Source: an uncultured Candidatus Saccharibacteria bacterium (GTDB taxonomy: Bacteria > Patescibacteriota > Doudnabacteria > UBA920). Taken from it: a stretch of DNA of 64,000 nt. The notes under the pieces were generated by a model that worked only from the letters and a program-made list of their open reading frames with translations, ran no database searches and was not told where the DNA came from. Positions within the stretch are counted from its first letter, which is position 1, and each line of letters begins with the position of its first letter. The stretch is taken from positions 142,392-206,391 of the forward strand of contig CAYTCJ010000001.1 of assembly GCA_964436545.1 (NCBI GenBank), given 5' to 3'. Position numbers and translations under genes: made by a program. Below are positions 1 through 64,000 of this stretch, one piece after another.

Positions 1-293
1 ATATGAGGGAAATGGTGGCTTTGCCGTATTATGTGGGCAAATTAATTTGGAGAGGTTTTTAGCCTATTTTCAGCCGGTTTATTAGGAAAAGGGCTTAAAT
101 TGACAAAAACATTGGGTTATATTACAATATGTTTAATATATAAATTTCCTAAGAAAGTTGGCGTCTGTAAAATATCAGACATAATCCTAAAATTGGATCC
201 TGAACTTAGTTCAGGATGACAATATAGGTAAGCCCACCGAGGATCATTACGCAGAAATACGCAAAATTAGTGCGGATTGAGGCGGAAGTTTTC

Positions 294-321
294 ACTCGGA
301 ATAATCCGAGTATTTTTTTTT
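294..321 (+). terminator. Hairpin ACTCGGA-ATAA-TCCGAGT followed by T9; terminator of the upstream operon or an attenuator in the L10 leader
   Basis: Perfect 7-bp stem plus a 9-T run, seen directly in the sequence. Confidence 0.55.
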
Positions 322-342
322 GGAATTTAATATTAAACCCTG

Positions 343-400
343 TTAAATGTTGCCTTGCAACAGTTCGCTTCCGGCGAATTATTTAACAGGTAAAGGTCGA
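343..400 (+). promoter_or_regulatory. Putative rplJ (L10) leader structure: outer stem CCTGTTAAAT/ATTTAACAGG enclosing two small hairpins
   Basis: Nested inverted repeats ~80 nt upstream of the rplJ ATG; L10 leaders are known autoregulatory RNA structures. Confidence 0.4.
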
Positions 401-481
401 TTCGTATAAACGAATAATAAGTAATTGATGACAAGTAACATTTATTAGTTATTAGTTATAAATTATTAGTTAGAAAAATTT

Positions 482-1030
482 ATGGCAAAATTAAAATCAC
501 AAAAAAACGAAGATTTGGCCGAATTAACTGAAAAGTTAAAACACGCTAAATCCGCCGTGCTTACCGGTTATAGCGGAACCACGGTAAAAGATATTACTAA
601 GTTTCGTTCTACTTTAAGAAAAGAAAAAGTTTTTTCTAAGGTTTATAAATTGACTTTAGTAAAAAAAGCAATGAAAGACGCTGGTTATGAAGGCGAAATT
701 GCAGATTATAAACAACCTGTAATTCTTTCGGTGTCCGAAGATGAAGATCCAACCCCAGCCAGAGTTATTAAGAGTTTATCTAAAGATATTAAGACTTTGG
801 TAATTTTAGAGGGTTTGTTTGAAAAGAAATTAGTGAGTAAAGACATGGTAATGTCTTTGGCAGACTTACCAAGCAAAGACCAGTTACGTTCCCAGTTTAT
901 GTCTGTGTTAAATGGACCAATTTCTGCTTTTGCTAGAGTGTTAAATGCCTACGCGGAAAAAATGTCCAAGGCTACAACTGCTGTGGCTTCTGAGCCATCT
1001 GCAGAATTAACAACTGCTCCGGCAGTGTAG
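482..1030 (+). CDS. rplJ: 50S ribosomal protein L10
   Basis: 182 aa, L10-like N-terminus, directly upstream of L7/L12. Confidence 0.9.
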   Translation: MAKLKSQKNEDLAELTEKLKHAKSAVLTGYSGTTVKDITKFRSTLRKEKVFSKVYKLTLVKKAMKDAGYEGEIADYKQPVILSVSEDEDPTPARVIKSLSKDIKTLVILEGLFEKKLVSKDMVMSLADLPSKDQLRSQFMSVLNGPISAFARVLNAYAEKMSKATTAVASEPSAELTTAPAV

Positions 1031-1073
1031 GGTCAAGATTATTTAATAATTAACAAATTTTGAAAGGTAATAT

Positions 1074-1475
1074 ATGTCAGAAGAAAATAAGGATATTGTA
1101 GTGCCAGAAAAATATAAGGCAATTGTAGAGGCTGTAGAAAAACTTACAGCTATGGAATTGTCTGAGTTAGTAAAAATTTTAGAAGGTAAATTTGGCGTAT
1201 CAGCAGCTGCTCCTATGATGATGGCTGGTCCGGTTGCCGGCGGAGCCGCGGTTGCCGAAGAAAAAACCGAATTTAATGTTGAATTAGCTGAAGCCGGAGC
1301 TAACAAAATTAATGTCATTAAAGTGGTTAGAGAAATTACCGGTTTAGGACTTAAGGAAGCTAAAGATATAGTAGACGCAGCCCCAAAGATGGTAAAAGAA
1401 AATGTGGCCAAGGCTCAAGCTGAAGAATGGAAGAAAAAGATTGAAGAAGCCGGCGGTAAAGTGAATTTAAAATAA
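1074..1475 (+). CDS. rplL: 50S ribosomal protein L7/L12
   Basis: 133 aa; N-terminal dimerisation region, Ala/Gly-rich hinge ([21 protein letters not shown]), C-terminal domain [19 protein letters not shown]. Confidence 0.95.
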
Positions 1476-1562
1476 TTTAGCAATATTATTTTAAATTCAT
1501 CCCGAACTTGCTTCGGGATCCATAAAATAATTTAGCAATATTATTTTAAATTCATCCCGAAC
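1473..1562 (+). repeat. 35-bp direct repeat x2 (TAATTTAGCAATATTATTTTAAATTCATCCCGAAC), with the first copy beginning at the rplL stop
   Basis: Copies at 1473-1507 and 1528-1562; small hairpin TCCCGAACTTGCTTCGGGAT lies between them. Confidence 0.8.
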
Positions 1563-1584
1563 GTTTTTAAGGGATTATAAAAAT

Positions 1585-1628
1585 AAAATCACCCCGCTTG
1601 TATACTAATAAGCGGGGTGATTTTATTT
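1585..1628. terminator. Strong bidirectional rho-independent terminator
   Basis: 15-bp perfect stem AAAATCACCCCGCTT/AAGCGGGGTGATTTT with a 10-nt loop, flanked by A/T runs on both sides. Confidence 0.8.
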
Positions 1629-1940
1629 GGGTGGAGTTTGGTCTTTACGTTTTTCTAAAACTAACTGTCCATTTTTCTCTACAACATTATAGTAAGGGCC
1701 CATTCGCCAAGTAAGAATATCACCCGCATTAATGCCGGAGACATTATTCAGTAAATTAGCATCGCTTGGGTTTTGAGGTGCTTGGTGCAAAATCCAAACA
1801 CTACTCATGCCATTATTAGCCGAAAAAGTGGGTTTGGCCAAAGAAGTTATAGGTATTTTTTTAGTTTCTAAAGGTGGTGGGGTTTCCGGTGTGGGTAATT
1901 CTGGAGAACGGTTTAACAATTTATTTAAAAAGTTACGCAT
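1623..1940 (-). CDS. Hypothetical small protein (105 aa)
   Basis: ORF only; overlaps the terminator and the dus promoter region. Confidence 0.25.
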   Translation of the reverse strand: MRNFLNKLLNRSPELPTPETPPPLETKKIPITSLAKPTFSANNGMSSVWILHQAPQNPSDANLLNNVSGINAGDILTWRMGPYYNVVEKNGQLVLEKRKDQTPPK

Positions 1941-1974
1941 AGAAATCTTTATTGAATACAGCTATAATACTCGT

Positions 1975-3174
1975 ATGTCTAATTTTTGGCAAGATCTACC
2001 CAAACCTATATTTTGTTTAGCGCCCATGGAAGCAGTTACTGACTGCGTGTTTCGGGAGATTTTTGCTAAGTACGGGAATGGGGATGAGTCAAGAAGTATG
2101 AGTCAAGAATTAAGAAGTAGGAATCAGGAATTATGTGAAAGTCAGAAAAGCATTGAACTAAAACCTCAAACCTCAATCTTCAATTCTTTCATTATGTTTA
2201 CAGAATTTGTGAATGTAGACGGTCTTTTACATCCCGAAGGATTTAAAAAATTAAAAATTGATTTGGAGTTTACCGAAAATCAACGTCCCATAGTGGCCCA
2301 GCTTTGGGGCAGGGATCCGGAAAAGTTTTTAAAAGCCTCTCAGTTGGTGGCCAAAATGGGTTTTGATGGTATAGATATAAATATGGGTTGTCCGCAGGAA
2401 AAGGAGATTGCGCAAAAAACTTGTGCTTATTTAATTCGTGAGCCGAATTTAGCAGGGGAGATAATTCAGGCGACTATAGAAGGTGCAAGAGCAAATAACT
2501 CTCCCCAACCCTCCCTTTGGAAAAGGGAGGGAGCTACTGCATCTACTCCCTCTTGTCCAAAGCATGCCCTGAGCCTGCCGAATGGGAAGGGCAAGGGGGA
2601 GTTCTTGCCAGTTTCGGTTAAAACCCGCATTGGCTATTCCAAGGCAGAGGAAATGGAAAACTGGATTTCTCATTTGTTAACCTATCCTATCTCTGCTTTA
2701 ACTTTACATGCCCGAACCAAACAGGAAAAAAGTAAAGTTCCGGCGCATTGGGAAAAAATTAAGGAAGCGGTAAAAATTAGAGATAAGATACAAGAGAAAA
2801 GAGAAAAGGATAAAACACTAATTATTGGTAATGGCGATATTAAGTCGCGTGCCGAAGGCTTGGCACGTATAGCCGAAACCGGGTGCGACGGAGTAATGAT
2901 TGGCAGGGGAGCGTTTGGTAATCCTTGGCTGTTTAGAGCTGATAATTATATCCCCTCAACACAGGAAAAATTACAGGTGATGCTGGAGCATGCCGAACTT
3001 TACGAGAAAACCTATGCCGGATTAAAAAATTTTATTACCATGCGAAAAAACTTTAAAGCCTATGCCAGTGGCTTTGAAGGCTCTTTAACACTTAGAGCTA
3101 AACTTATGGAAACCAATAATACCGGAGAAGTAAAAAATATTATTGAGCAGTTTTTAAGGCAAGGTGAGTTTTAA
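1975..3174 (+). CDS. dus: tRNA-dihydrouridine synthase carrying two internal in-frame insertions
   Basis: Motifs LAPMEAVTD and MIGRGAFGNPWLF; TATAAT at 1963-1968 only 6 nt before the ATG suggests a leaderless start; the ORF extends to 1807 but its N-terminus is non-homologous. Confidence 0.85.
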   Translation: MSNFWQDLPKPIFCLAPMEAVTDCVFREIFAKYGNGDESRSMSQELRSRNQELCESQKSIELKPQTSIFNSFIMFTEFVNVDGLLHPEGFKKLKIDLEFTENQRPIVAQLWGRDPEKFLKASQLVAKMGFDGIDINMGCPQEKEIAQKTCAYLIREPNLAGEIIQATIEGARANNSPQPSLWKREGATASTPSCPKHALSLPNGKGKGEFLPVSVKTRIGYSKAEEMENWISHLLTYPISALTLHARTKQEKSKVPAHWEKIKEAVKIRDKIQEKREKDKTLIIGNGDIKSRAEGLARIAETGCDGVMIGRGAFGNPWLFRADNYIPSTQEKLQVMLEHAELYEKTYAGLKNFITMRKNFKAYASGFEGSLTLRAKLMETNNTGEVKNIIEQFLRQGEF

Positions 3175-5148
3175 TAAACTGGAATCATTCAGTAAGTAAA
3201 GGGTTTTATTTTTTTCATCTACCACAAAATCTTTAAGGTTATTCCAGTTTGGATTGGTAAGGTTATAGACTAAATTACCTTGTTTATTCAATACCGTAAC
3301 CCGTTTTCTGGTTGGTTCCAGTATGTAGAGATTTTTGGTTTCCACAGAAGTAAAGATTTTTTTAGCTCCGGACAAAGGTTCGATTAAATTAGTTTTAAAC
3401 TCAGTCGGGTTGCCTGCATAGTATTTAATTATGCCATTGGGTTTTAGGAAATAAATACTGCCATCAATGGCAAAATCAACAATGGCTTTACTGTCTTCGG
3501 GGTTTAAAGTTAAGGCAATTTCGGGTTTGGCTAGGGTATTGTTTAATACCGCAAAACTCATGAGTTGGCTTTGGCCTATATTTAACATGTACAGTCTTTG
3601 TTTGGTGCTGTAATAGGCTAAATTAACGCTATCGGGCAGGCCGGGAACCGAAGAAGTGTAATTATCGGTTAGAGAGTTATTTTTGCTATCCCATAATTTT
3701 ATACCCAGGCCATCGTACACAGCAGTAAGGGTAGAGGAAAGCCTTTGCGAATAAATGGCTACTGAGTTGAGGGAAATTTCGTTATCTTTTATGGTATGGG
3801 TTTGTTTGTTGTAACTAATGAAGCGATTATTGGCATAGACTGCGAAGTGTTCGGGAAAATCATGTAAATTTTCGGCATTGGCTAAAACGCCCAAATTTTC
3901 GCTGGTAATTTCCAAAGTTTTTTCCAGTTTGCTTTTAACGGCATCTAAGGCGGTAAGCGTATCAGTTAGGAGAGTTTTTTGTGCATCGGTGCGGGGAGTT
4001 ATGTTGTTTAAGGCGTTTAAAGCTGAGTTTAAATATTGTCTGGCAGCCGGATCGTCTTTATACAACAAGGCAGATTCCGCATCACTTAAATTTTTTTGAG
4101 CCACGGTAATGGCTTGCTCGATTTTGGCGTTTGTAACTTTGCGGTCTTTAAAATACAGAGCCACAAAAACTTGGAAAATTAAAGCTACACATAACACACA
4201 AGCGGAAGCAAAGAAAAATTGTTTTTGCGGAGAGTATGACTTAAAATTTTTAAGACTTAACCAGCCTGATTTTTTTACGGACTGAAAAGTTTTAGTGAGC
4301 CAAGGTAGAAAATTAAAAGTACGCAAATTAATTTTTTTGGTTTGGGCGGCAAAATTTTGGAATTGCAGTTTTTTATTGGGATTAACAATGGCCAAAATAA
4401 AACTTTTAAGCTTAAAGCCCCAAGTGGGTTGGTTAATTCCGCTGGTTTCAATATATTCTTCCAGATTTATTTCTTCATCGGGGAGAGTGCCGGCCATGGC
4501 CTCCTCGGCAATAATGGCCCCTAAGGGCACCTTACCGCCCGAATTGGCTTTTAGAATATCTACAATGTGCGCAGTGGATTTTAAGAAGTTTTTTTGATGC
4601 AATAAGCCTTGGAGTCTATCTAGGGCTATGAGGTTAAATAATTGCGAGGTGGACAGTAAAATTAAATCGTTGAGTTGGATTTTGCCGGAAGCGAAGTTTT
4701 CAAAAGTTTTTACCGCATTGGATTTTTCCGGCGAACAAGCAAGGTCGGTTACTTGATTATCTCTAAAGAGCAGAGCGGTAATTTTTCCCACTGTGGAAAT
4801 ATGAAATAGATTGTTTTGTTTAACCGCAATTATACCATTGAATTTTAGGACCCAGTGAGCTAGGCCTAAAGTAATAAGTTTGCTTAATTCTTCGTTAACG
4901 TTGCTGAGGGAGGTTTCAAAAGTCTCCGGTGAGTTGGATTTGTCAAAGGTGCGTTTAATGGCGGAAAGTATGCTTAAACAAATCTTTTTAGAGGGCTCGA
5001 GGAGTTCCGGAGTGGTATCGGTAATTTCGGCTACAATAAAACATTCATTATTTTCGCCTTTAAGCTTTTCTGCCACGACAAAAACAAAGCCGGTATTACC
5101 GTCTTCCGGACCTAATTGAATTTTAGCGACCTGTGATTCCAACTCCAT
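3154..5148 (-). CDS. Hypothetical membrane-anchored protein (~665 aa): N-terminal cytoplasmic domain, one TM helix, large C-terminal beta-rich domain
   Basis: Long ORF with a hydrophobic segment FFFASACVLCVALIFQVFVALYF; start chosen at MELESQ. Confidence 0.55.
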   Translation of the reverse strand: MELESQVAKIQLGPEDGNTGFVFVVAEKLKGENNECFIVAEITDTTPELLEPSKKICLSILSAIKRTFDKSNSPETFETSLSNVNEELSKLITLGLAHWVLKFNGIIAVKQNNLFHISTVGKITALLFRDNQVTDLACSPEKSNAVKTFENFASGKIQLNDLILLSTSQLFNLIALDRLQGLLHQKNFLKSTAHIVDILKANSGGKVPLGAIIAEEAMAGTLPDEEINLEEYIETSGINQPTWGFKLKSFILAIVNPNKKLQFQNFAAQTKKINLRTFNFLPWLTKTFQSVKKSGWLSLKNFKSYSPQKQFFFASACVLCVALIFQVFVALYFKDRKVTNAKIEQAITVAQKNLSDAESALLYKDDPAARQYLNSALNALNNITPRTDAQKTLLTDTLTALDAVKSKLEKTLEITSENLGVLANAENLHDFPEHFAVYANNRFISYNKQTHTIKDNEISLNSVAIYSQRLSSTLTAVYDGLGIKLWDSKNNSLTDNYTSSVPGLPDSVNLAYYSTKQRLYMLNIGQSQLMSFAVLNNTLAKPEIALTLNPEDSKAIVDFAIDGSIYFLKPNGIIKYYAGNPTEFKTNLIEPLSGAKKIFTSVETKNLYILEPTRKRVTVLNKQGNLVYNLTNPNWNNLKDFVVDEKNKTLYLLNDSSLLKLTLP

Positions 5149-5211
5149 AGTAGGTTTATTATACGATATTTTAAGGTTTTTGAAAACTTGTGTTATAATA
5201 CTACTAAACCC

Positions 5212-5772
5212 ATGTACGAAGAAATTCTTAATTCCAAACATCTTTCCCAAAGCTTGTGTGTCTTTATGCATTTGCCCCAAAGAGCTTACTCGATTAGCGA
5301 AACAGCTAAGGTCTTTCGGTTGTCTGTGCGAATGTCCGCCGGGATTTTAAATACCTTGACCGCTCATAATTTTTTAAAGTCAGTTACCAAACATAACAAG
5401 AAGTATTTTTACTACAAACCCAGTATCGATGTGCCTTCTTGGTTTAAAAGTAAGTTGCTAAAACCTAAAAAAAAGTTAGAAGATCCTTTATTTGAAGATT
5501 TAAAAAAATTGGCTTTAAAAGGAGTATTTCTAACGGGAATTTTTTGTGGACTACCCAATTTACCCGTAGATTTATTGTTAGTCGGCAGAGTGGATTTAAA
5601 AAAATTGAATAAGTTTTTAGACAAGTGGCAACAAATTATGGGATTGGAACTCAACTATAGTATTATGTCTGAAGAGGAATTTGTTGAAAGGAGAAATACG
5701 TTTGATAAATTTATAAAAGATATTTTTGACCATAGAAATTTAGTGGTGGTGGATAGGTTGGGTAAGAAGTAA
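5212..5772 (+). CDS. Hypothetical protein, possibly winged-helix DNA-binding
   Basis: ORF only. Confidence 0.4.
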   Translation: MYEEILNSKHLSQSLCVFMHLPQRAYSISETAKVFRLSVRMSAGILNTLTAHNFLKSVTKHNKKYFYYKPSIDVPSWFKSKLLKPKKKLEDPLFEDLKKLALKGVFLTGIFCGLPNLPVDLLLVGRVDLKKLNKFLDKWQQIMGLELNYSIMSEEEFVERRNTFDKFIKDIFDHRNLVVVDRLGKK

Positions 5773-5868
5773 ATTAAAAGAGCGCTGAAGAAAGCACGCT
5801 GAAATAACGCAGAAGTCTTATTTTATCGACTTACCGGCGTTTCCATCAGCAATTTATGAGCAATATTT

Positions 5869-6105
5869 ATGAATGAAATCCAAAGTTTATATTTAGAATT
5901 TTTGCTAAATTTTCCGGAAAACTTAAGACCTTTGGTGTCTATTGGTTTAGCCGTGCTTTTGGTGTATGCCCTGTTTAAGGTGGTAAAAAAACAGTTTATA
6001 TATATTGTTGCTCTGGTGGTTTTACTCCCTGCATCGGTACCGATTTTAAAAAATATTTGGCAAGGGGTGGTAATGTTTATTAAGTTTTTGTTGAACACAA
6101 AGTAG
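5869..6105 (+). CDS. Hypothetical small membrane protein (78 aa, 2 TM)
   Basis: Hydrophobic ORF. Confidence 0.3.
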   Translation: MNEIQSLYLEFLLNFPENLRPLVSIGLAVLLVYALFKVVKKQFIYIVALVVLLPASVPILKNIWQGVVMFIKFLLNTK

Positions 6106-6159
6106 AGAAGTATTTTTAAAAAGTTTATTGTCGATAATCAAATTGCTATATCTAGTAGC

Positions 6160-6250
6160 CTCGGTGAAGGAATGCCTGCACTCCGAAGCTGTGAATAGGG
6201 GGAGTGCCTGCACTCCGAAGCCTCGGCGAAGGAATGCTTGCACTCCGAAG
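6160..6250. repeat. ~31-bp degenerate tandem repeat x3.5 (core GCCTGCACTCCGAAGC)
   Basis: Seen directly; the inter-core segments are also similar to each other, so this is not CRISPR. Confidence 0.8.
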
Positions 6251-6344
6251 CTTTAGCGTAGGAGTGTGGATAACTTAAAGGTAAACTCTTGTTTACCTTT
6301 ATTTTATTGCAACTTGACGCTAGGTAAACGAAAGTATATTATTT

Positions 6345-6425
6345 AGTTAGCAGTTAGCAGTTAGCAGTTATCAGTTATCAGTTATCAGTTATCAGTTATC
6401 AGTTATCAGTTATCAGCAATCAGCA
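6345..6425. repeat. 7-bp microsatellite (CAGTTAG x3, CAGTTAT x7, CAGCAAT) 50 bp upstream of lexA
   Basis: Seen directly. Confidence 0.9.
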
Positions 6426-6471
6426 AAATGCTCCATTGTAATCTTAAATCATTAATTTTTAATCATATTTT

Positions 6472-7089
6472 ATGCCCAAAGAAATTACCAAAAGACAAAA
6501 AGAATTGCTCCAATTTATTATTAGAGAAATACGGGAACACAATTTACCGCCAAGTTTTTCGGAAATGATGGACTATTTTAAATATCGTTCTAAAAACGCC
6601 ATTGCCAAAATTTTAAAAGTTTTAGAACGAGAAGGTTATGTTAAAGTTTCCGGCAAGGCTCGCGGGATTGAAGTGCTCAAAACTTTAGGTGAAAGTTTAG
6701 AAAAGGGTTTGGTTAGCGTTCCACTTTTAGGCAATATCCAAGCCGGTAGCCCGCATTTGGCCGAAGAGCAAGTGGAAGAATGGATTAATTTACCCACTTC
6801 GCTTATTCGGGGCAGACGTGATGTATTTTTGTTAAAAGTGAGGGGAGATAGTATGGTAAATGCCGGAATTTATGAGCACGATTTAGTAATTGTCAGGCCG
6901 GTTAAAGAAGCTAAAAATAACGATATTGTTGTGGCACTGCTTCATGATGAAGCTACAGTAAAACGATTAATTTACGTAAAAAATCGAGCTTACCTAAAAG
7001 CTGAAAACCCTAATTATAAAAATATTTACCCTAAAGAGGAATGGATGATCCAAGGAAAAGTGGTGGGAGTGATTAGACAGCTTGAGTAG
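6472..7089 (+). CDS. lexA: LexA repressor (S24 peptidase)
   Basis: N-terminal wHTH, cleavage-site region VPLLGNIQAG, Ser (GDSM) and Lys (KRLI) catalytic motifs. Confidence 0.9.
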   Translation: MPKEITKRQKELLQFIIREIREHNLPPSFSEMMDYFKYRSKNAIAKILKVLEREGYVKVSGKARGIEVLKTLGESLEKGLVSVPLLGNIQAGSPHLAEEQVEEWINLPTSLIRGRRDVFLLKVRGDSMVNAGIYEHDLVIVRPVKEAKNNDIVVALLHDEATVKRLIYVKNRAYLKAENPNYKNIYPKEEWMIQGKVVGVIRQLE

Positions 7090-7128
7090 AGTTATGGATT
7101 ATGAATAATGAATTATAAATAAAAAAAT

Positions 7129-7314
7129 ATGAGCGAAATTCAACAAAAAAAATTAAATATTATATCTGAGCTTAGAACACTGTGTGCTCATTGTGCGACC
7201 AGTGGCAATAGGGAACATAATTGTCCCATTAAACAAATTGCTTTAAAAGTGCAGTATTTACAAGGTGTCCCTTTAGTGGTAAATAGTGAATTTAAAGGTA
7301 TGCTTTGGGCCTAA
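7129..7314 (+). CDS. Hypothetical small Cys/His protein (CAHC...HNCP)
   Basis: 61-aa ORF immediately after lexA. Confidence 0.3.
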   Translation: MSEIQQKKLNIISELRTLCAHCATSGNREHNCPIKQIALKVQYLQGVPLVVNSEFKGMLWA

Positions 7315-7382
7315 AAACAGATTTTAGATTTGTGATTGAGGATTTAAGAGTCATTTAATTTATAATTTAAAATTTATTTTGC

Positions 7383-7408
7383 TTATACATAAAACACTCG
7401 CTATTTGG
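7383..7408. terminator. Hairpin ACACTCGC-TATTT-GGCGAGTGT between convergent genes
   Basis: 9-bp stem flanked by T-rich sequence. Confidence 0.45.
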
Positions 7409-7652
7409 CGAGTGTTTGTTTAATTGCTAATTGGATTTTTTCTAATTCAGCTCTTTTATTCCATAATTCTTGTTGTAAGGCCAAATTATGCTCAAATAGT
7501 GCTGTTTGATGTTCTGTGGTGAGAATTTTTATTTTATGATCTACGCAAAAGAGCGCCCAGTGGAGTTGCTCTTTGGACATTTTGTCAATCGCACCCAGTT
7601 CCGGAATTGTAATTCCCGGTTTTTCAAAAGTTGATTCGAGAGTTTTAGGCAT
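7401..7652 (-). CDS. Hypothetical protein (83 aa)
   Basis: ORF downstream of the nucleotidyltransferase in the same operon. Confidence 0.45.
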   Translation of the reverse strand: MPKTLESTFEKPGITIPELGAIDKMSKEQLHWALFCVDHKIKILTTEHQTALFEHNLALQQELWNKRAELEKIQLAIKQTLAK

Positions 7653-7666
7653 AGGCAGTTAAAAGA

Positions 7667-8170
7667 TTATTTTTTGTAGTTTAAGTATTCTTTAGGTAAA
7701 TCAAGTTTAAATTTTTCGCACAATAATTTAACTGCTTCCACATACTTTCCCGGCCATTTATGTATCCAAGGCGACAGAAATTCAATCATATATTGAGGCG
7801 CAATACAACGGACAGTTTGGCCATCAATTACTCCAGTGCCTGTTAAAGATTCTGCTGGGTACATAATGCCATCAATAATACTACCATTGACATCACAAAC
7901 AAAAGCATGGACATCAAGCTTATTACCAATATTATCACCTAAAACAAAATTCCACTTGCTATCTTCCTTAATTTGTTTATAACCGTCTTTTTCTAAAAGC
8001 TCACGAAGCTTAGGCACAGCTTTCCAGTTTATAGCAATATCTAAATCGTTATGAGGGCGGAGTTGTTTGCCCAATAAAGCATCAACGCACCACCCGCCAT
8101 CAATCCAGATTTTAATATTATTGTTTTCAAATTGATTATATAAACTCAAAACTGTTTTAAGCTGCATTAT
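7667..8170 (-). CDS. Lnu/Lin-family (ANT(2'')-like, PF10706-type) nucleotidyltransferase
   Basis: IWIDGGWCVDALLGKQLRPHNDLDIAIN closely parallels the Lnu(A) motif YWLDGGWGVDVLTGKQQREHRDIDIDFD; the ORF extends upstream to 8326, probably by capturing the frameshifted Nudix C-terminus. Confidence 0.65.
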   Translation of the reverse strand: MMQLKTVLSLYNQFENNNIKIWIDGGWCVDALLGKQLRPHNDLDIAINWKAVPKLRELLEKDGYKQIKEDSKWNFVLGDNIGNKLDVHAFVCDVNGSIIDGIMYPAESLTGTGVIDGQTVRCIAPQYMIEFLSPWIHKWPGKYVEAVKLLCEKFKLDLPKEYLNYKK

Positions 8171-8301
8171 TTTTTTTTGTAAATTAAAATAATCTTTTGT
8201 GCCTTTTAGCCACCCACCTTTTAAGAGTTGGCCGGAAAGGATTTGGCTTTTACTTGCCCAAAGGTAAGTGGTGTGAGCAGGGGAAAGGTTAATTTTCCCT
8301 T

Positions 8302-8616
8302 CTAAAAATTTGGCCTTGAAACCCAAAGCAAAAATTTTGGCTTCACTAAGAGTGCCGACTTTTTCCTTCCGTTTGTGCCGGAAAAAATATCGGGTTGGTT
8401 ATTTACTTGATATTTAATTTGCTCTCCTAATTCTTCAATTATTTTTCTTTTTACAATGCTAGTGAGAGGTTTATTAAATTCATTTATTTTTATTCTCCCA
8501 CCCGATAAATCCCATTGCCCAAATTTGTCCTTTAAAACTAAAAGTTTGCCTTTAAATGTAAAGAATATTTTGACAGCCACAAAAAATAGTTCTTTGTGTT
8601 TGTTGTTTTTATCCAT
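8302..8616 (-). pseudogene. Nudix-like hydrolase, probably frameshifted near the A7 run at ~8330-8340 so that its C-terminus continues in the frame of the next ORF
   Basis: Approximate Nudix box GGRIKINEFNKPLTSIVKRKIIEELGE; the ORF ends early and overlaps the 5' extension of ORF 7667..8326. Confidence 0.4.
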
Positions 8617-8622
8617 ATGAGT

Positions 8623-8697
8623 TGGTAGCGCTACCGGGAATCGAACCCGGATTTGTTGGATGAGAACCAACTATCCTAACCATTAGATGATAGCGCC
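8623..8697 (-). tRNA. tRNA-Glu (anticodon CUC)
   Basis: Manual fold: 7-bp acceptor stem, D-arm, anticodon stem GUUGG/CCAAC with loop UUCUCAU, T-arm CCGGG-UUCGAUU-CCCGG, encoded CCA. Confidence 0.85.
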
Positions 8698-8915
8698 ATA
8701 TTGGGCAAGAATTATGAATTTTAAATTATGAATTAAGCAATGAGATTTATTTAACATTATCACTTTGCGGGTGACCACCCGAAGGGTGGGTGATAGCGCT
8801 ATAGACAGAATGATGAAAAACCAATTAACATTTACCAGCTTATCACAATGCTTTGTTTTTTTCAATATTTTATGACATAATATAAACACTGCATAGTTAA
8901 AACTTAAAAAGCTAA

Positions 8916-10130
8916 ATGACACAAAAATACAAATTTCCAGAAGGGTTTTTGTGGGGTGCGGCCTCTTCGGCGCATCAAACCGAGGGAAATAACACTAATT
9001 CCGACTGGTGGGCATGGGAAAATAGTCAAAAGCGAATAAATCAATTAAAAACTAAAGGCCTAAACCCCGAAGCTTTTAAAAGTGGAATTGCGGTTGATGC
9101 TTTTAATCGGTTTGATGAAGATTTTGCTTTGGCTAATATGCTAAAACACAATGCCACGCGGTTGTCCATTGAATGGGCCAGGATTGAACCAAAGCCCGGA
9201 GTATTTAACGAAGTAGCTTTAGAGCATTATGAGCAAGTTTTACGCTCTGCAAAATTTTATGGTTTAAAGACGTTCGTAACTTTACACCATTTTACCAATC
9301 CAATTTGGTTTGCTCAAAAAGGAGGTTTTGAGAACCGGGAAAATTTACAATATTTTATCCGCTATGCCAGTAAGATGGCAAGGCGTTTGTCGGAAAACGT
9401 AGATTTTTGGCTTACCATTAATGAACCGGAAGTTTATACTTTATTGAGTTATTGGCAAGGTGTGTTTCCGCCCCATAAAAAAAAGGTGTGGTCAGCGCTG
9501 AAGGTGGCAAAAAATTTGGTTTTGGCGCATAAGTTCGCAGTAAGAGAAATAAAATTTCATAGTCGCTCTCCGGTAAGTATGGCTTTTCACTTATCTAACG
9601 TGGTGGCAAACGGCCCAATTAGTAAGTTATTGGTAAAAATGTATAATCGTGTGTTTGGGCACTACTTTATCGATCAAACCATCAATTTTTGTGATTTTAT
9701 TGGGGTGAATTATTATTTTCAACATCAGATTGGGTGGCCAAATTTAGGAAAGTCATCCTTGAACCCAGATTTAAAAACCGATATTGGTTGGGAAATTCAT
9801 CCGGAAGGTTTAGAACCTGTGCTACTTGGTCTAAAAAAATACGAGAAACCAATATACATTACAGAGAATGGTATTGCGGATCAGCAAGATCATAAGCGTG
9901 AGCAGTTTATTAAAGAACATTTATTTTATGCTCACAAGGCCATAGCGAGCGGGGTAGATTTAAGAGGTTATTTACATTGGTCCTTAACGGATAATTTTGA
10001 ATGGGAAAAAGGTTTTGCGCCTAAGTTTGGTTTAGTTGCGGTTAATCGGGAGCAAAATTTTAAACGACAAGTGAGATTTAGTGCAATAAAATTTGCAGAA
10101 ATTTGTTGGAATAATTTTTTAGAATATTAA
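8916..10130 (+). CDS. Glycoside hydrolase family 1 (beta-glucosidase-like)
   Basis: FLWGAASSAHQTEG, TINEPEV and ITENGIAD signature motifs. Confidence 0.9.
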   Translation: MTQKYKFPEGFLWGAASSAHQTEGNNTNSDWWAWENSQKRINQLKTKGLNPEAFKSGIAVDAFNRFDEDFALANMLKHNATRLSIEWARIEPKPGVFNEVALEHYEQVLRSAKFYGLKTFVTLHHFTNPIWFAQKGGFENRENLQYFIRYASKMARRLSENVDFWLTINEPEVYTLLSYWQGVFPPHKKKVWSALKVAKNLVLAHKFAVREIKFHSRSPVSMAFHLSNVVANGPISKLLVKMYNRVFGHYFIDQTINFCDFIGVNYYFQHQIGWPNLGKSSLNPDLKTDIGWEIHPEGLEPVLLGLKKYEKPIYITENGIADQQDHKREQFIKEHLFYAHKAIASGVDLRGYLHWSLTDNFEWEKGFAPKFGLVAVNREQNFKRQVRFSAIKFAEICWNNFLEY

Positions 10131-10142
10131 AATTTCTGTATC

Positions 10143-11024
10143 ATGTTAAGTCTACTAACAATTTTACATTATTTGATTGCTGCAATTGTTGACACTTTGG
10201 ATAAATTTTTAATTTCCAAAAGAAAGATTCAGCCCGTGGCTTATACTTTTTGGAGCGTGATTACAGGTTTAGGAATTTTGGCAGTTTGGCCGTGGGTGTA
10301 CGAAAAAATTAGTTTAGGGCAAATGGGCCTAGACTTACTTTCGGGCGTGTTATTTAGTTTGGCCTTATATGTATTTTTAAAAGCCTTGTCCCAAGGTGAA
10401 GTTTCTCGAGTAATTCCGTTTATATTCGGGTTAGTACCCATATTTGATTTGCTGATTGGAAAAATTGTGGGACAAAATGCTTTATTCAGCCAAGAAATTT
10501 CGGCTATCTGTTTATTGGTACCCGGAGCCTTGATTATTTCCTACAAACCAAATTTTTGGGGAAAGCATTTGGTATTAAAGACCATGTCTGCCTTTTTGTG
10601 GAGCTGTAATTTTGCTTTGTGGCAATTTGTTGCCAAAACCGGAAATACGTTTAACCATTTTATGTTTAATCGGTTAGGGGCGGCCGGAATTTTAATTTTG
10701 TTTTTGGTTTGGCCGTACTACCGAACTTTGGTTTTTAAAAGAGAAACGGAAAGTAAACGTAAAGGCACAGTTGGTTTGTTTTTATTTAAACAAGTTTTGG
10801 GCGGGGCGAATATGATTTTTTTCAGTTGGTTGATTGTAGTGGGTAAAATTCCGTTGGTAAATGCTTTGCAGGGGTTTAGGTATGTGTTTTTATTCTTAGG
10901 AGCGTTATTCCTAAGTAAGAAAATGAAGCATTTATTAGAAGAAGATATTACTTCTAAAGTGGTAATGCAAAAAGTATGTGGGTTAGTTTTGATTATTTTA
11001 GGCACATTAGTATTATTTTTATAA
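10143..11024 (+). CDS. Integral membrane protein (DMT/EamA-like, ~9 TM)
   Basis: Hydrophobicity pattern only. Confidence 0.5.
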   Translation: MLSLLTILHYLIAAIVDTLDKFLISKRKIQPVAYTFWSVITGLGILAVWPWVYEKISLGQMGLDLLSGVLFSLALYVFLKALSQGEVSRVIPFIFGLVPIFDLLIGKIVGQNALFSQEISAICLLVPGALIISYKPNFWGKHLVLKTMSAFLWSCNFALWQFVAKTGNTFNHFMFNRLGAAGILILFLVWPYYRTLVFKRETESKRKGTVGLFLFKQVLGGANMIFFSWLIVVGKIPLVNALQGFRYVFLFLGALFLSKKMKHLLEEDITSKVVMQKVCGLVLIILGTLVLFL

Positions 11025-11028
11025 TCAA

Positions 11029-11189
11029 GGACCTACGCTCTTGCCACTTTAGACTTGGCAGAGCCAAGCCCTTAAAGTGGCTTTGGTCAATTTCTTCGTT
11101 AAAATACTGTGGTTTTTGTCGCCGTAGCTCCACTACGCCTCCAAAAATCCTCGTATTTTGCCTAGAAATTGCCTCAAAAGCGTAAGTCC
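11029..11189 (+). mobile_element. MITE-like structured repeat, copy A (subfamily 1), TIR GGACYTACGC/GCGTAAGTCC
   Basis: Near-identical to copy D; immediately 3' of the stop codon of the preceding + strand gene. Confidence 0.7.
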
Positions 11190-11193
11190 TGAT

Positions 11194-11240
11194 AATAAAG
11201 AATACGGACTTCTGGGACATTCCCAGAAGTCCGTATTCTG
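11194..11240. terminator. Perfect 19-bp palindrome GAATACGGACTTCTGGGA-CAT-TCCCAGAAGTCCGTATTC
   Basis: Seen directly. Confidence 0.5.
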
Positions 11241-11251
11241 GGGGAATATGA

Positions 11252-12232
11252 ATGAAAAAAAATTTGTTAAAATTATTGATTGGTTTTGTGGTAATTTTGG
11301 TTTTTTTATCTTTCTACGCCGGCAAAAAGGCTAAAACAATTGTTTACGGGATTACTTTTAGTCCTTACCAAGCAATTGAGTTAGGTTTAGATTGGCGGGC
11401 AACTTATTTGGCGCTTTTAGATGAAGTTGGCGTTAAACATTTGCGCTTGAGTGCGTATTGGAACCGAGTAGAGCCAAAGGCCGGCGAGTTTGATTGGACC
11501 GATTTGGATTTTCAAATTCAAGAAGCGCAAAAGCGAAAGGCGCAAATTGTTTTAGCCGTAGGCCGGCGTTTACCACGTTGGCCGGAGTGTCATGACCCAG
11601 AATGGCTTGCCAAAAAAGATTTTGCCCCAAGTTTAATGGCTTATGTGGAAGCGGTGGTGAATCGTTATAAAAATAATCCGGCGGTGGTTATGTGGCAGGT
11701 GGAGAACGAAGCCTTTCATTCGGTGTTTGGCATTTGTCCTAAATTAGACACCGCTTTGTTCGATAAAGAGATTGCTTTGGTAAAACAGTTAGACCCCGGC
11801 CGGCCCGTAGTCATTACCGATAGTGGCGAATTATCTTTGTGGCTGAAAGCTGGAAAAAGAGGCGATGCGTTTGGCTCTACTTTGTATCGGCACGTATTTT
11901 CCGATGTGTTTAACCGTTATTGGATAAACTATAATCCGTATTGGCTTTATCGGGCAAAAGGTGGTTTAATGAAATTATTGAATGGAAAAAAAGAATTAAT
12001 GATTATTGAGCTTCAGGCCGAACCCTGGACTACTAAGGGAATTTTAGGCACCTCCATTGAAGAGCAGTTTAAAACCATGAGTATGGAAAAGTTTAAAACC
12101 ATACTTTCCGTAGGCAAAGCGATTGGTTTTGAAAAACAGTATTTATGGGGTGGGGAATGGTGGTATTGGATGAAGCAAAACGGGCACCCGGAATTCTGGG
12201 AAACAGCAAGAATATTAATGAACAAAAATTAA
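11252..12232 (+). CDS. Membrane-anchored TIM-barrel glycoside hydrolase (GH5/GH113/GH42-like)
   Basis: N-terminal TM segment; WQVENE motif with catalytic Glu. Confidence 0.6.
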   Translation: MKKNLLKLLIGFVVILVFLSFYAGKKAKTIVYGITFSPYQAIELGLDWRATYLALLDEVGVKHLRLSAYWNRVEPKAGEFDWTDLDFQIQEAQKRKAQIVLAVGRRLPRWPECHDPEWLAKKDFAPSLMAYVEAVVNRYKNNPAVVMWQVENEAFHSVFGICPKLDTALFDKEIALVKQLDPGRPVVITDSGELSLWLKAGKRGDAFGSTLYRHVFSDVFNRYWINYNPYWLYRAKGGLMKLLNGKKELMIIELQAEPWTTKGILGTSIEEQFKTMSMEKFKTILSVGKAIGFEKQYLWGGEWWYWMKQNGHPEFWETARILMNKN

Positions 12233-12239
12233 AAAATTA

Positions 12240-12400
12240 GGACTTCCGCTCTTGCCACTTAAACTTCGGCAGAGCCGAAGTTCTAAAGTGGCTTTGGTCA
12301 ATTTCTTCGTTAAAATGCTCCGTTATTTGTCGCCGTAGCAAAACTACGGCTCCAAATATACTCGCATTTTGCCTCGAACTTGACTCAAAAGCGTAAGTCC
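12240..12400 (+). mobile_element. MITE-like structured repeat, copy B (subfamily 2)
   Basis: 161 bp, 1 mismatch to copy C; directly follows a stop codon. Confidence 0.7.
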
Positions 12401-12483
12401 TAAAATGACAAAAACGACGAAAGCTTTGTCTATTAGTAGCATACTTTTTGTCAATTTTGTTCATTTGTGTAAATTTTGTCAAT

Positions 12484-13245
12484 ATGAATAACATTGTTGG
12501 TTTGGATATTGGCGGAACTAAAATCAATGGCGTGGTGGTTAGTGGAAAAACCATTTTACAAGAACTTACAGTGGCAACCCCCAAAAGTTGGCCGGAATTT
12601 AAAGTTGCCATTAAAGCCATGGTTAAGCAGTTAAATGCAGGGTATAAAATTTTCGCAGTGGGAGTAGGGATCCCTGGGGCAATAAATAACCACGGCAAAG
12701 TGCTTTATGCTCCCAACTTACCCTATTTAGTCAACCGAAATTTATTAGGTTTTTTACAAACCTTAAGCGTTAAAAAGATAAGTATTGAGAACGATGCCAA
12801 CTGTTTTGCTTTGGCGGAAGCTTATTTGGGGCAAGGACAAGGTTTAAAAAATTTTATAGGCATAACTTTGGGCACGGGGATTGGCGGAGGTTTAATTTCC
12901 AATGGGCAACTGTATGTTGGATTGCATGGGAGCGCATGCGAAGTCGGGCATATGATGGCAGACGAGCGCAATACCTATGAGGAATTATTCCAAATTTATC
13001 GGGAACAAAATAATTATTCGGCTTTGGGGAAATTATTAGGCCGACTGTGGGCGGATATTTATAACTTAATAGATGTGGAAGCGATTATTTTAGGCGGGAG
13101 TGTAACCAAATCCGCCAATCAATTTTTGGCTTATGCTTTGGCGGAATCACAACAGAGAATTTTAAATAAGCGTATCCGGCCCAAAATAATTATTTCTAAA
13201 TTAAATAATGCCGGCTCTTTAGGCGCGGCATTATTACCTTTATAG
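12484..13245 (+). CDS. ROK-family sugar kinase (glucokinase-like)
   Basis: IVGLDIGGTK; DANCFALAEAYLGQG; GSACEVGH. Confidence 0.85.
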   Translation: MNNIVGLDIGGTKINGVVVSGKTILQELTVATPKSWPEFKVAIKAMVKQLNAGYKIFAVGVGIPGAINNHGKVLYAPNLPYLVNRNLLGFLQTLSVKKISIENDANCFALAEAYLGQGQGLKNFIGITLGTGIGGGLISNGQLYVGLHGSACEVGHMMADERNTYEELFQIYREQNNYSALGKLLGRLWADIYNLIDVEAIILGGSVTKSANQFLAYALAESQQRILNKRIRPKIIISKLNNAGSLGAALLPL

Positions 13246-13405
13246 GACTTCCGCTCTTGCCACTTAAACTTCGGCAGAGCCGAAGTTCTAAAGTGGCTTT
13301 GGTCAATTTCTTCGTTAAAATGCTCCGTTATTTGTCGCCGTAGCAAAACTACGGCTCCAAATATACTCGCATTTTGTCTCGAACTTGACTCAAAAGCGTA
13401 AGTCC
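13245..13405 (+). mobile_element. MITE-like structured repeat, copy C (subfamily 2)
   Basis: Its first base is shared with the TAG stop of the ROK kinase. Confidence 0.7.
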
Positions 13406-13428
13406 TACTTTGTTAAAAAAAATAGGGT

Positions 13429-14136
13429 TTATTTCTCTTCGTCATCTTCATCCTCATCATCTTCATCTTCTTCTTCGTCATCTTCATTGTCGTCGGATGT
13501 GGGCTCATGAGCAGTCTGGTCCACAAGCGGTTGGTCGGATACGGGAGGTTGAGTGGGCGGAGTATCGGAAGGATTTAAGTCCGGTAAGGGGTTTTCCGGA
13601 TTAAAGATTTGACTTTCGGGCAATTTGATTTGCGCGACTAATTTTTCGAATTCGGGTAAGTCTGCTGTGGAGTTAAGGCCCATGTGGGATAAAAATTCGG
13701 TAGTGGTTTGGTAGACAAAACTTCTGGCATCGTTTAAGCTGGGAGTTTTTTCTATTAAGCCACGCATAAGTAAATGTCGTATGCTGTATTGGGAATTTAC
13801 TCCTCTAATGGCTTCAATTTCAGCTTTGGAAATGGGTTGTCTGTAGGCAATAATGCCCAAAACTTCCACGCTGGCATCGGTAAGTTTTTCTCTAAGCTCA
13901 GCGTTTAAAAAGTTTTTAACCACAGTGGAGTTTTCCGCGTTGGTCGCCATTTGGTATTCGCCGTTATTGTCTAAAATGACTACTCCGGAATTTTGTTTGC
14001 CGGCAATTAGGGTTTGTAGGGCCGGTTGAATAACTTCTGCCGGTTGGTCCAATAATTTGGAAAAATCCTTTACACTTAAAGGTTTACTGGAAACAAACAA
14101 CAGACTTTCAATTATTGAGGGAAGATTGTTGGACAT
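13429..14136 (-). CDS. scpB: Segregation and condensation protein B with a Pro-rich and poly-acidic C-terminal tail
   Basis: IESLLFVS start; tandem winged-helix pattern; tail DDNEDDEEEDEDDEDEDDEEK. Confidence 0.8.
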   Translation of the reverse strand: MSNNLPSIIESLLFVSSKPLSVKDFSKLLDQPAEVIQPALQTLIAGKQNSGVVILDNNGEYQMATNAENSTVVKNFLNAELREKLTDASVEVLGIIAYRQPISKAEIEAIRGVNSQYSIRHLLMRGLIEKTPSLNDARSFVYQTTTEFLSHMGLNSTADLPEFEKLVAQIKLPESQIFNPENPLPDLNPSDTPPTQPPVSDQPLVDQTAHEPTSDDNEDDEEEDEDDEDEDDEEK

Positions 14137-14149
14137 AAAAATAATAATA

Positions 14150-14386
14150 CTATTTTAATTTTAACATAATATATAAACCTAAAGCGATTAAACCAAAACT
14201 GTAAAGTAAAATGGTGGGTTTGGGGCCAAAAAAATTTTTTTCCACACCGGTTGGTTTTTCGGGCAGTTTTACCCAGCCATTGTTTATCAGCCAGCCCAGC
14301 GTGGCTTGGTTTACGGAATTTATGGCTAACGAACCATAAACAATTCCACTAATAATTAAGATTAATCCGATGGTGATTGAATTCAT
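14150..14386 (-). CDS. Small membrane protein (78 aa)
   Basis: Two hydrophobic helices. Confidence 0.4.
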   Translation of the reverse strand: MNSITIGLILIISGIVYGSLAINSVNQATLGWLINNGWVKLPEKPTGVEKNFFGPKPTILLYSFGLIALGLYIMLKLK

Positions 14387-14401
14387 TGGTTGGTAATCGG
14401 T

Positions 14402-15103
14402 TTACGTTTGTTTTTTTATAACTACTTCGGCAAATAAGGTTTCTTGCTCGGCGCTGAATAACCGCTGTTTAATTAATTCCAGTAAGGCTAAAAAAGTTAC
14501 AATAATTTCGTCTTTATTCTTGGCTTGGCTGATTAAATCGCTTAACTTGGTTTCAATTTGAGAGGAAAGTTGACCTTGCAAGTGGTCAATTTTTTCTTGA
14601 ATGGAAATGGCTTCTTTAATTTTAGCTTTGGGCAGATTATCCAGCTCTTTAAGTGCGGATAAGATTTTTAGAATGCTTTTGTGTAAAGTTTCGGCCGAAA
14701 CGGAAGGATCGGGAAAAAAGTTAATTTTTTCTTCAAAGGTTAGAATCCTGCCCCAGCTTTGTCTGCGTTTGTTGTCTTGATGTTTTAAAAATTTGGCAAC
14801 TTCTTTAAATTGTTTATAGAGCAATAATTTACCTTCCAAATCAACTCCCGGATCTTCTTCTTCGGTAGTAATTTCTAAAGTGGGGAGAATGGCTTTGGAT
14901 TTAATTACCAAAAGTTTGGCAGCAATAGCTAAGTAATCGGCTAAGGTGGTTGGGTCAATGTCTTTAAGTTGTTTAATGTATTGCAAAAATTGCTCGGTAA
15001 CGTCTGCCAGAGCAATGGTGGTAATGTCCAATTGTCTTTGTTCAATTAAACTTAGCAGTAAATCCAACGGGCCTTCAAAGTGTTTGGTTTTGGTGTGAAG
15101 CAT
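14402..15103 (-). CDS. scpA: Segregation and condensation protein A
   Basis: FEGPLDLLLSLIEQRQLDITTIALADVTEQFLQY. Confidence 0.85.
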   Translation of the reverse strand: MLHTKTKHFEGPLDLLLSLIEQRQLDITTIALADVTEQFLQYIKQLKDIDPTTLADYLAIAAKLLVIKSKAILPTLEITTEEEDPGVDLEGKLLLYKQFKEVAKFLKHQDNKRRQSWGRILTFEEKINFFPDPSVSAETLHKSILKILSALKELDNLPKAKIKEAISIQEKIDHLQGQLSSQIETKLSDLISQAKNKDEIIVTFLALLELIKQRLFSAEQETLFAEVVIKKQT

Positions 15104-15110
15104 GCTTTTG

Positions 15111-15518
15111 TCTTGTCATCCCGTCCGCCAGCTGGCGGATTGATGCGGGATCCAGTTTATTTGATCAAGTTATTATATAAGTCTTGCCATTCAGGATTTT
15201 GTTTTTCAATTAAATCCAATTTCCATTTTCTTTTCCACTTTTTAAGCTGTTTTTCTCTTTCAATCGCAGATATTACTTCATTAGTTTGTTCATAATATAC
15301 TAAGGTGTGACATTTGTATCTCTTTGTAAAACCATCTGCTAAATTGTTTTTGTGTTGCCATGTTCTTTTTATTAAATCATTTGTGATCCCAATGTACAAA
15401 GTGCCGTTTCTTTTGCTTGCCATAATATATACATAGTAGTTTTTTTGATTTTTATACTTCATTGGGTGTTTTGTGTCTGGATCCCGCATCTCGGATGCAC
15501 TCGTGCGGGATGACAAGA
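15111..15518 (-). mobile_element. Inverted-repeat-bounded element carrying a small GIY-YIG nuclease ORF
   Basis: Ends 15111-15155 and 15477-15518 share TCTTGTCATCCCG...GATGCGGGATCCAG in inverted orientation; each end is also an internal hairpin. Confidence 0.65.
15157..15462 (-). CDS. GIY-YIG (UPF0213/COG2827-like) nuclease, ~101 aa
   Basis: YYVYIMASKRNGTLYIGITNDLIKRTWQHKNN...YYEQ; the ORF as listed extends to 15567 through the right repeat. Confidence 0.75.
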   Translation of the reverse strand: MKYKNQKNYYVYIMASKRNGTLYIGITNDLIKRTWQHKNNLADGFTKRYKCHTLVYYEQTNEVISAIEREKQLKKWKRKWKLDLIEKQNPEWQDLYNNLIK

Positions 15519-15541
15519 AGGACAAGGAAGGGAGCTGGTAG

Positions 15542-16048
15542 TTATCGTTTTGTTTTTGAGAAAACACCCTTTATAGGTAAAACCAACTTCTCAAAATCTT
15601 TCATTGATAACTCAAAGCTGTCAGTATAAGAGCCGGCAGATGAAATAAGTTTTTTGCTCTTGGACATTCCTTTATCTAACAAGGTTTTAACATTATATTG
15701 ACTCCCAAACGGGTGTAAAAGGCCAATTTTAGTTTTTAGTTTTGCTTTAATTTCCTTTTCTGTGGCGAGGCTGACCTTTTTTGCCTTTAGAGCGGTTTTA
15801 ATTCCTTTTAAATCTAAATATTTACCTGCTGGCAGAACAATTAAAACAAAGTCTTTATCTGCACGCACTAAAACCACCTTAGCAATGTCGCTAAGTTTTC
15901 GTTTAGTGGTTTGGGCTAAATCGTGCGCCGTATACACGACTTTGTGTTTAAGTAAATTATACTTAACTTTGGTTTTATCTAAGAATTTGGTTAAATCGTT
16001 AGACAGTTTGGTGATTTTTGGATTTTTTTTCTTCATATTTTTTTTCAA
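15542..16048 (-). CDS. YbaK/ProX-like aminoacyl-tRNA deacylase domain protein
   Basis: Length and pattern: VKYNLLKH...TAHDLAQ, GLLHPFG. Confidence 0.6.
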   Translation of the reverse strand: MKKNMKKKNPKITKLSNDLTKFLDKTKVKYNLLKHKVVYTAHDLAQTTKRKLSDIAKVVLVRADKDFVLIVLPAGKYLDLKGIKTALKAKKVSLATEKEIKAKLKTKIGLLHPFGSQYNVKTLLDKGMSKSKKLISSAGSYTDSFELSMKDFEKLVLPIKGVFSKTKR

Positions 16049-16301
16049 TTTTTTTACCTATTAAATATAGTAAGGTCATATTTATTAACATAGGAATTAT
16101 AGTTACTAAAACTATTCCAACCTGATAAGGGATATTTGGGAATATAGAATAGAGTGGGCCTGAAATAAAAGACATAAAAAAACTCCATGGTAAAGTTAGT
16201 GTGCCAACAAAAAGCAATATCCCCATCGGCAGAGCAAAGACAAAGTAAATGGTCAAAATAAAATAAATAAGTGGCAGGATAATTTTCCAATGAAGTTTCA
16301 T
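15999..16301 (-). CDS. Small membrane protein (100 aa, 3 TM)
   Basis: Hydrophobic ORF. Confidence 0.35.
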   Translation of the reverse strand: MKLHWKIILPLIYFILTIYFVFALPMGILLFVGTLTLPWSFFMSFISGPLYSIFPNIPYQVGIVLVTIIPMLINMTLLYLIGKKIEKKYEEKKSKNHQTV

Positions 16302-16373
16302 ATTTGTTGTTTTTGGTATATCTTTGAATATCTATGTATATTAGGACATATAGGACTAATTAGACGAATAAGA

Positions 16374-18212
16374 CTATTTATCTTTTAATTTCGGTAGATC
16401 CAACTTTATATGCAATTCTTTAAGTTGTTTTTCTTCCACAGTTCCGGGGGCGGACATCATTACATCTTCGGCACTGCCATTTTTAGGAAAAGCAATAACT
16501 TCTCTAATGTTATTTTCGTTCTCTAAGAGCATTAACAGTCTGTCTATCCCTGGCGCAAAACCGCCGTGTGGGGGTGCGCCGTATTCAAACGCACGAATCA
16601 TCCCGCCAAATTTTTCATCTACAGTTTTTTTGTCATAACCGACCAGTTCAAAGGCTTTATACATAATTTCCGGTTTGTAGTTGCGAATGGCGCCACTGGA
16701 AAGCTCGAGGCCATTGGCAATAATGTCGTATTGGTAAGCTTTAATAGTTAACGGATCGTGGTTGGTTAAAGCTTCCAGTCCGCCTTGAGGCATAGAAAAT
16801 GGATTGTGCATAAAATCCAATTTGCCTTCTTTATTCAGTTCATACATAGGAAAATCGGTAATCCACGCCCAAGCAATTAGGTTGGGATCTTTTAGATTAA
16901 ACAGATCACCCAAATGATGGCGAAGTTTGCCTAAAACTTTGTTAACCACTTCGCGACTGTCAGCCCCAAAGAAAATTATGTCGCCGGTTTGGGCTTGGGT
17001 TTTGGAAATTATTACTTGAGTTTCGTCTGGAGAGAGAAACTTAAGAATGGGGGAACGTAATTTTATTCCATCAACTATCACCCCTCCCTGACCCTCCCCA
17101 TCAGATGGGAGGGAATTATTTTCGCATACAATATACGCCAGACCGCCGGCGCCTTCTTTTTTAACAAATTCGGTAAGGTCATCAATTTGCGAGCGGGTGA
17201 GTTTGGCTCCACCTTTACAGCAAATCGCTTTTACCGCTCCACCACTTTTTAAGGCATTACCAAATACGCTAAAGCCGGTGGTTTTAAGCTCAGCCGATAA
17301 ATCTATAAGTTTCATTTCAAATCTTAAGTCCGGTCTGTCACTCCCGTATTCTTCCATAGCTGTAAGGTAGGGTAGGCGAGGAAAAGGTTTTTGCAAACAT
17401 TTTTTTTGCGCAAATTCTTCGGTGAGTTTAATAAACAAAGGTTCCATTTCGTTAAAGACCACCTCGTCTTTGTCCGCAAACGCAATTTCTAAATCTAATT
17501 GATAAAATTCACCCGGACTGCGGTCGGCTCTGGGGTCTTCGTCTCTAAAACAGGGTGCAATTTGAAAATATTTTGGCACTCCGCTTACCATTAACAATTG
17601 CTTAAATTGTTGAGGGGCTTGCGGGAGAGCGTAAAATTTTCCCGGGTGCAGGCGGGAAGGCACTAAATAGTCGCGGGCGCCTTCCGGACTGCTGGAGGTT
17701 AAAATGGGCGTGGTAATTTCTATAAAGCCTTGGGCATCCATCCAGTCGCGAATGAATTTAATCATTTTATGCCTTTTAAAGAGCATGGTTTGCATTTTTT
17801 CTCTTCGCAAATCCAAAAAGCGATATTTGAGACGAATGTCCTCGTTGGCTAATTGGTTTTGTTCGCCATGTCCGTGGGCGACCTGAAAGGGGAGGGGCTT
17901 TGAGGAATTTAAAAGTTGTAAGTTGTAAGTTGTAAGTTCTATGTTCCCAGTGGGAAGATTTGGATTTTTGGTTGCATCACTACGTTCTACCACTTGACCA
18001 TCTACTCTAATAACAAATTCATCTCTACATTTATCAGCCACAGAAAAAGCCTCAGCTTGGTCCGGATGAATGGCTAATTGGACCAAACCAGTATGATCTC
18101 TAAGATCAATAAAAATAACGCCTCCGTGGTCTCTTCGGGAGTTTACCCAACCGGATAAACTAACGGTTTGACCAACAAGCTTTGGCGTTTCTATGCAAAG
18201 TGTTCTTTTCAT
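16374..18212 (-). CDS. aspS: Aspartyl-tRNA synthetase
   Basis: GGVIFIDLRDHTGLVQ; FRDEDPRADRSPGEFYQLDLE; GGAPPHGGFAPGIDRLLMLL. Confidence 0.95.
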   Translation of the reverse strand: MKRTLCIETPKLVGQTVSLSGWVNSRRDHGGVIFIDLRDHTGLVQLAIHPDQAEAFSVADKCRDEFVIRVDGQVVERSDATKNPNLPTGNIELTTYNLQLLNSSKPLPFQVAHGHGEQNQLANEDIRLKYRFLDLRREKMQTMLFKRHKMIKFIRDWMDAQGFIEITTPILTSSSPEGARDYLVPSRLHPGKFYALPQAPQQFKQLLMVSGVPKYFQIAPCFRDEDPRADRSPGEFYQLDLEIAFADKDEVVFNEMEPLFIKLTEEFAQKKCLQKPFPRLPYLTAMEEYGSDRPDLRFEMKLIDLSAELKTTGFSVFGNALKSGGAVKAICCKGGAKLTRSQIDDLTEFVKKEGAGGLAYIVCENNSLPSDGEGQGGVIVDGIKLRSPILKFLSPDETQVIISKTQAQTGDIIFFGADSREVVNKVLGKLRHHLGDLFNLKDPNLIAWAWITDFPMYELNKEGKLDFMHNPFSMPQGGLEALTNHDPLTIKAYQYDIIANGLELSSGAIRNYKPEIMYKAFELVGYDKKTVDEKFGGMIRAFEYGAPPHGGFAPGIDRLLMLLENENNIREVIAFPKNGSAEDVMMSAPGTVEEKQLKELHIKLDLPKLKDK

Positions 18213-18343
18213 ATGATTTATTGTAACCGATAGACAGTCGGCACAAAGTTAATAATTAAAATTATTATAACAAAAACGTTAATTTTTGCCAAATTGTTTT
18301 GATTGAAATATAATATTCAAGTTAATTAAAAAATAAAGATTAA

Positions 18344-18430
18344 ATGCTAAAAAAAATCGTCTTAGATTTAGAAACGCATCCGTCCTACGCTGAAAGCTTC
18401 GGAGGATTGCTTACCACTGTAAATAAAAGA
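18344..18430 (+). pseudogene. Duplicated 5' end (35 nt) of the downstream exonuclease gene, giving a 28-codon decoy ORF
   Basis: ATGCTAAAAAAAATCGTCTTAGATTTAGAAACGCA at 18344 matches ATGCTAAAAAAAATCGTTTTAGACTTAGAAACGCA at 18454. Confidence 0.6.
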
Positions 18431-18453
18431 TTATTTTGTGAAGGTAGGTGTCT

Positions 18454-19032
18454 ATGCTAAAAAAAATCGTTTTAGACTTAGAAACGCAAAAGTCGTTTGA
18501 GGAAGTGGGAGGAAGAGGGAAAAATCATTTGTTAAAAATTTCTGTTTGCGGGATCTACGATTATGCCATAAATAAATACAGCGTGTTTCGCGAGCACGAA
18601 ATTCCAAAATTAGAAAATATTTTACAAACCGCAGATTTGGTGATTGGTTATAACATAAAAGATTTTGACTTTGAAGTCTTAAAACCTTATTTGAATTTTG
18701 ATGTTCATACTTTACCTTACTTGGATTTGTTGGAGGAGATTGGAAAAAAGTTAGGCCATCGACTTAAATTGCAAGATGTGGCAGAAGCCACTTTAGGTTC
18801 GGGTAAATCGGGTTCGGGTAAGGAAGCTTTACTCCTGTATAAACAAGGGCGGTTTGGGGATTTGGAAAAATATTGTTTGGATGATGTGAAGATCACCAAA
18901 CAACTGTATGATTACGTGACAAAAAACCAGAAGTTGTTGTATAAAGATTTTTTTAAAGTCAAAGAACTCGCGTTAAAAATCCCGGAGGCAAAACAAAGAG
19001 TCGGGGTAATGCATCAAGTAGCGCTTTTTTGA
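18454..19032 (+). CDS. DEDD-family 3'-5' exonuclease (RNase H-like fold)
   Basis: LDLET motif and a later YN..FD segment; in-frame 12-bp tandem duplication GSGKSGSGK. Confidence 0.6.
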   Translation: MLKKIVLDLETQKSFEEVGGRGKNHLLKISVCGIYDYAINKYSVFREHEIPKLENILQTADLVIGYNIKDFDFEVLKPYLNFDVHTLPYLDLLEEIGKKLGHRLKLQDVAEATLGSGKSGSGKEALLLYKQGRFGDLEKYCLDDVKITKQLYDYVTKNQKLLYKDFFKVKELALKIPEAKQRVGVMHQVALF

Positions 19033-19139
19033 CAAGTCAAAAAAGAATTTTTAATTTCCAATTTTAAATTTTTAAAGAGTAAATTTAAACCTAAAATTCC
19101 AAATTGGGTATTAGTAATTAATTTTGAGTAAATTAGGAA

Positions 19140-20039
19140 TTGTCAAAGTTAAAAATCCCCAGCATAATTATTTTTGTAACCGTCTTAATTTATTTTTTAA
19201 GTTTGGTTTTTTCCGGTCGCTGGGTTTTACCTCAAATTATATCTTTCGGAGCGCTATCGATTCACTATTACGGAATAGTTATGGCTGTGGCAGTGGGTTT
19301 TGGTTATAAATTGGCCATGCACCGAACGCAACTTTATGAAATAGCTTTACCTTGGGCGGAAAAATTATTTTTTTGGGTAATTATTGGCGGATTGGTTGGA
19401 GCTAGAATTTATCATGTTTTTTCATCGGTTAGTTATTATTCTTTGCACCCGATGGAGATTTTAAAAGTTTGGCATGGCGGTTTGTCTATTTACGGCGCTT
19501 TGATTGGTGGATTTCTGGCTTTGCTTCTGTGGAAAAAACTTACAACTTACCTGCCTTGTCGGCAGACAGGCAACTTACCTGCCTTGTCGGCAGACAGGCA
19601 ACTTACAACACTTCTAAATTGGCTAACTCCCTCGCTCATTCTCGGTCAAATTATTGGTCGGTTTGGAAATTTATTTAATTACGAAGTTTATGGTTACCCG
19701 ACTAATTTACCTTGGAAGTTATTTGTGCCCAATGAATTTAGAGTTTTGGGTTATGAAGCTTTTGCTTTCTATCACCCGTGGTTTTTATATGAACAAATCG
19801 GCTTAATTTTAATTTTCATCCTCTTTAAGGTGTATTTTAATTTAAAATCCGAGCGCTTGTTTGTTTACTACGTTTTATTGTATAATTTAATGAGATTTGG
19901 TCTGGAATTTTTAAGAATTGATAGCCATTTCATTGGGCCTTTTAGGCAAAATGCTGTGGTGAGTTTATGCTTTGCGGTGGGGGCTTTGGGTTTGATAATT
20001 TATTGGAGAGTTTTAAAATCAGCTAACAATGCGTCTTGA
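19140..20039 (+). CDS. lgt: Prolipoprotein diacylglyceryl transferase with an in-frame hairpin insertion
   Basis: YYGIVMAVAVGFGY; WHGGLSIYGALIGG; GRFGNLFNYEVYGYPTNLPW. Confidence 0.85.
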   Translation: MSKLKIPSIIIFVTVLIYFLSLVFSGRWVLPQIISFGALSIHYYGIVMAVAVGFGYKLAMHRTQLYEIALPWAEKLFFWVIIGGLVGARIYHVFSSVSYYSLHPMEILKVWHGGLSIYGALIGGFLALLLWKKLTTYLPCRQTGNLPALSADRQLTTLLNWLTPSLILGQIIGRFGNLFNYEVYGYPTNLPWKLFVPNEFRVLGYEAFAFYHPWFLYEQIGLILIFILFKVYFNLKSERLFVYYVLLYNLMRFGLEFLRIDSHFIGPFRQNAVVSLCFAVGALGLIIYWRVLKSANNAS

Positions 20040-20781
20040 TTTAACCAAATATCATAAATTTAGCGCCGGGGCCTTAAGCGCCTTGTATGTTTGGGTGCTG
20101 TATAATTGGACTACCCCGGTACCTATTTTTAGGTTTCTTTTGCCCGCATTTTTATGCATCTTGGGACTAACAGCGTATTATAATTTAAAATATTTAACCA
20201 CAGGGCAAGCTAAAAATGTTTGGCCCATTTTGCGAGTGGCGCTTTTACAGTCAGCCGGGTTTTTATTATTTTTTGTTATGCCTAGCGCGCCGGCCCGAAT
20301 AATGTTTTTGATGATCTCTTTCATTTTTTTGTTTATTTCGGAATATTTAATTTTAGATTTTTCGGAAAATATTTTATTTAACGAAGTGATTTTAATTTCC
20401 TTTGGGTTTTTTTACGGGTTTAACGGACTCTTGTGGAATTTTCCGACTTTTAATTATATCGGTCTCTTGGCCTTATTCGTAGTGTTAAGTTTATTAACTC
20501 GGTGTTTTTATGAATTTGCACCTTTAACCGCTAAGGCGAAATGGATAAACGCTTTGGTTTTGGCTTTTTTATCGGCACAAATTTTTTGGGCTTGTTTGTA
20601 TTTACCTTTTCATTTTTCGGCATTAGCGGTGATTGGGTTTAACTTGTATTATTTATTAGTCGGCTTAAATTATTTTTATATTTTTAATACTTTAACGGAA
20701 AAGAAATTTAAATTTTATGTCGGTTTGTCCGGAGTGTGCATTTTACTGGTAATGCTCACCACGCCTTGGAAAATTTTATAA
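20029..20781 (+). CDS. Hypothetical polytopic membrane protein
   Basis: ORF with ~7 hydrophobic helices. Confidence 0.5.
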   Translation: MRLDLTKYHKFSAGALSALYVWVLYNWTTPVPIFRFLLPAFLCILGLTAYYNLKYLTTGQAKNVWPILRVALLQSAGFLLFFVMPSAPARIMFLMISFIFLFISEYLILDFSENILFNEVILISFGFFYGFNGLLWNFPTFNYIGLLALFVVLSLLTRCFYEFAPLTAKAKWINALVLAFLSAQIFWACLYLPFHFSALAVIGFNLYYLLVGLNYFYIFNTLTEKKFKFYVGLSGVCILLVMLTTPWKIL

Positions 20782-20785
20782 TCAG

Positions 20786-21010
20786 GGCTTACGCTCTTGC
20801 CACTTTAGACTTGGCAGAGCCAAGCCCTTAAAGTGGCTTTGGTCAATTTCTTCGTTAAAATACTGTGGTTTTTGTCGCCGTAGTTCCACTACGGCTCCAA
20901 AAATCCTCGTATTTTGCCTGGATCGTGATGATTTGGCTTGAGTTCGGGCTCAGCCCGAACTTTAAAGCCAAATCAAGCTCTTGTCGAAATTGCCTCAAAA
21001 GCGTAAGTCC
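20786..21010 (+). mobile_element. MITE-like structured repeat, copy D (subfamily 1) with an extra 62-bp nested hairpin
   Basis: As copy A plus GATTTGGCTTGAGTTCGGGCTCAGCCCGAACTTTAAAGCCAAATC inserted before the 3' TIR. Confidence 0.7.
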
Positions 21011-21086
21011 TGATAATCTTTTCTGCCTGAGCGTATCGGCAGAATAGGGCTATCGCTTTACATTAATTATCATTTAACCCTTACCA

Positions 21087-22052
21087 ATGACAGAAATTAA
21101 GCAGAAAATTTTAATAACCGGTGGAGCCGGGTTTATTGGTTCTAATTTTGTGCATTATTGGCTGAAGCAACATCCGGCGGATAAAATAGTGGTTTTAGAT
21201 AAGCTCACTTATGCCGGACGCAAAGAAAATTTAAACGGAGTATGGGAAAAAATTCAATTTATTCAAGGAGATATTTGCGACCCATCACAAGTTGATAAAA
21301 CCATGAAGGGTGTAGATATTGTGGTGCATTTTGCGGCGGAAAGTCATGTGGACAGGTCTATTACCGGGCCCGATGAATTTATTACAACCAATGTTTTAGG
21401 CACGCATAATTTGTTAAAGCACGCTTTAAAACACGGAGTTAAAAGGTTTCATCATGTTTCTACCGACGAGGTGTTTGGTTCTTTGCCTCTGGGGAGTAAA
21501 GAAAAATGGACCGAAAATTCTCCCTATAATCCTCGCAGTCCGTATTCAGCCAGTAAAGCGGGATCGGATAATTTAGTAAGGGCTTATTATTATACTTACA
21601 AGCTACCCATTACAATTTCTAATTGTTCCAATAATCTTGGGCCGAGGTGTTTTCCAGAAAAATTAATTCCTTTGGCCATTACCAATTTATTGCAAAATAA
21701 AAAAGTTCCGCTTTACAAACCCGGGAATCAAATTCGGGAATGGTTGTATGTAGAAGATCATTGCAGTGCCATCGAAGCCATTTTAACAAAAGGCCAAGTC
21801 GGAGAAACTTATTTTATTGGGCCGGATAATCCGGAGTTAACCAATTTGGCAGTTATAAAAAAATTACTTGAGCTAATGGGTTTAAAGGAAGACATGATTG
21901 AATTCGTGGCAGATAGGCCTGGGCATGACCAGCGCTATGCTATGGATCATGGTAAAATTACCAGAGAGCTGGGCTGGCAACCTAAGTTTGGGCTGGAAGA
22001 AGCTCTAAAACTCACGGTGGAGTGGTATGCGGGGCAAGCACATAAGCCATAA
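21087..22052 (+). CDS. rfbB: dTDP-glucose 4,6-dehydratase
   Basis: ILITGGAGFIGSNF; YSASKAGSD. Confidence 0.95.
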   Translation: MTEIKQKILITGGAGFIGSNFVHYWLKQHPADKIVVLDKLTYAGRKENLNGVWEKIQFIQGDICDPSQVDKTMKGVDIVVHFAAESHVDRSITGPDEFITTNVLGTHNLLKHALKHGVKRFHHVSTDEVFGSLPLGSKEKWTENSPYNPRSPYSASKAGSDNLVRAYYYTYKLPITISNCSNNLGPRCFPEKLIPLAITNLLQNKKVPLYKPGNQIREWLYVEDHCSAIEAILTKGQVGETYFIGPDNPELTNLAVIKKLLELMGLKEDMIEFVADRPGHDQRYAMDHGKITRELGWQPKFGLEEALKLTVEWYAGQAHKP

Positions 22053-22141
22053 GCAAATCAGCGGATTAGATTGGAAATAAGATGAAAGTAGCGAAGATTT
22101 TTATTACAAAAAGCTAACACCTATAACCTAATACCTAAAAT

Positions 22142-22882
22142 ATGAAAGGCATAATTCTTTCCGGTGGGGCAGGCACTCGGCTTTACCCCTTAACCAAAAT
22201 TACTAGTAAACAACTCTTACCGGTTTATAACAAACCGATGATTTACTATCCTTTGGAAACTTTGCTCAAGGCCGGCATAAAGGATATTTTAATTATTGTT
22301 TCGCCGGAACACAGCGACGATTATTTAAAACTTTTGGGTAGTGGCGGTGAGTTTGGCGCCCGCTTCACTTACGAAATTCAAGACAAACCCGAAGGTTTGG
22401 CCCAAGCCTTTATTATTGGGGAAAATTTTATTGGTCAAGATAATGTTTGTATGATTTTAGGGGATAACATTTTTTTTACCGAAGATGAAAATGTCTTATC
22501 GAATCATATTAAGAATTTTAAGTTAGGCGGACAAATTTTTGCCAAAGAAGTGAGTGATCCGGAAAGATTTGGCGTAGTGAAGTTTGACAGTCAGGGTAAA
22601 GCCATACAGATAGAAGAAAAACCCCAAACTTACTTATCTAACTATGCCATTACCGGACTCTATCTTTACGATAATCGGGTAGTGGAAGTGGCTAAACAAG
22701 TGAGGCCCTCAGGGCGCGGGGAGTTGGAAATTACCGATATTCACAATTGGTATTTAAAGCGAGGGGAACTACAGGTAGATATTGTTAAAGGAGAATGGCT
22801 GGATGCCGGCACATTTGAAAGTCTATTTCGTGCCGGAGAGCTAGCAAGAAGCAGAGCTTATAATGCGGATATACAGATTTAA
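22142..22882 (+). CDS. rfbA: Glucose-1-phosphate thymidylyltransferase
   Basis: MKGIILSGGAGTRLYPLT...KQLLPVYNKPMIYYPL. Confidence 0.95.
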   Translation: MKGIILSGGAGTRLYPLTKITSKQLLPVYNKPMIYYPLETLLKAGIKDILIIVSPEHSDDYLKLLGSGGEFGARFTYEIQDKPEGLAQAFIIGENFIGQDNVCMILGDNIFFTEDENVLSNHIKNFKLGGQIFAKEVSDPERFGVVKFDSQGKAIQIEEKPQTYLSNYAITGLYLYDNRVVEVAKQVRPSGRGELEITDIHNWYLKRGELQVDIVKGEWLDAGTFESLFRAGELARSRAYNADIQI

Positions 22883-22889
22883 ATACTGA

Positions 22890-22910
22890 TAATCCGAACA
22901 ATTCGGATTA
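22890..22910 (+). terminator. Hairpin TAATCCGAA-CAAT-TCGGATTA after rfbA
   Basis: 8-bp stem; no strong T-run follows. Confidence 0.3.
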
Positions 22911-22956
22911 TGGCTAATATGTTCAGCGTGAGCTTCATATCATTTGTATCATTAGC

Positions 22957-23937
22957 ATGTATTCGTATATTGGTATCGCAGTTATGACTATACGCCACCA
23001 AAAAATTATTTCCGCCATCTTAATTGCCATTGTAGCTTTTGGCGGTTTTGAGATTTTAGCGAAGATAATCAATCTTAACCAAACGGAATGGTTTTTGAAG
23101 GCCGGTTTTGCCATTTGGTTGTATTTGGCACTCAAGATTGGAATTTTATACGATCTCCATTTTAAACAACCGGGAGCTCTAAAACGAGCCATAAAAAAGC
23201 ACGAAAGCATAGAACATTGGTTTGTCCGAAGCCTAAAAATAGTTTTGAGTGCTTTATTTGACCGTTTTAGTCATTTAGCCACCAAAGACCATTGGCTGAA
23301 ATTTCAAAATTATTTAATTCTGCCCGGTATTTTATTTTGGTCAACGGTAATTTTAATTTATAAAAATGCTTCACCCCTTACCGACAGGCCCTTACAGCAA
23401 TTTTTTATTTTTCTTTCGGGTACAGCTTTGGTAGTAGCCTTTTGGTATTTAAAAGAAATTTTTATTCGCCACACGGAAAAGGTGGAATCCGATGTAATTG
23501 CCGGGCTTGCAATAGTAAAAATTTATTCCGCTATTATTGCGTATGGTGCCACCCTCTCTATTTTTAGAAGGTTTTGTTTGGAGCCCAAGTTGTTTGTAAT
23601 GGCGGTGTTTGCAATTAGTTTTTTGTTAATCTACCAAGCCTTGTTCCAACATAAGTTAGTTAAACTTACCAATCTCTTTTGGACATTGGTGATTTCCGGT
23701 CTTATGGGGAGTTTGGGTTATGTGATCTATCGTTTTTGGGCTATTAACCCTTATACGGCCATGCTGGTAATGGGCGCGGTGTTTAATGCCTTATGGGGAA
23801 TTTTCCATTACAAATTAGACGGGGCTTTAACTAAAAGAGCCTTTTTGGAGACTTTATTAATTTGTCTGTTGTTAATTATTATGCTGGCCTCGGTAACCAA
23901 TTTTAAAGAAAGAATTTTAAATGCCTGCGTGTATTAA
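22957..23937 (+). CDS. Hypothetical polytopic membrane protein
   Basis: Hydrophobic ORF. Confidence 0.5.
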   Translation: MYSYIGIAVMTIRHQKIISAILIAIVAFGGFEILAKIINLNQTEWFLKAGFAIWLYLALKIGILYDLHFKQPGALKRAIKKHESIEHWFVRSLKIVLSALFDRFSHLATKDHWLKFQNYLILPGILFWSTVILIYKNASPLTDRPLQQFFIFLSGTALVVAFWYLKEIFIRHTEKVESDVIAGLAIVKIYSAIIAYGATLSIFRRFCLEPKLFVMAVFAISFLLIYQALFQHKLVKLTNLFWTLVISGLMGSLGYVIYRFWAINPYTAMLVMGAVFNALWGIFHYKLDGALTKRAFLETLLICLLLIIMLASVTNFKERILNACVY

Positions 23938-24983
23938 AACCAATACAAAAAACAGATGACTAACAAGCATAAAATCAATAACACGGTGTTGTTGATTTTT
24001 TTATCCAAATGGGCAAGTTTATTTTGAACTGCCTTATTTAGGTCAATGAGTAAGAAAAATAATATTAAACCCCCCAAAATTAAAATGGGGTTGTTTGCCA
24101 AATCTTTTACGGGATTTGTCTTACTTACTAAACTTTTAATTGGCGCGGAAGTAGTTTTGGCAGGAAGGTTGGTTGGTAAGCTTGGCTTTACCTGGATTTT
24201 CTCGTTTGTTGCTTCATTGCTTAACGGAGTTTGGGGTAGAGTAAAATTTTGAGCAAATTTATCTCCCCTTAGTGCTTCTGGTGGGGGATTAGGCATTAGA
24301 GTCTGAGTTTCAGGGGTCTTTATGTCTACAACCTCCGAGTTAGGCGTTAAAACAGTCTCTGGGGTTTGTGCGCTTAAAGGCGGAGGAGGGGTTTTCTTTT
24401 TTACCACGGTTTTTCGGCTGGAAGTTTTTGGCTTGGGAGCCGGTTTTTTTACCAGAGGAGTGGTTTCGGCAATAGGAGCTGATTTTTTTATTGGTAGTAA
24501 GCTCCCAAAAGTATTGGCAATGGCAGAGCCGTAGGAATTTGCGCCTTGTCCAAAGTTCAGTCCCATTCCTTGGTCTTTAAAACCCTCGGTTAAAATATTC
24601 GCTCTATGGGTGGGGCTGTTCATCCAAGCGCTCATTAAACTTTCCGTGGAAAAAAATTCAATGGCTAAGTTTTCACCCAGCTGTAAGTAGGGAGTATAGC
24701 CTTCGCTTACAATTTTGTTCCAAATATAATTACCCTCCGGATCGGTATGGCTAAAATAGTGACGACTTTGCATATCGTCGGCTTTATATTGAGCAGCTTT
24801 GCCAAGCCGAATGTCCGAGTTTAAGGCCGGCAGGTTATTGGCCAGTCTTTCCTGATTGACAGCATTGAGAATATTTTCAGGAGTTAAATCTGAGGCATTG
24901 ACCCGGGAAGTCTTTATAGGTATATTTCTAAAGGCCAAAATTACTAAGCCCAGTCCCAATAAAATTAAAAGCTTTTTATGCAT
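23934..24983 (-). CDS. Secreted CAP/SCP (PR-1-like) domain protein with a Pro/Thr/Lys-rich linker and C-terminal TM anchor
   Basis: Signal peptide; RHYFSHTDPEG...AWMNSPTHRANIL. Confidence 0.7.
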   Translation of the reverse strand: MHKKLLILLGLGLVILAFRNIPIKTSRVNASDLTPENILNAVNQERLANNLPALNSDIRLGKAAQYKADDMQSRHYFSHTDPEGNYIWNKIVSEGYTPYLQLGENLAIEFFSTESLMSAWMNSPTHRANILTEGFKDQGMGLNFGQGANSYGSAIANTFGSLLPIKKSAPIAETTPLVKKPAPKPKTSSRKTVVKKKTPPPPLSAQTPETVLTPNSEVVDIKTPETQTLMPNPPPEALRGDKFAQNFTLPQTPLSNEATNEKIQVKPSLPTNLPAKTTSAPIKSLVSKTNPVKDLANNPILILGGLILFFLLIDLNKAVQNKLAHLDKKINNTVLLILCLLVICFLYWF

Positions 24984-25144
24984 AGTAGGTTTTGTAAGTG
25001 CATTTTAACAGATGTAACTTATAACTACAAATTTTTATATGGCTTAAATAAGAGGAAAAATTTCTTGATTATAATATAATATTGACAAATATTAAAATTT
25101 ATGATATTATATATGGTTAAATATTATAAATTGATTAAATAAAT

Positions 25145-26524
25145 ATGAGTAGCACTGTAGGTAAAAATTATTCCACTACCGAGGAAGTTGCAAAATTACT
25201 TCATTTTTTTGACGAGCCAAAGACCGCTCATCACTCAGAAAATCACACTCATTCCGTAAGTCACGAACCTGAGCAGAATCATCAGCAATCTGATGTAGAG
25301 GTTCATCATTCAGAATCGTCCCATATTCACGGCGAGTCCTTAGAGGAAGATACTCAGACACATTCGAGTGCTTGGCAAAGCCGAATTAGCAAAGTTTTAG
25401 TGGCCATTATTCCTTACGGGGTGGTATTTATTGTGGGAGCAGTGGGGTATTTTTTCTTCTTGTCCAATTCCAATTTTGATGTAAATGTGATCAAACAAGT
25501 TGCTCCTAAGTCTTCGGGTTTACCGGTGGCAATTAAAGATTCGGAAATTTTGGCTTTGCAAAAAAATAACGAAGTGTTAAATCAGTATTATGCTTGGATT
25601 AACAAGTATTATTTTGATGTTTCCGATGCCGGGATTTTAGACCCGAATACCGACAACTCCGGCAATGGGTTAAGTAATTTTCATAAGTATTTGCTGGGCT
25701 TAAGTCCGAAAGCTTATGATTCGTTAGGTTTAGGCATGCCGGATAGCCAAGCTATTGCCCATGGCATTAACCCGTTAAGCGGGGGTAAATTAACCGCCCA
25801 GCAACAAGAGATTGTAGATAAATATTTTGATTTGGAAATTATTAACAATCGCTTGACTTTAGAACAATTAAGCAAGCAAGGTTATGTGGCGGGCAAGAGC
25901 ATTACCAATAATAATTCGTTGGATACTTATAATTCATTTAACTCAAGTAACGATTCTTCACAATTAGAAACAGCCAGGAATGGAATTAAGTTAGTTCAAA
26001 GACCCAATGGGCCAATTACTCAAACTTTAGCTCAAGATAATCCGGTTTTATCGGAAATTGATTCTGCCAATATTAATGTAGATGTTGCCGGCAGGTTGGA
26101 AATTCCTTCGTTGGGGATTAATGTGCCGGTAATTTGGACTAAAAATCCCAAAAATTTTGAAAAAGATTTGCAAAGCGGTGTGGTGCATTATCCTGGCACA
26201 GCTTTACCCGGACAAATCGGGACTGCCTATATTTCCGGTCACTCCAGTAACTATGCTTGGGCCAAAGGCGAGTATAATAAAGTTTTTAGCAAACTCGGAG
26301 ACTTACCCAATAACAGTTCGTTTATTGTGACAGTAGTGCAAAAAAATGGTAAAGATGCCAGATTGCATTATGTAGTAACTAAGCGACAGGAATTTTCACC
26401 GACTGACCAAGAACAGTTTAAAAATACCGGAGATTCTTTGGTAGCGCTATCGACTTGTTGGCCAGTGGGGAGTACAAAATCGAGACTTGTAGTCTTTGGT
26501 AAATTAACTCAAGTGGAAAAGTAG
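25145..26524 (+). CDS. Sortase (transpeptidase) with His-rich N-terminus and TM anchor
   Basis: Catalytic His in YISGHSS and Cys in LVALSTCWP (TLxTC-like); adjacent to a sorting-signal substrate. Confidence 0.8.
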   Translation: MSSTVGKNYSTTEEVAKLLHFFDEPKTAHHSENHTHSVSHEPEQNHQQSDVEVHHSESSHIHGESLEEDTQTHSSAWQSRISKVLVAIIPYGVVFIVGAVGYFFFLSNSNFDVNVIKQVAPKSSGLPVAIKDSEILALQKNNEVLNQYYAWINKYYFDVSDAGILDPNTDNSGNGLSNFHKYLLGLSPKAYDSLGLGMPDSQAIAHGINPLSGGKLTAQQQEIVDKYFDLEIINNRLTLEQLSKQGYVAGKSITNNNSLDTYNSFNSSNDSSQLETARNGIKLVQRPNGPITQTLAQDNPVLSEIDSANINVDVAGRLEIPSLGINVPVIWTKNPKNFEKDLQSGVVHYPGTALPGQIGTAYISGHSSNYAWAKGEYNKVFSKLGDLPNNSSFIVTVVQKNGKDARLHYVVTKRQEFSPTDQEQFKNTGDSLVALSTCWPVGSTKSRLVVFGKLTQVEK

Positions 26525-26525
26525 A

Positions 26526-26626
26526 GTTCACAGATCACTGATAAACACTGATAACACAGATGATGTAAGGTGAGGTATCTGTATTGGGTTCACAGATCAC
26601 TGATAAACACTGATAACACAGATTAA
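26526..26626. repeat. 36-bp direct repeat x2 (GTTCACAGATCACTGATAAACACTGATAACACAGAT)
   Basis: Copies at 26526-26561 and 26591-26626. Confidence 0.8.
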
Positions 26627-26744
26627 GATAAATCCAATGTTTTTAAGCCTTCCAGCTGTTTTAAACCTTGAATTTCTTGATTCAAAAGAGTAATAAAATA
26701 TGAATAAAAGCTTATATAAGAGGAAAAATCTCAAAGCTCCAGAC

Positions 26745-26773
26745 TTGACTTTTTGTCCAAAATAATTTATAAT
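26745..26773 (+). promoter_or_regulatory. Consensus sigma70-type promoter TTGACT-17 nt-TATAAT, ~90 nt upstream of the giant surface-protein gene
   Basis: -35 at 26745-26750 and -10 at 26768-26773, with an AAGGAT RBS before the ATG. Confidence 0.6.
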
Positions 26774-26861
26774 ATGTGGTTATTACTTAAAACATTAAGG
26801 TAAGTAACATCAATTAATTTTTTAGTTTATTACCAAATGAGCTAAAAAAGGATAAATCACT

Positions 26862-29800
26862 ATGCAAAGATTTAAATCACTTATAACTTTAAAGGTCTCA
26901 GTTTTAACCTTTGTGGGCCTGTTCCTCTTAGTTGGAACGGTTTTGGCTTTGGCGCCCAGACAAATTACCACTACCAAAGCTGAAAATTGTTACAATGCCC
27001 CGGAAGTTGCCACTTTAAACCCATTTCCAGTGTCTTGGAATGGGGTTACTGGCAGTGATTGTACTGATGCACCGGTGATTGCGATTAGAAATGCCAATGG
27101 GGGCAGTTATGCGCAAAGTGCCAGCGCCCAAGTGGGTGAAGAGTTAAGAGTCAGAATTTATATTCACAATGGTGCTCAGCAAGGTTTAGATACCAACTTA
27201 ACTACCTCTTTAGGGGTAAACGGGGGTATGTATATTAATGGAAATAACATTTCCATGACAGCGACAGCCAGCCGAGGTGATGGTAATGGCGGATATATCC
27301 CGACTAATTCTGTGAATGGTTCTGTGAATGTCGATTTGCCCAGCGGGGCTACTTTGGAAATGATTCCGGGAAGCGAGGAATTTTATGACTATCAGGCTAA
27401 CCGAATCTATTCCGGTTCCGCCGGTTTTTACGGACAGAGCGGAGTTTTTGACATGCAAAATATGGAAGCTTGTTTTGAGTTTTCTAAATTCTTTGTTTTT
27501 AGAGTTAAAGTGATTGGTGAAACCGGCGGGGGTATAAACCCTCCTGCAAATCCCGGCTCTGGTTGGTTAACTGCCAGTTTAGCCGGCACGGTGCCCAACC
27601 AATGCTTGTATAAAGCTAGAGTGCAATGGGATACGGAAAATATGTCCCAAGTGTTGGTGACTGTTTCCAATCCGGAGCAAAATTCCGACAATTATTATGG
27701 TAACGACGTAGTCTTTTCCTATTCGCCAAACAGTGACGAAACTGTTAATTGGATAAATCCTAATGATGGTTATAGGTTTACCCTGTGGGAAGTAAATCCT
27801 GCCAGCGGTGGTCAAAACATGAATGTGGCGGGACAAAATTTATTGGTTAAACACATTGCCGAGCAATGGGTAAGTGGTGGTGATGATAATTTTTGCCACA
27901 CTCCGGTAGCTGATTTAGTATGTTCTCCGGGCAGTCAAAATGCCATGGGGAATGACATTGTTTTATTTAATGCCCAAGGCGGGGATGAAACTTCCGAGTA
28001 TGTTTGGTCAGCCCCGGGTGGTTTTAACCAGCAAAGTAATGGGAAAAATTTTCATGTCACTTATCCGGCTCAGGCCAGTGGAAGTTTTACGGTCACAGTT
28101 TCCAATGCCGGACAGACGGCTGAATGTGTTGTGCATGTAAGTCCCAGAGAACAACAAAATACTAATTATGAATTACACGTTTATAATCAAAACGGTCAAT
28201 TAAAGGACAACGGAGAGTTTTGTGTGGGCGATACCCCACAATATAAAATTACCGGTAATGCTACCATTGCTGGGAGTAAAATTTTGTGGAGTTCTAGAAA
28301 AAATAACGTGCAAACCGGTGAATTTGATGCAGACTATGGTTTTACGTTAAATGCTCAAGGTAATTGGAGCGAATGGGGTTCCACTTGGAATAGTAGTCAT
28401 ATTGGTGATTGGGAAAAACAATCTAATGTTAACTATGTTTTAAAAACTGTAAGTTTTAGAGTGAAGGATTGTTCTAATACTCCTCCGCCTCCAGTGGCAG
28501 TTTGTCCAAGTCAAAATCTTTCTGGATACCCCACAACCATTAAAATTGGGGAATATGCAACTGTTTTAGCTCCAGCTGGTTGGAATGGCGGTACTTTAGT
28601 ATCTTCTAACCCAAATGTGGCTCCAGTTTTTGGTGGAAATAGTGTGGTTGGTAGAGCTCAAGGTAGTACTAATGTTTCTGGTACTGGCTTTACCGCACCA
28701 AACGGCGCCACCAATTGTGCTTTAGGTGCAGTAAATATTACTGTTACCCAAACTCAAACTCCTCCACCTTCAGCCGTGTGTCCAACTGGACAAAGTGTTT
28801 CTGTTTCTCCTGCCTCAATTAAAGTAGATGAGTATGCTACAGCTTATGCGCCTAGTGGCTGGTATGGTGGATCTTTTAGTTCATCTAATTCCAATGTTGC
28901 CTCAATTTCCGGTAGTAGCATAAGAGGTAATGCTCAAGGTACTGTATCAATCTCCGGTTCCGGGTTTACTGCTTCTAACGGCGCCACCAATTGTGCTTTA
29001 GGTGCGGTGAATGTTTCCGTGACCCAAACGCAAACTCCGCCTCCGGCAGTGTGTCCGAGCGGGTATAGTTTAAGCGTTTCCCCAACTTCCTTTAAAGTAG
29101 GCGAATACGGTTATATTACCGTGCCCAGCGGATGGTATGGTGGAAATTTTACTTCTTCAAATACTTCAGTAGCTAATATATCCGGTATGTCGGTTTATGG
29201 TTACGGTGCCGGTACAGCCTCTATTTCCGGCTCAGGCTGGACTGCTTCTAACGGCGCTACCAATTGTGCTTTAGGTGCGGTGAATGTTTCCGTGACCCAA
29301 ACTCCGCCTCCGGCTGTTTGTCCAACCGGCGCTTATGTCTCTGTTTCTCCCGCTTCCGTAAAAGTAGGTGAATATGCTACAGCTTATGCGCCTAGTGGCT
29401 GGAGTAATGGGAGTTTTAGTTCTTCAAATTCTTCTGTGGCTTCTGTTTCCGGCAATAGCATAAGAGGTAATGCTCAAGGTGCTGTATCAATTTCCGGTTC
29501 CGGGTTTACTGCTCCTAACGGCGCTGTTAACTGTGCCTTAATCGGAGCGAGTTTAAATGTGACCATTCAGCCTCCTCCTCCGGCAGAATGTCCAAGTAAT
29601 GCCAGCGTGAGAGTGACTCCGGCTAATATTTATGTAAATGATTTTGCCACTGTTTCCGCTCCGGCTGGTTTTAGTAACGGAAGTTTTGTTTCTTCCAATC
29701 CTTCAGTAGCCAGTTTGGTAGATGGTGCCAGAGGTAATTCAATCAAAGGTTTATCGGCCGGTACGGCTTATGTGTCCGGAACTAACTGGACTGCGCCTAA

Positions 29801-32411
29801 CGGGGCTGTTAATTGCAGTTTAAGCAGTGATTCAATTACAGTAAGTAATCGACCAATTCAGCCTCCGGCAGAAGTTACCGCCAGTGCCACCGCTACCGCC
29901 AGTGCCACCGCTTATGCCAGCTGTCCAGATGGCACCAGAGCCAGCGCCAGCGCTTCGGCCAGTGCCACTGCCACCGCGACCGCGAGCACCAGAGGTGAAG
30001 CGGAAAAGTTAGCTTACGAAAGGGCCTATGCTCAAGCTGAAGCTATGGCCTATGCCCAAGCTGAAGCCAAGGTAGTTTGTAAAGAATTACCCCCACCGCC
30101 TCCAGCTCAATTAACCTGTTCCCCAATTCAACAAACCGCGGATGTTAACCAGACTGTGAATTTTTCCGCTAATGGCGGAAATGGGACTTACACTTGGACC
30201 GCCAACGGCGCCGTAATTACCAGCGGTAACGGCAGTCAATTTAGCACTCGTTATACTCAAGGCGGCAGTAAAGTGGTAAGTGTAAGTAGCGGAAATCAAA
30301 CGCAAAATTGTTATGTGCAAGTTAATCAAGTTCAAACAGAAGCGTTAACTTGTACCACTTTAACTCCGGAAGTGGAAATTAACCAAACTGCCAATTTTAG
30401 GGCTACCGGCGGGGCGACCTCGGCTTACGCTTGGCAAGCTTTGGGAGCTAATCCGGCCAGTGGCAACGGACGTGATTTTAGCACTAAATTCAGTTCCGCG
30501 GGTTATAAAACCGTCTTTGTGCAAAATGGTTCTGCTACCGAAAGCTGTTCGGTGAGAGTTAAAGAACCTGTCCAGTCCAATGCGGAAATGGAATTGGTAA
30601 AGACCGTTCGAAATCTTACCGACAATACCGACTTTAGTCATAACGTAAGCGCTAAACAAAACGATAAAGTAGAATACAAAATTTTTGTGAGAGCTTTAAC
30701 CGCTACTGCTTTGCGCAATGTTAGAGTTACCGACGAAATGCCTTTCGGTTTAATTTACGAAGCCGGTAGTTTAAAAGTGGACGGTCAAAGCTCCAATCCG
30801 GGCTTGACGAGTGGTGGTTTAGTGTTTGATACGGTTAATCAAAATGGGATTACCATTACTTACCGAGCGACGGTAAATGTGAATAGTGGCACCCTTACCA
30901 ATTTGGCCCGAGCTACGGCCGATAATGCCCAAAGTAAATTAGATCGAGCCAATATTACTGTAGTGCCGGTTGTTCAAGGTCAACCAACTTTAAGCATAAC
31001 TAAAGAAGTTAGAAACTTAGGACCTTCTCAGACTACTAACTTTACTTCTTCGGTAAATGCCAAAAAGTCCGATACCGTTCAATATCGCATTACGGTTAGA
31101 AATGTGGGCAATGCCACAGCTAACAATGTGGTCTTAAGCGACTCCAGCATTATTATCAATTCCATTACCGGTTTGTCTGTTTCCAAAACTTATTCCGGCA
31201 CCTTGTCAAACGGTTTGAATTTAGGCAGTTTGGCTCAAGGTGAAAATGTCATTATCACTTACAATGCCAATGTGTCCATTGAGCAGGGTGAAATTAGAAA
31301 TACCGCTACGGTCTCGGCTTCTAATGCTTCTACCGAAAGAGCCATTGCTTTAGTTAATGTGATCAAAGACAATGAACCACCGGTCAATCCGCCGGGCGGA
31401 GGGAGTACTAATATTATCAACACTTGTGTAAACAATTCCTGCAACAACACGAATATTGTTTACATCAACCAAACCGGAGGCACTGTGCCGGCAAATGACT
31501 TTAGACAACTTTCTATTTCAAAGTTAGTCAGAAGTATTAATGGTGGAGCGTTCCAAGACAGTGTAAGCGTTAACAATAACGATACCGTGGAATTCGAAGT
31601 CATTGTAAGAAATACAGGGAATCAGGTAGTTAATAATGTCATCTTAAACGATACCTTTAGCTCTAATTTGTATTTGGTTTCCGGTACGGTGAGAGTAGAT
31701 GGTAATTATTGGGGTGATAATATTAACTCAATTAATTTAGGTAGTATTTTAAGCGGTCAGCAAAAACGGGTGGTGTTCCAAGCTAGAGTTAATGGTGCTT
31801 CCGGTCAAACCGTACAAAATATTGCCAGAGTTTACGGCGATAATGCCAATCAAGTGCAGGATGACGCTTGGGTGTTTGTGCAAGGTGGTCAAGTGCAAGG
31901 GGGTAATGTAAATTTGGTTTATAGCAAAAAAGCAGTAAACGAAACCAAGAATACCGAGGCTACCGCTGTTGTAGCCAGTAAAGAAGATTATATTACCTAT
32001 ACCTTAACCGTAACCAACTCCGGTAATGTACCGGCTAACAGTTTTGTGATCACCGATGACTTAAGCCAAGTTTTACCTTATGCCGATATGGTAGATAACG
32101 GCGGTGGATCTTTATCCGGAAATATTTTGTCTTACCCCGGCATTACCATCCCAGCGGGGGGCAGTGTAAGTAAGAGCTTTAAAGTCAGAGTCAAATTTGC
32201 TTTAGCAGCTAACTTGTCTTACACCATGACTAACACTTATGGCAATACCGTAAGTATCCGCATTAATACCCCGCAAGTTTTAGGTGCTTTTGTGGCTCCG
32301 AAAACCGGTGGGCCTTCCGCTCAAATGGCTTCTATCTTTGGTACCTTAATGGTTGCCGGTATGGTAGTAGTGAGAAATAGAAAAAAAGTTTTGGAACTTA
32401 TCTGGAGTTAA
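26862..32411 (+). CDS. Giant cell-surface protein (1849 aa): signal peptide, ~6 tandem Ig-like (Big_2-like) repeats, Ala/Thr/Ser low-complexity linker, DUF11-like conserved repeat domains, C-terminal sortase sorting signal
   Basis: DNA tandem repeats of ~270 bp across 28480-29860; C-terminus APKTGG followed by a hydrophobic helix and RNRKK. Confidence 0.85.
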   Translation: MQRFKSLITLKVSVLTFVGLFLLVGTVLALAPRQITTTKAENCYNAPEVATLNPFPVSWNGVTGSDCTDAPVIAIRNANGGSYAQSASAQVGEELRVRIYIHNGAQQGLDTNLTTSLGVNGGMYINGNNISMTATASRGDGNGGYIPTNSVNGSVNVDLPSGATLEMIPGSEEFYDYQANRIYSGSAGFYGQSGVFDMQNMEACFEFSKFFVFRVKVIGETGGGINPPANPGSGWLTASLAGTVPNQCLYKARVQWDTENMSQVLVTVSNPEQNSDNYYGNDVVFSYSPNSDETVNWINPNDGYRFTLWEVNPASGGQNMNVAGQNLLVKHIAEQWVSGGDDNFCHTPVADLVCSPGSQNAMGNDIVLFNAQGGDETSEYVWSAPGGFNQQSNGKNFHVTYPAQASGSFTVTVSNAGQTAECVVHVSPREQQNTNYELHVYNQNGQLKDNGEFCVGDTPQYKITGNATIAGSKILWSSRKNNVQTGEFDADYGFTLNAQGNWSEWGSTWNSSHIGDWEKQSNVNYVLKTVSFRVKDCSNTPPPPVAVCPSQNLSGYPTTIKIGEYATVLAPAGWNGGTLVSSNPNVAPVFGGNSVVGRAQGSTNVSGTGFTAPNGATNCALGAVNITVTQTQTPPPSAVCPTGQSVSVSPASIKVDEYATAYAPSGWYGGSFSSSNSNVASISGSSIRGNAQGTVSISGSGFTASNGATNCALGAVNVSVTQTQTPPPAVCPSGYSLSVSPTSFKVGEYGYITVPSGWYGGNFTSSNTSVANISGMSVYGYGAGTASISGSGWTASNGATNCALGAVNVSVTQTPPPAVCPTGAYVSVSPASVKVGEYATAYAPSGWSNGSFSSSNSSVASVSGNSIRGNAQGAVSISGSGFTAPNGAVNCALIGASLNVTIQPPPPAECPSNASVRVTPANIYVNDFATVSAPAGFSNGSFVSSNPSVASLVDGARGNSIKGLSAGTAYVSGTNWTAPNGAVNCSLSSDSITVSNRPIQPPAEVTASATATASATAYASCPDGTRASASASASATATATASTRGEAEKLAYERAYAQAEAMAYAQAEAKVVCKELPPPPPAQLTCSPIQQTADVNQTVNFSANGGNGTYTWTANGAVITSGNGSQFSTRYTQGGSKVVSVSSGNQTQNCYVQVNQVQTEALTCTTLTPEVEINQTANFRATGGATSAYAWQALGANPASGNGRDFSTKFSSAGYKTVFVQNGSATESCSVRVKEPVQSNAEMELVKTVRNLTDNTDFSHNVSAKQNDKVEYKIFVRALTATALRNVRVTDEMPFGLIYEAGSLKVDGQSSNPGLTSGGLVFDTVNQNGITITYRATVNVNSGTLTNLARATADNAQSKLDRANITVVPVVQGQPTLSITKEVRNLGPSQTTNFTSSVNAKKSDTVQYRITVRNVGNATANNVVLSDSSIIINSITGLSVSKTYSGTLSNGLNLGSLAQGENVIITYNANVSIEQGEIRNTATVSASNASTERAIALVNVIKDNEPPVNPPGGGSTNIINTCVNNSCNNTNIVYINQTGGTVPANDFRQLSISKLVRSINGGAFQDSVSVNNNDTVEFEVIVRNTGNQVVNNVILNDTFSSNLYLVSGTVRVDGNYWGDNINSINLGSILSGQQKRVVFQARVNGASGQTVQNIARVYGDNANQVQDDAWVFVQGGQVQGGNVNLVYSKKAVNETKNTEATAVVASKEDYITYTLTVTNSGNVPANSFVITDDLSQVLPYADMVDNGGGSLSGNILSYPGITIPAGGSVSKSFKVRVKFALAANLSYTMTNTYGNTVSIRINTPQVLGAFVAPKTGGPSAQMASIFGTLMVAGMVVVRNRKKVLELIWS

Positions 32412-32480
32412 ATATACGGATATTAATCTACTGATACTACAGATGCCTACAGATAAAGACTGTAGATAAAATAAAAATAA

Positions 32481-32512
32481 CAGCGGGGGCTTTACAGCCC
32501 CCGCTTTAAAAA
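32481..32512 (+). terminator. Rho-independent terminator AGCGGGGGC-TTTA-CAGCCCCCGCT followed by T/A runs
   Basis: Seen directly. Confidence 0.7.
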
Positions 32513-32549
32513 TTAAAAGTTAAGGATAATATCTTTTTAAGATAAATAT

Positions 32550-32990
32550 TTATAATATTTTATTTGTGCCCCCGCTTTGATTAGTTTTTTGTGAGTTTAA
32601 GGCTTCGGCAAGTGGTCTTTCCAGAATAATTTCTTTATTTTTTAACTTAAATCCGACAAGAATACCAGGGATGAGAAAAGTAAGTAGAGTTATTGCTTTG
32701 ATTGGATTTTTTGAAATTATATTCAAGAAATCATGTAAATAAAAATTTTTAAAAGAAGTATTACCGATAAGCATAAGTCCAAAAAATGAAATCAGAAATG
32801 TTGAGCCGATAGAAGTTAGTCTTGCTCTTATTCCTCTAAGGTAATATGGATTAACGTGTTCACTCTTTATAATATTAAAATTTTTTTGGTTATGATATCG
32901 ACCTAATATTGACATTTCACCAGTTATTAACCCATGACTAAAGTAGCCAATCGCAACTCCAAATATTAAACACAATAAATATCCCAACAT
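32550..32990 (-). CDS. Hypothetical membrane protein (146 aa)
   Basis: Hydrophobic ORF. Confidence 0.4.
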   Translation of the reverse strand: MLGYLLCLIFGVAIGYFSHGLITGEMSILGRYHNQKNFNIIKSEHVNPYYLRGIRARLTSIGSTFLISFFGLMLIGNTSFKNFYLHDFLNIISKNPIKAITLLTFLIPGILVGFKLKNKEIILERPLAEALNSQKTNQSGGTNKIL

Positions 32991-33269
32991 GTTTGTATTA
33001 ATTTAATGTTTATTAAATACATTATACCAAGATTTTTTAATTATTAGTAGCTCTAAAAAAGGGTGAGTTAAACTACCATTATTCCTCTTGCCTAAGTTTT
33101 ATTTTTGGATTATTATAATTACAAACGAATACACATACCAAAACACAGCCAAAAATTGTTAGAGAAATGAGGCTGTTTTATTTTATCACCGATCACAGAT
33201 AGCACAGATACAGGATTTTAAAACAAAAATTAGTGAATTAGTGTTATCGGTGATCTGTGGACAATATTT

Positions 33270-34490
33270 ATGGATCAAACTTATTTAAAAGAATTAATTG
33301 AAGAAGTCAATAAACGCCAAGGCGGGGTGATTTTGAATTTGGATAATTCGCCTTCGGCCGTGGTTTTGTCCATTGAAAAATATAATCAGTTAATCAGCAA
33401 TCAGCAATCAGCGAATCAGCAATCAGCAATCAGCGAATCAGCAATCAGTAGTTCCTCCTTCGCTTCCAACTTCGCTGATGCTTCGTTGGACAAGAAAGCT
33501 ATGGAGGATAAACAGCAGTCAGCGAATCAAACCATTTTGGTTACCGGCGGGGCAGGGTATATTGGCGCGCATTTGGTTAAACAACTTTTGCATGCCGGGT
33601 ATAAGGTTGTGGTGGTGGATAATTTATCTACCGGTAAAAGAGAAAACGTTCCCAGCCAAGCAATTTTCTTAGAAGGCGATTTAGCCGATGTAAATTTTTT
33701 GCGTGATGTGTTTTCCGCGCATAACATTTCCACAGTTGTGCATTTGTCCGCATCGATTGAAGTGGAAGAATCGGTAAAAGAACCGGTAAAATATTTTGAA
33801 AACAATGTTTTAAATTCCGCTAAACTGCTTTTGGTTATGGATGAGTTTAATGTGCGAAAGTTAATTTTTTCTTCCACCGCAGCCGTGTATGGAGAACAAA
33901 AACAACAACCCATTTCCGAAACTGCCCTCCCAAAGCCCAATAATCCTTATGGACACAGTAAACTGTTAGCCGAGCAAGTGATTGAATATTACTGCACTCA
34001 TAAGCAATTTACCGCAGTGGTGTTTAGATATTTTAATGCTTGTGGGGCGGATTTTGAAGGCAATATAAAAGCTACGCACGAATCGCATTTGCTCGCCAAA
34101 GTTATGCAAGTGGCGCACGGCCATGTTGCGCAAATTGTGGTGAATGGGGCCGATTACCACACCCCGGACGGCACTTGTGTCCGGGATTATGTGCACGTGT
34201 TGGATATTGTCGGTGCCCATATTTTAGCGTTAAATAAATTCGGAGAGTTAAAAGGTTTTGAGGTTTTTAATATTGGCACTGGCCAAGGAGTAAGCGTTTT
34301 GGAAATTATTAATGCCACAGCGGAATATTTAAATAAAATGATTCCTATGCAAATGGGGGAAAGGCGAGCGGGCGATGCGGAAGAAACCGTGGCTGATGCG
34401 GAAAAAATTAAACAGTATTTGGGTTTTAAACCCATGTTTAGCGATTTGGAAACCATAGTCAAAACAGCTTATAAACAATCGGCGAATTAA
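33270..34490 (+). CDS. galE: UDP-glucose 4-epimerase fused at its N-terminus to a ~50-aa Phd/YefM-like domain through a 7-bp-microsatellite-encoded Q/S-rich linker; the GalE core probably starts at M 33500
   Basis: ILVTGGAGYIGAHL and YGHSK in the GalE core; N-terminal MDQTYLKELIEEVNKRQGGVILNLDNSPSAVVLSIEKYNQL; (AATCAGC)n at 33402-33450. Confidence 0.85.
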   Translation: MDQTYLKELIEEVNKRQGGVILNLDNSPSAVVLSIEKYNQLISNQQSANQQSAISESAISSSSFASNFADASLDKKAMEDKQQSANQTILVTGGAGYIGAHLVKQLLHAGYKVVVVDNLSTGKRENVPSQAIFLEGDLADVNFLRDVFSAHNISTVVHLSASIEVEESVKEPVKYFENNVLNSAKLLLVMDEFNVRKLIFSSTAAVYGEQKQQPISETALPKPNNPYGHSKLLAEQVIEYYCTHKQFTAVVFRYFNACGADFEGNIKATHESHLLAKVMQVAHGHVAQIVVNGADYHTPDGTCVRDYVHVLDIVGAHILALNKFGELKGFEVFNIGTGQGVSVLEIINATAEYLNKMIPMQMGERRAGDAEETVADAEKIKQYLGFKPMFSDLETIVKTAYKQSAN

Positions 34491-34528
34491 TTTTAGCTAA
34501 AATTTTAAAAATCAAAAAATTATTTTTT

Positions 34529-34558
34529 TTGCTTCATTGACGGCCGTCAATGAAGCAA
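34529..34558. other. Hairpin TTGCTTCATTGACGG/CCGTCAATGAAGCAA preceded by T8
   Basis: Perfect 15-bp palindrome; not a canonical terminator on either strand. Confidence 0.4.
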
Positions 34559-34589
34559 AGAACTATTTTAAGAAAAAAATTAATATAAA

Positions 34590-35285
34590 AATGTTAAAGC
34601 CCGAACGAGTCCTCCTAGGTTCGTTCGGGCTTTTGGGTTTGTGGGAGGTATTTCAACCCCCCGTTATAATACAACCACCTCGAACGAGAATCGTTCGGGG
34701 GGCAAATCGTGGTGCGGGGGCGGGGACATCGTCTCCCACGACCGAAAGGCCGTGGCAGACAGTGTCTGCCCCATAAAAAACAAAAAGTTGTCGGAGACGC
34801 AATTTAGTGGAAGGGGTTGCCGGAATGCCAGCCGGAGGCCTACGGCCTCCAAAAGTTCAGCCTCGGGCCGAACTCCTTTGTCCGCCAAGAGGCGAACAAA
34901 GCTAGATCTGCCCGCGTGGGGCCATATATCCGGCGCGAGGCAGGGCTTAAGCACCGGCGTGCGTGCAAATACCTCCTCGCAGTTTACCATCCACGTTTGG
35001 ATGGCGTTGCCCCAATGCCACGCTCGCACAACCGCGAGGTGGCGCTCCACTACATTGAGCGCGAAGTCAAACTTCCGACGCTCAATTGCGCCTTCTCCTG
35101 CCACCAAGTCCAGTGGGGTGGTTGGGACGAGGTCGTCCTTTTCCACTACTTGCTGGGCGAGCGACAGGAGGTGGTCCTTGCGCGGGGGGTTTCCGCCGTT
35201 ATGGACCAATAACGGCGGAAGCTCAAACTTTTTTTCTCCGGGAAGTTCAAGAAAAACCCGGTCGCCGATTTGAGTCGGCATTTTT
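34590..35285. other. GC-rich (~60%), hairpin-dense island in an AT-rich genome; a possible 206-aa ORF on the minus strand (34664..35283) or a large structured RNA
   Basis: Abrupt composition shift; perfect palindrome GCCCGAACGA...TCGTTCGGGC at 34597-34628; CCCCCC/GGGGGG stems; both strands are open, as expected from GC richness. Confidence 0.4.
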
Positions 35286-35454
35286 TTTATACCTCCTATT
35301 TGATTTAGTACTGCAAGGTTTTGATTATATAATTTATTCCTAATACTTGGCAAATTTTTGGTTTTGAGGAATTTATGTTATAATTTTAAAACCTTTTTAA
35401 GATTTTTGCGTATCAATTAAGTGGATAGCACCTTCACCCCCACCTAGTGTTATG

Positions 35455-35584
35455 CTTTGAATTACAGAACTAAACTCTTTTGTCATTCCGGCCCCGAGCC
35501 GGAATCTATGGCTTGATAAATAAGAGAATGTTAGATCCTGAAACAAGTTCAGAATGACAGTAAAAGGACGTCTGTAATTCAAAG
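35455..35584. mobile_element. 130-bp MITE-like element with nested inverted repeats
   Basis: Outer TIR CTTTGAATTACAGA (35455-35468) / TCTGTAATTCAAAG (35571-35584); inner TGTCATTC/GAATGACA; internal hairpin ATTCCGGC-CCCGA-GCCGGAAT. Confidence 0.65.
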
Positions 35585-35617
35585 TCTTATGGATGGAGGG
35601 AGAGGGGAAAACTAAAA

Positions 35618-36340
35618 ATGAAAAAATTATCTGTAATTATTCCGGCCTATAACGAAGCGCAGAGAATAGAAAAAACTTTGCTTTCTGTGAGTGAGTTTTT
35701 AAAACAACAGACCTATGAAAGCGAGATTTTAGTCGTGAGTGATGGGAGTAAAGATGAAACAGAAGTTGTAGTTCGTCGTTTAGAGAATCAGATACCAAAT
35801 TTATCTATCATCCCCAATAAAGCCAATCACGGGAAAGGCTGGGTGGTAAAGCAAGGGATGCTAAAAGCCAGTGGGGATGTAAGAGTATTTATGGATGCGG
35901 ATAATTCCACTAAAATTGAGGAAATTAGCCAATTTATTCCGTTGTTGGAGCAAGGGTTTAGTGTGGTAATTGGTTCTCGCCGAACAGAAGGTGCCAAAAT
36001 TGCCAAACACCAAGGCTTAATTAGGGATTTTTTAGGCGGAGTTTTTCGGCTCATTGTCCATACTTTAGTGCCTTTGGGCGTAACCGATTCTCAGTGTGGT
36101 TTTAAGGCCTTTACCGCCACTTCGGCAGAAATGATTTTTCCGAAACAAAAAATTTTTCGCTGGGCCTTTGATGTGGAAATTTTAGCCATTGCCAAACAAT
36201 TAAAGTTTAAAATCAAAGAGTTGCCCATTACTTGGGTAAACGATGGTGAAAGTCATGTAAAGCTGGGCGGAATGGTGAATATGCTGTGGGAAATTGTGCA
36301 AATTAGAATTAATTTATGGCTGGGAAAATATGAAAAATAA
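35618..36340 (+). CDS. GT2-family glycosyltransferase (polyprenol-phosphate sugar synthase, DPM1-like)
   Basis: LSVIIPAYNEA; VVSDGSKD; DADNS. Confidence 0.8.
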   Translation: MKKLSVIIPAYNEAQRIEKTLLSVSEFLKQQTYESEILVVSDGSKDETEVVVRRLENQIPNLSIIPNKANHGKGWVVKQGMLKASGDVRVFMDADNSTKIEEISQFIPLLEQGFSVVIGSRRTEGAKIAKHQGLIRDFLGGVFRLIVHTLVPLGVTDSQCGFKAFTATSAEMIFPKQKIFRWAFDVEILAIAKQLKFKIKELPITWVNDGESHVKLGGMVNMLWEIVQIRINLWLGKYEK

Positions 36341-37976
36341 TTTTCAATTTTCAATTTTCAATTTTCCAATTAAGGTTTTTTTAGCCTTATGTGCTTTTTT
36401 TGTGTTGTCACAAAATGTTTTTGCTTACCAAGTGGGGATAAACCAAATTGTGTTAAACGATCCGGGTTATACCCAAAATGCTAACGATGTAGACAAGTCT
36501 TGGGGGTTGGTAAAAACCGCAGTCTTGCCGGTGTGGGAAAAAAATATCGGTTCTAAAGAAGTGGTAGTGGCAATTATAGATACCGGTGTAGACGCGACGC
36601 ACGAAGATTTGCAAAGTATCAATTGGGTAGAGGGCTTTGATGTATTAAACAGAAAATTAATTACCGGAAAAATCAATTCCGATGATAACGGCCACGGCAC
36701 ATTGATTGCCGGAGTAATTGGCGCCACGCCCAATAATTTAGTAGGGATTGCCGGTGTGGCTTGGCAAGTTTCCCTTATGCCCATTAAGGCTTTAGATGCC
36801 AAAGGTAAAGGGGATACGGCTAAAGTGGCAGAAGCGATTATTTGGGCAGTGGACCACGGCGCGCAAATAATTAATTTGTCAGTCGGGGGGATTGGTTTTG
36901 GGCGGGATAAGATTTTATCGGAAGCCATTACTTACGCGTATAGAAAGAATGTGGTGATTGTGGCAGCCGTGGGGAATGATTCCACCACCACTGCGGTAAA
37001 TTTGGACGAACAACCCGTGTATCCGGCTTGCGAAGATAACGGAGAAAATATGGTAATTGGCGTAAGCGCCATTGACCAGAACGATTTAAAACCCGAATTT
37101 GCCAACTTTGGAAAAAATTGTGTAGATGTGGTGGCGCCCGGCAAACGCATTTTATCTACAATTAACCACGACCCGGTTACACATAATTATTCGCCCAATG
37201 CCTATGCTTATGCTTCGGGTTCGTCTTTGGCTACGCCATTTGTAACCGGACAAGCAGTGCTTATTAAATCCGCTTTTCCTTATGCCACCAATGCGCAAAT
37301 TAGAGAGAGAATTTTAATGACTGCGGATAAAGTTGATATGCTGAATTTGTCCCAGTGTTTGGGCAGGTTATGCGCCGGGCTTTTAGGGCAGGGAAGAATT
37401 AACGTTAAAAATAGTTTGGATACGCAAATTTTACAAACCGCTTTTTTGGAAGGGGATTTGTTAAGATCCACTCAAACCGGCAATGTGTATTTTTACACTG
37501 CGGGGAAAAGAATGTTAGTGTCCAGTTTTGTGTATAACCAAAGGTTTTTAGGTTTATTTGTTAAAAATTTGCCCGAAGAACAACTTACCCCGATTCCCGA
37601 AGGCCCTTACGCTTTGCCGGCGGAAAACACTTTGGTTAAAGCAGAAAAAGATAAAACCGTTTACCTCATTAAAAATAACCAAAAATTACCCGTTTCAGCC
37701 AAAGTGTTTGCTCAAAGAGGGTTTAAGTTTTCCCAAATTCAAGTGGTGAGTTTTGCCGAATTAAACTCTTGGGTGCCGGGAAATTTTTTGGCGCCAATAG
37801 ATGGCACCATAGTTAAAAGTCTAAATGGCAAGCAAACGTTTTGGACTTTAAACGAAACCTTAAGGCCCATTAATCAACAATTTATTAAAGCTCGGGGTTT
37901 GGGCGGTTTTCCCAAATTGGTTTTTAGCGACAAAGAGCTTACCGGCTTTGCCAAAGGTGAGTCACTAATTAAGTAA
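36330..37976 (+). CDS. Subtilisin-like serine protease (S8) with C-terminal repeat modules
   Basis: Catalytic triad motifs AIIDTGVD, HGTLIAGVIGA and GSSLATPFVTG; signal peptide. Confidence 0.9.
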   Translation: MKNNFQFSIFNFPIKVFLALCAFFVLSQNVFAYQVGINQIVLNDPGYTQNANDVDKSWGLVKTAVLPVWEKNIGSKEVVVAIIDTGVDATHEDLQSINWVEGFDVLNRKLITGKINSDDNGHGTLIAGVIGATPNNLVGIAGVAWQVSLMPIKALDAKGKGDTAKVAEAIIWAVDHGAQIINLSVGGIGFGRDKILSEAITYAYRKNVVIVAAVGNDSTTTAVNLDEQPVYPACEDNGENMVIGVSAIDQNDLKPEFANFGKNCVDVVAPGKRILSTINHDPVTHNYSPNAYAYASGSSLATPFVTGQAVLIKSAFPYATNAQIRERILMTADKVDMLNLSQCLGRLCAGLLGQGRINVKNSLDTQILQTAFLEGDLLRSTQTGNVYFYTAGKRMLVSSFVYNQRFLGLFVKNLPEEQLTPIPEGPYALPAENTLVKAEKDKTVYLIKNNQKLPVSAKVFAQRGFKFSQIQVVSFAELNSWVPGNFLAPIDGTIVKSLNGKQTFWTLNETLRPINQQFIKARGLGGFPKLVFSDKELTGFAKGESLIK

Positions 37977-38033
37977 TTTCCAATTTTTAATTTCTAATTT
38001 TTAATAAGGGATTAGTACTAAAAAAATAAACAC

Positions 38034-39881
38034 ATGTTAAGTAAAAAAATATTTAACTTCATATTAATTTTAGTAATTTGCATTTTACCTGTAGTTAGTT
38101 TTGCGCAAATTGACACGGGTTTTAACCCGAATAAGTTAATTGATGATGCCATTTTTGCCGATACACAAACTTTTGGCGGACCGGAAGGCATACAAAAATT
38201 TTTGGAAATTAAAAATTCCATTTTAGCCAACACCAACCCGGCTTTTTTAGCGATGTTAAAAGAACCCGATTCCGTTGAGCTTAAGACCGCGTTAGAAGAT
38301 CCGAACCCAAACTTAGGCCGGTTAAGGACAGCAGCCGAGTTAATTTGGGATGCCAGTCGGCATAGCGGGCTAAATCCGCAAGTGATTTTGGTAACTTTGC
38401 AAAAAGAACAGGGTTTAATTACCAATCATCAAAATTCGCCTACCGATAAACTCCAAAAAGTTTTAGATAAGGCTATGGGTTTTAATTGCCCCGATGGTGG
38501 CGGGTGTGGTAATTTATTCCCAGGTTTTTATTACCAGTTATTCGGCAATTTCGATTCCGCCAATAACCGTTATTTGGGCGCTACCAAGTCCTTAATTAAG
38601 TCTTTTTCCTATCCGGAAGGTCGGGGGCCTTTGGTAAATGGCAGTGTGTCTAAGGTTGGGCAAAATATTAGTTTAGAAAATATTACTTCTAATCCTGACG
38701 CGCCCAAAGAGCAAGTGGTGAATTTGGGCAACCGCGCCACTGCCGCACTGTACCGTTATACGCCTCATGTATTTAACGGTAACTATAATTTTTGGCGATT
38801 TTTTCAAGAATGGTTTAGGTACCCGAATGGCACTTTGTTAACTTTAAACGGCGACAATCGTTTATACATTATTCAAAACGGCACCAAACAAATTGTGCCG
38901 GAGTTTGTGGTTAAAGCCAGAAATTTAGATGTGACTAAAAAAATTATCGCTTCGCCCAACGAGCTATCTACTTATCCGGAAGATAAAATTTTTGGTCCGG
39001 CCGACAACACAGTGGTTAAAGCCGAAGGTGATAATAAACTCTATGTGTTTATCAAAAACATTAAACACCCGGTTTCGGAATTTGTGTTAAGCCAAAGAAA
39101 TTTAAGCACCGGCACAGTCTTGGGTATTACGGCGGGCGAAAGTCAGTTGTTTGAACAAGGTCCGGTACTGCCACCTTCTAACGGGACCATTTTAAGAGGT
39201 GAAGTAAATAAAAGTGTGTATGTAGTGGAAAATAGCACTTTAAAATTATTTTCCGATTTTACCTTTAAACAAAGAAAAGTGGCCGGCAAAAATGTAATTG
39301 TGGTGCCGGATGCGGAAATTGATACTTACCAAAAAATGGGTTTTGTGGCCCCCTTAGACGGCAGTTTGGTAAAAGCCAATGGGAGCCAAACCGTGTATTT
39401 AATTGAACAAGGTTTAAAGCATCCTATTTCAGCCGAGTTATTTAAAAATCGGGGTTTTAAAGCAAAAGAGATTGCTGTAATTTCTAAAGACGAAGTGGAC
39501 TCTTTAAGTATTGGCGCTTATGCACACCCGAAAAATATGACTTGGCTTAAAAATAGCCAAACCGGAGAATTGTATTTATTTAAGGAAGGAGCTTTGCACG
39601 CCATTTCCAAGTTTGTGGCCAAACAAAGGGGTATTACTCCGGATTTTGCTTTTAGCTCGGGAGAAATACAGGAATGGCCCATGGGTATAAGCGTGGCACC
39701 CAAAGACGGGACTTTAATTAGCGGGAGCGAATCTAAAACCGTTTACTTAGTTAGTAAATCACAGTTAAGACCGCTTACTGCCACGGCTTTTAAGAAACGC
39801 AAACTCAATTTTAAAAATGTAGTTAAACTGCCTCAAGATGAAGTTGACGCTTATGCTAAAGGCGAGGTATTGAATAAATAA
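38034..39881 (+). CDS. Secreted protein with ~8 tandem ~65-aa modules, which are also present in the S8 protease C-terminus
   Basis: Repeated pattern (V/L)VKA.G..(T/K)VYL(I/V)..G.K.P(I/V)....F...GF; signal peptide. Confidence 0.6.
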   Translation: MLSKKIFNFILILVICILPVVSFAQIDTGFNPNKLIDDAIFADTQTFGGPEGIQKFLEIKNSILANTNPAFLAMLKEPDSVELKTALEDPNPNLGRLRTAAELIWDASRHSGLNPQVILVTLQKEQGLITNHQNSPTDKLQKVLDKAMGFNCPDGGGCGNLFPGFYYQLFGNFDSANNRYLGATKSLIKSFSYPEGRGPLVNGSVSKVGQNISLENITSNPDAPKEQVVNLGNRATAALYRYTPHVFNGNYNFWRFFQEWFRYPNGTLLTLNGDNRLYIIQNGTKQIVPEFVVKARNLDVTKKIIASPNELSTYPEDKIFGPADNTVVKAEGDNKLYVFIKNIKHPVSEFVLSQRNLSTGTVLGITAGESQLFEQGPVLPPSNGTILRGEVNKSVYVVENSTLKLFSDFTFKQRKVAGKNVIVVPDAEIDTYQKMGFVAPLDGSLVKANGSQTVYLIEQGLKHPISAELFKNRGFKAKEIAVISKDEVDSLSIGAYAHPKNMTWLKNSQTGELYLFKEGALHAISKFVAKQRGITPDFAFSSGEIQEWPMGISVAPKDGTLISGSESKTVYLVSKSQLRPLTATAFKKRKLNFKNVVKLPQDEVDAYAKGEVLNK

Positions 39882-39884
39882 ACT

Positions 39885-41336
39885 ATGGGTTTAGTTTTTC
39901 AAAATATTTTTTGGCTTACAGCTTCAAGGGCAATTGCCCTTGTTTTGCTGTTTTTAGCTTATACTCAATTATTTAGATATTTAGGACCTTTTGGCAACGG
40001 ACAATACCAATTTGTGTTGTCTTATGTTTTAATTTTTTCCACGGTGGTGGATTTTGGCGTTCAGCAATTCATTACCAAAAAAATTACCGAAGAGCCGGAG
40101 AAAACCACGGAATATTTTAAGAGTTTTTTTAAATTTGAAATTTTGGCTTCCGGATTTTTATTTGTCCTGTTAATGAGTATTGCTTACTTAAAGGCTTTTG
40201 AAGCCCCATTAATTTCCGCTATTTGGGTTACGGGTTTGGGAATGGTAGTTAATGGTTTATGCTATCCGTATTTGGCAGTGTTAACCGCCAAGCAAGATTT
40301 AAAAAAAGTGGCAATCATCAATTTTTTAAATTCCTTGGTTAATGTAAGTGTGATTTTTCTGGCGATTTGGCTAAAAAAATACATAGTTTTTTTAGCCAGC
40401 ATCCAACTGATTTTTGGCTTAATGGATTGGGTGTTGTATAGGATGTTTGTAAAAAAATATTTATCAACCCCCCCTACCCCCCCTTTAGACAAAGGGGGGG
40501 AGGAAGATCGTGCTTTAGACAAAGTTGATAAGTTAGGGGGGGCTGTTGTAATTTTAAATATTCTTAAATCTGCGTGGCCTTTTGCTTTACTGGTCGGTTT
40601 TAGCGCAATTTACAACCGCATTGACGTAGTGATAATTACCGGCATGCTCGGGTTTGCGCAAACCGGAATTTACACTTCGGCCTATAAGTTTTTTGATTTG
40701 CTCAATTTTTTCCCCGCTTCGGTGTCGCACGCGCTTTTTCCCGCGTTGTCCGGCTTTATGGCCACAGGTAAAATTGCCGAGGTAAAAATCACTTTGGAAA
40801 AATATTTAAGACTTATGATAGCTATTGCTGTGCCTATGGCTGTGGGTGGAGCTATTTTATCAGGACAATTAATTTTACTCGTGGCCGGAGAACGGTTTTT
40901 GGAAGCGGGTAAAATTTTAGCGATTCTCATTTGGGCCATAGCAATACTATTTATTTATATTCCTGTAAATTCTTTAGTAATTTCTCAGTTAACCAAAAAA
41001 GCAGTTGTGATTACCGGAGTAAATGTTATACTGAATATTGTGGGGAATATAGTCTTGTTGCCCATTTATGGGATTAAGGGTTCGGCAATAATGACAGTGG
41101 TTAGCGAGTTAGTCCAAGGTGGTTTTTATTTTTATTTGGTTAAAAAAAATATTACGGATTTCGCTTTTTTCTCTCTGCTGTGGAAACCCGCTTTGGCCAG
41201 TGCGATTATGGGTGTAATGGTTTGGCAAGTTAGAGAAGTAAATTTATTAACGGGTGTTTTTCTTGGGGTGGTAAGTTACACAGTAAGTTTGTATTTACTT
41301 AAGTTTTTTAAGGAAATTAATATAAAATTTTTTTAA
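39885..41336 (+). CDS. Polysaccharide flippase (MOP/Wzx-like), 12-14 TM
   Basis: Hydrophobicity pattern and genomic context; carries a G/C-hairpin insertion. Confidence 0.65.
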   Translation: MGLVFQNIFWLTASRAIALVLLFLAYTQLFRYLGPFGNGQYQFVLSYVLIFSTVVDFGVQQFITKKITEEPEKTTEYFKSFFKFEILASGFLFVLLMSIAYLKAFEAPLISAIWVTGLGMVVNGLCYPYLAVLTAKQDLKKVAIINFLNSLVNVSVIFLAIWLKKYIVFLASIQLIFGLMDWVLYRMFVKKYLSTPPTPPLDKGGEEDRALDKVDKLGGAVVILNILKSAWPFALLVGFSAIYNRIDVVIITGMLGFAQTGIYTSAYKFFDLLNFFPASVSHALFPALSGFMATGKIAEVKITLEKYLRLMIAIAVPMAVGGAILSGQLILLVAGERFLEAGKILAILIWAIAILFIYIPVNSLVISQLTKKAVVITGVNVILNIVGNIVLLPIYGIKGSAIMTVVSELVQGGFYFYLVKKNITDFAFFSLLWKPALASAIMGVMVWQVREVNLLTGVFLGVVSYTVSLYLLKFFKEINIKFF

Positions 41337-41351
41337 TAGGAATATATTTTT

Positions 41352-43106
41352 ATGCCTGACGGAAACAAAAAACCACAAATAGAACGATTAGGACTTGAAT
41401 CAGCCATTGGGGCTTCGTTATTGTCTGAAAGAGCCGAAGCACAGTCATTTGATGTAGAGAAGATGAAGAGAACATTGCAAAACGATCCATTTTATTTTGA
41501 AGGACATGAAGAAGAAATTAATTTTGAAACGGATGATAAAATTACCCCAGAAATACAAAATTTTGTAAAACAGTTAATTAGTTTACAAAATAGAATTTTT
41601 GATGTTGCTATCACCAACAAACCATCAATAAACAGCCTTGATAAAAAAGGTAGCTTTAACATTAATATGACGGCTTTAGAAAGCTTATGCAAAGAAATTT
41701 TTACACTTATTACTAGACAAATGCAAATAAATTTGTCTTTTTCTCGTGACAATTATAATTACTTATTTCTGTATGAATTACCTAAATATTTGTCGAAATT
41801 TGGCATCGTAATTTACGATACAATCTTTAGAATTGATGATGGTACGGCGAATGGTCTTGGGTCAGCATATCCTTTTGCATTATTTTTTGGAGTGGAGGGC
41901 AAAAGGATTGAGTCAGCAGATGGGTGGAATAGAACAATCGAGACCCCAGTTTTAAATGTTCGGCCAGTTCCTGAATTTGGGGAGCAAAAAAGCTCGCAAT
42001 TTGTTGGAGTAAACAATCAATTTGCGAATGGAAATGTTATGCTACTTAATCGTTCTGACGAAATAACAGCTTCTCAAAGGGAAAAAAACAAAGCTCTCTT
42101 TGAGAACCTATTAAAGAGTGATGAATCAAGTTATTTAGATCTTGTCCGACAAAGTAATGATCCAATAACTCAAGCAACTTTACTGGCCTCAGCACAAATT
42201 TTAAAACGAAACGGTGGCGTTGATTTTATATTTTCAGATGCCACAGATAGAATAAAATTACATGAAATCGGTCATATGATATTTAACCGTGATTCAAAAG
42301 ATCTATCGAAGCATAAAGCACCAACTACCAAAGGCGAATTTTTAATAAACCCACTTAATCTAAATGTCCAAATTCACAGAGAAATTGGTGCCATTTTATA
42401 TGAAATGAAGAAAGTTAAAAATAAGGATAAAGTGTTCTTATTATTTCTTAAATTTATTCGAAGTGGGGTTTTAAAGGGTAGAGTTTTTCAAGATTTTGAG
42501 CATGATGAAGCTGTAAATTGGGTTTTTGATAGAATGGTTAATTTAATTAAACGGGATCCTTTTAAGTATGGTATGGAAATTGATTTTGAAAGTCCGGTGT
42601 CTCATGAAAATCAAATAATTATGCAGTTGGCAAAAATTTCAGCCAATCCAAAATGGGTGGAAGAATTAGTTGATGAAATTCACGAAATACATTTACAAAA
42701 TTTACAGCAAGGATTTTTGGCTAAATATTATCGAAGTCAAGATTTGCCTATGCCGGCAGGGGTGGTGGATAAGCCCATTGTAGAAACTGTTTATGAAGTA
42801 AAAAAGCCATTTCCAGTTGTAGAGATTGGTGTTGGAGCTCTTGCAGTAGGTGGAATGGTTGCCGGCGGAATTGCTTTAAATAAATGGGGAGTTAGAAAAG
42901 AATTAGTCCGTTTAGAAGAGAGATTACCAGACTTAATCAGAAAAAGAGTACATAAAAAGTATAATGTAAATGAGCTTGTAAATAACTTACAGTTTGGTGC
43001 TTCCAAAGAAAATTTAGATTTACAAAGAAGGCAAGGCGCAATTGCTGAACTTAGAAGAATTAAAGTTGATGAAAAGATTATTGCTTATTTAGAAAAACAT
43101 TTATAG
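41352..43106 (+). CDS. Hypothetical protein (584 aa) with an HExxH motif (LHEIGHMIF) and a C-terminal TM helix
   Basis: ORF only. Confidence 0.5.
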   Translation: MPDGNKKPQIERLGLESAIGASLLSERAEAQSFDVEKMKRTLQNDPFYFEGHEEEINFETDDKITPEIQNFVKQLISLQNRIFDVAITNKPSINSLDKKGSFNINMTALESLCKEIFTLITRQMQINLSFSRDNYNYLFLYELPKYLSKFGIVIYDTIFRIDDGTANGLGSAYPFALFFGVEGKRIESADGWNRTIETPVLNVRPVPEFGEQKSSQFVGVNNQFANGNVMLLNRSDEITASQREKNKALFENLLKSDESSYLDLVRQSNDPITQATLLASAQILKRNGGVDFIFSDATDRIKLHEIGHMIFNRDSKDLSKHKAPTTKGEFLINPLNLNVQIHREIGAILYEMKKVKNKDKVFLLFLKFIRSGVLKGRVFQDFEHDEAVNWVFDRMVNLIKRDPFKYGMEIDFESPVSHENQIIMQLAKISANPKWVEELVDEIHEIHLQNLQQGFLAKYYRSQDLPMPAGVVDKPIVETVYEVKKPFPVVEIGVGALAVGGMVAGGIALNKWGVRKELVRLEERLPDLIRKRVHKKYNVNELVNNLQFGASKENLDLQRRQGAIAELRRIKVDEKIIAYLEKHL

Positions 43107-43151
43107 ATTTTAGATTTCTAACCCATGCTACATAATTCTAAAACCCGCATT

Positions 43152-43559
43152 ATGGTTTTTGGCACTTTTGACATTTTGCATAAAGGCCACTTGAATTTTT
43201 TTAAACAAGCAAGGGGCTTATCTAACAATCCATTTTTAATTGTAAGCGTGGCGAGGGATAGAAATGTAAAAAAAATTAAAGGCCACAAACCCGCAAACAG
43301 CGAGCAAACCAGATTAAAATTTGTGGCATTGTCGGATTTGGTTAATAAAGCTGTTTTGGGCGGGGTTAAAAACCATTTACCGCATATTTTAAAAGCAAAG
43401 CCAAGCATTATTGCTTTAGGTTATGACCAAACGGTATATGTAAAAAATTTAAAACAAGATTTAACAAAAGCGGGTTTAAATGTTAAAGTGAAACGGTTAA
43501 AAGCTTTTAAACCGCATTTGTACAAATCATCTAAACTAAATTTCCGGAATACTAAATGA
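43152..43559 (+). CDS. Cytidylyltransferase-like nucleotidyltransferase (HxGH; TagD/RfaE-domain-II-like)
   Basis: MVFGTFDILHKGH. Confidence 0.7.
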   Translation: MVFGTFDILHKGHLNFFKQARGLSNNPFLIVSVARDRNVKKIKGHKPANSEQTRLKFVALSDLVNKAVLGGVKNHLPHILKAKPSIIALGYDQTVYVKNLKQDLTKAGLNVKVKRLKAFKPHLYKSSKLNFRNTK

Positions 43560-44653
43560 TAATAGGTATTGAAGCCGAACGAGCCAACACTTCGCAAAAA
43601 ACCGGAGTGGAGCATTATGCAAAACAATTAATTCTTCATTTGGCCAAACTTGACACTATAAATACATATATCTTGTATTTAAGGACTGAGCCGGAAGAAT
43701 GGTTTTTAGCTTTGCCGAAAAATTTTAAAGTTAAGGTTATGCCTTTTCCCGTATTTTGGACCCAAATTCGGTTATCGTGGGAAATGTTTTTCCGCCCTCC
43801 GGATGTGCTATTTGTGCCGGCTTCCGCTTTGCCTTTGGTGCACCCTAAAAATTCCGTAATTACTATTCACGATGTGGCTTGGCGTTATTTTCCGGAAAGT
43901 TTTACCGCGTTTATGAAATGGTTTTTAGAGTGGTCCACTCAATTGGCAGTTAAGCGGGCCGGTAAAATTATTGCGGTTTCCGAAAGTACTAAAAAAGATA
44001 TTTTAAAATTTTATAGAGTTAATGATAGAAATATTCAAGTAATTTATCACGGTTACGAGACATCCTCCCCCCTAGAGGGAGAGGGGAGGGTGAGGGGGCT
44101 ACCCGAAAAATACGTTTTATTTTTATCCACGCTTCAACCGAGAAAAAATTTAGCCGGTTTAATTGATGCTTTTAAATTACTAAAAATTGAGCACCCGGAT
44201 TTGCCTCATAAGTTAGTGGTGGTGGGTAAAGCGGGCTGGAAGTATGAGAGTATCATACAAAAAATTAAAGCCAACTCAGACACTGTTATATACTTAAGTT
44301 ATGTGAGCGATGCAGACCGGTTAGCCGTATTGTCGCAAGCGGATTTGTTAGTTTTACCTTCTTTGTACGAAGGTTTTGGCATGCAAATTCTAGAAGCTTT
44401 TGCCTTGCAAGTGCCGGTAGTTTTATCTAACACTTCCAGTTTGCCCGAGGTGGCCGGCGAAGCTGGGCTGTATTTTGATCCAAAAAAACCTCAGGATATT
44501 AAGCAGGCAATTGCCAGTGTGTTATTTGATAAGTCGTTGGCGGAAAATTTAACCGCCAAAGGGAAGGCACGATTAAAATTATTTAGTTGGGAAAAGTGCG
44601 CCCAAGAAACTTTAAATATTTTTTTGTCATTCCGTCCGCCAGCTGGGGATTGA
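43556..44653 (+). CDS. GT4-family glycosyltransferase
   Basis: EGFGMQILEAFALQVPVVLSNTSSLPEVAG; contains a G/C-hairpin insertion and a C-terminal 'TGTCATTCCG' hairpin. Confidence 0.8.
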   Translation: MIIGIEAERANTSQKTGVEHYAKQLILHLAKLDTINTYILYLRTEPEEWFLALPKNFKVKVMPFPVFWTQIRLSWEMFFRPPDVLFVPASALPLVHPKNSVITIHDVAWRYFPESFTAFMKWFLEWSTQLAVKRAGKIIAVSESTKKDILKFYRVNDRNIQVIYHGYETSSPLEGEGRVRGLPEKYVLFLSTLQPRKNLAGLIDAFKLLKIEHPDLPHKLVVVGKAGWKYESIIQKIKANSDTVIYLSYVSDADRLAVLSQADLLVLPSLYEGFGMQILEAFALQVPVVLSNTSSLPEVAGEAGLYFDPKKPQDIKQAIASVLFDKSLAENLTAKGKARLKLFSWEKCAQETLNIFLSFRPPAGD

Positions 44654-44663
44654 TCCGGAATCT
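44625..44663. repeat. Solo hairpin repeat TTGTCATTCCGTCCGCCAGCTGGGGATTGATCCGGAATC overlapping the GT4 stop
   Basis: Near-identical to the left terminal hairpin of the GIY-YIG element at 15111-15155. Confidence 0.7.
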
Positions 44664-44671
44664 ATTCGCCT

Positions 44672-46234
44672 ATGCTAAAAGATTTACATCAGAAAATTAA
44701 AAATTTACCCAGACTCAGGTTGCTAATTATTCTATTTGCCATTTGGCAGTATGTTTGCATTGTTTGGCTGGCGCTTTTTCATTTACCCAAAGAATTTATT
44801 TGGTTGAATTTGGGTTTATTGTCCGGTTTTGTGGTGTTGGCGCCAATTTTTGAATCGTTATTACTGTTAACTCTTTCGTTGCCGTTTTTTGTAGTTTTAC
44901 CGCAAAATAATTTTGACACTTTGGCAATGTGGCGACCGTTGTTTGCTTTGGTTTTTTTAACTTGGTTAATTCGTGATTTGAAATTCAATTATAAAGCAAT
45001 TACTTTTTTACCTTGGGATAAATTTTTAGGTTGGTTTGTATTTGTGGGCTTAAGTGTAACTTTATTATTTGCGGAATTTCCCGGCCAAGGGTTTAAACAA
45101 ATAGTTTTTTGGTTAAACATTTATTGTTTTTATGTGGTGTTAATAAATGTCTTGCATACCAAACAACAGATTTTTGAATTTATTCGTTACTTAATTTGGT
45201 CTTTAACCATAATTGTGACTTTGGGCTTTACTCAGCTCATTGGCACCTTTTTAACCTCTTTGGATACATTTTGGGTATATTGGGCCAGTAATGTTACGAG
45301 TTTGTACTATGGTAAAAATTTTGCCGAGGTGGCGTTATACTCCAATTCTTGGTTTTCTTACGCTGGCGGAAGAGAGCTTAGAATGTTTTCCATAATGCCT
45401 GACTCGCAAAGTTTTGCTTATGTTTGTTTGTTTGGTCTGTGTATTGCGACGGCGTTAACTAACCATGTGTTCATTTACGTTAGAAAATGGCTATGGTCCG
45501 GAATTCGTTTTGCCGGGCTGGGTTTGATTTTATCCGGTACCCGCGCGGTTTGGGTAGGTATGCTCGTGCCTTTTTTGGTGGTGTTGTGGGGATACGCTAA
45601 AAATTTTCAAAAGCATTTGGCTAAAAAATTTATTTTACCTTTTGTCATTATTTTAGTATTATTTGCCATTTCGCCAATTATCAATCGGGGTTTGGGTTTA
45701 TTGAGGGTGGGTTATAAGGAAAATTTTATTACTCGGGTAAAAAGTATTTACGATTTAGAAGAGCCTTCCAATGCCGGCAGAATTCAAATTTGGAAGGAAA
45801 CTTTGGCGTTTGGCATCAAACATCCTTTGGGAGTGGGTTTTGGCAATTTTATTACCACGTTTGGATTGGCTACCCATGAGGAGTATGAGCAATTAGCCGG
45901 AGAAATTAACGAAAGATATAATTTGCCCAAGCGTTTTGTGAGCGCGCATAATTTATATTTACAAATTTTTATTGAAGCGGGAATTTTTGGGTTGGGTGTG
46001 TTTATGTGGTATGTTTATGGTATCTTTAATGCTTTTTGGCAGTTCGTGAAGTCATATAAAAAGCAGGAAGATTTTTTGGTTTATTTTGTAGCCGGTGCTT
46101 TAATTATGCTTCTGTGGGTTTTGGCTTCCGCGATTTTTGATGTCACTCTGCTTAATGACAAAGTTTTAATTTATTTTTTCACTTATATCGGCCTAGCCGG
46201 TATAATCGTTAAAAAATATCACGAATATGAATAA
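44672..46234 (+). CDS. O-antigen ligase/polymerase-like (Wzy_C) membrane protein
   Basis: Polytopic protein with periplasmic loop LSGTRAVWVGM; context. Confidence 0.6.
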   Translation: MLKDLHQKIKNLPRLRLLIILFAIWQYVCIVWLALFHLPKEFIWLNLGLLSGFVVLAPIFESLLLLTLSLPFFVVLPQNNFDTLAMWRPLFALVFLTWLIRDLKFNYKAITFLPWDKFLGWFVFVGLSVTLLFAEFPGQGFKQIVFWLNIYCFYVVLINVLHTKQQIFEFIRYLIWSLTIIVTLGFTQLIGTFLTSLDTFWVYWASNVTSLYYGKNFAEVALYSNSWFSYAGGRELRMFSIMPDSQSFAYVCLFGLCIATALTNHVFIYVRKWLWSGIRFAGLGLILSGTRAVWVGMLVPFLVVLWGYAKNFQKHLAKKFILPFVIILVLFAISPIINRGLGLLRVGYKENFITRVKSIYDLEEPSNAGRIQIWKETLAFGIKHPLGVGFGNFITTFGLATHEEYEQLAGEINERYNLPKRFVSAHNLYLQIFIEAGIFGLGVFMWYVYGIFNAFWQFVKSYKKQEDFLVYFVAGALIMLLWVLASAIFDVTLLNDKVLIYFFTYIGLAGIIVKKYHEYE

Positions 46235-46268
46235 GTAAGAATTTCTAAATTTCACCAACCATATTATT

Positions 46269-46712
46269 ATGCCTCAAAATCAATTTGAAAATCACAACCA
46301 CCAAATAACACTAATAAGGGAAAAAGCCAAATCAGATGTTTCTTTGGTTCTGTTAAGATTGGGTAACGACTATAATAGTTTACAAGCAAATAATGATATA
46401 AGTGCCCATCAAAAAACTATTATGCTTCAAACGATTACGTTGAGAAGCGTTGGGGAATTGTATAAAATTTACGAAACTAGAAATCGTGCTTTAAAAGCTT
46501 TGGGGATAGTAGATTTTGAAGATTTTCCAAATTTTATTAAATTAGAAGATTTACCTACCGGTATTTATGTAAGCGACTTTGAATTGGGAGGAATGTTAAA
46601 TGCATTTGACGAGGAAATAAGAAATAGGGGTGAAAATTTGGATCATAATCCGGGACTTGAAAAAGAATTTGATAAAGCTTTTGAAAAATGGCAAGAGAGC
46701 AAAAAAAATTAA
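46269..46712 (+). CDS. Hypothetical protein (147 aa)
   Basis: ORF only. Confidence 0.4.
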   Translation: MPQNQFENHNHQITLIREKAKSDVSLVLLRLGNDYNSLQANNDISAHQKTIMLQTITLRSVGELYKIYETRNRALKALGIVDFEDFPNFIKLEDLPTGIYVSDFELGGMLNAFDEEIRNRGENLDHNPGLEKEFDKAFEKWQESKKN

Positions 46713-46715
46713 TCT

Positions 46716-47825
46716 ATGCCCAAAGTAATAATTATTCAAGTCATATATAATAACCGAAAATGGATTGAGCCGGTGTTTAGCGCGATTTTCAAGCAAACTT
46801 TTTCGGATTTTAAAGTGGTGGTAGTTATTGCAGGGAATGAAGATGGGAGTAAAGAATTGTTGTTAGAAAAATTTCCACAGGCCAAGTCCCGTACCGTGGA
46901 CGAATTTTTACAAAATTCGGACTCTGGTACTGGGATGGAAATAATTGACCCAGGCTATAACATTGGTTTTGCCAAGGGGCATAATTTGGTGTTTGAGAAA
47001 TACTGCAACCCCTCCCTTACCCTCCCCATAAAGGGGAGGGAAGAAGAAGGGGTGGAGTTTTTTCAACTAGTTAATCCAGATATGATTATGGAGCCTAATT
47101 ATATTGAGGAGATGTTAAAGGCTTTTAAAGATGAAACAGTGGGGGGAGCGACGGGCAAGCTTTTTAAAATAGCGAGTAGTGAAGAGAGAATAGAGAATAG
47201 AACAGAAAAGATTTTGGATACGACAGGTGTAATAATACAAAAATCCGGTAGGGCCTATGACAGAGGACAGCACGAAGTAGATAAGGGTCAGTATGATTCT
47301 GCTGTGCTGGTGGATGCAGTCTCTGGTGCTGGGGCAATGTATAGGAAAACAGCTTTAGAAGCTGTTAAATATCAAATTCTAAAAAATAAAAACCAAACAA
47401 ATTCCAAATCAATATTATCTACTACCCAACACGAATTTTTTGACGAAGATTTTCATTCTTATTGGGAAGATGTGGACTTAAGCTGGCGGATGAAAAACTT
47501 AGGCTGGAAAAATGTTTTTGTGCCAACTGCGGTGGGTTATCACGGCCGGACTGCCGGGTCATCGCAAGGTGGCTATTGGCGTTTAGTTGATTTTATTCGC
47601 CATCATCGCGCTTTGCCCTTACGCATTCGGCAGTTGAATTACCAAAACCATCTTTTAATGTATATAAAAAATTCACCTTATTTTTACCCGCAGTTTTTTA
47701 TTAGAGAAGTTTTTATGTTGTGTTATGTGTTAATTTTTGAAACCTCGGTTTTAAAAATTATACCCCAACTAATAAAATTACTTCCTCAAGTGTGGAAGAA
47801 AAGAAAATATTTTTATGAGAGATAA
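46716..47825 (+). CDS. GT2-family glycosyltransferase (rhamnosyltransferase-like)
   Basis: N-terminal GT-A fold; DVDLSWRMKNLGWK; G/C-hairpin insertion at ~47005-47055. Confidence 0.75.
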   Translation: MPKVIIIQVIYNNRKWIEPVFSAIFKQTFSDFKVVVVIAGNEDGSKELLLEKFPQAKSRTVDEFLQNSDSGTGMEIIDPGYNIGFAKGHNLVFEKYCNPSLTLPIKGREEEGVEFFQLVNPDMIMEPNYIEEMLKAFKDETVGGATGKLFKIASSEERIENRTEKILDTTGVIIQKSGRAYDRGQHEVDKGQYDSAVLVDAVSGAGAMYRKTALEAVKYQILKNKNQTNSKSILSTTQHEFFDEDFHSYWEDVDLSWRMKNLGWKNVFVPTAVGYHGRTAGSSQGGYWRLVDFIRHHRALPLRIRQLNYQNHLLMYIKNSPYFYPQFFIREVFMLCYVLIFETSVLKIIPQLIKLLPQVWKKRKYFYER

Positions 47826-48549
47826 TTATTTTAAGGAATTGTATTCAAATACAAACACTTTTCATTCTTATCAAGATGTTAAAGAAGCAAAAAGTTATTC
47901 AGATATAGTACTGTCCGAAGTCCGCCTACCGAGTGACCCATTAATTTTAGATTGCGCATCAGGTGTAGGGTTTGAAGCAGAAGACTTAAGGGCTAAGTTT
48001 AGAGGTAAAGTAATTGAATTAGATATATCAACGAATGGTAGATCTGGAAAAGATAATCAAAAGTTTGTTCAAGCAGATATTAATGCCCTGCCTTTTCCCA
48101 ACAATCAGTTTGATTTTGTGCATATAAAAGATGCTTTAATTCATTGTGAGCCTGATAATTTTTTTTCTGAAGCGTCTAGAGTTTTAAAACCAGGAGGGCA
48201 GTTATTGGTTGTAGTTAATTGTGTCCCAGAAAATGGACCAAATAGAAAATATTTTACAGTAATTTCCGATGGAAAAATATTAAGTGAAGCGGGCTTTTCT
48301 GATTTAAATGATTTTATCAAAAGATCCTCAATAGCAAAAAATGTTTATAAACAAACAGGTTATAATTCTGTTGAGATTTCACCACCCTATTTTGCATATA
48401 GAGCAAGTGTATATAAAGAAAAAGCAAAACAATTTGGATTGGAGACAATACCCTTCTCAACGATTATTTGGCACCCAAGTTCAGGTGAAAGTAATTGGGG
48501 AAATTTTAAGAGAAATATTTTTCTTTTTAAAAAAAGTGTTGTGCAATAA
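47815..48549 (+). CDS. Class I SAM-dependent methyltransferase
   Basis: ILDCASGVGF; LKPGGQLLVVV. Confidence 0.75.
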   Translation: MRDNYFKELYSNTNTFHSYQDVKEAKSYSDIVLSEVRLPSDPLILDCASGVGFEAEDLRAKFRGKVIELDISTNGRSGKDNQKFVQADINALPFPNNQFDFVHIKDALIHCEPDNFFSEASRVLKPGGQLLVVVNCVPENGPNRKYFTVISDGKILSEAGFSDLNDFIKRSSIAKNVYKQTGYNSVEISPPYFAYRASVYKEKAKQFGLETIPFSTIIWHPSSGESNWGNFKRNIFLFKKSVVQ

Positions 48550-48556
48550 AATTACT

Positions 48557-49435
48557 ATGCATTTATCAATCATAATTTTATCGTATAATTCCCAAACCGA
48601 TTTGGAGCAATTATTGCCCAGTGTTTTTAGCAGTGAAGGGGTGGGGTTTAACCCTCACAGTAATAAGAGTTATCAAGCTGAGGTGATTGTGGTGGATAAT
48701 GGCTCAAAAGACGTTACGGTGGAGTATTTACAGACTGTTAATTTTCCATTAAAGACGATACTAAATACCAATACCGGTTTTGCTCATGGAAATAATTTAG
48801 GCATAAGGCAGGCAAAGGGGGATTATATTTTACTTTTAAACCCCGATACTAAATTAGAACCAAATACTTTACGAGTTATGCTGGAGTTTATGGAAAAAAA
48901 TCATGATGTGGGAATTGCGGGTTGTAAACTCATTAAGGCAGATGGGAGTTTGGATTTAGCTTGTCGGCGAAGATTTCCCAATCTTAAAAATGCATTTTAT
49001 AAATTATTTTTGGGGAATAACCGTGATTACAATTATACGGAAATTAACGAAGATCAGAGTATGGAAGTAGATAGTGTGGTGGGCGCATTTTTGTTAATTA
49101 GAAAATCAGTTATTGAAAAAATTGGCCTGTTAGACGAAACTTTTTTTATGTATGGGGAAGATTTAGACTGGTGTTGGCGCTGTAAGGCCTCGGGTAAAAA
49201 AGTTTGGTATTATCCTAAGGCGGTTTGCTACCACTACAAAGGCTCGTCTTCGGCCAAGGTTTCGTTTAAAGCTTTGGGCTGGTTTTACGAGGCTATGTGG
49301 ATTTTTTATAAAAAACACTATTTAGCTCAAAGTAATTGGGTAACGGGAGGATTAGTGTGGATAGCAATAAAAATTAGATATTTGACGGCCATAAGTATCA
49401 ATTGGTTTAGAAAAGAAAAATTTGTGAGCAAATAA
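48557..49435 (+). CDS. GT2-family glycosyltransferase
   Basis: MHLSIIILSYNS; VVDNGSKD; DWCWRCKASGKKVWYYP. Confidence 0.8.
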   Translation: MHLSIIILSYNSQTDLEQLLPSVFSSEGVGFNPHSNKSYQAEVIVVDNGSKDVTVEYLQTVNFPLKTILNTNTGFAHGNNLGIRQAKGDYILLLNPDTKLEPNTLRVMLEFMEKNHDVGIAGCKLIKADGSLDLACRRRFPNLKNAFYKLFLGNNRDYNYTEINEDQSMEVDSVVGAFLLIRKSVIEKIGLLDETFFMYGEDLDWCWRCKASGKKVWYYPKAVCYHYKGSSSAKVSFKALGWFYEAMWIFYKKHYLAQSNWVTGGLVWIAIKIRYLTAISINWFRKEKFVSK

Positions 49436-49477
49436 TAAATTATGGTATAGTAATTTAAGAATCATTAACAAAATATT

Positions 49478-50731
49478 ATGGAGAATGAACCAACAGATTT
49501 AACTCAAAATTTAGAAACTAAACAAAAGATTGCCAAACGCCGACAAGTGGTTTTGTGCATAATTCTGTTGATTTTAGCTTATCGCGTGGGCTACACTTCG
49601 GGCCAAAAGGGTTATGAATTTAATCCTAAAGCTTTTAAAATTGTCAATAAAAACGATACCACTCAAGTGGTGGATTACAATTTGCTTTGGGACACCTTAA
49701 AGGTGGTGGATAATAAATTTATAGAAAAGCACCCTAACCAAGAAGCTATTTTGTATGGCGCCATAAAAGGCGCGGTGGCCAGTTATGGCGACCCTTATAC
49801 CGCATTTTTTGAACCTAAAGAACTTACATCTTTTAAAACCGACTTAGCCGGAAGTTTCGATGGGATTGGCGCGGAAATTGGTAAAAAAGATGGCAATATT
49901 GTAATTGTGGCGCCGTTAGATGATATGCCGGCGCAAAAAGCGGGAATTTTGGCCAAAGATATTTTGTTAGAAGTTAATGGCGAATCGGTGGTTAACTGGT
50001 CGGTGGAAGAAGTGGTGAGTAAAATTAGAGGTCCCAAAGGCACGAAAGTAAAAATAAAAATTTTCCGCGAGGGGAAAACCGCACCTTTGGATTTTGAAAT
50101 TACCAGACAAAAAATTGAAATTAAGAGCGTTAAGCTGGAATTTAAAGAGCTGAACAATAAAAAATTAGCTGTGGTAAAAATTAATCGTTTTGGCGATGAT
50201 ACTTTAGGCTTAATGCAAAAAGCCGTAAATGATATTTTAGCCGGTGGGTCTGCCGGAATAATTTTGGATTTAAGAAATAATCCGGGCGGATATTTAACTA
50301 CCGCAGTAGATATTGCTTCGTTTTGGGTGGAGAATGGCTTAACCGTGGTGAGTGAAGAAAAAGCGAATGCCGAAGCGCAAAAACATTTAGCCGGTGGCAA
50401 CAACCGGTTAGCTAAAATTCCCACTGTGGTGTTAATTAATGGCGGGAGTGCTTCGGCTTCGGAAATTTTAGCCGGTGCCTTGCAAGATTATAATTTGGCC
50501 AAATTAGTGGGTGAAAAATCTTTTGGCAAAGGCAGTGTGCAAGAACTTATCGATTTACAAAAAGGCACTGCGGTTAAGGTTACGGTAGCTAAGTGGATTA
50601 CGCCTAACGGTAAAAATTTAAATAAGGAAGGTTTACACCCTAACGTAGAAGTAAAATTGACCGATGAAGACATAAAGGCCGATAAAGATCCGCAAATGGA
50701 CGAAGCTACCAAACTAATTACAAATAACTAA
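49478..50731 (+). CDS. ctpA: Carboxy-terminal processing peptidase (S41)
   Basis: GIGAEIG; PDZ segment; GSASASEILAGALQD. Confidence 0.85.
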   Translation: MENEPTDLTQNLETKQKIAKRRQVVLCIILLILAYRVGYTSGQKGYEFNPKAFKIVNKNDTTQVVDYNLLWDTLKVVDNKFIEKHPNQEAILYGAIKGAVASYGDPYTAFFEPKELTSFKTDLAGSFDGIGAEIGKKDGNIVIVAPLDDMPAQKAGILAKDILLEVNGESVVNWSVEEVVSKIRGPKGTKVKIKIFREGKTAPLDFEITRQKIEIKSVKLEFKELNNKKLAVVKINRFGDDTLGLMQKAVNDILAGGSAGIILDLRNNPGGYLTTAVDIASFWVENGLTVVSEEKANAEAQKHLAGGNNRLAKIPTVVLINGGSASASEILAGALQDYNLAKLVGEKSFGKGSVQELIDLQKGTAVKVTVAKWITPNGKNLNKEGLHPNVEVKLTDEDIKADKDPQMDEATKLITNN

Positions 50732-50747
50732 TATCTATAAATAATAT

Positions 50748-51068
50748 ATGAATTACTGGAAAAAGCCGGAAAAGCCTCAGTTGCCAGAAATGTATGGCTT
50801 TAGGGCGACAGAAAGAGTGTATATAAAAGGCAATCCTAAAGAGGTGTATCAGGTATGTAATTTTGTTAATGGTTTAGTGGTATTATTGCGGATATCGCCA
50901 GAAACTGTAGATAACCCATTGCATCAAAGACAATTTTCAAAAGAAACATTCAGAGCTCGACCAGAAGATATGATTAGTTATGATAAAGATACAAAGCGAG
51001 ATGAATTAGTTGATAAAATATTAGATGCAAAAGACAAATTAGATGCAACAAAAAGAAAAAAACTTTAA
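50748..51068 (+). CDS. Hypothetical protein (106 aa)
   Basis: ORF only. Confidence 0.4.
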   Translation: MNYWKKPEKPQLPEMYGFRATERVYIKGNPKEVYQVCNFVNGLVVLLRISPETVDNPLHQRQFSKETFRARPEDMISYDKDTKRDELVDKILDAKDKLDATKRKKL

Positions 51069-51101
51069 AGGTTATAAAAAAGGTTGCTGATTAAATTTCT
51101 T

Positions 51102-52898
51102 ATGAAAATTACCGCACAGGAATTAAGAACTAAATATCTGGAATTCTTTCAAACTAAAGGGCATACCATTATTCCTTCGGCGTCTTTAGTGCCGGCCAAT
51201 GATTCTTCGGTGTTATTTACCACAGCCGGTATGCATCCGTTGGTGCCATATTTATTGGGCGAACCTCACCCGGGCGGAAAGCGAGTGGCCAATGTGCAAA
51301 AATGTGTTCGAACGGGCGACATAGACGAAGTGGGTGACGAAACTCACAATACTTTTTTTGAAATGCTGGGTAATTGGAGTTTTGGAGATTATTTTAAACA
51401 AGAAGCCATAGCGTGGAGCTTTGAATTTTTAACTGACCCGAAATGGCTTGGACTCCCGTTAAATCGACTAGCTTTTACCTGTTTTGCAGGCGATGAAGAT
51501 GCGCCCAAAGATACTCAATCAGCCGAAATTTGGAAAAGCTTGGGTGTGCCGGAAACACGTATTTCATTTTTACCTAAAGAAAAAAATTGGTGGATTGCGG
51601 GCGAAACCGGACCTTGTGGGCCTGATACCGAAATGCATTATTGGATAGACGATGGCACACCGGCGCCGGATAGTTATGATCCCAACGAACCGCGTTGGGT
51701 GGAAATTTGGAATGATGTGTTTATGCAGTTTGAAAAAATGGCAGATGGCACATTAGTCCCATTAAAAAAACCGAATGTAGATACGGGTTTGGGTTTAGAT
51801 AGAGTATTGGCGGTATTAAACGGCCAAAAGAGCGTGTATGATACCGATTTGTTTAAGCCCATGTGGGAAGTGATTGGACTTCAAAATGAAATCTTAAGTC
51901 ATGGTGAAATTAAAAAAGCGCGCATTATTTTAGACCATATTCGCGCCAGTGTGTTTATTGTGAGCGATGGCGTTGAGCCTTCTAACAAAGACCGCGGTTA
52001 TGTTTTAAGACGACTATTAAGAAGAAGTTTGGTCATGGGTAAATTATTAAATATAAAAGGTGAATGGCTAAAAGCTTTAGTCGGACAGGTAATTTTTACC
52101 TATGCTTCACCTTATACCGAACTTAGAGATAACAGCGAAAGAATCTTTAACATTATTGAGGCGGAAAAAAACAAATTTGAAGTCACCTTGGAAAAAGGGC
52201 TGAAGCAATTAGAATTAGGAATTAAGAATTATGAATTAGGAATTACGGGAAAAATTGCTTTTGACTTGTATCAGACATATGGTTTTCCCAAAGAACTTAC
52301 CAAAGAATTGGCAGTACAATCCGGTCAAATTTTTGATGAAGCAAAAGAATTGGAATATAATCAAGAATTTAAAAAGCACCAAGAGCTCTCCAGAACCGCC
52401 AGTGCGGGACAGTTTAAAGGGGGACTAGCCAGTCATAGTGATAAAATTGTGCGCTTGCATACCGCTACTCATTTGTTAAATGCCGGTTTAAGGCAAGTTT
52501 TAGGCGATAAGGTGTGGCAAAAGGGGAGTAATATTACGGAAGAACGCACTCGATTTGATTTTACTCACGATAAAAAATTAACCCCCGAAGAAATTTTGGC
52601 TGTGGAAAGTTTAGTGAATGATTGGATAGCCAGAGATTTAAAAGTTAAAAGAGAAGTTATGCCTTTAGAAAAAGCTAGGGAACTGGGTGCCATTGGTGTA
52701 TTTGGCGAAAAGTATGCGAGTGAAGTGTCTATTTATACAGTTTACGATGCCAATTCAGGCGAAATTGTCAGTCGGGAATTTTGTGGGGGTCCGCATGTGG
52801 AGCACACAGGCAGTATTGGGCATTTTAAAATCCAAAAAGAAGAAGCTTCCTCGGCTGGGGTAAGGCGAATTAAAGGTGTAATACAGGATAAAGGCTAA
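51102..52898 (+). CDS. alaS: Alanyl-tRNA synthetase, short form lacking the C-Ala domain
   Basis: KYLEFFQTKGHTIIPSASLVP.NDSSVLFTTAGM; editing-site HTATHLLN and CGGPHV. Confidence 0.9.
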   Translation: MKITAQELRTKYLEFFQTKGHTIIPSASLVPANDSSVLFTTAGMHPLVPYLLGEPHPGGKRVANVQKCVRTGDIDEVGDETHNTFFEMLGNWSFGDYFKQEAIAWSFEFLTDPKWLGLPLNRLAFTCFAGDEDAPKDTQSAEIWKSLGVPETRISFLPKEKNWWIAGETGPCGPDTEMHYWIDDGTPAPDSYDPNEPRWVEIWNDVFMQFEKMADGTLVPLKKPNVDTGLGLDRVLAVLNGQKSVYDTDLFKPMWEVIGLQNEILSHGEIKKARIILDHIRASVFIVSDGVEPSNKDRGYVLRRLLRRSLVMGKLLNIKGEWLKALVGQVIFTYASPYTELRDNSERIFNIIEAEKNKFEVTLEKGLKQLELGIKNYELGITGKIAFDLYQTYGFPKELTKELAVQSGQIFDEAKELEYNQEFKKHQELSRTASAGQFKGGLASHSDKIVRLHTATHLLNAGLRQVLGDKVWQKGSNITEERTRFDFTHDKKLTPEEILAVESLVNDWIARDLKVKREVMPLEKARELGAIGVFGEKYASEVSIYTVYDANSGEIVSREFCGGPHVEHTGSIGHFKIQKEEASSAGVRRIKGVIQDKG

Positions 52899-53009
52899 GT
52901 ATTTAGGGTTAAGGTTTAAGAAAAAATGATTGTCTTATTCCTCCCAAAAAAATAAATAAGGATACAATGTAATTTTTATTGAGCGGTTTTTGGTAGAAAT
53001 TTTAAATCT

Positions 53010-53366
53010 ATGGCTGAATATCCAATAAATCCCGAAGTTTGGGCAGAAAATTTTTTTACCGCAGAGGTAGTTGATGCTGATGATCCGAAGTCACTAATAA
53101 AAAGAACCAGGTTTATAATAACCGAAACAGGTAAAATACTTATTGGTTATCAACATAGTGACATTATAAAATTTGGCGGTGCCACTGTATTCTCTAATTT
53201 AGATGGAGTTTACAAGTATCATCTTATAGATGAAAAAAATAAAATTATGTTTTATAAAGATGATGCTGGAATAAAGCAATTATTTAATTTTCAATTAAGT
53301 GATGCTGACATAGAGATAGTTAAAAAAGTGATTGCAAGAAAAATTAAAGCTGTGCTTGGATACTAA
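53010..53366 (+). CDS. Hypothetical protein (118 aa)
   Basis: ORF only. Confidence 0.4.
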   Translation: MAEYPINPEVWAENFFTAEVVDADDPKSLIKRTRFIITETGKILIGYQHSDIIKFGGATVFSNLDGVYKYHLIDEKNKIMFYKDDAGIKQLFNFQLSDADIEIVKKVIARKIKAVLGY

Positions 53367-53367
53367 T

Positions 53368-54537
53368 ATGAATTTAAAATTTTACAATTGCCCGGAGCCG
53401 GCTGAGTTAGATACAGGCCTTTTACCCAAAGAGGTAAATTTTTTAAGTTACCTGCCGGATTTTAAGTTATTGGAAGCTTTTAAATTAGCTTATGCCGACT
53501 ACAAAAATATTTTAATTATCGGACACGGGGGCAGTATTACCAGCTCGGATGCATTTTATAACAGCCTTAAATATTCTTTGGAATTAAAAAGAGTGGAATT
53601 TTTAAATACCACAGATCCCGATTATATTAATTTTTTAAAGCACAGTTTAAACCCCAAAGAAACTTTGATTTTGGCAATTTCCAAAGCGGGTGAAACTATA
53701 ACTCAGTGGGAAATGCTCACGCAATTTTTAGATTTTTCCATTGTGGTGGTAACGCAAAAGAGTAGTCCGCTGAGAGCTTTAGCGGAAAAACTCAATTTAA
53801 AAATTGTTACTCATCCGCCCATTGGCGGACGGTATACCGGTTTAACGGAAGTGGGTTTATTGCCTGCGGAATTATGTGGAATATCCGGCAAAGCCATTTT
53901 AGCCGGAGCCAAGGCGGTGTATGCCAATTTTTACAAAGCCAATCCCGCATGGAATTTGGCCTCGGTTTTGTTTCAACTGGAAGCGCAAGGCAAGGTAGAT
54001 GTGTTCATGCCTTTTTATAGTCAGGCGTTGTTTGCTTTTAATAAAATTATTATTCAGTTATGTCACGAAAGTTTTGGCAAAGCCGGTAAAGGACAAACTT
54101 TTTTTGCCCACGAATCTCCGGAGAGTCAGCACCATACTAATCAAAGATTTTTTGGTGGACAAAAAAATATTTGCGGTTTGTTTATCAGCCAGCAACGTTT
54201 CAAACACAATCTGCTAAGTGTGTATCCGGCTCAAACTCACAGTGTGCAAATTAAGGGCCATAGTTTGTTTGATATTAACAAAATTCCGTTAGCGGAATCT
54301 ATGCACAGTGAACTTCTGGGAACTTTGCAAAATGCGCAAGTGGCGGGGATTCCCAGTATGCATTTGGAAATTTCGGAAATTACTTTGGAAAAAATGGGTG
54401 AATTTATGGCTTTTTGGCAGATCTTTGCAGTCTATGCTTCGGTATTAAGACAGGTGGATCCTTTTAACCAGCCCGAGGTGGAAAACAGCAAAAATATTTC
54501 CTTCACTAATCGATTAAAGTTTAAGGGGTTGTTGTAG
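53368..54537 (+). CDS. pgi: Probable glucose-6-phosphate isomerase (short SIS-domain type)
   Basis: IIGHGGS; AISKAGETITQWE resembles the PGI SKTFTTxET segment. Confidence 0.5.
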   Translation: MNLKFYNCPEPAELDTGLLPKEVNFLSYLPDFKLLEAFKLAYADYKNILIIGHGGSITSSDAFYNSLKYSLELKRVEFLNTTDPDYINFLKHSLNPKETLILAISKAGETITQWEMLTQFLDFSIVVVTQKSSPLRALAEKLNLKIVTHPPIGGRYTGLTEVGLLPAELCGISGKAILAGAKAVYANFYKANPAWNLASVLFQLEAQGKVDVFMPFYSQALFAFNKIIIQLCHESFGKAGKGQTFFAHESPESQHHTNQRFFGGQKNICGLFISQQRFKHNLLSVYPAQTHSVQIKGHSLFDINKIPLAESMHSELLGTLQNAQVAGIPSMHLEISEITLEKMGEFMAFWQIFAVYASVLRQVDPFNQPEVENSKNISFTNRLKFKGLL

Positions 54538-54609
54538 CTTGCTAATGGTTGGGTAAATTCAGTATAATGTTAAAAGATGCCTATAAATACCTAATCTCTT
54601 TACCTATTT

Positions 54610-56289
54610 ATGATAGCTACGGTTTACATAAATTTAGAAGATGATGTTGCCAAAATTGTTGCCAGAATAAAAAAAGTTCGAGGTGGGGAAATCGTCTTGG
54701 TATGTCCGAAGCGATGTTTTTTATTTTCCGACAAAGTAAATTTGGGATTGCTAAAAAAGCAAACTGATTTTTTAGGAAAAAAGATCAGTATTTTAACAAT
54801 GGATGACAAAGGTCAAAACTTTGCCAAAGACGCAGGTTTTGAAATTAAGCCTTTTCCCAAAAGTGGTTTTAGACCTTTGGCTGTATCCGATATACAAATT
54901 AATAAATTACAGAAAAAAGATTCCGAGCCAATGGCGGGTGCGCCCAATCAAATTTCCAAAGCAGTCAAGGAAGTTAGTAATTTCGTTAGCGGATTAGTGG
55001 CAAAAAAACCTGAGTCAACGGAAAATTTACTCGGTCAAAGATCCTCGTTAAAATTAAAACCGGCGACCAAAATCTCAAATCCTATCACCCTTACAAATGG
55101 GGCTTTGGCCACCAAACCCACGAAAGCCAAATCCAGTCACTTAAAGATTATTTCCTTTGTGGCTTTATTATCTGTAATTTTATGTTTAGGTTTATTTTTT
55201 ATAGTTTTGCCGGAGGCTCAAGTGGTTATTTATCCCAAATCGGAAACGTTAATTAGAGATTTTGATATTTCTCTAGATAGCTCCGTAGCCACAGTGGATG
55301 TGGCCGGTTTAATCCTGCCAGCCACAAAAATTTCCGAAAATTTTACTCAGACCGGCAAGTTTCAGAGTCAAGGTAAAAAAGATGTGGGCAATAAGGCTAG
55401 CGGGTATGTGAGAATCTATAACTTTACCGGACAAACTTTAAATTTAAAAGCCGAAACCACCACTTTAAATGCTTCCGGTAAGGTTTATAAGTTGGCCAAT
55501 GATGCTTTACAAATTAAACCCGTAAAATACAAAAATCCCAAAACCAAAGAAATCGATGAATCCAGTTTATCGGAAGCCTTGGCAATCATTGCGACAGCAG
55601 GCGGTGAAAGCTATAATTTGCCTGCCGGTTTAAGGCTGGAAATTAGTAATACCGTGTTCGGCAGTCGTCCTCAGTTATTGTATGCCAAAACCGACGACCC
55701 GATTACCGGGGGCTATACTCGGTATCTTTCCGTGGTGTCCCAAGAAGATGTAAATTTTGCCCGAGAAGAATTGGGTAAAGAAATTTTAAACACTCTCAAG
55801 CAAAAAATTTCCGAATCCGGTTTGGAATTACCGGATGGCGGTTACCGGATGGAAGTTTTGGATTATTCCACCGATAAGTCCATTAATACCGAATCTCCCA
55901 GTTTTAATGCGAAGCTCGCGGTTAAAATTGTTGGGGTGGCATTTTCCAAAAATAATTTTATAGCTCTGGTTAAAGGCAGACTATTGCAAGGACTGTCGGA
56001 AAATAAAGATTTGGATTTGGAAAATCAAACCACAATGGTTAAGCAATTTAAAAATATTGATTTGAATTCGTTTAACGCCAACCTCTCGGTGCATTTGGAG
56101 ACTAAAATATTTTCCAAATTGGTTCTAAGCGAATATTATGAAAAGTTAAAAGGAAAAAATATAAAGAGTGCGAATGAGTTTTTGCTTGCCGATGAAAATC
56201 TTGAGAAGGTAGAGGTAACTTTACTTCCCGCGTGGCAAAAAACTTTTCCACTAATTAAAAGTAGGATAAAAATTATCATTAATAAATAA
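54610..56289 (+). CDS. Hypothetical membrane-anchored protein (559 aa)
   Basis: ORF with one TM helix. Confidence 0.5.
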   Translation: MIATVYINLEDDVAKIVARIKKVRGGEIVLVCPKRCFLFSDKVNLGLLKKQTDFLGKKISILTMDDKGQNFAKDAGFEIKPFPKSGFRPLAVSDIQINKLQKKDSEPMAGAPNQISKAVKEVSNFVSGLVAKKPESTENLLGQRSSLKLKPATKISNPITLTNGALATKPTKAKSSHLKIISFVALLSVILCLGLFFIVLPEAQVVIYPKSETLIRDFDISLDSSVATVDVAGLILPATKISENFTQTGKFQSQGKKDVGNKASGYVRIYNFTGQTLNLKAETTTLNASGKVYKLANDALQIKPVKYKNPKTKEIDESSLSEALAIIATAGGESYNLPAGLRLEISNTVFGSRPQLLYAKTDDPITGGYTRYLSVVSQEDVNFAREELGKEILNTLKQKISESGLELPDGGYRMEVLDYSTDKSINTESPSFNAKLAVKIVGVAFSKNNFIALVKGRLLQGLSENKDLDLENQTTMVKQFKNIDLNSFNANLSVHLETKIFSKLVLSEYYEKLKGKNIKSANEFLLADENLEKVEVTLLPAWQKTFPLIKSRIKIIINK

Positions 56290-56391
56290 TGGCTTAAATA
56301 AGCGATAAAAAATATTTTTTGCCTTACCCTTTGACAAAATTTATATTTTATAATAAAATTATCAAGATTATTAATTATCTGGTAAATCCAT

Positions 56392-56640
56392 TTGTCTAGC
56401 ACTCAAGAATTTAGCCAGCAAGGATCAAAAAAAGATTCCTTTGAATTAGAGGGCAAAGTAATTGAAAATTTGCCCAACGCTCTTTTTCGCGTTCAATTAA
56501 ATTCCGGTCAAACTGTCTTAGGTCACTTGTCCGGAAAAATGCGTGTAAACATGATAAAGGTATTACCTGGTGATAAAGTTATCATTGAGCTTACCGCTTA
56601 CGATTTAACCAAAGGTAGAATTACCAAAAGATTAAGATAG
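56392..56640 (+). CDS. infA: Translation initiation factor IF-1
   Basis: [25 protein letters not shown]...[23 protein letters not shown]. Confidence 0.9.
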
Positions 56641-56676
56641 CATTTGCTAAATCTTAACCGCTAAACGCTAATAAAT

Positions 56677-56790
56677 ATGAAAGTTAGAGCTTCCGTAAAA
56701 CCGATTTGTAAAAAGTGTAAAATCGTTAAACGATTTGGCAGGATTTTTGTTATTTGTGAAAATCCTAAACATAAACAAAGACAAGGTTAA
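56677..56790 (+). CDS. rpmJ: 50S ribosomal protein L36
   Basis: [37 protein letters not shown] (not in the supplied ORF track, being <60 aa). Confidence 0.9.
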
Positions 56791-56859
56791 TTAATCTACC
56801 TATTAACCGATTATTTTAATTGGTTATAAATTTATCATTATAAATTATTTAAACTATCT

Positions 56860-57249
56860 ATGGCTCGTATTGCAGGTATAAACATTCCCAACGAAAAAAC
56901 CATTGTGGCATCCTTACCTTATATTTACGGGGTGGGTTGGCCTTTGGCGCGAAAAATTTTAAATGAGGTAAAAGTTAGTCCTCATAAAAGAACTAAAGAT
57001 TTAACCGAAGTGGAATTAAACAAGATTCGCGATTATATTGAAAAGAGTTTTAAAGTTGAAGGGGAGTTAAAGCAACAAGTCTTGTTAAACATTAAAAGAC
57101 TTAAAGAAATTTCCGCTTATCGTGGTATTAGGCATATGCGGGGTTTACCGGTTAGAGGTCAACGAACTAAAACCAATTCCCGCACCCGCCGAGGTAATGT
57201 AAGAAAAACCGCAGGCTCTGGCAGAAAATCCGCTTCGGAAAAGACCTAA
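56860..57249 (+). CDS. rpsM: 30S ribosomal protein S13
   Basis: [10 protein letters not shown]... Confidence 0.95.
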
Positions 57250-57252
57250 TTA

Positions 57253-57300
57253 GGATTTACGCTCTTGCCACTTAAACTTCCGCAGAGCCGAAGTTCTAAT
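57253..57300 (+). mobile_element. Truncated copy E of the MITE-like repeat (5' TIR plus first hairpin only)
   Basis: GGATTTACGCTCTTGCCACTTAAACTTCCGCAGAGCCGAAGTTCTAA right after the rpsM stop. Confidence 0.6.
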
Positions 57301-57389
57301 TAGCTTGTGCCAATCTGTAGAACATTCCGGAATTTCTTCTGAAAAATATTATTTAAAACGGATTCTAATTAGCTAATATTTAAAACTTT

Positions 57390-57848
57390 ATGGAAACTAC
57401 TTCGCAATCAAAAGAAGAAACTACAATTGCAACGCCTACGGCTGAGGTGGTTGTTGAAAATGCTCCTAAAATTAAATCCAAGAAGAAAAAGACTAAAAAT
57501 AAAGTTACTAAAGGTAAAATTTATATCAATTCAACTTATAACAACACGATTGTATCGGCAACCGACATTTCCGGTAATGTTTTGGTTTGGTGTAGCGCCG
57601 GAAAAATTGGCTTTAAGGGTTCCAAAAAATCCACTCCTTATGCCGGACAAAGAACCATGGAAGATGTTTTGTCTAAGTTAAAAGAACGAGGCTTAAATGA
57701 AGTGGATATTTTAATTAAAGGCATCGGCTCCGGTAGAGAATCGGCCATTCGGGCTTTGCAAGGCAGTGGTTTGAACATTTTAACCATTAAAGACCAAACT
57801 CCCACTCCGCACGGGGGCGTAAGACCGAAAAAACCCAGAAGAGTATAG
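57390..57848 (+). CDS. rpsK: 30S ribosomal protein S11 with N-terminal extension
   Basis: INSTYNNTIVSATD... Confidence 0.95.
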   Translation: METTSQSKEETTIATPTAEVVVENAPKIKSKKKKTKNKVTKGKIYINSTYNNTIVSATDISGNVLVWCSAGKIGFKGSKKSTPYAGQRTMEDVLSKLKERGLNEVDILIKGIGSGRESAIRALQGSGLNILTIKDQTPTPHGGVRPKKPRRV

Positions 57849-57934
57849 TTTAAAAAAATTGGGTATGGGTAATTCCGGATGCAAAACAATTTTAATTACT
57901 TACAAAATTTTACTTAATTTTCTTTAATAATATT

Positions 57935-58543
57935 ATGAGATATACAGGACCAAAAGTTAAAAAAGCAAGACGTTTAGGCATGGCCTTTACCGTTAAGGAT
58001 GCCAAAATTTTGCAAAAACGTCCCACCCCTCCCGGCCAACACGGACAAAACCGAGCGAGAATTTCTGAATACGGCACCCAGCTGAGAGAGAAGCAAAAAA
58101 TGAAGATAAATTACGGGGTTATGGAAAAGCAGTTTAGAAATTATTTTAAAAAAGCTTTGAGCCAAACCGGAGTAACGGGTGATAATTTGCTAAAACTGTT
58201 GGAGACCAGATTGGATAACGTGGTTTTCAGAGCCGGGTTTGCCGAAACCAGGCAACAGGCCAGACAGTTGGTAAGCCACGGTTTTTTGGTGGTTAATGGA
58301 AAAAAAGTTAACATTCCTTCGTTCCGAGTAAAAGTTGGCAATACCTTTAAATTCGCACCGACAAAATTAAAGAGCAAGTATGTAGAGCAGTTAAAGGAAA
58401 AACTTAAAAATTTCTCTTCCCCTGAATGGATAGAAGTTAACAAAGCCGAGTTGACCGGCAAGTTACTATCGGAACCTAATTCCGATTTAGTACAAAACAC
58501 CATTAACACTCAGTTAATCGTAGAACATTACAGCCGAATCTAG
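57935..58543 (+). CDS. rpsD: 30S ribosomal protein S4
   Basis: MRYTGPKVKKARRLG. Confidence 0.95.
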   Translation: MRYTGPKVKKARRLGMAFTVKDAKILQKRPTPPGQHGQNRARISEYGTQLREKQKMKINYGVMEKQFRNYFKKALSQTGVTGDNLLKLLETRLDNVVFRAGFAETRQQARQLVSHGFLVVNGKKVNIPSFRVKVGNTFKFAPTKLKSKYVEQLKEKLKNFSSPEWIEVNKAELTGKLLSEPNSDLVQNTINTQLIVEHYSRI

Positions 58544-58652
58544 TTAATAGATTTAACCTTTACGGTAATACCTCGTCAGCTTTACCGTAAAGCCTTTTAT
58601 ATCTCAATAATCAAGCAAAGATTTATATCTTTGCAATCGGAGGCTAATAAAT

Positions 58653-59588
58653 ATGGAAGCAATTCCACTACCCAATCGGGCAAAAATTGAAACGTTAGGT
58701 AACAATCGGTATAAAATGGTTTTAGAACCACTATACCCGGGTTTTGGAGTTACCGTCGGGAATGCCTTAAGACGCGTATTATTGTCATCGATGCCGGGCG
58801 CTGCGGCTACCGCGGTGAAAATTAAATATGTTGACCATGAGTTTTCCACTGTTCCGAATGTGAAAGAAGATGTCATTCAAATTATTTTGCAATTAAAACA
58901 ATTACGTTTTGTAAGTCACAGTAGCGAACCGGTTAGATTGCAATTAAAAGTCAAAGGCGAAAAGGTAATTACCGCCGAAGATATTCAAGAAACCGACCAA
59001 GTTAAAGTTATCAATAAAGATTTGCACATTGCCACCTTGGAAGGCAAAACTTCAGATTTTGAAATGGAATTAATTGTTGAACAAGGCAGAGGCTACGCAC
59101 CGGTGGAATCTCGCGAGCACCAAAAAGCGGAAATTGGTATGATTGCTTTGGATGCCGTTTTTACTCCGGTTAAATCGGTTTATTTTGATATTTCCAATGT
59201 ACGTGTGGGACAATTTACCAACTACGATAAATTGGAAGTCACCATGGAAACCGATGGCACCATTAGTGGCGCGGACGCTATCAATATTTCCGCTCATATT
59301 TTAGTCGATCATTTTTCCATGCTGTTTGCTCAAAACGATGGCATTGTGGAAGCCAATAGTGAATCGGTAGTTACTCCGGAAATGACAGAACATTTACCTG
59401 AAGAAACCGAAATGCCGGAAAACGAAATTACCATGTCCACACTTTCCACTCGCGCCAAAAATGCCTTGGTTAAAAACAACATTACCACGCTGGAAGCTTT
59501 AAAACAATTATCCACCGAACAAATTGAAAATATTGAAGGTTTGGGTAAAAAGACCATAACTGAAATTTTAGAATTTATTAGCCGATAA
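58653..59588 (+). CDS. rpoA: DNA-directed RNA polymerase alpha subunit
   Basis: LEPLYPGFGVTVGNALRRVLLSSMPGAA. Confidence 0.95.
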   Translation: MEAIPLPNRAKIETLGNNRYKMVLEPLYPGFGVTVGNALRRVLLSSMPGAAATAVKIKYVDHEFSTVPNVKEDVIQIILQLKQLRFVSHSSEPVRLQLKVKGEKVITAEDIQETDQVKVINKDLHIATLEGKTSDFEMELIVEQGRGYAPVESREHQKAEIGMIALDAVFTPVKSVYFDISNVRVGQFTNYDKLEVTMETDGTISGADAINISAHILVDHFSMLFAQNDGIVEANSESVVTPEMTEHLPEETEMPENEITMSTLSTRAKNALVKNNITTLEALKQLSTEQIENIEGLGKKTITEILEFISR

Positions 59589-59594
59589 TTTTTT

Positions 59595-59939
59595 ATGAGA
59601 CATAGAAAAAAGTTAAAAATTGGTAAAGGCACCGACCAAAAGAGAAAGTTGTTAAAAACTTTAGCTTCCTCTTTAATTTTGTACGAAAAAATTAAAACTG
59701 GTTTGCGTAACGCCAAAGTTTTAAAATCCCATGTGGAAAAATTAATTACCAGAGCTAAAGAGAACACCTTGGCCAATCGCAGAATTTTGTTAACCAAACT
59801 CAGCCCCATGGCAACCAAAAAAGCTTTGGAAGTGTTTGGGCCCAAGTATAAAGATCGCAAGGGTGGTTATACAAGAATAGTTAAACTCGAGCACCATACT
59901 TCCGGGTTGTCTAAGGTGCTTATAGAATTTGTTGAATAA
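59595..59939 (+). CDS. rplQ: 50S ribosomal protein L17
   Basis: MRHRKK..KLGR pattern; operon position. Confidence 0.9.
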   Translation: MRHRKKLKIGKGTDQKRKLLKTLASSLILYEKIKTGLRNAKVLKSHVEKLITRAKENTLANRRILLTKLSPMATKKALEVFGPKYKDRKGGYTRIVKLEHHTSGLSKVLIEFVE

Positions 59940-59964
59940 TTTTAGATTATTAGAAGATTTAATT

Positions 59965-60372
59965 ATGAAATCATCAAAAGCTACATTGGCAAAAAATATT
60001 GTAAGAAAGTGGCACAAAATCGACGCTTCTAAACAGAGCATGGGTAGAGTTGCGGCGCAAATTGCTATTTTACTTCGAGGAAAGCATAAACGAGATTTTA
60101 CCCCCAATATGGATATGGGTGATTTTGTAGTGGCGATTAATACGAACCATTTGAAATTTTCCGGCAGAAAAGTTAACCAAAAAGTGTATTACAGACATTC
60201 CGGTTATTTGGGTGGTATTAAGTCGGAAAAGTTAAGTGTGGTTTTGCAAAAAAATCCCAGCGAAGCTTTAAGACGAGCAGTCTTTAGTATGCTGGATGAT
60301 GTAAAATTTAGAAAAGCGATGATGGCTCGTTTAAAACTTGTGGGCACATCTGAGCATAATTATAAAGTTTAA
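59965..60372 (+). CDS. rplM: 50S ribosomal protein L13
   Basis: KWHKIDASKQSMGRVAAQIAILLRGKHK. Confidence 0.9.
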   Translation: MKSSKATLAKNIVRKWHKIDASKQSMGRVAAQIAILLRGKHKRDFTPNMDMGDFVVAINTNHLKFSGRKVNQKVYYRHSGYLGGIKSEKLSVVLQKNPSEALRRAVFSMLDDVKFRKAMMARLKLVGTSEHNYKV

Positions 60373-60397
60373 TTTTATTTTTTAAAGAATATTTTTT

Positions 60398-60910
60398 ATG
60401 GTGACTAAAACTCCAAGTAAACCTGCGGTTAAAAAACCTCGAGCCCCTAAAAAGGAAACTATAATTGAGTCGGCTGTGGAAACCCCCGTGGTGGCTAAAA
60501 AAGTTGCTGTGCCCAAAGACAGCGGTAAATATATTTTTGCCACCGGAAGAAGAAAAACCTCCATTGCCAACGTGAGATTGTTTCCGGGTTCGGGTAAACA
60601 TGTAGTTAACAAAAAACCTTTGGAAACTTATTTTAGTTTTGCCTTTTATAAAGAGAAAGTTTTAGAACCCTTCAATTTAACCGGCTTGGCCAAGGAATAT
60701 TTTTTCACCGCCCATATTAATGGAGGTGGAATTCATTCCCAGGCCGAGGCCTTAAGGCATGGTTTGGCCAGAGCCTTGTCTAGCACTTCCGAAGAAGTAA
60801 AAAATCTATTAAAAAAGAATGGGCTTTTGACTAGAGATGACCGCAAGAAAGAAAGAAAGAAACCGGGACTCAAAAGAGCCAGAAGAAGCCCACAGTGGGC
60901 CAAACGTTAA
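60398..60910 (+). CDS. rpsI: 30S ribosomal protein S9 with ~38-aa N-terminal extension
   Basis: ATGRRKTSIANVRLFPGSGKHVVN...RRSPQWAKR. Confidence 0.95.
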   Translation: MVTKTPSKPAVKKPRAPKKETIIESAVETPVVAKKVAVPKDSGKYIFATGRRKTSIANVRLFPGSGKHVVNKKPLETYFSFAFYKEKVLEPFNLTGLAKEYFFTAHINGGGIHSQAEALRHGLARALSSTSEEVKNLLKKNGLLTRDDRKKERKKPGLKRARRSPQWAKR

Positions 60911-60914
60911 AATT

Positions 60915-60947
60915 ATCCCCTCCGCTATATTGGAGGGGATTTTTTTA
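60915..60947 (+). terminator. Rho-independent terminator ATCCCCTCC-GCTATAT-TGGAGGGGAT followed by T7
   Basis: Seen directly. Confidence 0.8.
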
Positions 60948-61011
60948 TCCACATATTAATAAATTAAATATCAGTTATACTTATTAAGTATAAATTAACC
61001 AGAATTAATCT

Positions 61012-61776
61012 ATGTACAATTTTCCCAAATGGTTAGTAAATTTAGGGGTTGGTCTGTTAATTGTCTTCTTAGCGCTTTTGGTTTTAGATAAAGGTATTGG
61101 CTTGGGCAATAAGCTCACCGGCAAAAAACCCGATAATACTTTATCGGTTTCTGCTGAGGGTAAGGTGAAAGCCACACCCGATTTAGCCACCATTAATTTG
61201 GGTGTCATTACCCAAGGCGCAGAAGCTTCAAAAGTTCAAGACGATAACAGCAAAAAAATTAACAAGATTTTGGAATTTGTTAAAAAGCAGGGGATTACCA
61301 AAGACGATATTTCCACTTCTCAGTTTAACATTTACCCACAGTATAATTATACTAATGGTAAAAATGAGATTATTGGTTATCAGTTGGACCAAACCATTAC
61401 AGTAAAAGTAAAAGGGGTGGATAAATCCACGGAAATTTTAGGTAAAATTTTAAGCGGTGCGGTTTCGGAAGGTGCTAACCAAATTTATGGAGTTGCGTTG
61501 GGTTTTGATGATCCGGATAATTTAAGACAACAAGCCAGAGAATTAGCCATTGAAAAAGCCAAGGAAAAGGCCAAAGAATTGGCTAAAGTAGCGGGGATTA
61601 AATTAGGTAAAGTGATTAGCGTTTCCGAAGCGGGTAGTGGCAATTATCCTATGCCTTATTATGGAGCCGGTTATGGTGGCGGAGGTATGGCAATGGAAAA
61701 AGCAGTGTCTCCCAATATTGAACCGGGTTCGCAAGATGTAGTGGAAAATATGTCCGTAACGTTTGAAGTTAAGTAA
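61012..61776 (+). CDS. SIMPL/DUF541-domain protein (YggE-like)
   Basis: N-terminal TM; SVSAEGKVKATPDLATINLGV... Confidence 0.7.
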   Translation: MYNFPKWLVNLGVGLLIVFLALLVLDKGIGLGNKLTGKKPDNTLSVSAEGKVKATPDLATINLGVITQGAEASKVQDDNSKKINKILEFVKKQGITKDDISTSQFNIYPQYNYTNGKNEIIGYQLDQTITVKVKGVDKSTEILGKILSGAVSEGANQIYGVALGFDDPDNLRQQARELAIEKAKEKAKELAKVAGIKLGKVISVSEAGSGNYPMPYYGAGYGGGGMAMEKAVSPNIEPGSQDVVENMSVTFEVK

Positions 61777-61793
61777 ACTAGTTTTACATTTTT

Positions 61794-61817
61794 AAACCCC
61801 GCTAAACAGCGGGGTTT
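61794..61817. terminator. Hairpin AAACCCCGC-TAAACA-GCGGGGTTT shared by the convergent SIMPL gene and RNase P RNA
   Basis: 9-bp stem. Confidence 0.6.
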
Positions 61818-61823
61818 AAAAAT

Positions 61824-62562
61824 GTTTAAAGCAAACTCATAAGCCGAATTCTGTTCACCCCGTTAGAAGTCCGGTGTCTAAAGACATCGGCAGACGCCTT
61901 TTGGCGTCTTACTTCTAACGGGGTTAACAATCATCTCTCTGGTCCCGATGTTACCACCGGGATCTTGCGACCTACCAAATTTGGTCTTGCACTCAAGTAA
62001 GAATTTAGCCGTTTCACCCGAGCGTTAGCGAGAATGTCCTACGAAGCCTTAGCATAAGTAGGCTACTCGTTTATTACTCGGCTCGCCCTGCCCTTTGCTT
62101 GCAAAGAGCGGGGCGTCCCGACTCTTTCGTATCGGGACGTCTCTGTTCGCATCTCGCACCTTACGGTGGACGGGGATTACCCGCTACTATTTTTGATAAC
62201 TCTTAAGCGGTCATCAAATAAGTGTTCGGACTTTCCTCCCCCCACTTTCTATCCTTTATTACAATTCAAAAGCTTGCAAGCTATTTTGAATACGTTTTTT
62301 TAGTTGCCCATAACTGCCTTTGAATTGTTTGAGATTTTTTTCTCTGGCTCTCGCATCTTTCTCTGATGCAAAAGCTTCGTAGTAAATCAATCCAACAGGG
62401 AGCCTATGTTTGGTATATCCTGATTGCAAAGACATATGTTCCTTAATTCTTCGCTTTAGGTCACTTGTGTAACCTATATAGATTTGACCACCTTTGGATA
62501 TTTTCAAAGCATAGACATAAAACATAGAAAGTGGGGGGCGATTGTTCGGTTTGCTTTAAACC
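61824..62562 (-). ncRNA. rnpB: RNase P RNA (bacterial type) interrupted in its P3 helix by a hairpin-bounded GIY-YIG ORF
   Basis: On the minus strand: P1 GUUUAAAGCAAAC/GUUUGCUUUAAAC; P4 halves GAGGAAAGUCCGAAC and ACAGAAUUCGGCUUAUG; GGGUGAAACGGC present. Confidence 0.8.
62259..62525 (-). CDS. GIY-YIG (UPF0213/COG2827-like) nuclease, 88 aa, inside rnpB
   Basis: MFYVYALKISKGGQIYIGYTSDLKRRIKEH...YYEAF; flanked by 15-bp inverted repeats at 62238-62252 and 62524-62538. Confidence 0.75.
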   Translation of the reverse strand: MFYVYALKISKGGQIYIGYTSDLKRRIKEHMSLQSGYTKHRLPVGLIYYEAFASEKDARAREKNLKQFKGSYGQLKKRIQNSLQAFEL

Positions 62563-62683
62563 GATTAATAATATCATATTTTCAAAGCTTTGTCAAATTT
62601 TATTTCTTTTGCACAAAAAATTTTCTTTGGAATGTTAGCATAATTATTGTATAATATTAAAGAAATTAAGTAATATTTTTGGA

Positions 62684-64000
62684 ATGAAAAAATCCGAATT
62701 AGTTTTTAATATTGTTTTAATCCCGATTGATTATATCATGCTCCTTATTGCCGGAGTGTTATCATTTTACATTAGGCAATACAGTCAACCCATTATCGGG
62801 CCGGTGATTTTTAAAATTACCGCTCAAGATTTATTAAAAGCGAGTTGGTATATAATTCCACCCTTAATTATTATTTTTGCTTTACTTGGGCTTTATAATT
62901 TAAAAGGTACCCGAAGTTTTTTATTTCAAGCCGGCAAAGTATTTATTGGGGTATCTTTGGGTTTATTATTGGTGATTTTGTTGTTCTTCTTTGATCAGAC
63001 AATTTTTCCTTCTCGGTTCATTATTTTAAGCACGTGGGTATTGGGAATAGTTTTCGTTTTGCTGGGGCGGATTAGTTTAAAATTGTTGCAAACCTATTTA
63101 TTCCAAAAAAATATCGGTCTGCATAAATTGGTATTAATTTGCAGTGATAGCCATCCGGCCATCAGTGAATATTTAAAAAATAAAGCAAATGGATATTTGG
63201 TCACTGCTGAGGAAAAATTTAATGCAGATATAATGGTTAAATTACAGACTCTGTATAAACAAGGGTTACTCGATGAAATTTTGCAGACCGATCAATCTTT
63301 AAGTTACGAAGCTAACTGGCAACTGGTGCAATTTGCCAGAAACCATGGAATTGCTTTTAGCTATTTGCCTAATTTATTTGAAGTACAAAATAATTCCTTG
63401 GAAACCTTAAATATCGATGGTTCCTTAATTATTTTTTTAAAAAATTCCCCTTTGGATGGGTGGGGGAAAGTGGTGAAGCGAATTTTAGATATTATTTTTT
63501 CCATAATTTGCTTAACACTTACCGCCCCGTTATTTTTAATCATTGCCTTAACGGTAAAATTTACCAGTCCGGGTAAAGTGTTTTATGTGGCTAAACGAGG
63601 TGGTAAGGGCAAAGACTTTGATTTTTATAAATTTCGAACCATGCACACACATTTGTCCGTAGGTAATAGTTATGGTGGTCAAGAAGCGGAAAAAGTCAGA
63701 CAAATGTTATGGGAAAAAAATGACCGTGGCGGAATTGCAAGCCCATTTTTAAAAATCAAACATGACCCCAGAGTAACTCGGGTAGGCAGATTTTTAAGAA
63801 AAACCAAACTGGATGAAATTCCTCAATTTTGGAATGTGCTTAAAGGTGATATGAGTTTGGTGGGCCCTAGGGCGCATGTGTTAGACGAAGTGGAAAAGTA
63901 TAGAAATAAATATAGACGCATGTTTAGTATAAAACCGGGGATATTCGGTTTGTCGCAAATTGCTCAAATGCACAGACCTGATTTGCCCTTTAACGATGAA
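62684..64000 (+). CDS. Polyprenyl-phosphate sugar phosphotransferase (bacterial sugar transferase family, WbaP-like); 3' end beyond the window
   Basis: N-terminal TM helices; FKFRTM; KPGIFGLSQI. Confidence 0.8.
   Translation, partial: MKKSELVFNIVLIPIDYIMLLIAGVLSFYIRQYSQPIIGPVIFKITAQDLLKASWYIIPPLIIIFALLGLYNLKGTRSFLFQAGKVFIGVSLGLLLVILLFFFDQTIFPSRFIILSTWVLGIVFVLLGRISLKLLQTYLFQKNIGLHKLVLICSDSHPAISEYLKNKANGYLVTAEEKFNADIMVKLQTLYKQGLLDEILQTDQSLSYEANWQLVQFARNHGIAFSYLPNLFEVQNNSLETLNIDGSLIIFLKNSPLDGWGKVVKRILDIIFSIICLTLTAPLFLIIALTVKFTSPGKVFYVAKRGGKGKDFDFYKFRTMHTHLSVGNSYGGQEAEKVRQMLWEKNDRGGIASPFLKIKHDPRVTRVGRFLRKTKLDEIPQFWNVLKGDMSLVGPRAHVLDEVEKYRNKYRRMFSIKPGIFGLSQIAQMHRPDLPFNDE

Follow-up and report, generated by a model that had tools for sequence, protein, structure and literature searches.

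A GIY-YIG nuclease gene within the P3 loop of an RNase P RNA gene of Patescibacteria

The minus strand of the window, by which we mean the whole 64,000-nt stretch of DNA that was analyzed, carries an RNase P RNA gene (rnpB) in which a 267-nt open reading frame (ORF) stands between the 5' strands of helices P1, P2, and P3 and the remainder of the gene. A promoter-like site ends 6 nt upstream of P1, and a perfect 18-bp hairpin lies directly past P1 at the other end, between the convergent rnpB and SIMPL genes. The features of the locus are collected in Table 1.

Table 1. Features of the rnpB locus and its flanks, in window positions.
Feature	Position	Strand	Basis
Whole class A RNase P RNA gene, 739 nt including the ORF-bearing P3 loop	61824..62562	-	RF00010 match, P1 covariation, homologous loci, minimum free energy (MFE) fold
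P1 5' strand GUUUAAAGCAAAC	62549..62561	-	Pairs with 61824-61836
P1 3' strand GUUUGCUUUAAAC	61824..61836	-	Sequence, helix test, covariation
P2 5' strand AACAAUC	62540..62546	-	Complement of GAUUGUU at 61926-61932
P2 3' strand GAUUGUU	61926..61932	-	Sequence and RF00010 alignment
P3 5' strand CCCCCCACUUUCUAU; ends in the A and U of the AUG	62524..62538	-	Inverted repeat, pairing across loci
ORF for an 88-aa GIY-YIG (UPF0213-type) nuclease, in the P3 apical loop	62259..62525	-	Pfam, PDB, homologues, conserved columns
P3 3' strand AUAGAAAGUGGGGGG; partly paired extension to 62259	62238..62252	-	Inverted repeat
P4 5' strand (conserved region I) GAGGAAAGUCCGAAC	62224..62238	-	RF00010 alignment with high posterior probability; invariant in related loci
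Motif GGGUGAAACGG	62009..62019	-	Read in the sequence
P19-position insertion: helix CCCCGUUAGAAGU/ACUUCUAACGGGG and two small hairpins in a three-way junction	61858..61923	-	Rfam alignment, inverted repeat, MFE fold
P4 3' strand (conserved region V) ACAGAAUUCGGCUUAUG	61838..61854	-	RF00010 alignment; invariant in related loci
Sigma-70-type promoter-like site: TTGACA, 17-nt spacer, TATTAT, TG extension	62568..62596	-	11 of 12 consensus matches; putative function
Perfect 18-bp hairpin ACAUUUUUAAACCCCGCU / AGCGGGGUUUAAAAAUGU	61786..61825		Inverted repeat; weak terminator-like sRNA matches

A default Rfam scan of the whole window at gathering scores returned no RNase P RNA. In a permissive scan of 61750-62650 with the insert present, the class A model RF00010 (RNaseP_bact_a) matched with 58.6 bits and an E value of 3.4e-17, its gathering score being 100, while three ORF-bearing relatives, designated like all other loci by L numbers, scored 141 (L007), 139 (L010), and 112 bits (L012). 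The RF00010 alignment of the window gene contains a false P1 and a false P3 built from the 3' end of the ORF, a consequence of the true 5' strands being 270 nt upstream. The true P1 has 13 bp in the window gene, and across 23 ORF-bearing loci compensatory change is seen in 15 of 15 P1 pairs, with 92.5% of cells paired compared with 74% in shuffles, and with a covariation score of 0.481 compared with 0.149 in shuffles; none of 500 shuffles was as high as 0.481, and slid partners gave 0.13 at most. When each locus is given its own 5' and 3' ends the helix has a median length of 13 bp, whereas mismatched partners give a mean of 6 bp. The P4 signatures GAGGAAAGUCC and ACAGAAnnCGGCUUA are both present in the window gene and are invariant in 23 related loci, and counterparts of P2, compared by eye, occupy the same place in relatives (AGAUGAUC/GAUCAUCU in L007 and GAUAGCC/GGCUAUC in L012). 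The Rfam alignment also has a 55-nt insertion between the 3' strands of P2 and P4, and for the extra helix at 61858..61923 we assume the label P19 from general RNase P nomenclature. In the MFE fold, computed for all 739 nt of the RNA, P1 and P3 are both closed with the ORF between their strands (z = -11.9). At the level of sequence and predicted structure, 62562-61824 of the minus strand is thus confirmed as a genuine and functional-looking class A bacterial RNase P RNA gene.

The P3 stem is a perfect helix of 15 bp, the arms of which are extended in a repeat search to 22 nt with 91% complementarity (62238-62259 and 62517-62538), and it directly adjoins GAGGAAAG on the 5' side of P4. Its apical loop in the window gene measures 271 nt, and the stop codon of the ORF lies 6 nt ahead of the P3 3' strand; at many loci the start and stop codons are inside the stem strands. 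In 23 loci the stem is 100% paired, with 4 covarying pairs within the proximal 13 bp and full compensation between lineages in the distal part, though since the P3 5' strand was placed via its pairing these percentages are not independent evidence, as P1 is. A relative that has no ORF, L049, contains the same CCCCCCACCAC...GUGGUGGGGGG hairpin, and here RF00010 aligns it to P3 with 112.6 bits, which is above the gathering score; the stem of L082, where P3 is also free of an ORF, is likewise aligned to the P3 of the model. The initial annotation had read an RNase P RNA on the minus strand at 61824-62562, and this reading is borne out both by the RF00010 match obtained with the insert in place, significant and below the gathering score, and by the P1 covariation. 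Its identification of the 15-bp inverted repeat with P3 agrees with the two relatives just described. The P1 that it formed from the two end strands does pair, and both P4 strands are present, and in each case the 5' strand needed a correction of 1 nt, to 62561-62549 rather than 62550-62562 for P1 and to 62238-62224 rather than 62223-62237 for P4.

It could be argued that the ORF is a mere upstream neighbor, with an RNase P RNA that begins after it and lacks a canonical P1-P3, and with a fortuitous complementarity of the 38 nt upstream. The Rfam model can indeed be forced to fit, with all of its 367 positions, downstream of the start of the ORF (61824-62284), and can do the same in L007, L010, and L012, but the P1/P3 alignments that are obtained in this way are rich in non-canonical pairs, and in all lineages the upstream segment forms a helix with the 3' end, every one of the 15 P1 pairs showing compensation. 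P2 and P3 are also complementary across the ORF, the promoter-like site stands upstream of the P1 5' strand, and ORF-less relatives join the same 5' segment straight to P3, so that we regard the neighbor arrangement as highly improbable. There is an even slighter chance that a GIY-YIG gene was falsely joined into rnpB in an assembly artifact or chimera, a view for which the uncultured nature of the source organism is the one argument, and against which stand the recurrence of this architecture in dozens of contigs that are independent of one another and come from different studies and assemblers, the precise junctions, with the stem strands immediately next to the start and stop codons, and the covariation of the stems between lineages. 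A group I intron around the ORF was also considered and rejected, as no intron family in Rfam matches within 61750-62650 up to E = 1 and a simple inverted repeat alone flanks the ORF.

The 88-aa product matches the Pfam GIY-YIG domain PF01541 over residues 1-71 (E value of 1.5e-14 and 54.5 bits, with a cut-off of 22.6), and no other Pfam domain was found in it except the related T5orf172. Its PDB matches are limited to 1ZG2 (E value of 1.6e-7) and 1YWL (E value of 3e-4), both of which are UPF0213 proteins, and the core motifs YVY, YxGYT, RRxxxH, and YT+xR are aligned with those of the two structures; these matches uphold the GIY-YIG/UPF0213-type product that had been proposed for the 267-nt ORF in the P3 loop. 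The score with TIGR01453 is 19.7 bits, compared with a cut-off of 56. There are more than 1000 homologues, and Y3/Y5, Y16-I-G18, R26, H30, and E62 are invariant in one alignment, and conservation of the columns for Tyr, Tyr, Arg, His, and Glu is at least 90% across 27 ORFs that lie in P3 or P15-17 or are tRNA-linked or free. We take these columns to be the catalytic ones, with the Glu presumably binding metal, as is general for the superfamily. With dN/dS values of 0.09-0.16 at synonymous sites near saturation, the ORF is under purifying selection. The protein consists of a single Pfam domain and has no recognizable DNA-binding domain, and a catalytic domain of ~85 aa that lacks one is atypical for a homing endonuclease.

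A DNA-motif scan of species-representative genomes gathered 78 loci, and at ~29 of these 78 motif-selected loci the P3 loop contains a homologous ORF, the loops being 241-290 nt and the stems 14-24 bp long, although the collecting motif fixes eight proximal P3 pairs and therefore biases the sample and the apparent frequency. The ORF-in-P3 lineages belong to at least five candidate phyla or clades, including Falkow-, Lipton-, Doudna-, and Buchananbacteria and Kazan, and the same architecture is found in independent assemblies from JGI, ENA, Logan, and NCBI. Contigs nearly identical to that of the window are present in the JGI samples 3300045333 and 3300045372 and in the runs SRR23702517 and SRR23702518. 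Many relatives have the same P3 stem and no ORF, and this stem forms empty hairpins at P3 (L049, L066, and L082) and at P19 (L012 and L030), while in L042, L061, and L082 the ORF is found instead in a P3-like hairpin of the P15-17 arm. Some copies are decayed, with frameshift-type lesions in L021, L025, and L081, nonsense codons in L038 and L087, a nested repeat within the ORF in L030, and in L094 a 64-nt deletion remnant that retains ATGTTTTATGG; altogether ~7 of ~32 rnpB-resident copies are broken or deleted, with the surrounding ribozyme gene intact. Neither code 25 nor code 4 accounts for the broken ORFs, which have a TGA at the Arg column (L087), a TAA at the Tyr column (L038), and frameshifts (L021 and L025). 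One metagenome-assembled genome (MAG JBAZQS01) contains two rnpB loci, L026 and L059, which are too different for one organism and thus point to heterogeneity of the bin. No other copy of the P3 repeat was found in the 64,000 nt of the window. The window also contains a second, different GIY-YIG gene.

Beyond rnpB, copies of the ORF are found at the 5' ends of tRNA genes, where a 9-10-nt direct repeat of the tRNA start is present at the flanks, and further copies are found at tRNA 3' ends and in one 16S rRNA gene; a short distance upstream of the 3' end of 16S is the position of the relative L119. L016 has a tandem pair of the ORF. Of 82 metagenomic relatives, 68 are enclosed by inverted repeats no shorter than 10 bp, and the outer ends of these repeats are similar, C5-6(A/T)C. 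The ORF of the window is a member of a large Patescibacteria family of small GIY-YIG genes that are bracketed by C-rich/G-rich inverted repeats and located on stable-RNA genes. The family shows the hallmarks of selfish elements.

As to the inheritance of the P3 copy, protein identity follows rnpB-core identity for close pairs, and in 19 of 24 cases the closest relative of a P3 ORF is another P3 ORF. No near-identical ORFs were found in divergent rnpB genes, and the test for discordance between protein and rnpB as a sign of horizontal transfer has low power because both identities saturate at ~50-60%. Among the species representatives there is no close pair of rnpB loci that differ by presence of the ORF, and no recent gain or loss was seen. 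Carriage by phage was considered and set aside, with IMG/VR yielding four distant matches of 31-39% identity over most of the protein. The P3 copy is most likely an old resident, mostly vertically inherited, that purifying selection would have maintained in the majority of lineages, with mutation or internal deletion removing it from the others. The initial annotation had left two alternatives, that a selfish cassette colonized P3 or that the lineage carries an ORF-bearing P3, and each of them captures a part: the hairpin-bracketed family with its selfish hallmarks speaks for the former, whereas the P3 copy itself is old, widespread, and under purifying selection; the occurrence in several candidate phyla and the same selection speak for the latter, whereas the ancestry of the family looks selfish.

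With respect to expression, the TTGACA of the promoter-like site is also found upstream of P1 in L001, L007, and L012, and a promoter scan found no promoter-like sequence closer to the ATG of the ORF. The 18-bp hairpin past P1 is likely to be a two-way terminator, going by its sequence and position, and it was not among the hits of a terminator scan. Among the 45 genes of the window, a Shine-Dalgarno-like motif was found for just 4; the lack of such a site was considered as an argument against translation of the ORF and was dropped, because the genome hardly uses such sites.

The reading that we favor, and that as a whole we consider probable, is that of an old, mostly vertical insertion of selfish-element descent, similar to the intervening sequences (IVSs) of rRNA and transcribed from the rnpB promoter. 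It would descend from promoter-less mini GIY-YIG genes of Patescibacteria, in which the inverted repeat swallows their own start and stop codons and which may settle in stable RNAs where insertion is harmless, namely, in P3 and the P15-17 arm of rnpB, in tRNA leaders and trailers, and in 16S rRNA. Having no promoter of its own, the ORF would be carried as nucleotides 38-304 of the rnpB transcript. Since the genome makes so little use of Shine-Dalgarno sites, ribosomes would need a single-stranded start region, and they could load on the AUG only while this region is single-stranded in the nascent RNA, that is, before the P3 3' strand follows ~270 nt on. Closure of P3 would then hide the AUG and link the 5' strands of P1, P2, and P3 to the catalytic core, and the ribozyme would fold with the ORF as an ordinary apical loop of a peripheral helix. 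The insert may subsequently be retained, or it may be excised at the long perfect duplex as in the IVSs of rRNA, which would leave a two-piece ribozyme that is joined by P1, P2, and P3. The role of the nuclease would most likely be in its own persistence or spread at hairpin-type DNA targets, and not in tRNA processing. It is possible, if doubtful, that the mature RNA keeps the insert and is both the ribozyme subunit and the sole mRNA for the nuclease, with P3 closure timing a short burst of translation, and that this arrangement has been kept across several candidate phyla and explains a part of the "missing" RNase P RNAs.

One important consideration is that the strong long-term purifying selection could equally reflect use of the protein by the host. 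The ORF might be a domesticated gene that is useful to the cell, in DNA repair or in nucleic-acid processing tied to tRNA or RNase P, with P3 providing constitutive and tightly limited expression and with the selfish ancestry irrelevant today. Such a reading is in keeping with dN/dS values that are this low despite saturated synonymous sites, with the co-divergence of the ORF and rnpB in which recent transfer was not found, with the spread over several candidate phyla, and with the ties of the wider family to tRNA genes and rnpB, which are the substrate and the enzyme of RNase P. It is nevertheless unlikely, in that about seven of the rnpB-resident copies are broken or deleted next to an intact ribozyme gene, many relatives with the same stem do without any ORF, and the family has traits of a parasite in its multiple copies per locus or genome, its tandem duplication, and the target-restoring direct repeats at tRNA genes; moreover, a homing-type element that is still spreading in populations would show purifying selection too.

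Active homing is the other form that a selfish explanation might take, and here the nuclease would cut ORF-less P3 hairpin alleles, or a DNA cruciform that they form, in resident or incoming DNA, recombinational repair would copy the ORF with the conserved P3/P2/P4 flanks as homology, and the distribution would be largely horizontal. This would fit the existence of empty hairpins (L049, L066, and L082) and occupied ones (L032, L077, and L057) with the same stem sequence, the presence of the same ORF-plus-stem module at P3, in the P15-17 arm, and at intergenic sites, and an insertion site in an essential gene with that gene's most conserved sequence at its flanks. Sub-lineages also keep to one site, as homing endonucleases do, and intact, decayed, and deleted copies stand side by side as in the classical cycle of gain, decay, and loss. 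We think homing in this active form rather improbable, however, given that no close rnpB pair differs by the ORF, that there are no near-identical ORFs in divergent hosts, that the 88-aa single-domain protein is without a recognizable DNA-binding domain, and that viral contigs, the potential vectors, hold no relatives above 39% identity. We thus continue to prefer the old and mostly vertical IVS-like insertion of selfish descent.

No earlier description of an ORF inside rnpB was found in the searchable full-text literature, which does not extend to subscription journals, and this is consistent with the statement in the initial annotation that protein-coding inserts in RNase P RNA are not a described phenomenon; within the limits of that literature, the window gene provides the first case of an RNase P RNA with a protein-coding gene inside it. 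Since the default Rfam scan is blank for the rnpB of the window, annotation pipelines would give a GIY-YIG protein and no rnpB. At default thresholds 10 of 35 circularized genomes of the candidate phyla radiation (CPR, Patescibacteria) are seemingly without RNase P RNA (PMC8172020), and insertion of an ORF offers a concrete and testable reason why RNase P RNA goes undetected in some CPR genomes at least. The locus is also a natural experiment in which P3 accommodates a loop of ~270 nt, with the P15-17 arm accommodating the same insertion in other lineages, and it reveals a family of mini-nuclease genes, large and undescribed, that are hairpin-bracketed, lack promoters, and have stable-RNA genes as safe harbors without needing an intron or intein. 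Were the insert to be retained, a single RNA would serve as ribozyme and mRNA alike and would contain its own structural switch.

Compared with class A RNase P RNAs (RF00010), the window gene has the same P1-P4 core, with both P4 strands and with its ends paired in P1, and it has the P8 and P9 hairpins, the GGGUGAAA motif, P15, and P18; it differs in the protein gene within its 271-nt P3 loop, in the extra three-way insertion at the P19 position, and in the absence of P16/17. Among inserts in stable RNAs, some of the IVSs of 23S rRNA contain a small ORF, and their excision by RNase III is documented. The insert in rnpB is similar to these in replacing the tip of a peripheral helix in an essential stable RNA, in having ends that form a long duplex, and in showing no intron fold, and in both cases the helix holds the parts together, so that the host RNA tolerates the insert. 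In the case described here, however, the host is RNase P RNA, and the ORF encodes a GIY-YIG nuclease rather than a member of the 23S-IVS protein family.

The group I intron endonucleases of the I-TevI type are likewise encoded by a GIY-YIG gene that occupies a loop of a structured RNA, within a host gene that is essential and conserved, and RNA structure near the start site keeps the translation of I-TevI low as well. Unlike these, the rnpB ORF has no ribozyme intron around it and encodes the catalytic domain alone, and the insert is tolerated through its placement and not through splicing. The UPF0213/YhbQ-type proteins are comparable in having a single domain and a similar size (96 and 107 residues in the solved chains and 88 aa here), but as far as is known these are free-standing genes, while the rnpB clade is found inside inverted repeats in stable-RNA genes. 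Finally, rRNA genes of CPR bacteria contain non-intron insertions with GIY-YIG ORFs, mostly at the tips or bases of stem-loops, in a study that mentions IVSs too and in which "RNase P" has 0 occurrences and rnpB is not mentioned (Tsurumaki et al. 2024, PMC11270868). These insertions share with the one in rnpB the same group of organisms, the same protein superfamily, and the lack of a group I or group II intron, whereas the insertion in rnpB has a fixed site, the tip of P3, that is conserved over several candidate phyla.

Read on the minus strand, the segment 61824-62562 carries the strands of an RNase P RNA gene (rnpB) with an ORF set between the two strands of helix P3, and the layout described in the initial annotation stood with all features on the minus strand, apart from two coordinate ranges that were one base off. 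A default Rfam scan of the whole window reported tRNA as its sole match and no RNase P. In a permissive Rfam scan of 61750-62650, RF00010, which models class A from bacteria, matched at 58.6 bits (E 3.4e-17), which is under its gathering score of 100, and the alignment contained a false P1 and P3 put together out of the ORF's end, since the true 5' strands sit 270 nt away. In Rfam-scanned contigs that encode homologues of the ORF product, the syntenic close relatives (loci L001-L005, 95% and 83% protein identity) have the ORF at the 5' end of the RF00010 match, and it takes the same position in three more distant lineages with other gene neighbours, L007 (141 bits), L010 (139) and L012 (112), whose scores all exceed the gathering score. 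The layout in every such relative is P1-P2-CGCCCCCCACUUUCU-AUG...stop-(U)AGAAAGUGGGGGG-AGGAAAGUCCGAAC, and the P1 and P2 strands 5' of the ORF vary among lineages, yet complement their own 3' partners. Rfam aligned the same type of stem to the model P3 in the ORF-less loci L049 (112.6 bits) and L082, which bears out the earlier assignment of the inverted repeat to P3. The minimum free energy fold of the whole 739-nt window RNA closed P1 and P3 around the ORF (z = -11.9) and also recovered P8, P9, P18 and the junction at the P19 position. By sequence and predicted structure, the window RNA is a class-A RNase P RNA, though one under the Rfam score threshold.

Features of the rnpB locus in the window
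Feature	Sequence	Position	Strand	Remark
Promoter-like site	TTGACA-17-TATTAT	ends 62568	minus	consensus-like
P1 5' strand	GUUUAAAGCAAAC	62561-62549	minus	
P2 5' strand	AACAAUC	62546-62540	minus	
P3 5' strand	CCCCCCACUUUCUAU	62538-62524	minus	
88-codon ORF		62525-62259	minus	between P3 strands
P3 3' strand	AUAGAAAGUGGGGGG	62252-62238	minus	
P4 5' strand	GAGGAAAGUCCGAAC	immediately 3' of P3 3' strand	minus	
P2 3' strand	GAUUGUU	close to rnpB 3' end	minus	followed by three-way insertion
66-nt three-way-junction insertion (P19 position)		61858-61923	minus	between P2 3' and P4 3' strands
P4 3' strand	ACAGAAUUCGGCUUAUG	61854-61838	minus	
P1 3' strand	GUUUGCUUUAAAC	61836-61824	minus	
Perfect 18-bp hairpin		3' of P1		

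Covariation was scored on a gap-free alignment of mini-constructs from 23 ORF-bearing loci, each joining the 24 nt that lie 5' of P3 to a P3 cut down to its proximal 13 bp and closed by GAAA in place of the loop, then the P4 5' strand, and last the P4 3' strand with the 19 nt that follow it. In these loci 92.5% of the cells of the P1+P3+P4 structure were paired compared with 74% in shuffles, and the covariation score was 0.481 against 0.149, with none of 500 shuffles as high; with partners slid by 1-3 columns it was at most 0.13. All 15 P1 pairs had changes on both sides, and since the P1 positions were set by distance to conserved motifs, without choosing for pairing, these changes are independent support for counting the 38 nt 5' of the ORF as part of the RNA. 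As a second control, the helix formed by a locus's own 5' and 3' ends had a median of 13 bp; mismatched partners averaged 6 bp. P3 was 100% paired, and its distal part was fully compensated among lineages (e.g. CCCCCCACUUUCUA, CCCCCCACCACUUUUAUGCAU, CCCCCCACUAAUUUUGUCCU, CCCCCCACCUUUUACAAUUUAU), though we give this less weight because the P3 5' strand was found via pairing. The nuclease ORF in the P3 loop is real, and the reading given in the initial annotation is supported.

The encoded protein belongs to the UPF0213 type within the GIY-YIG superfamily, as had been read from its motifs, with a PF01541 match of 54.5 bits (E 1.5e-14; cut-off 22.6) and the UPF0213 proteins 1ZG2 and 1YWL as its sole relatives among solved structures. 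It has more than 1000 homologues, and those with names are Patescibacteria GIY-YIG proteins. The columns that characterise GIY-YIG enzymes (Tyr, Tyr, Arg, His and Glu) are either invariant or conserved at 90% or more, and dN/dS is 0.16 between the window and L001 and 0.09-0.11 in three more distant pairs with dS near 1. About seven rnpB-resident copies are damaged within an intact ribozyme gene, including frameshift-type breaks in L021, L025 and L081, a TAA at a Tyr column in L038, a TGA at an Arg column in L087, and an ORF split by a nested palindromic repeat (GTCATTCCGAGGAGCGAAGCGACGAGGAATC...) in L030. In L094 (~140-235) the P3 has a 64-nt loop that starts ATGTTTTATGG and ends ...CATGAAACATAG, which is an internal-deletion remnant of the ORF, and L049, L066 and L082 have the same P3 stem with a 4-nt loop and no ORF. 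The P3 ORF is a real gene under selection, yet dispensable.

One genome per species was scanned for GTGGGGGGAGGAAAGTCCGRAC (P3 3' strand plus P4), giving 78 loci, about 29 of which have a homologous ORF between both P3 strands (tblastn E <1e-15, 44-95% identity), with loops of 241-290 nt and stems of 14-24 bp. They include Falkowbacteria, Buchananbacteria, Liptonbacteria, Doudnabacteria, division Kazan and Paceibacterota, groups that the NCBI taxonomy treats as separate candidate phyla or clades, and none of the non-Patescibacteria matches among the 78, e.g. Arenibacter and Acidobacteria, had the ORF. The occurrence of an ORF within rnpB is far broader than a single locus. The P3 ORF of L056 (candidate division Kazan) lacks a stop ahead of the stem and runs through the P3 3' and P4 5' strands to give 102 aa, and therefore the conserved ribozyme sequence GAGGAAAGUCC is coding as well there. 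The MAG JBAZQS01 contains two quite different rnpB loci, L026 and L059, of which just one has the P3 ORF; the most likely cause is a mixture of contigs in the bin, not a genome with two such genes.

Within this sample, where power for old transfers is low, the P3 copy looks old and mainly vertically inherited, because protein and rnpB-core identities are coupled in close pairs (0.95/0.92, 0.82/0.78, 0.80/0.77, 0.79/0.67), no close pair of ORF-less and ORF-bearing rnpB was present, and the nearest relative of a P3 ORF was another P3 ORF in 19 of 24 cases. The same identity comparison gave no near-identical ORF in divergent rnpB.

The hairpin extends to relatives elsewhere. In a sample of 80 metagenomic loci whose encoded relatives share 50-63% identity (82 ORF copies, only 3 of them in P3), an inverted repeat of at least 10 bp, C-rich at the 5' end and G-rich at the 3' end, surrounds 68 copies and often takes in the start and stop codons; judged from these loci, the repeat is a trait of the whole gene family, beyond P3. 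The family prefers stable-RNA genes. At least 18 copies lie directly 5' of a same-strand tRNA gene, and a sister lineage of the P3 ORF holds this place at genes for tRNA-Ala, tRNA-Val and tRNA-Trp (L096, L101, L105, L108, L112, L115, L116, L118, L121, L123, L124, L135, L136, L016, with two units in tandem, and others). At these tRNA genes the 3' arm of the repeat runs into tRNA nt 1-5 (GUGAGGGGC) and stops there, and upstream of the element the tRNA start is repeated as a direct copy of 9-10 nt, as in the target restoration known for elements integrating into tRNA genes. A further sub-lineage, whose arms are ACCCCCACACCAAU..., starts directly at a tRNA gene's 3' end (L115, second copy; L149, L154, L165). 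In L119 the ORF relative (~1501-1803) is directly followed by GTCGTAACAAGGTA...GGATCACCTCCTTTCT, the 16S rRNA 3' end, which places it inside or at the end of the 16S gene, in the manner of the rRNA insertions in the candidate phyla radiation (CPR) (PMC11270868). Viral contigs held four relatives only, all distant.

Other sites in rnpB are also occupied. In L042 (~7300-7620, reverse strand), L061 and L082 (6420-6712) P3 is ORF-less and the P15-P17 arm of the same rnpB carries a GIY-YIG ORF in a P3-like hairpin of 23-27 bp (CCCCC(C)ACCAC...), whose stem in L082 has nearly the same sequence as the empty P3. The P19-position hairpins of L012 and L030 repeat their own P3-stem sequence without an ORF, and other relatives have other hairpins there. 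The rnpB genes of L030 (1278 nt) and L057 (1109 nt) contain several large extra hairpin modules, some duplicated in one gene, e.g. GATGCTTCGCATCGGAAGTCTAAAG... in L057. A free-standing ORF in L009 is bracketed by a hairpin, and an ORF-less hairpin of almost that hairpin's sequence, CCCCCACCTTTTAGGAAAAAGATGGGGGG, lies close upstream of it (~2930-2960). Within the window there is also another GIY-YIG gene (15157-15462, minus; 101 aa) of a different subfamily, 37% identical to the P3 ORF over 61 residues and enclosed by nested inverted repeats (flanks ~15100-15560), GATGCGGGATCCAG/CTGGATCCCGCATC within CTTGTCATCCCG/CGGGATGACAAG.

The ORF starts at nt 38 of the rnpB RNA, and P1 is preceded, at a distance of 6 nt, by the end of the sole strong promoter-like site; this leaves the ORF no space for its own promoter, and it would therefore be transcribed as a piece of the rnpB transcript. 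A Shine-Dalgarno-like motif precedes only 4 of 45 long ORFs in the window, the leaders being A/T-rich, and translation in this organism seems to start without these motifs, so that initiation would depend on an unpaired start region. This region would be unpaired only on the nascent RNA, until the P3 3' strand is made, after which the AUG would be buried within a stem of 15-22 bp. Since P3 is a peripheral helix whose length is variable in bacteria, its tip should accommodate a loop of whatever size with no effect on the catalytic core, and the insert may be retained in the mature RNA or excised at the duplex as rRNA intervening sequences are. The nuclease most likely serves the element, and the empty and filled hairpin-shaped sites point to a putative structure- or hairpin-directed DNA target.

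The locus is not a group I intron carrying a homing endonuclease: the permissive Rfam scan of 61750-62650 gave no intron fold, and the TIGR01453 match of the protein lies far under its cut-off. Lui et al. 2021 (PMC8172020) detected no RNase P RNA at default thresholds in 10 of 35 circularised CPR genomes, and many of the RNAs had to be refolded by hand; extended or missing helices are described there, and no ORF. A full-text literature search, with most subscription journals outside its scope, turned up no account of a protein gene within rnpB, and the novelty proposed for a protein-coding insert in RNase P RNA is consistent with the openly searchable full texts. Tsurumaki et al. 2024 describe non-intron GIY-YIG insertions in CPR rRNA genes, with RNase P unmentioned (PMC11270868). 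The locus represents a non-intron insertion, with an ORF, into a stable RNA, here the RNase P ribozyme, conserved over several candidate phyla, and the two known things it works most like are the intervening sequences of 23S rRNA and these GIY-YIG insertions in CPR rRNA genes.
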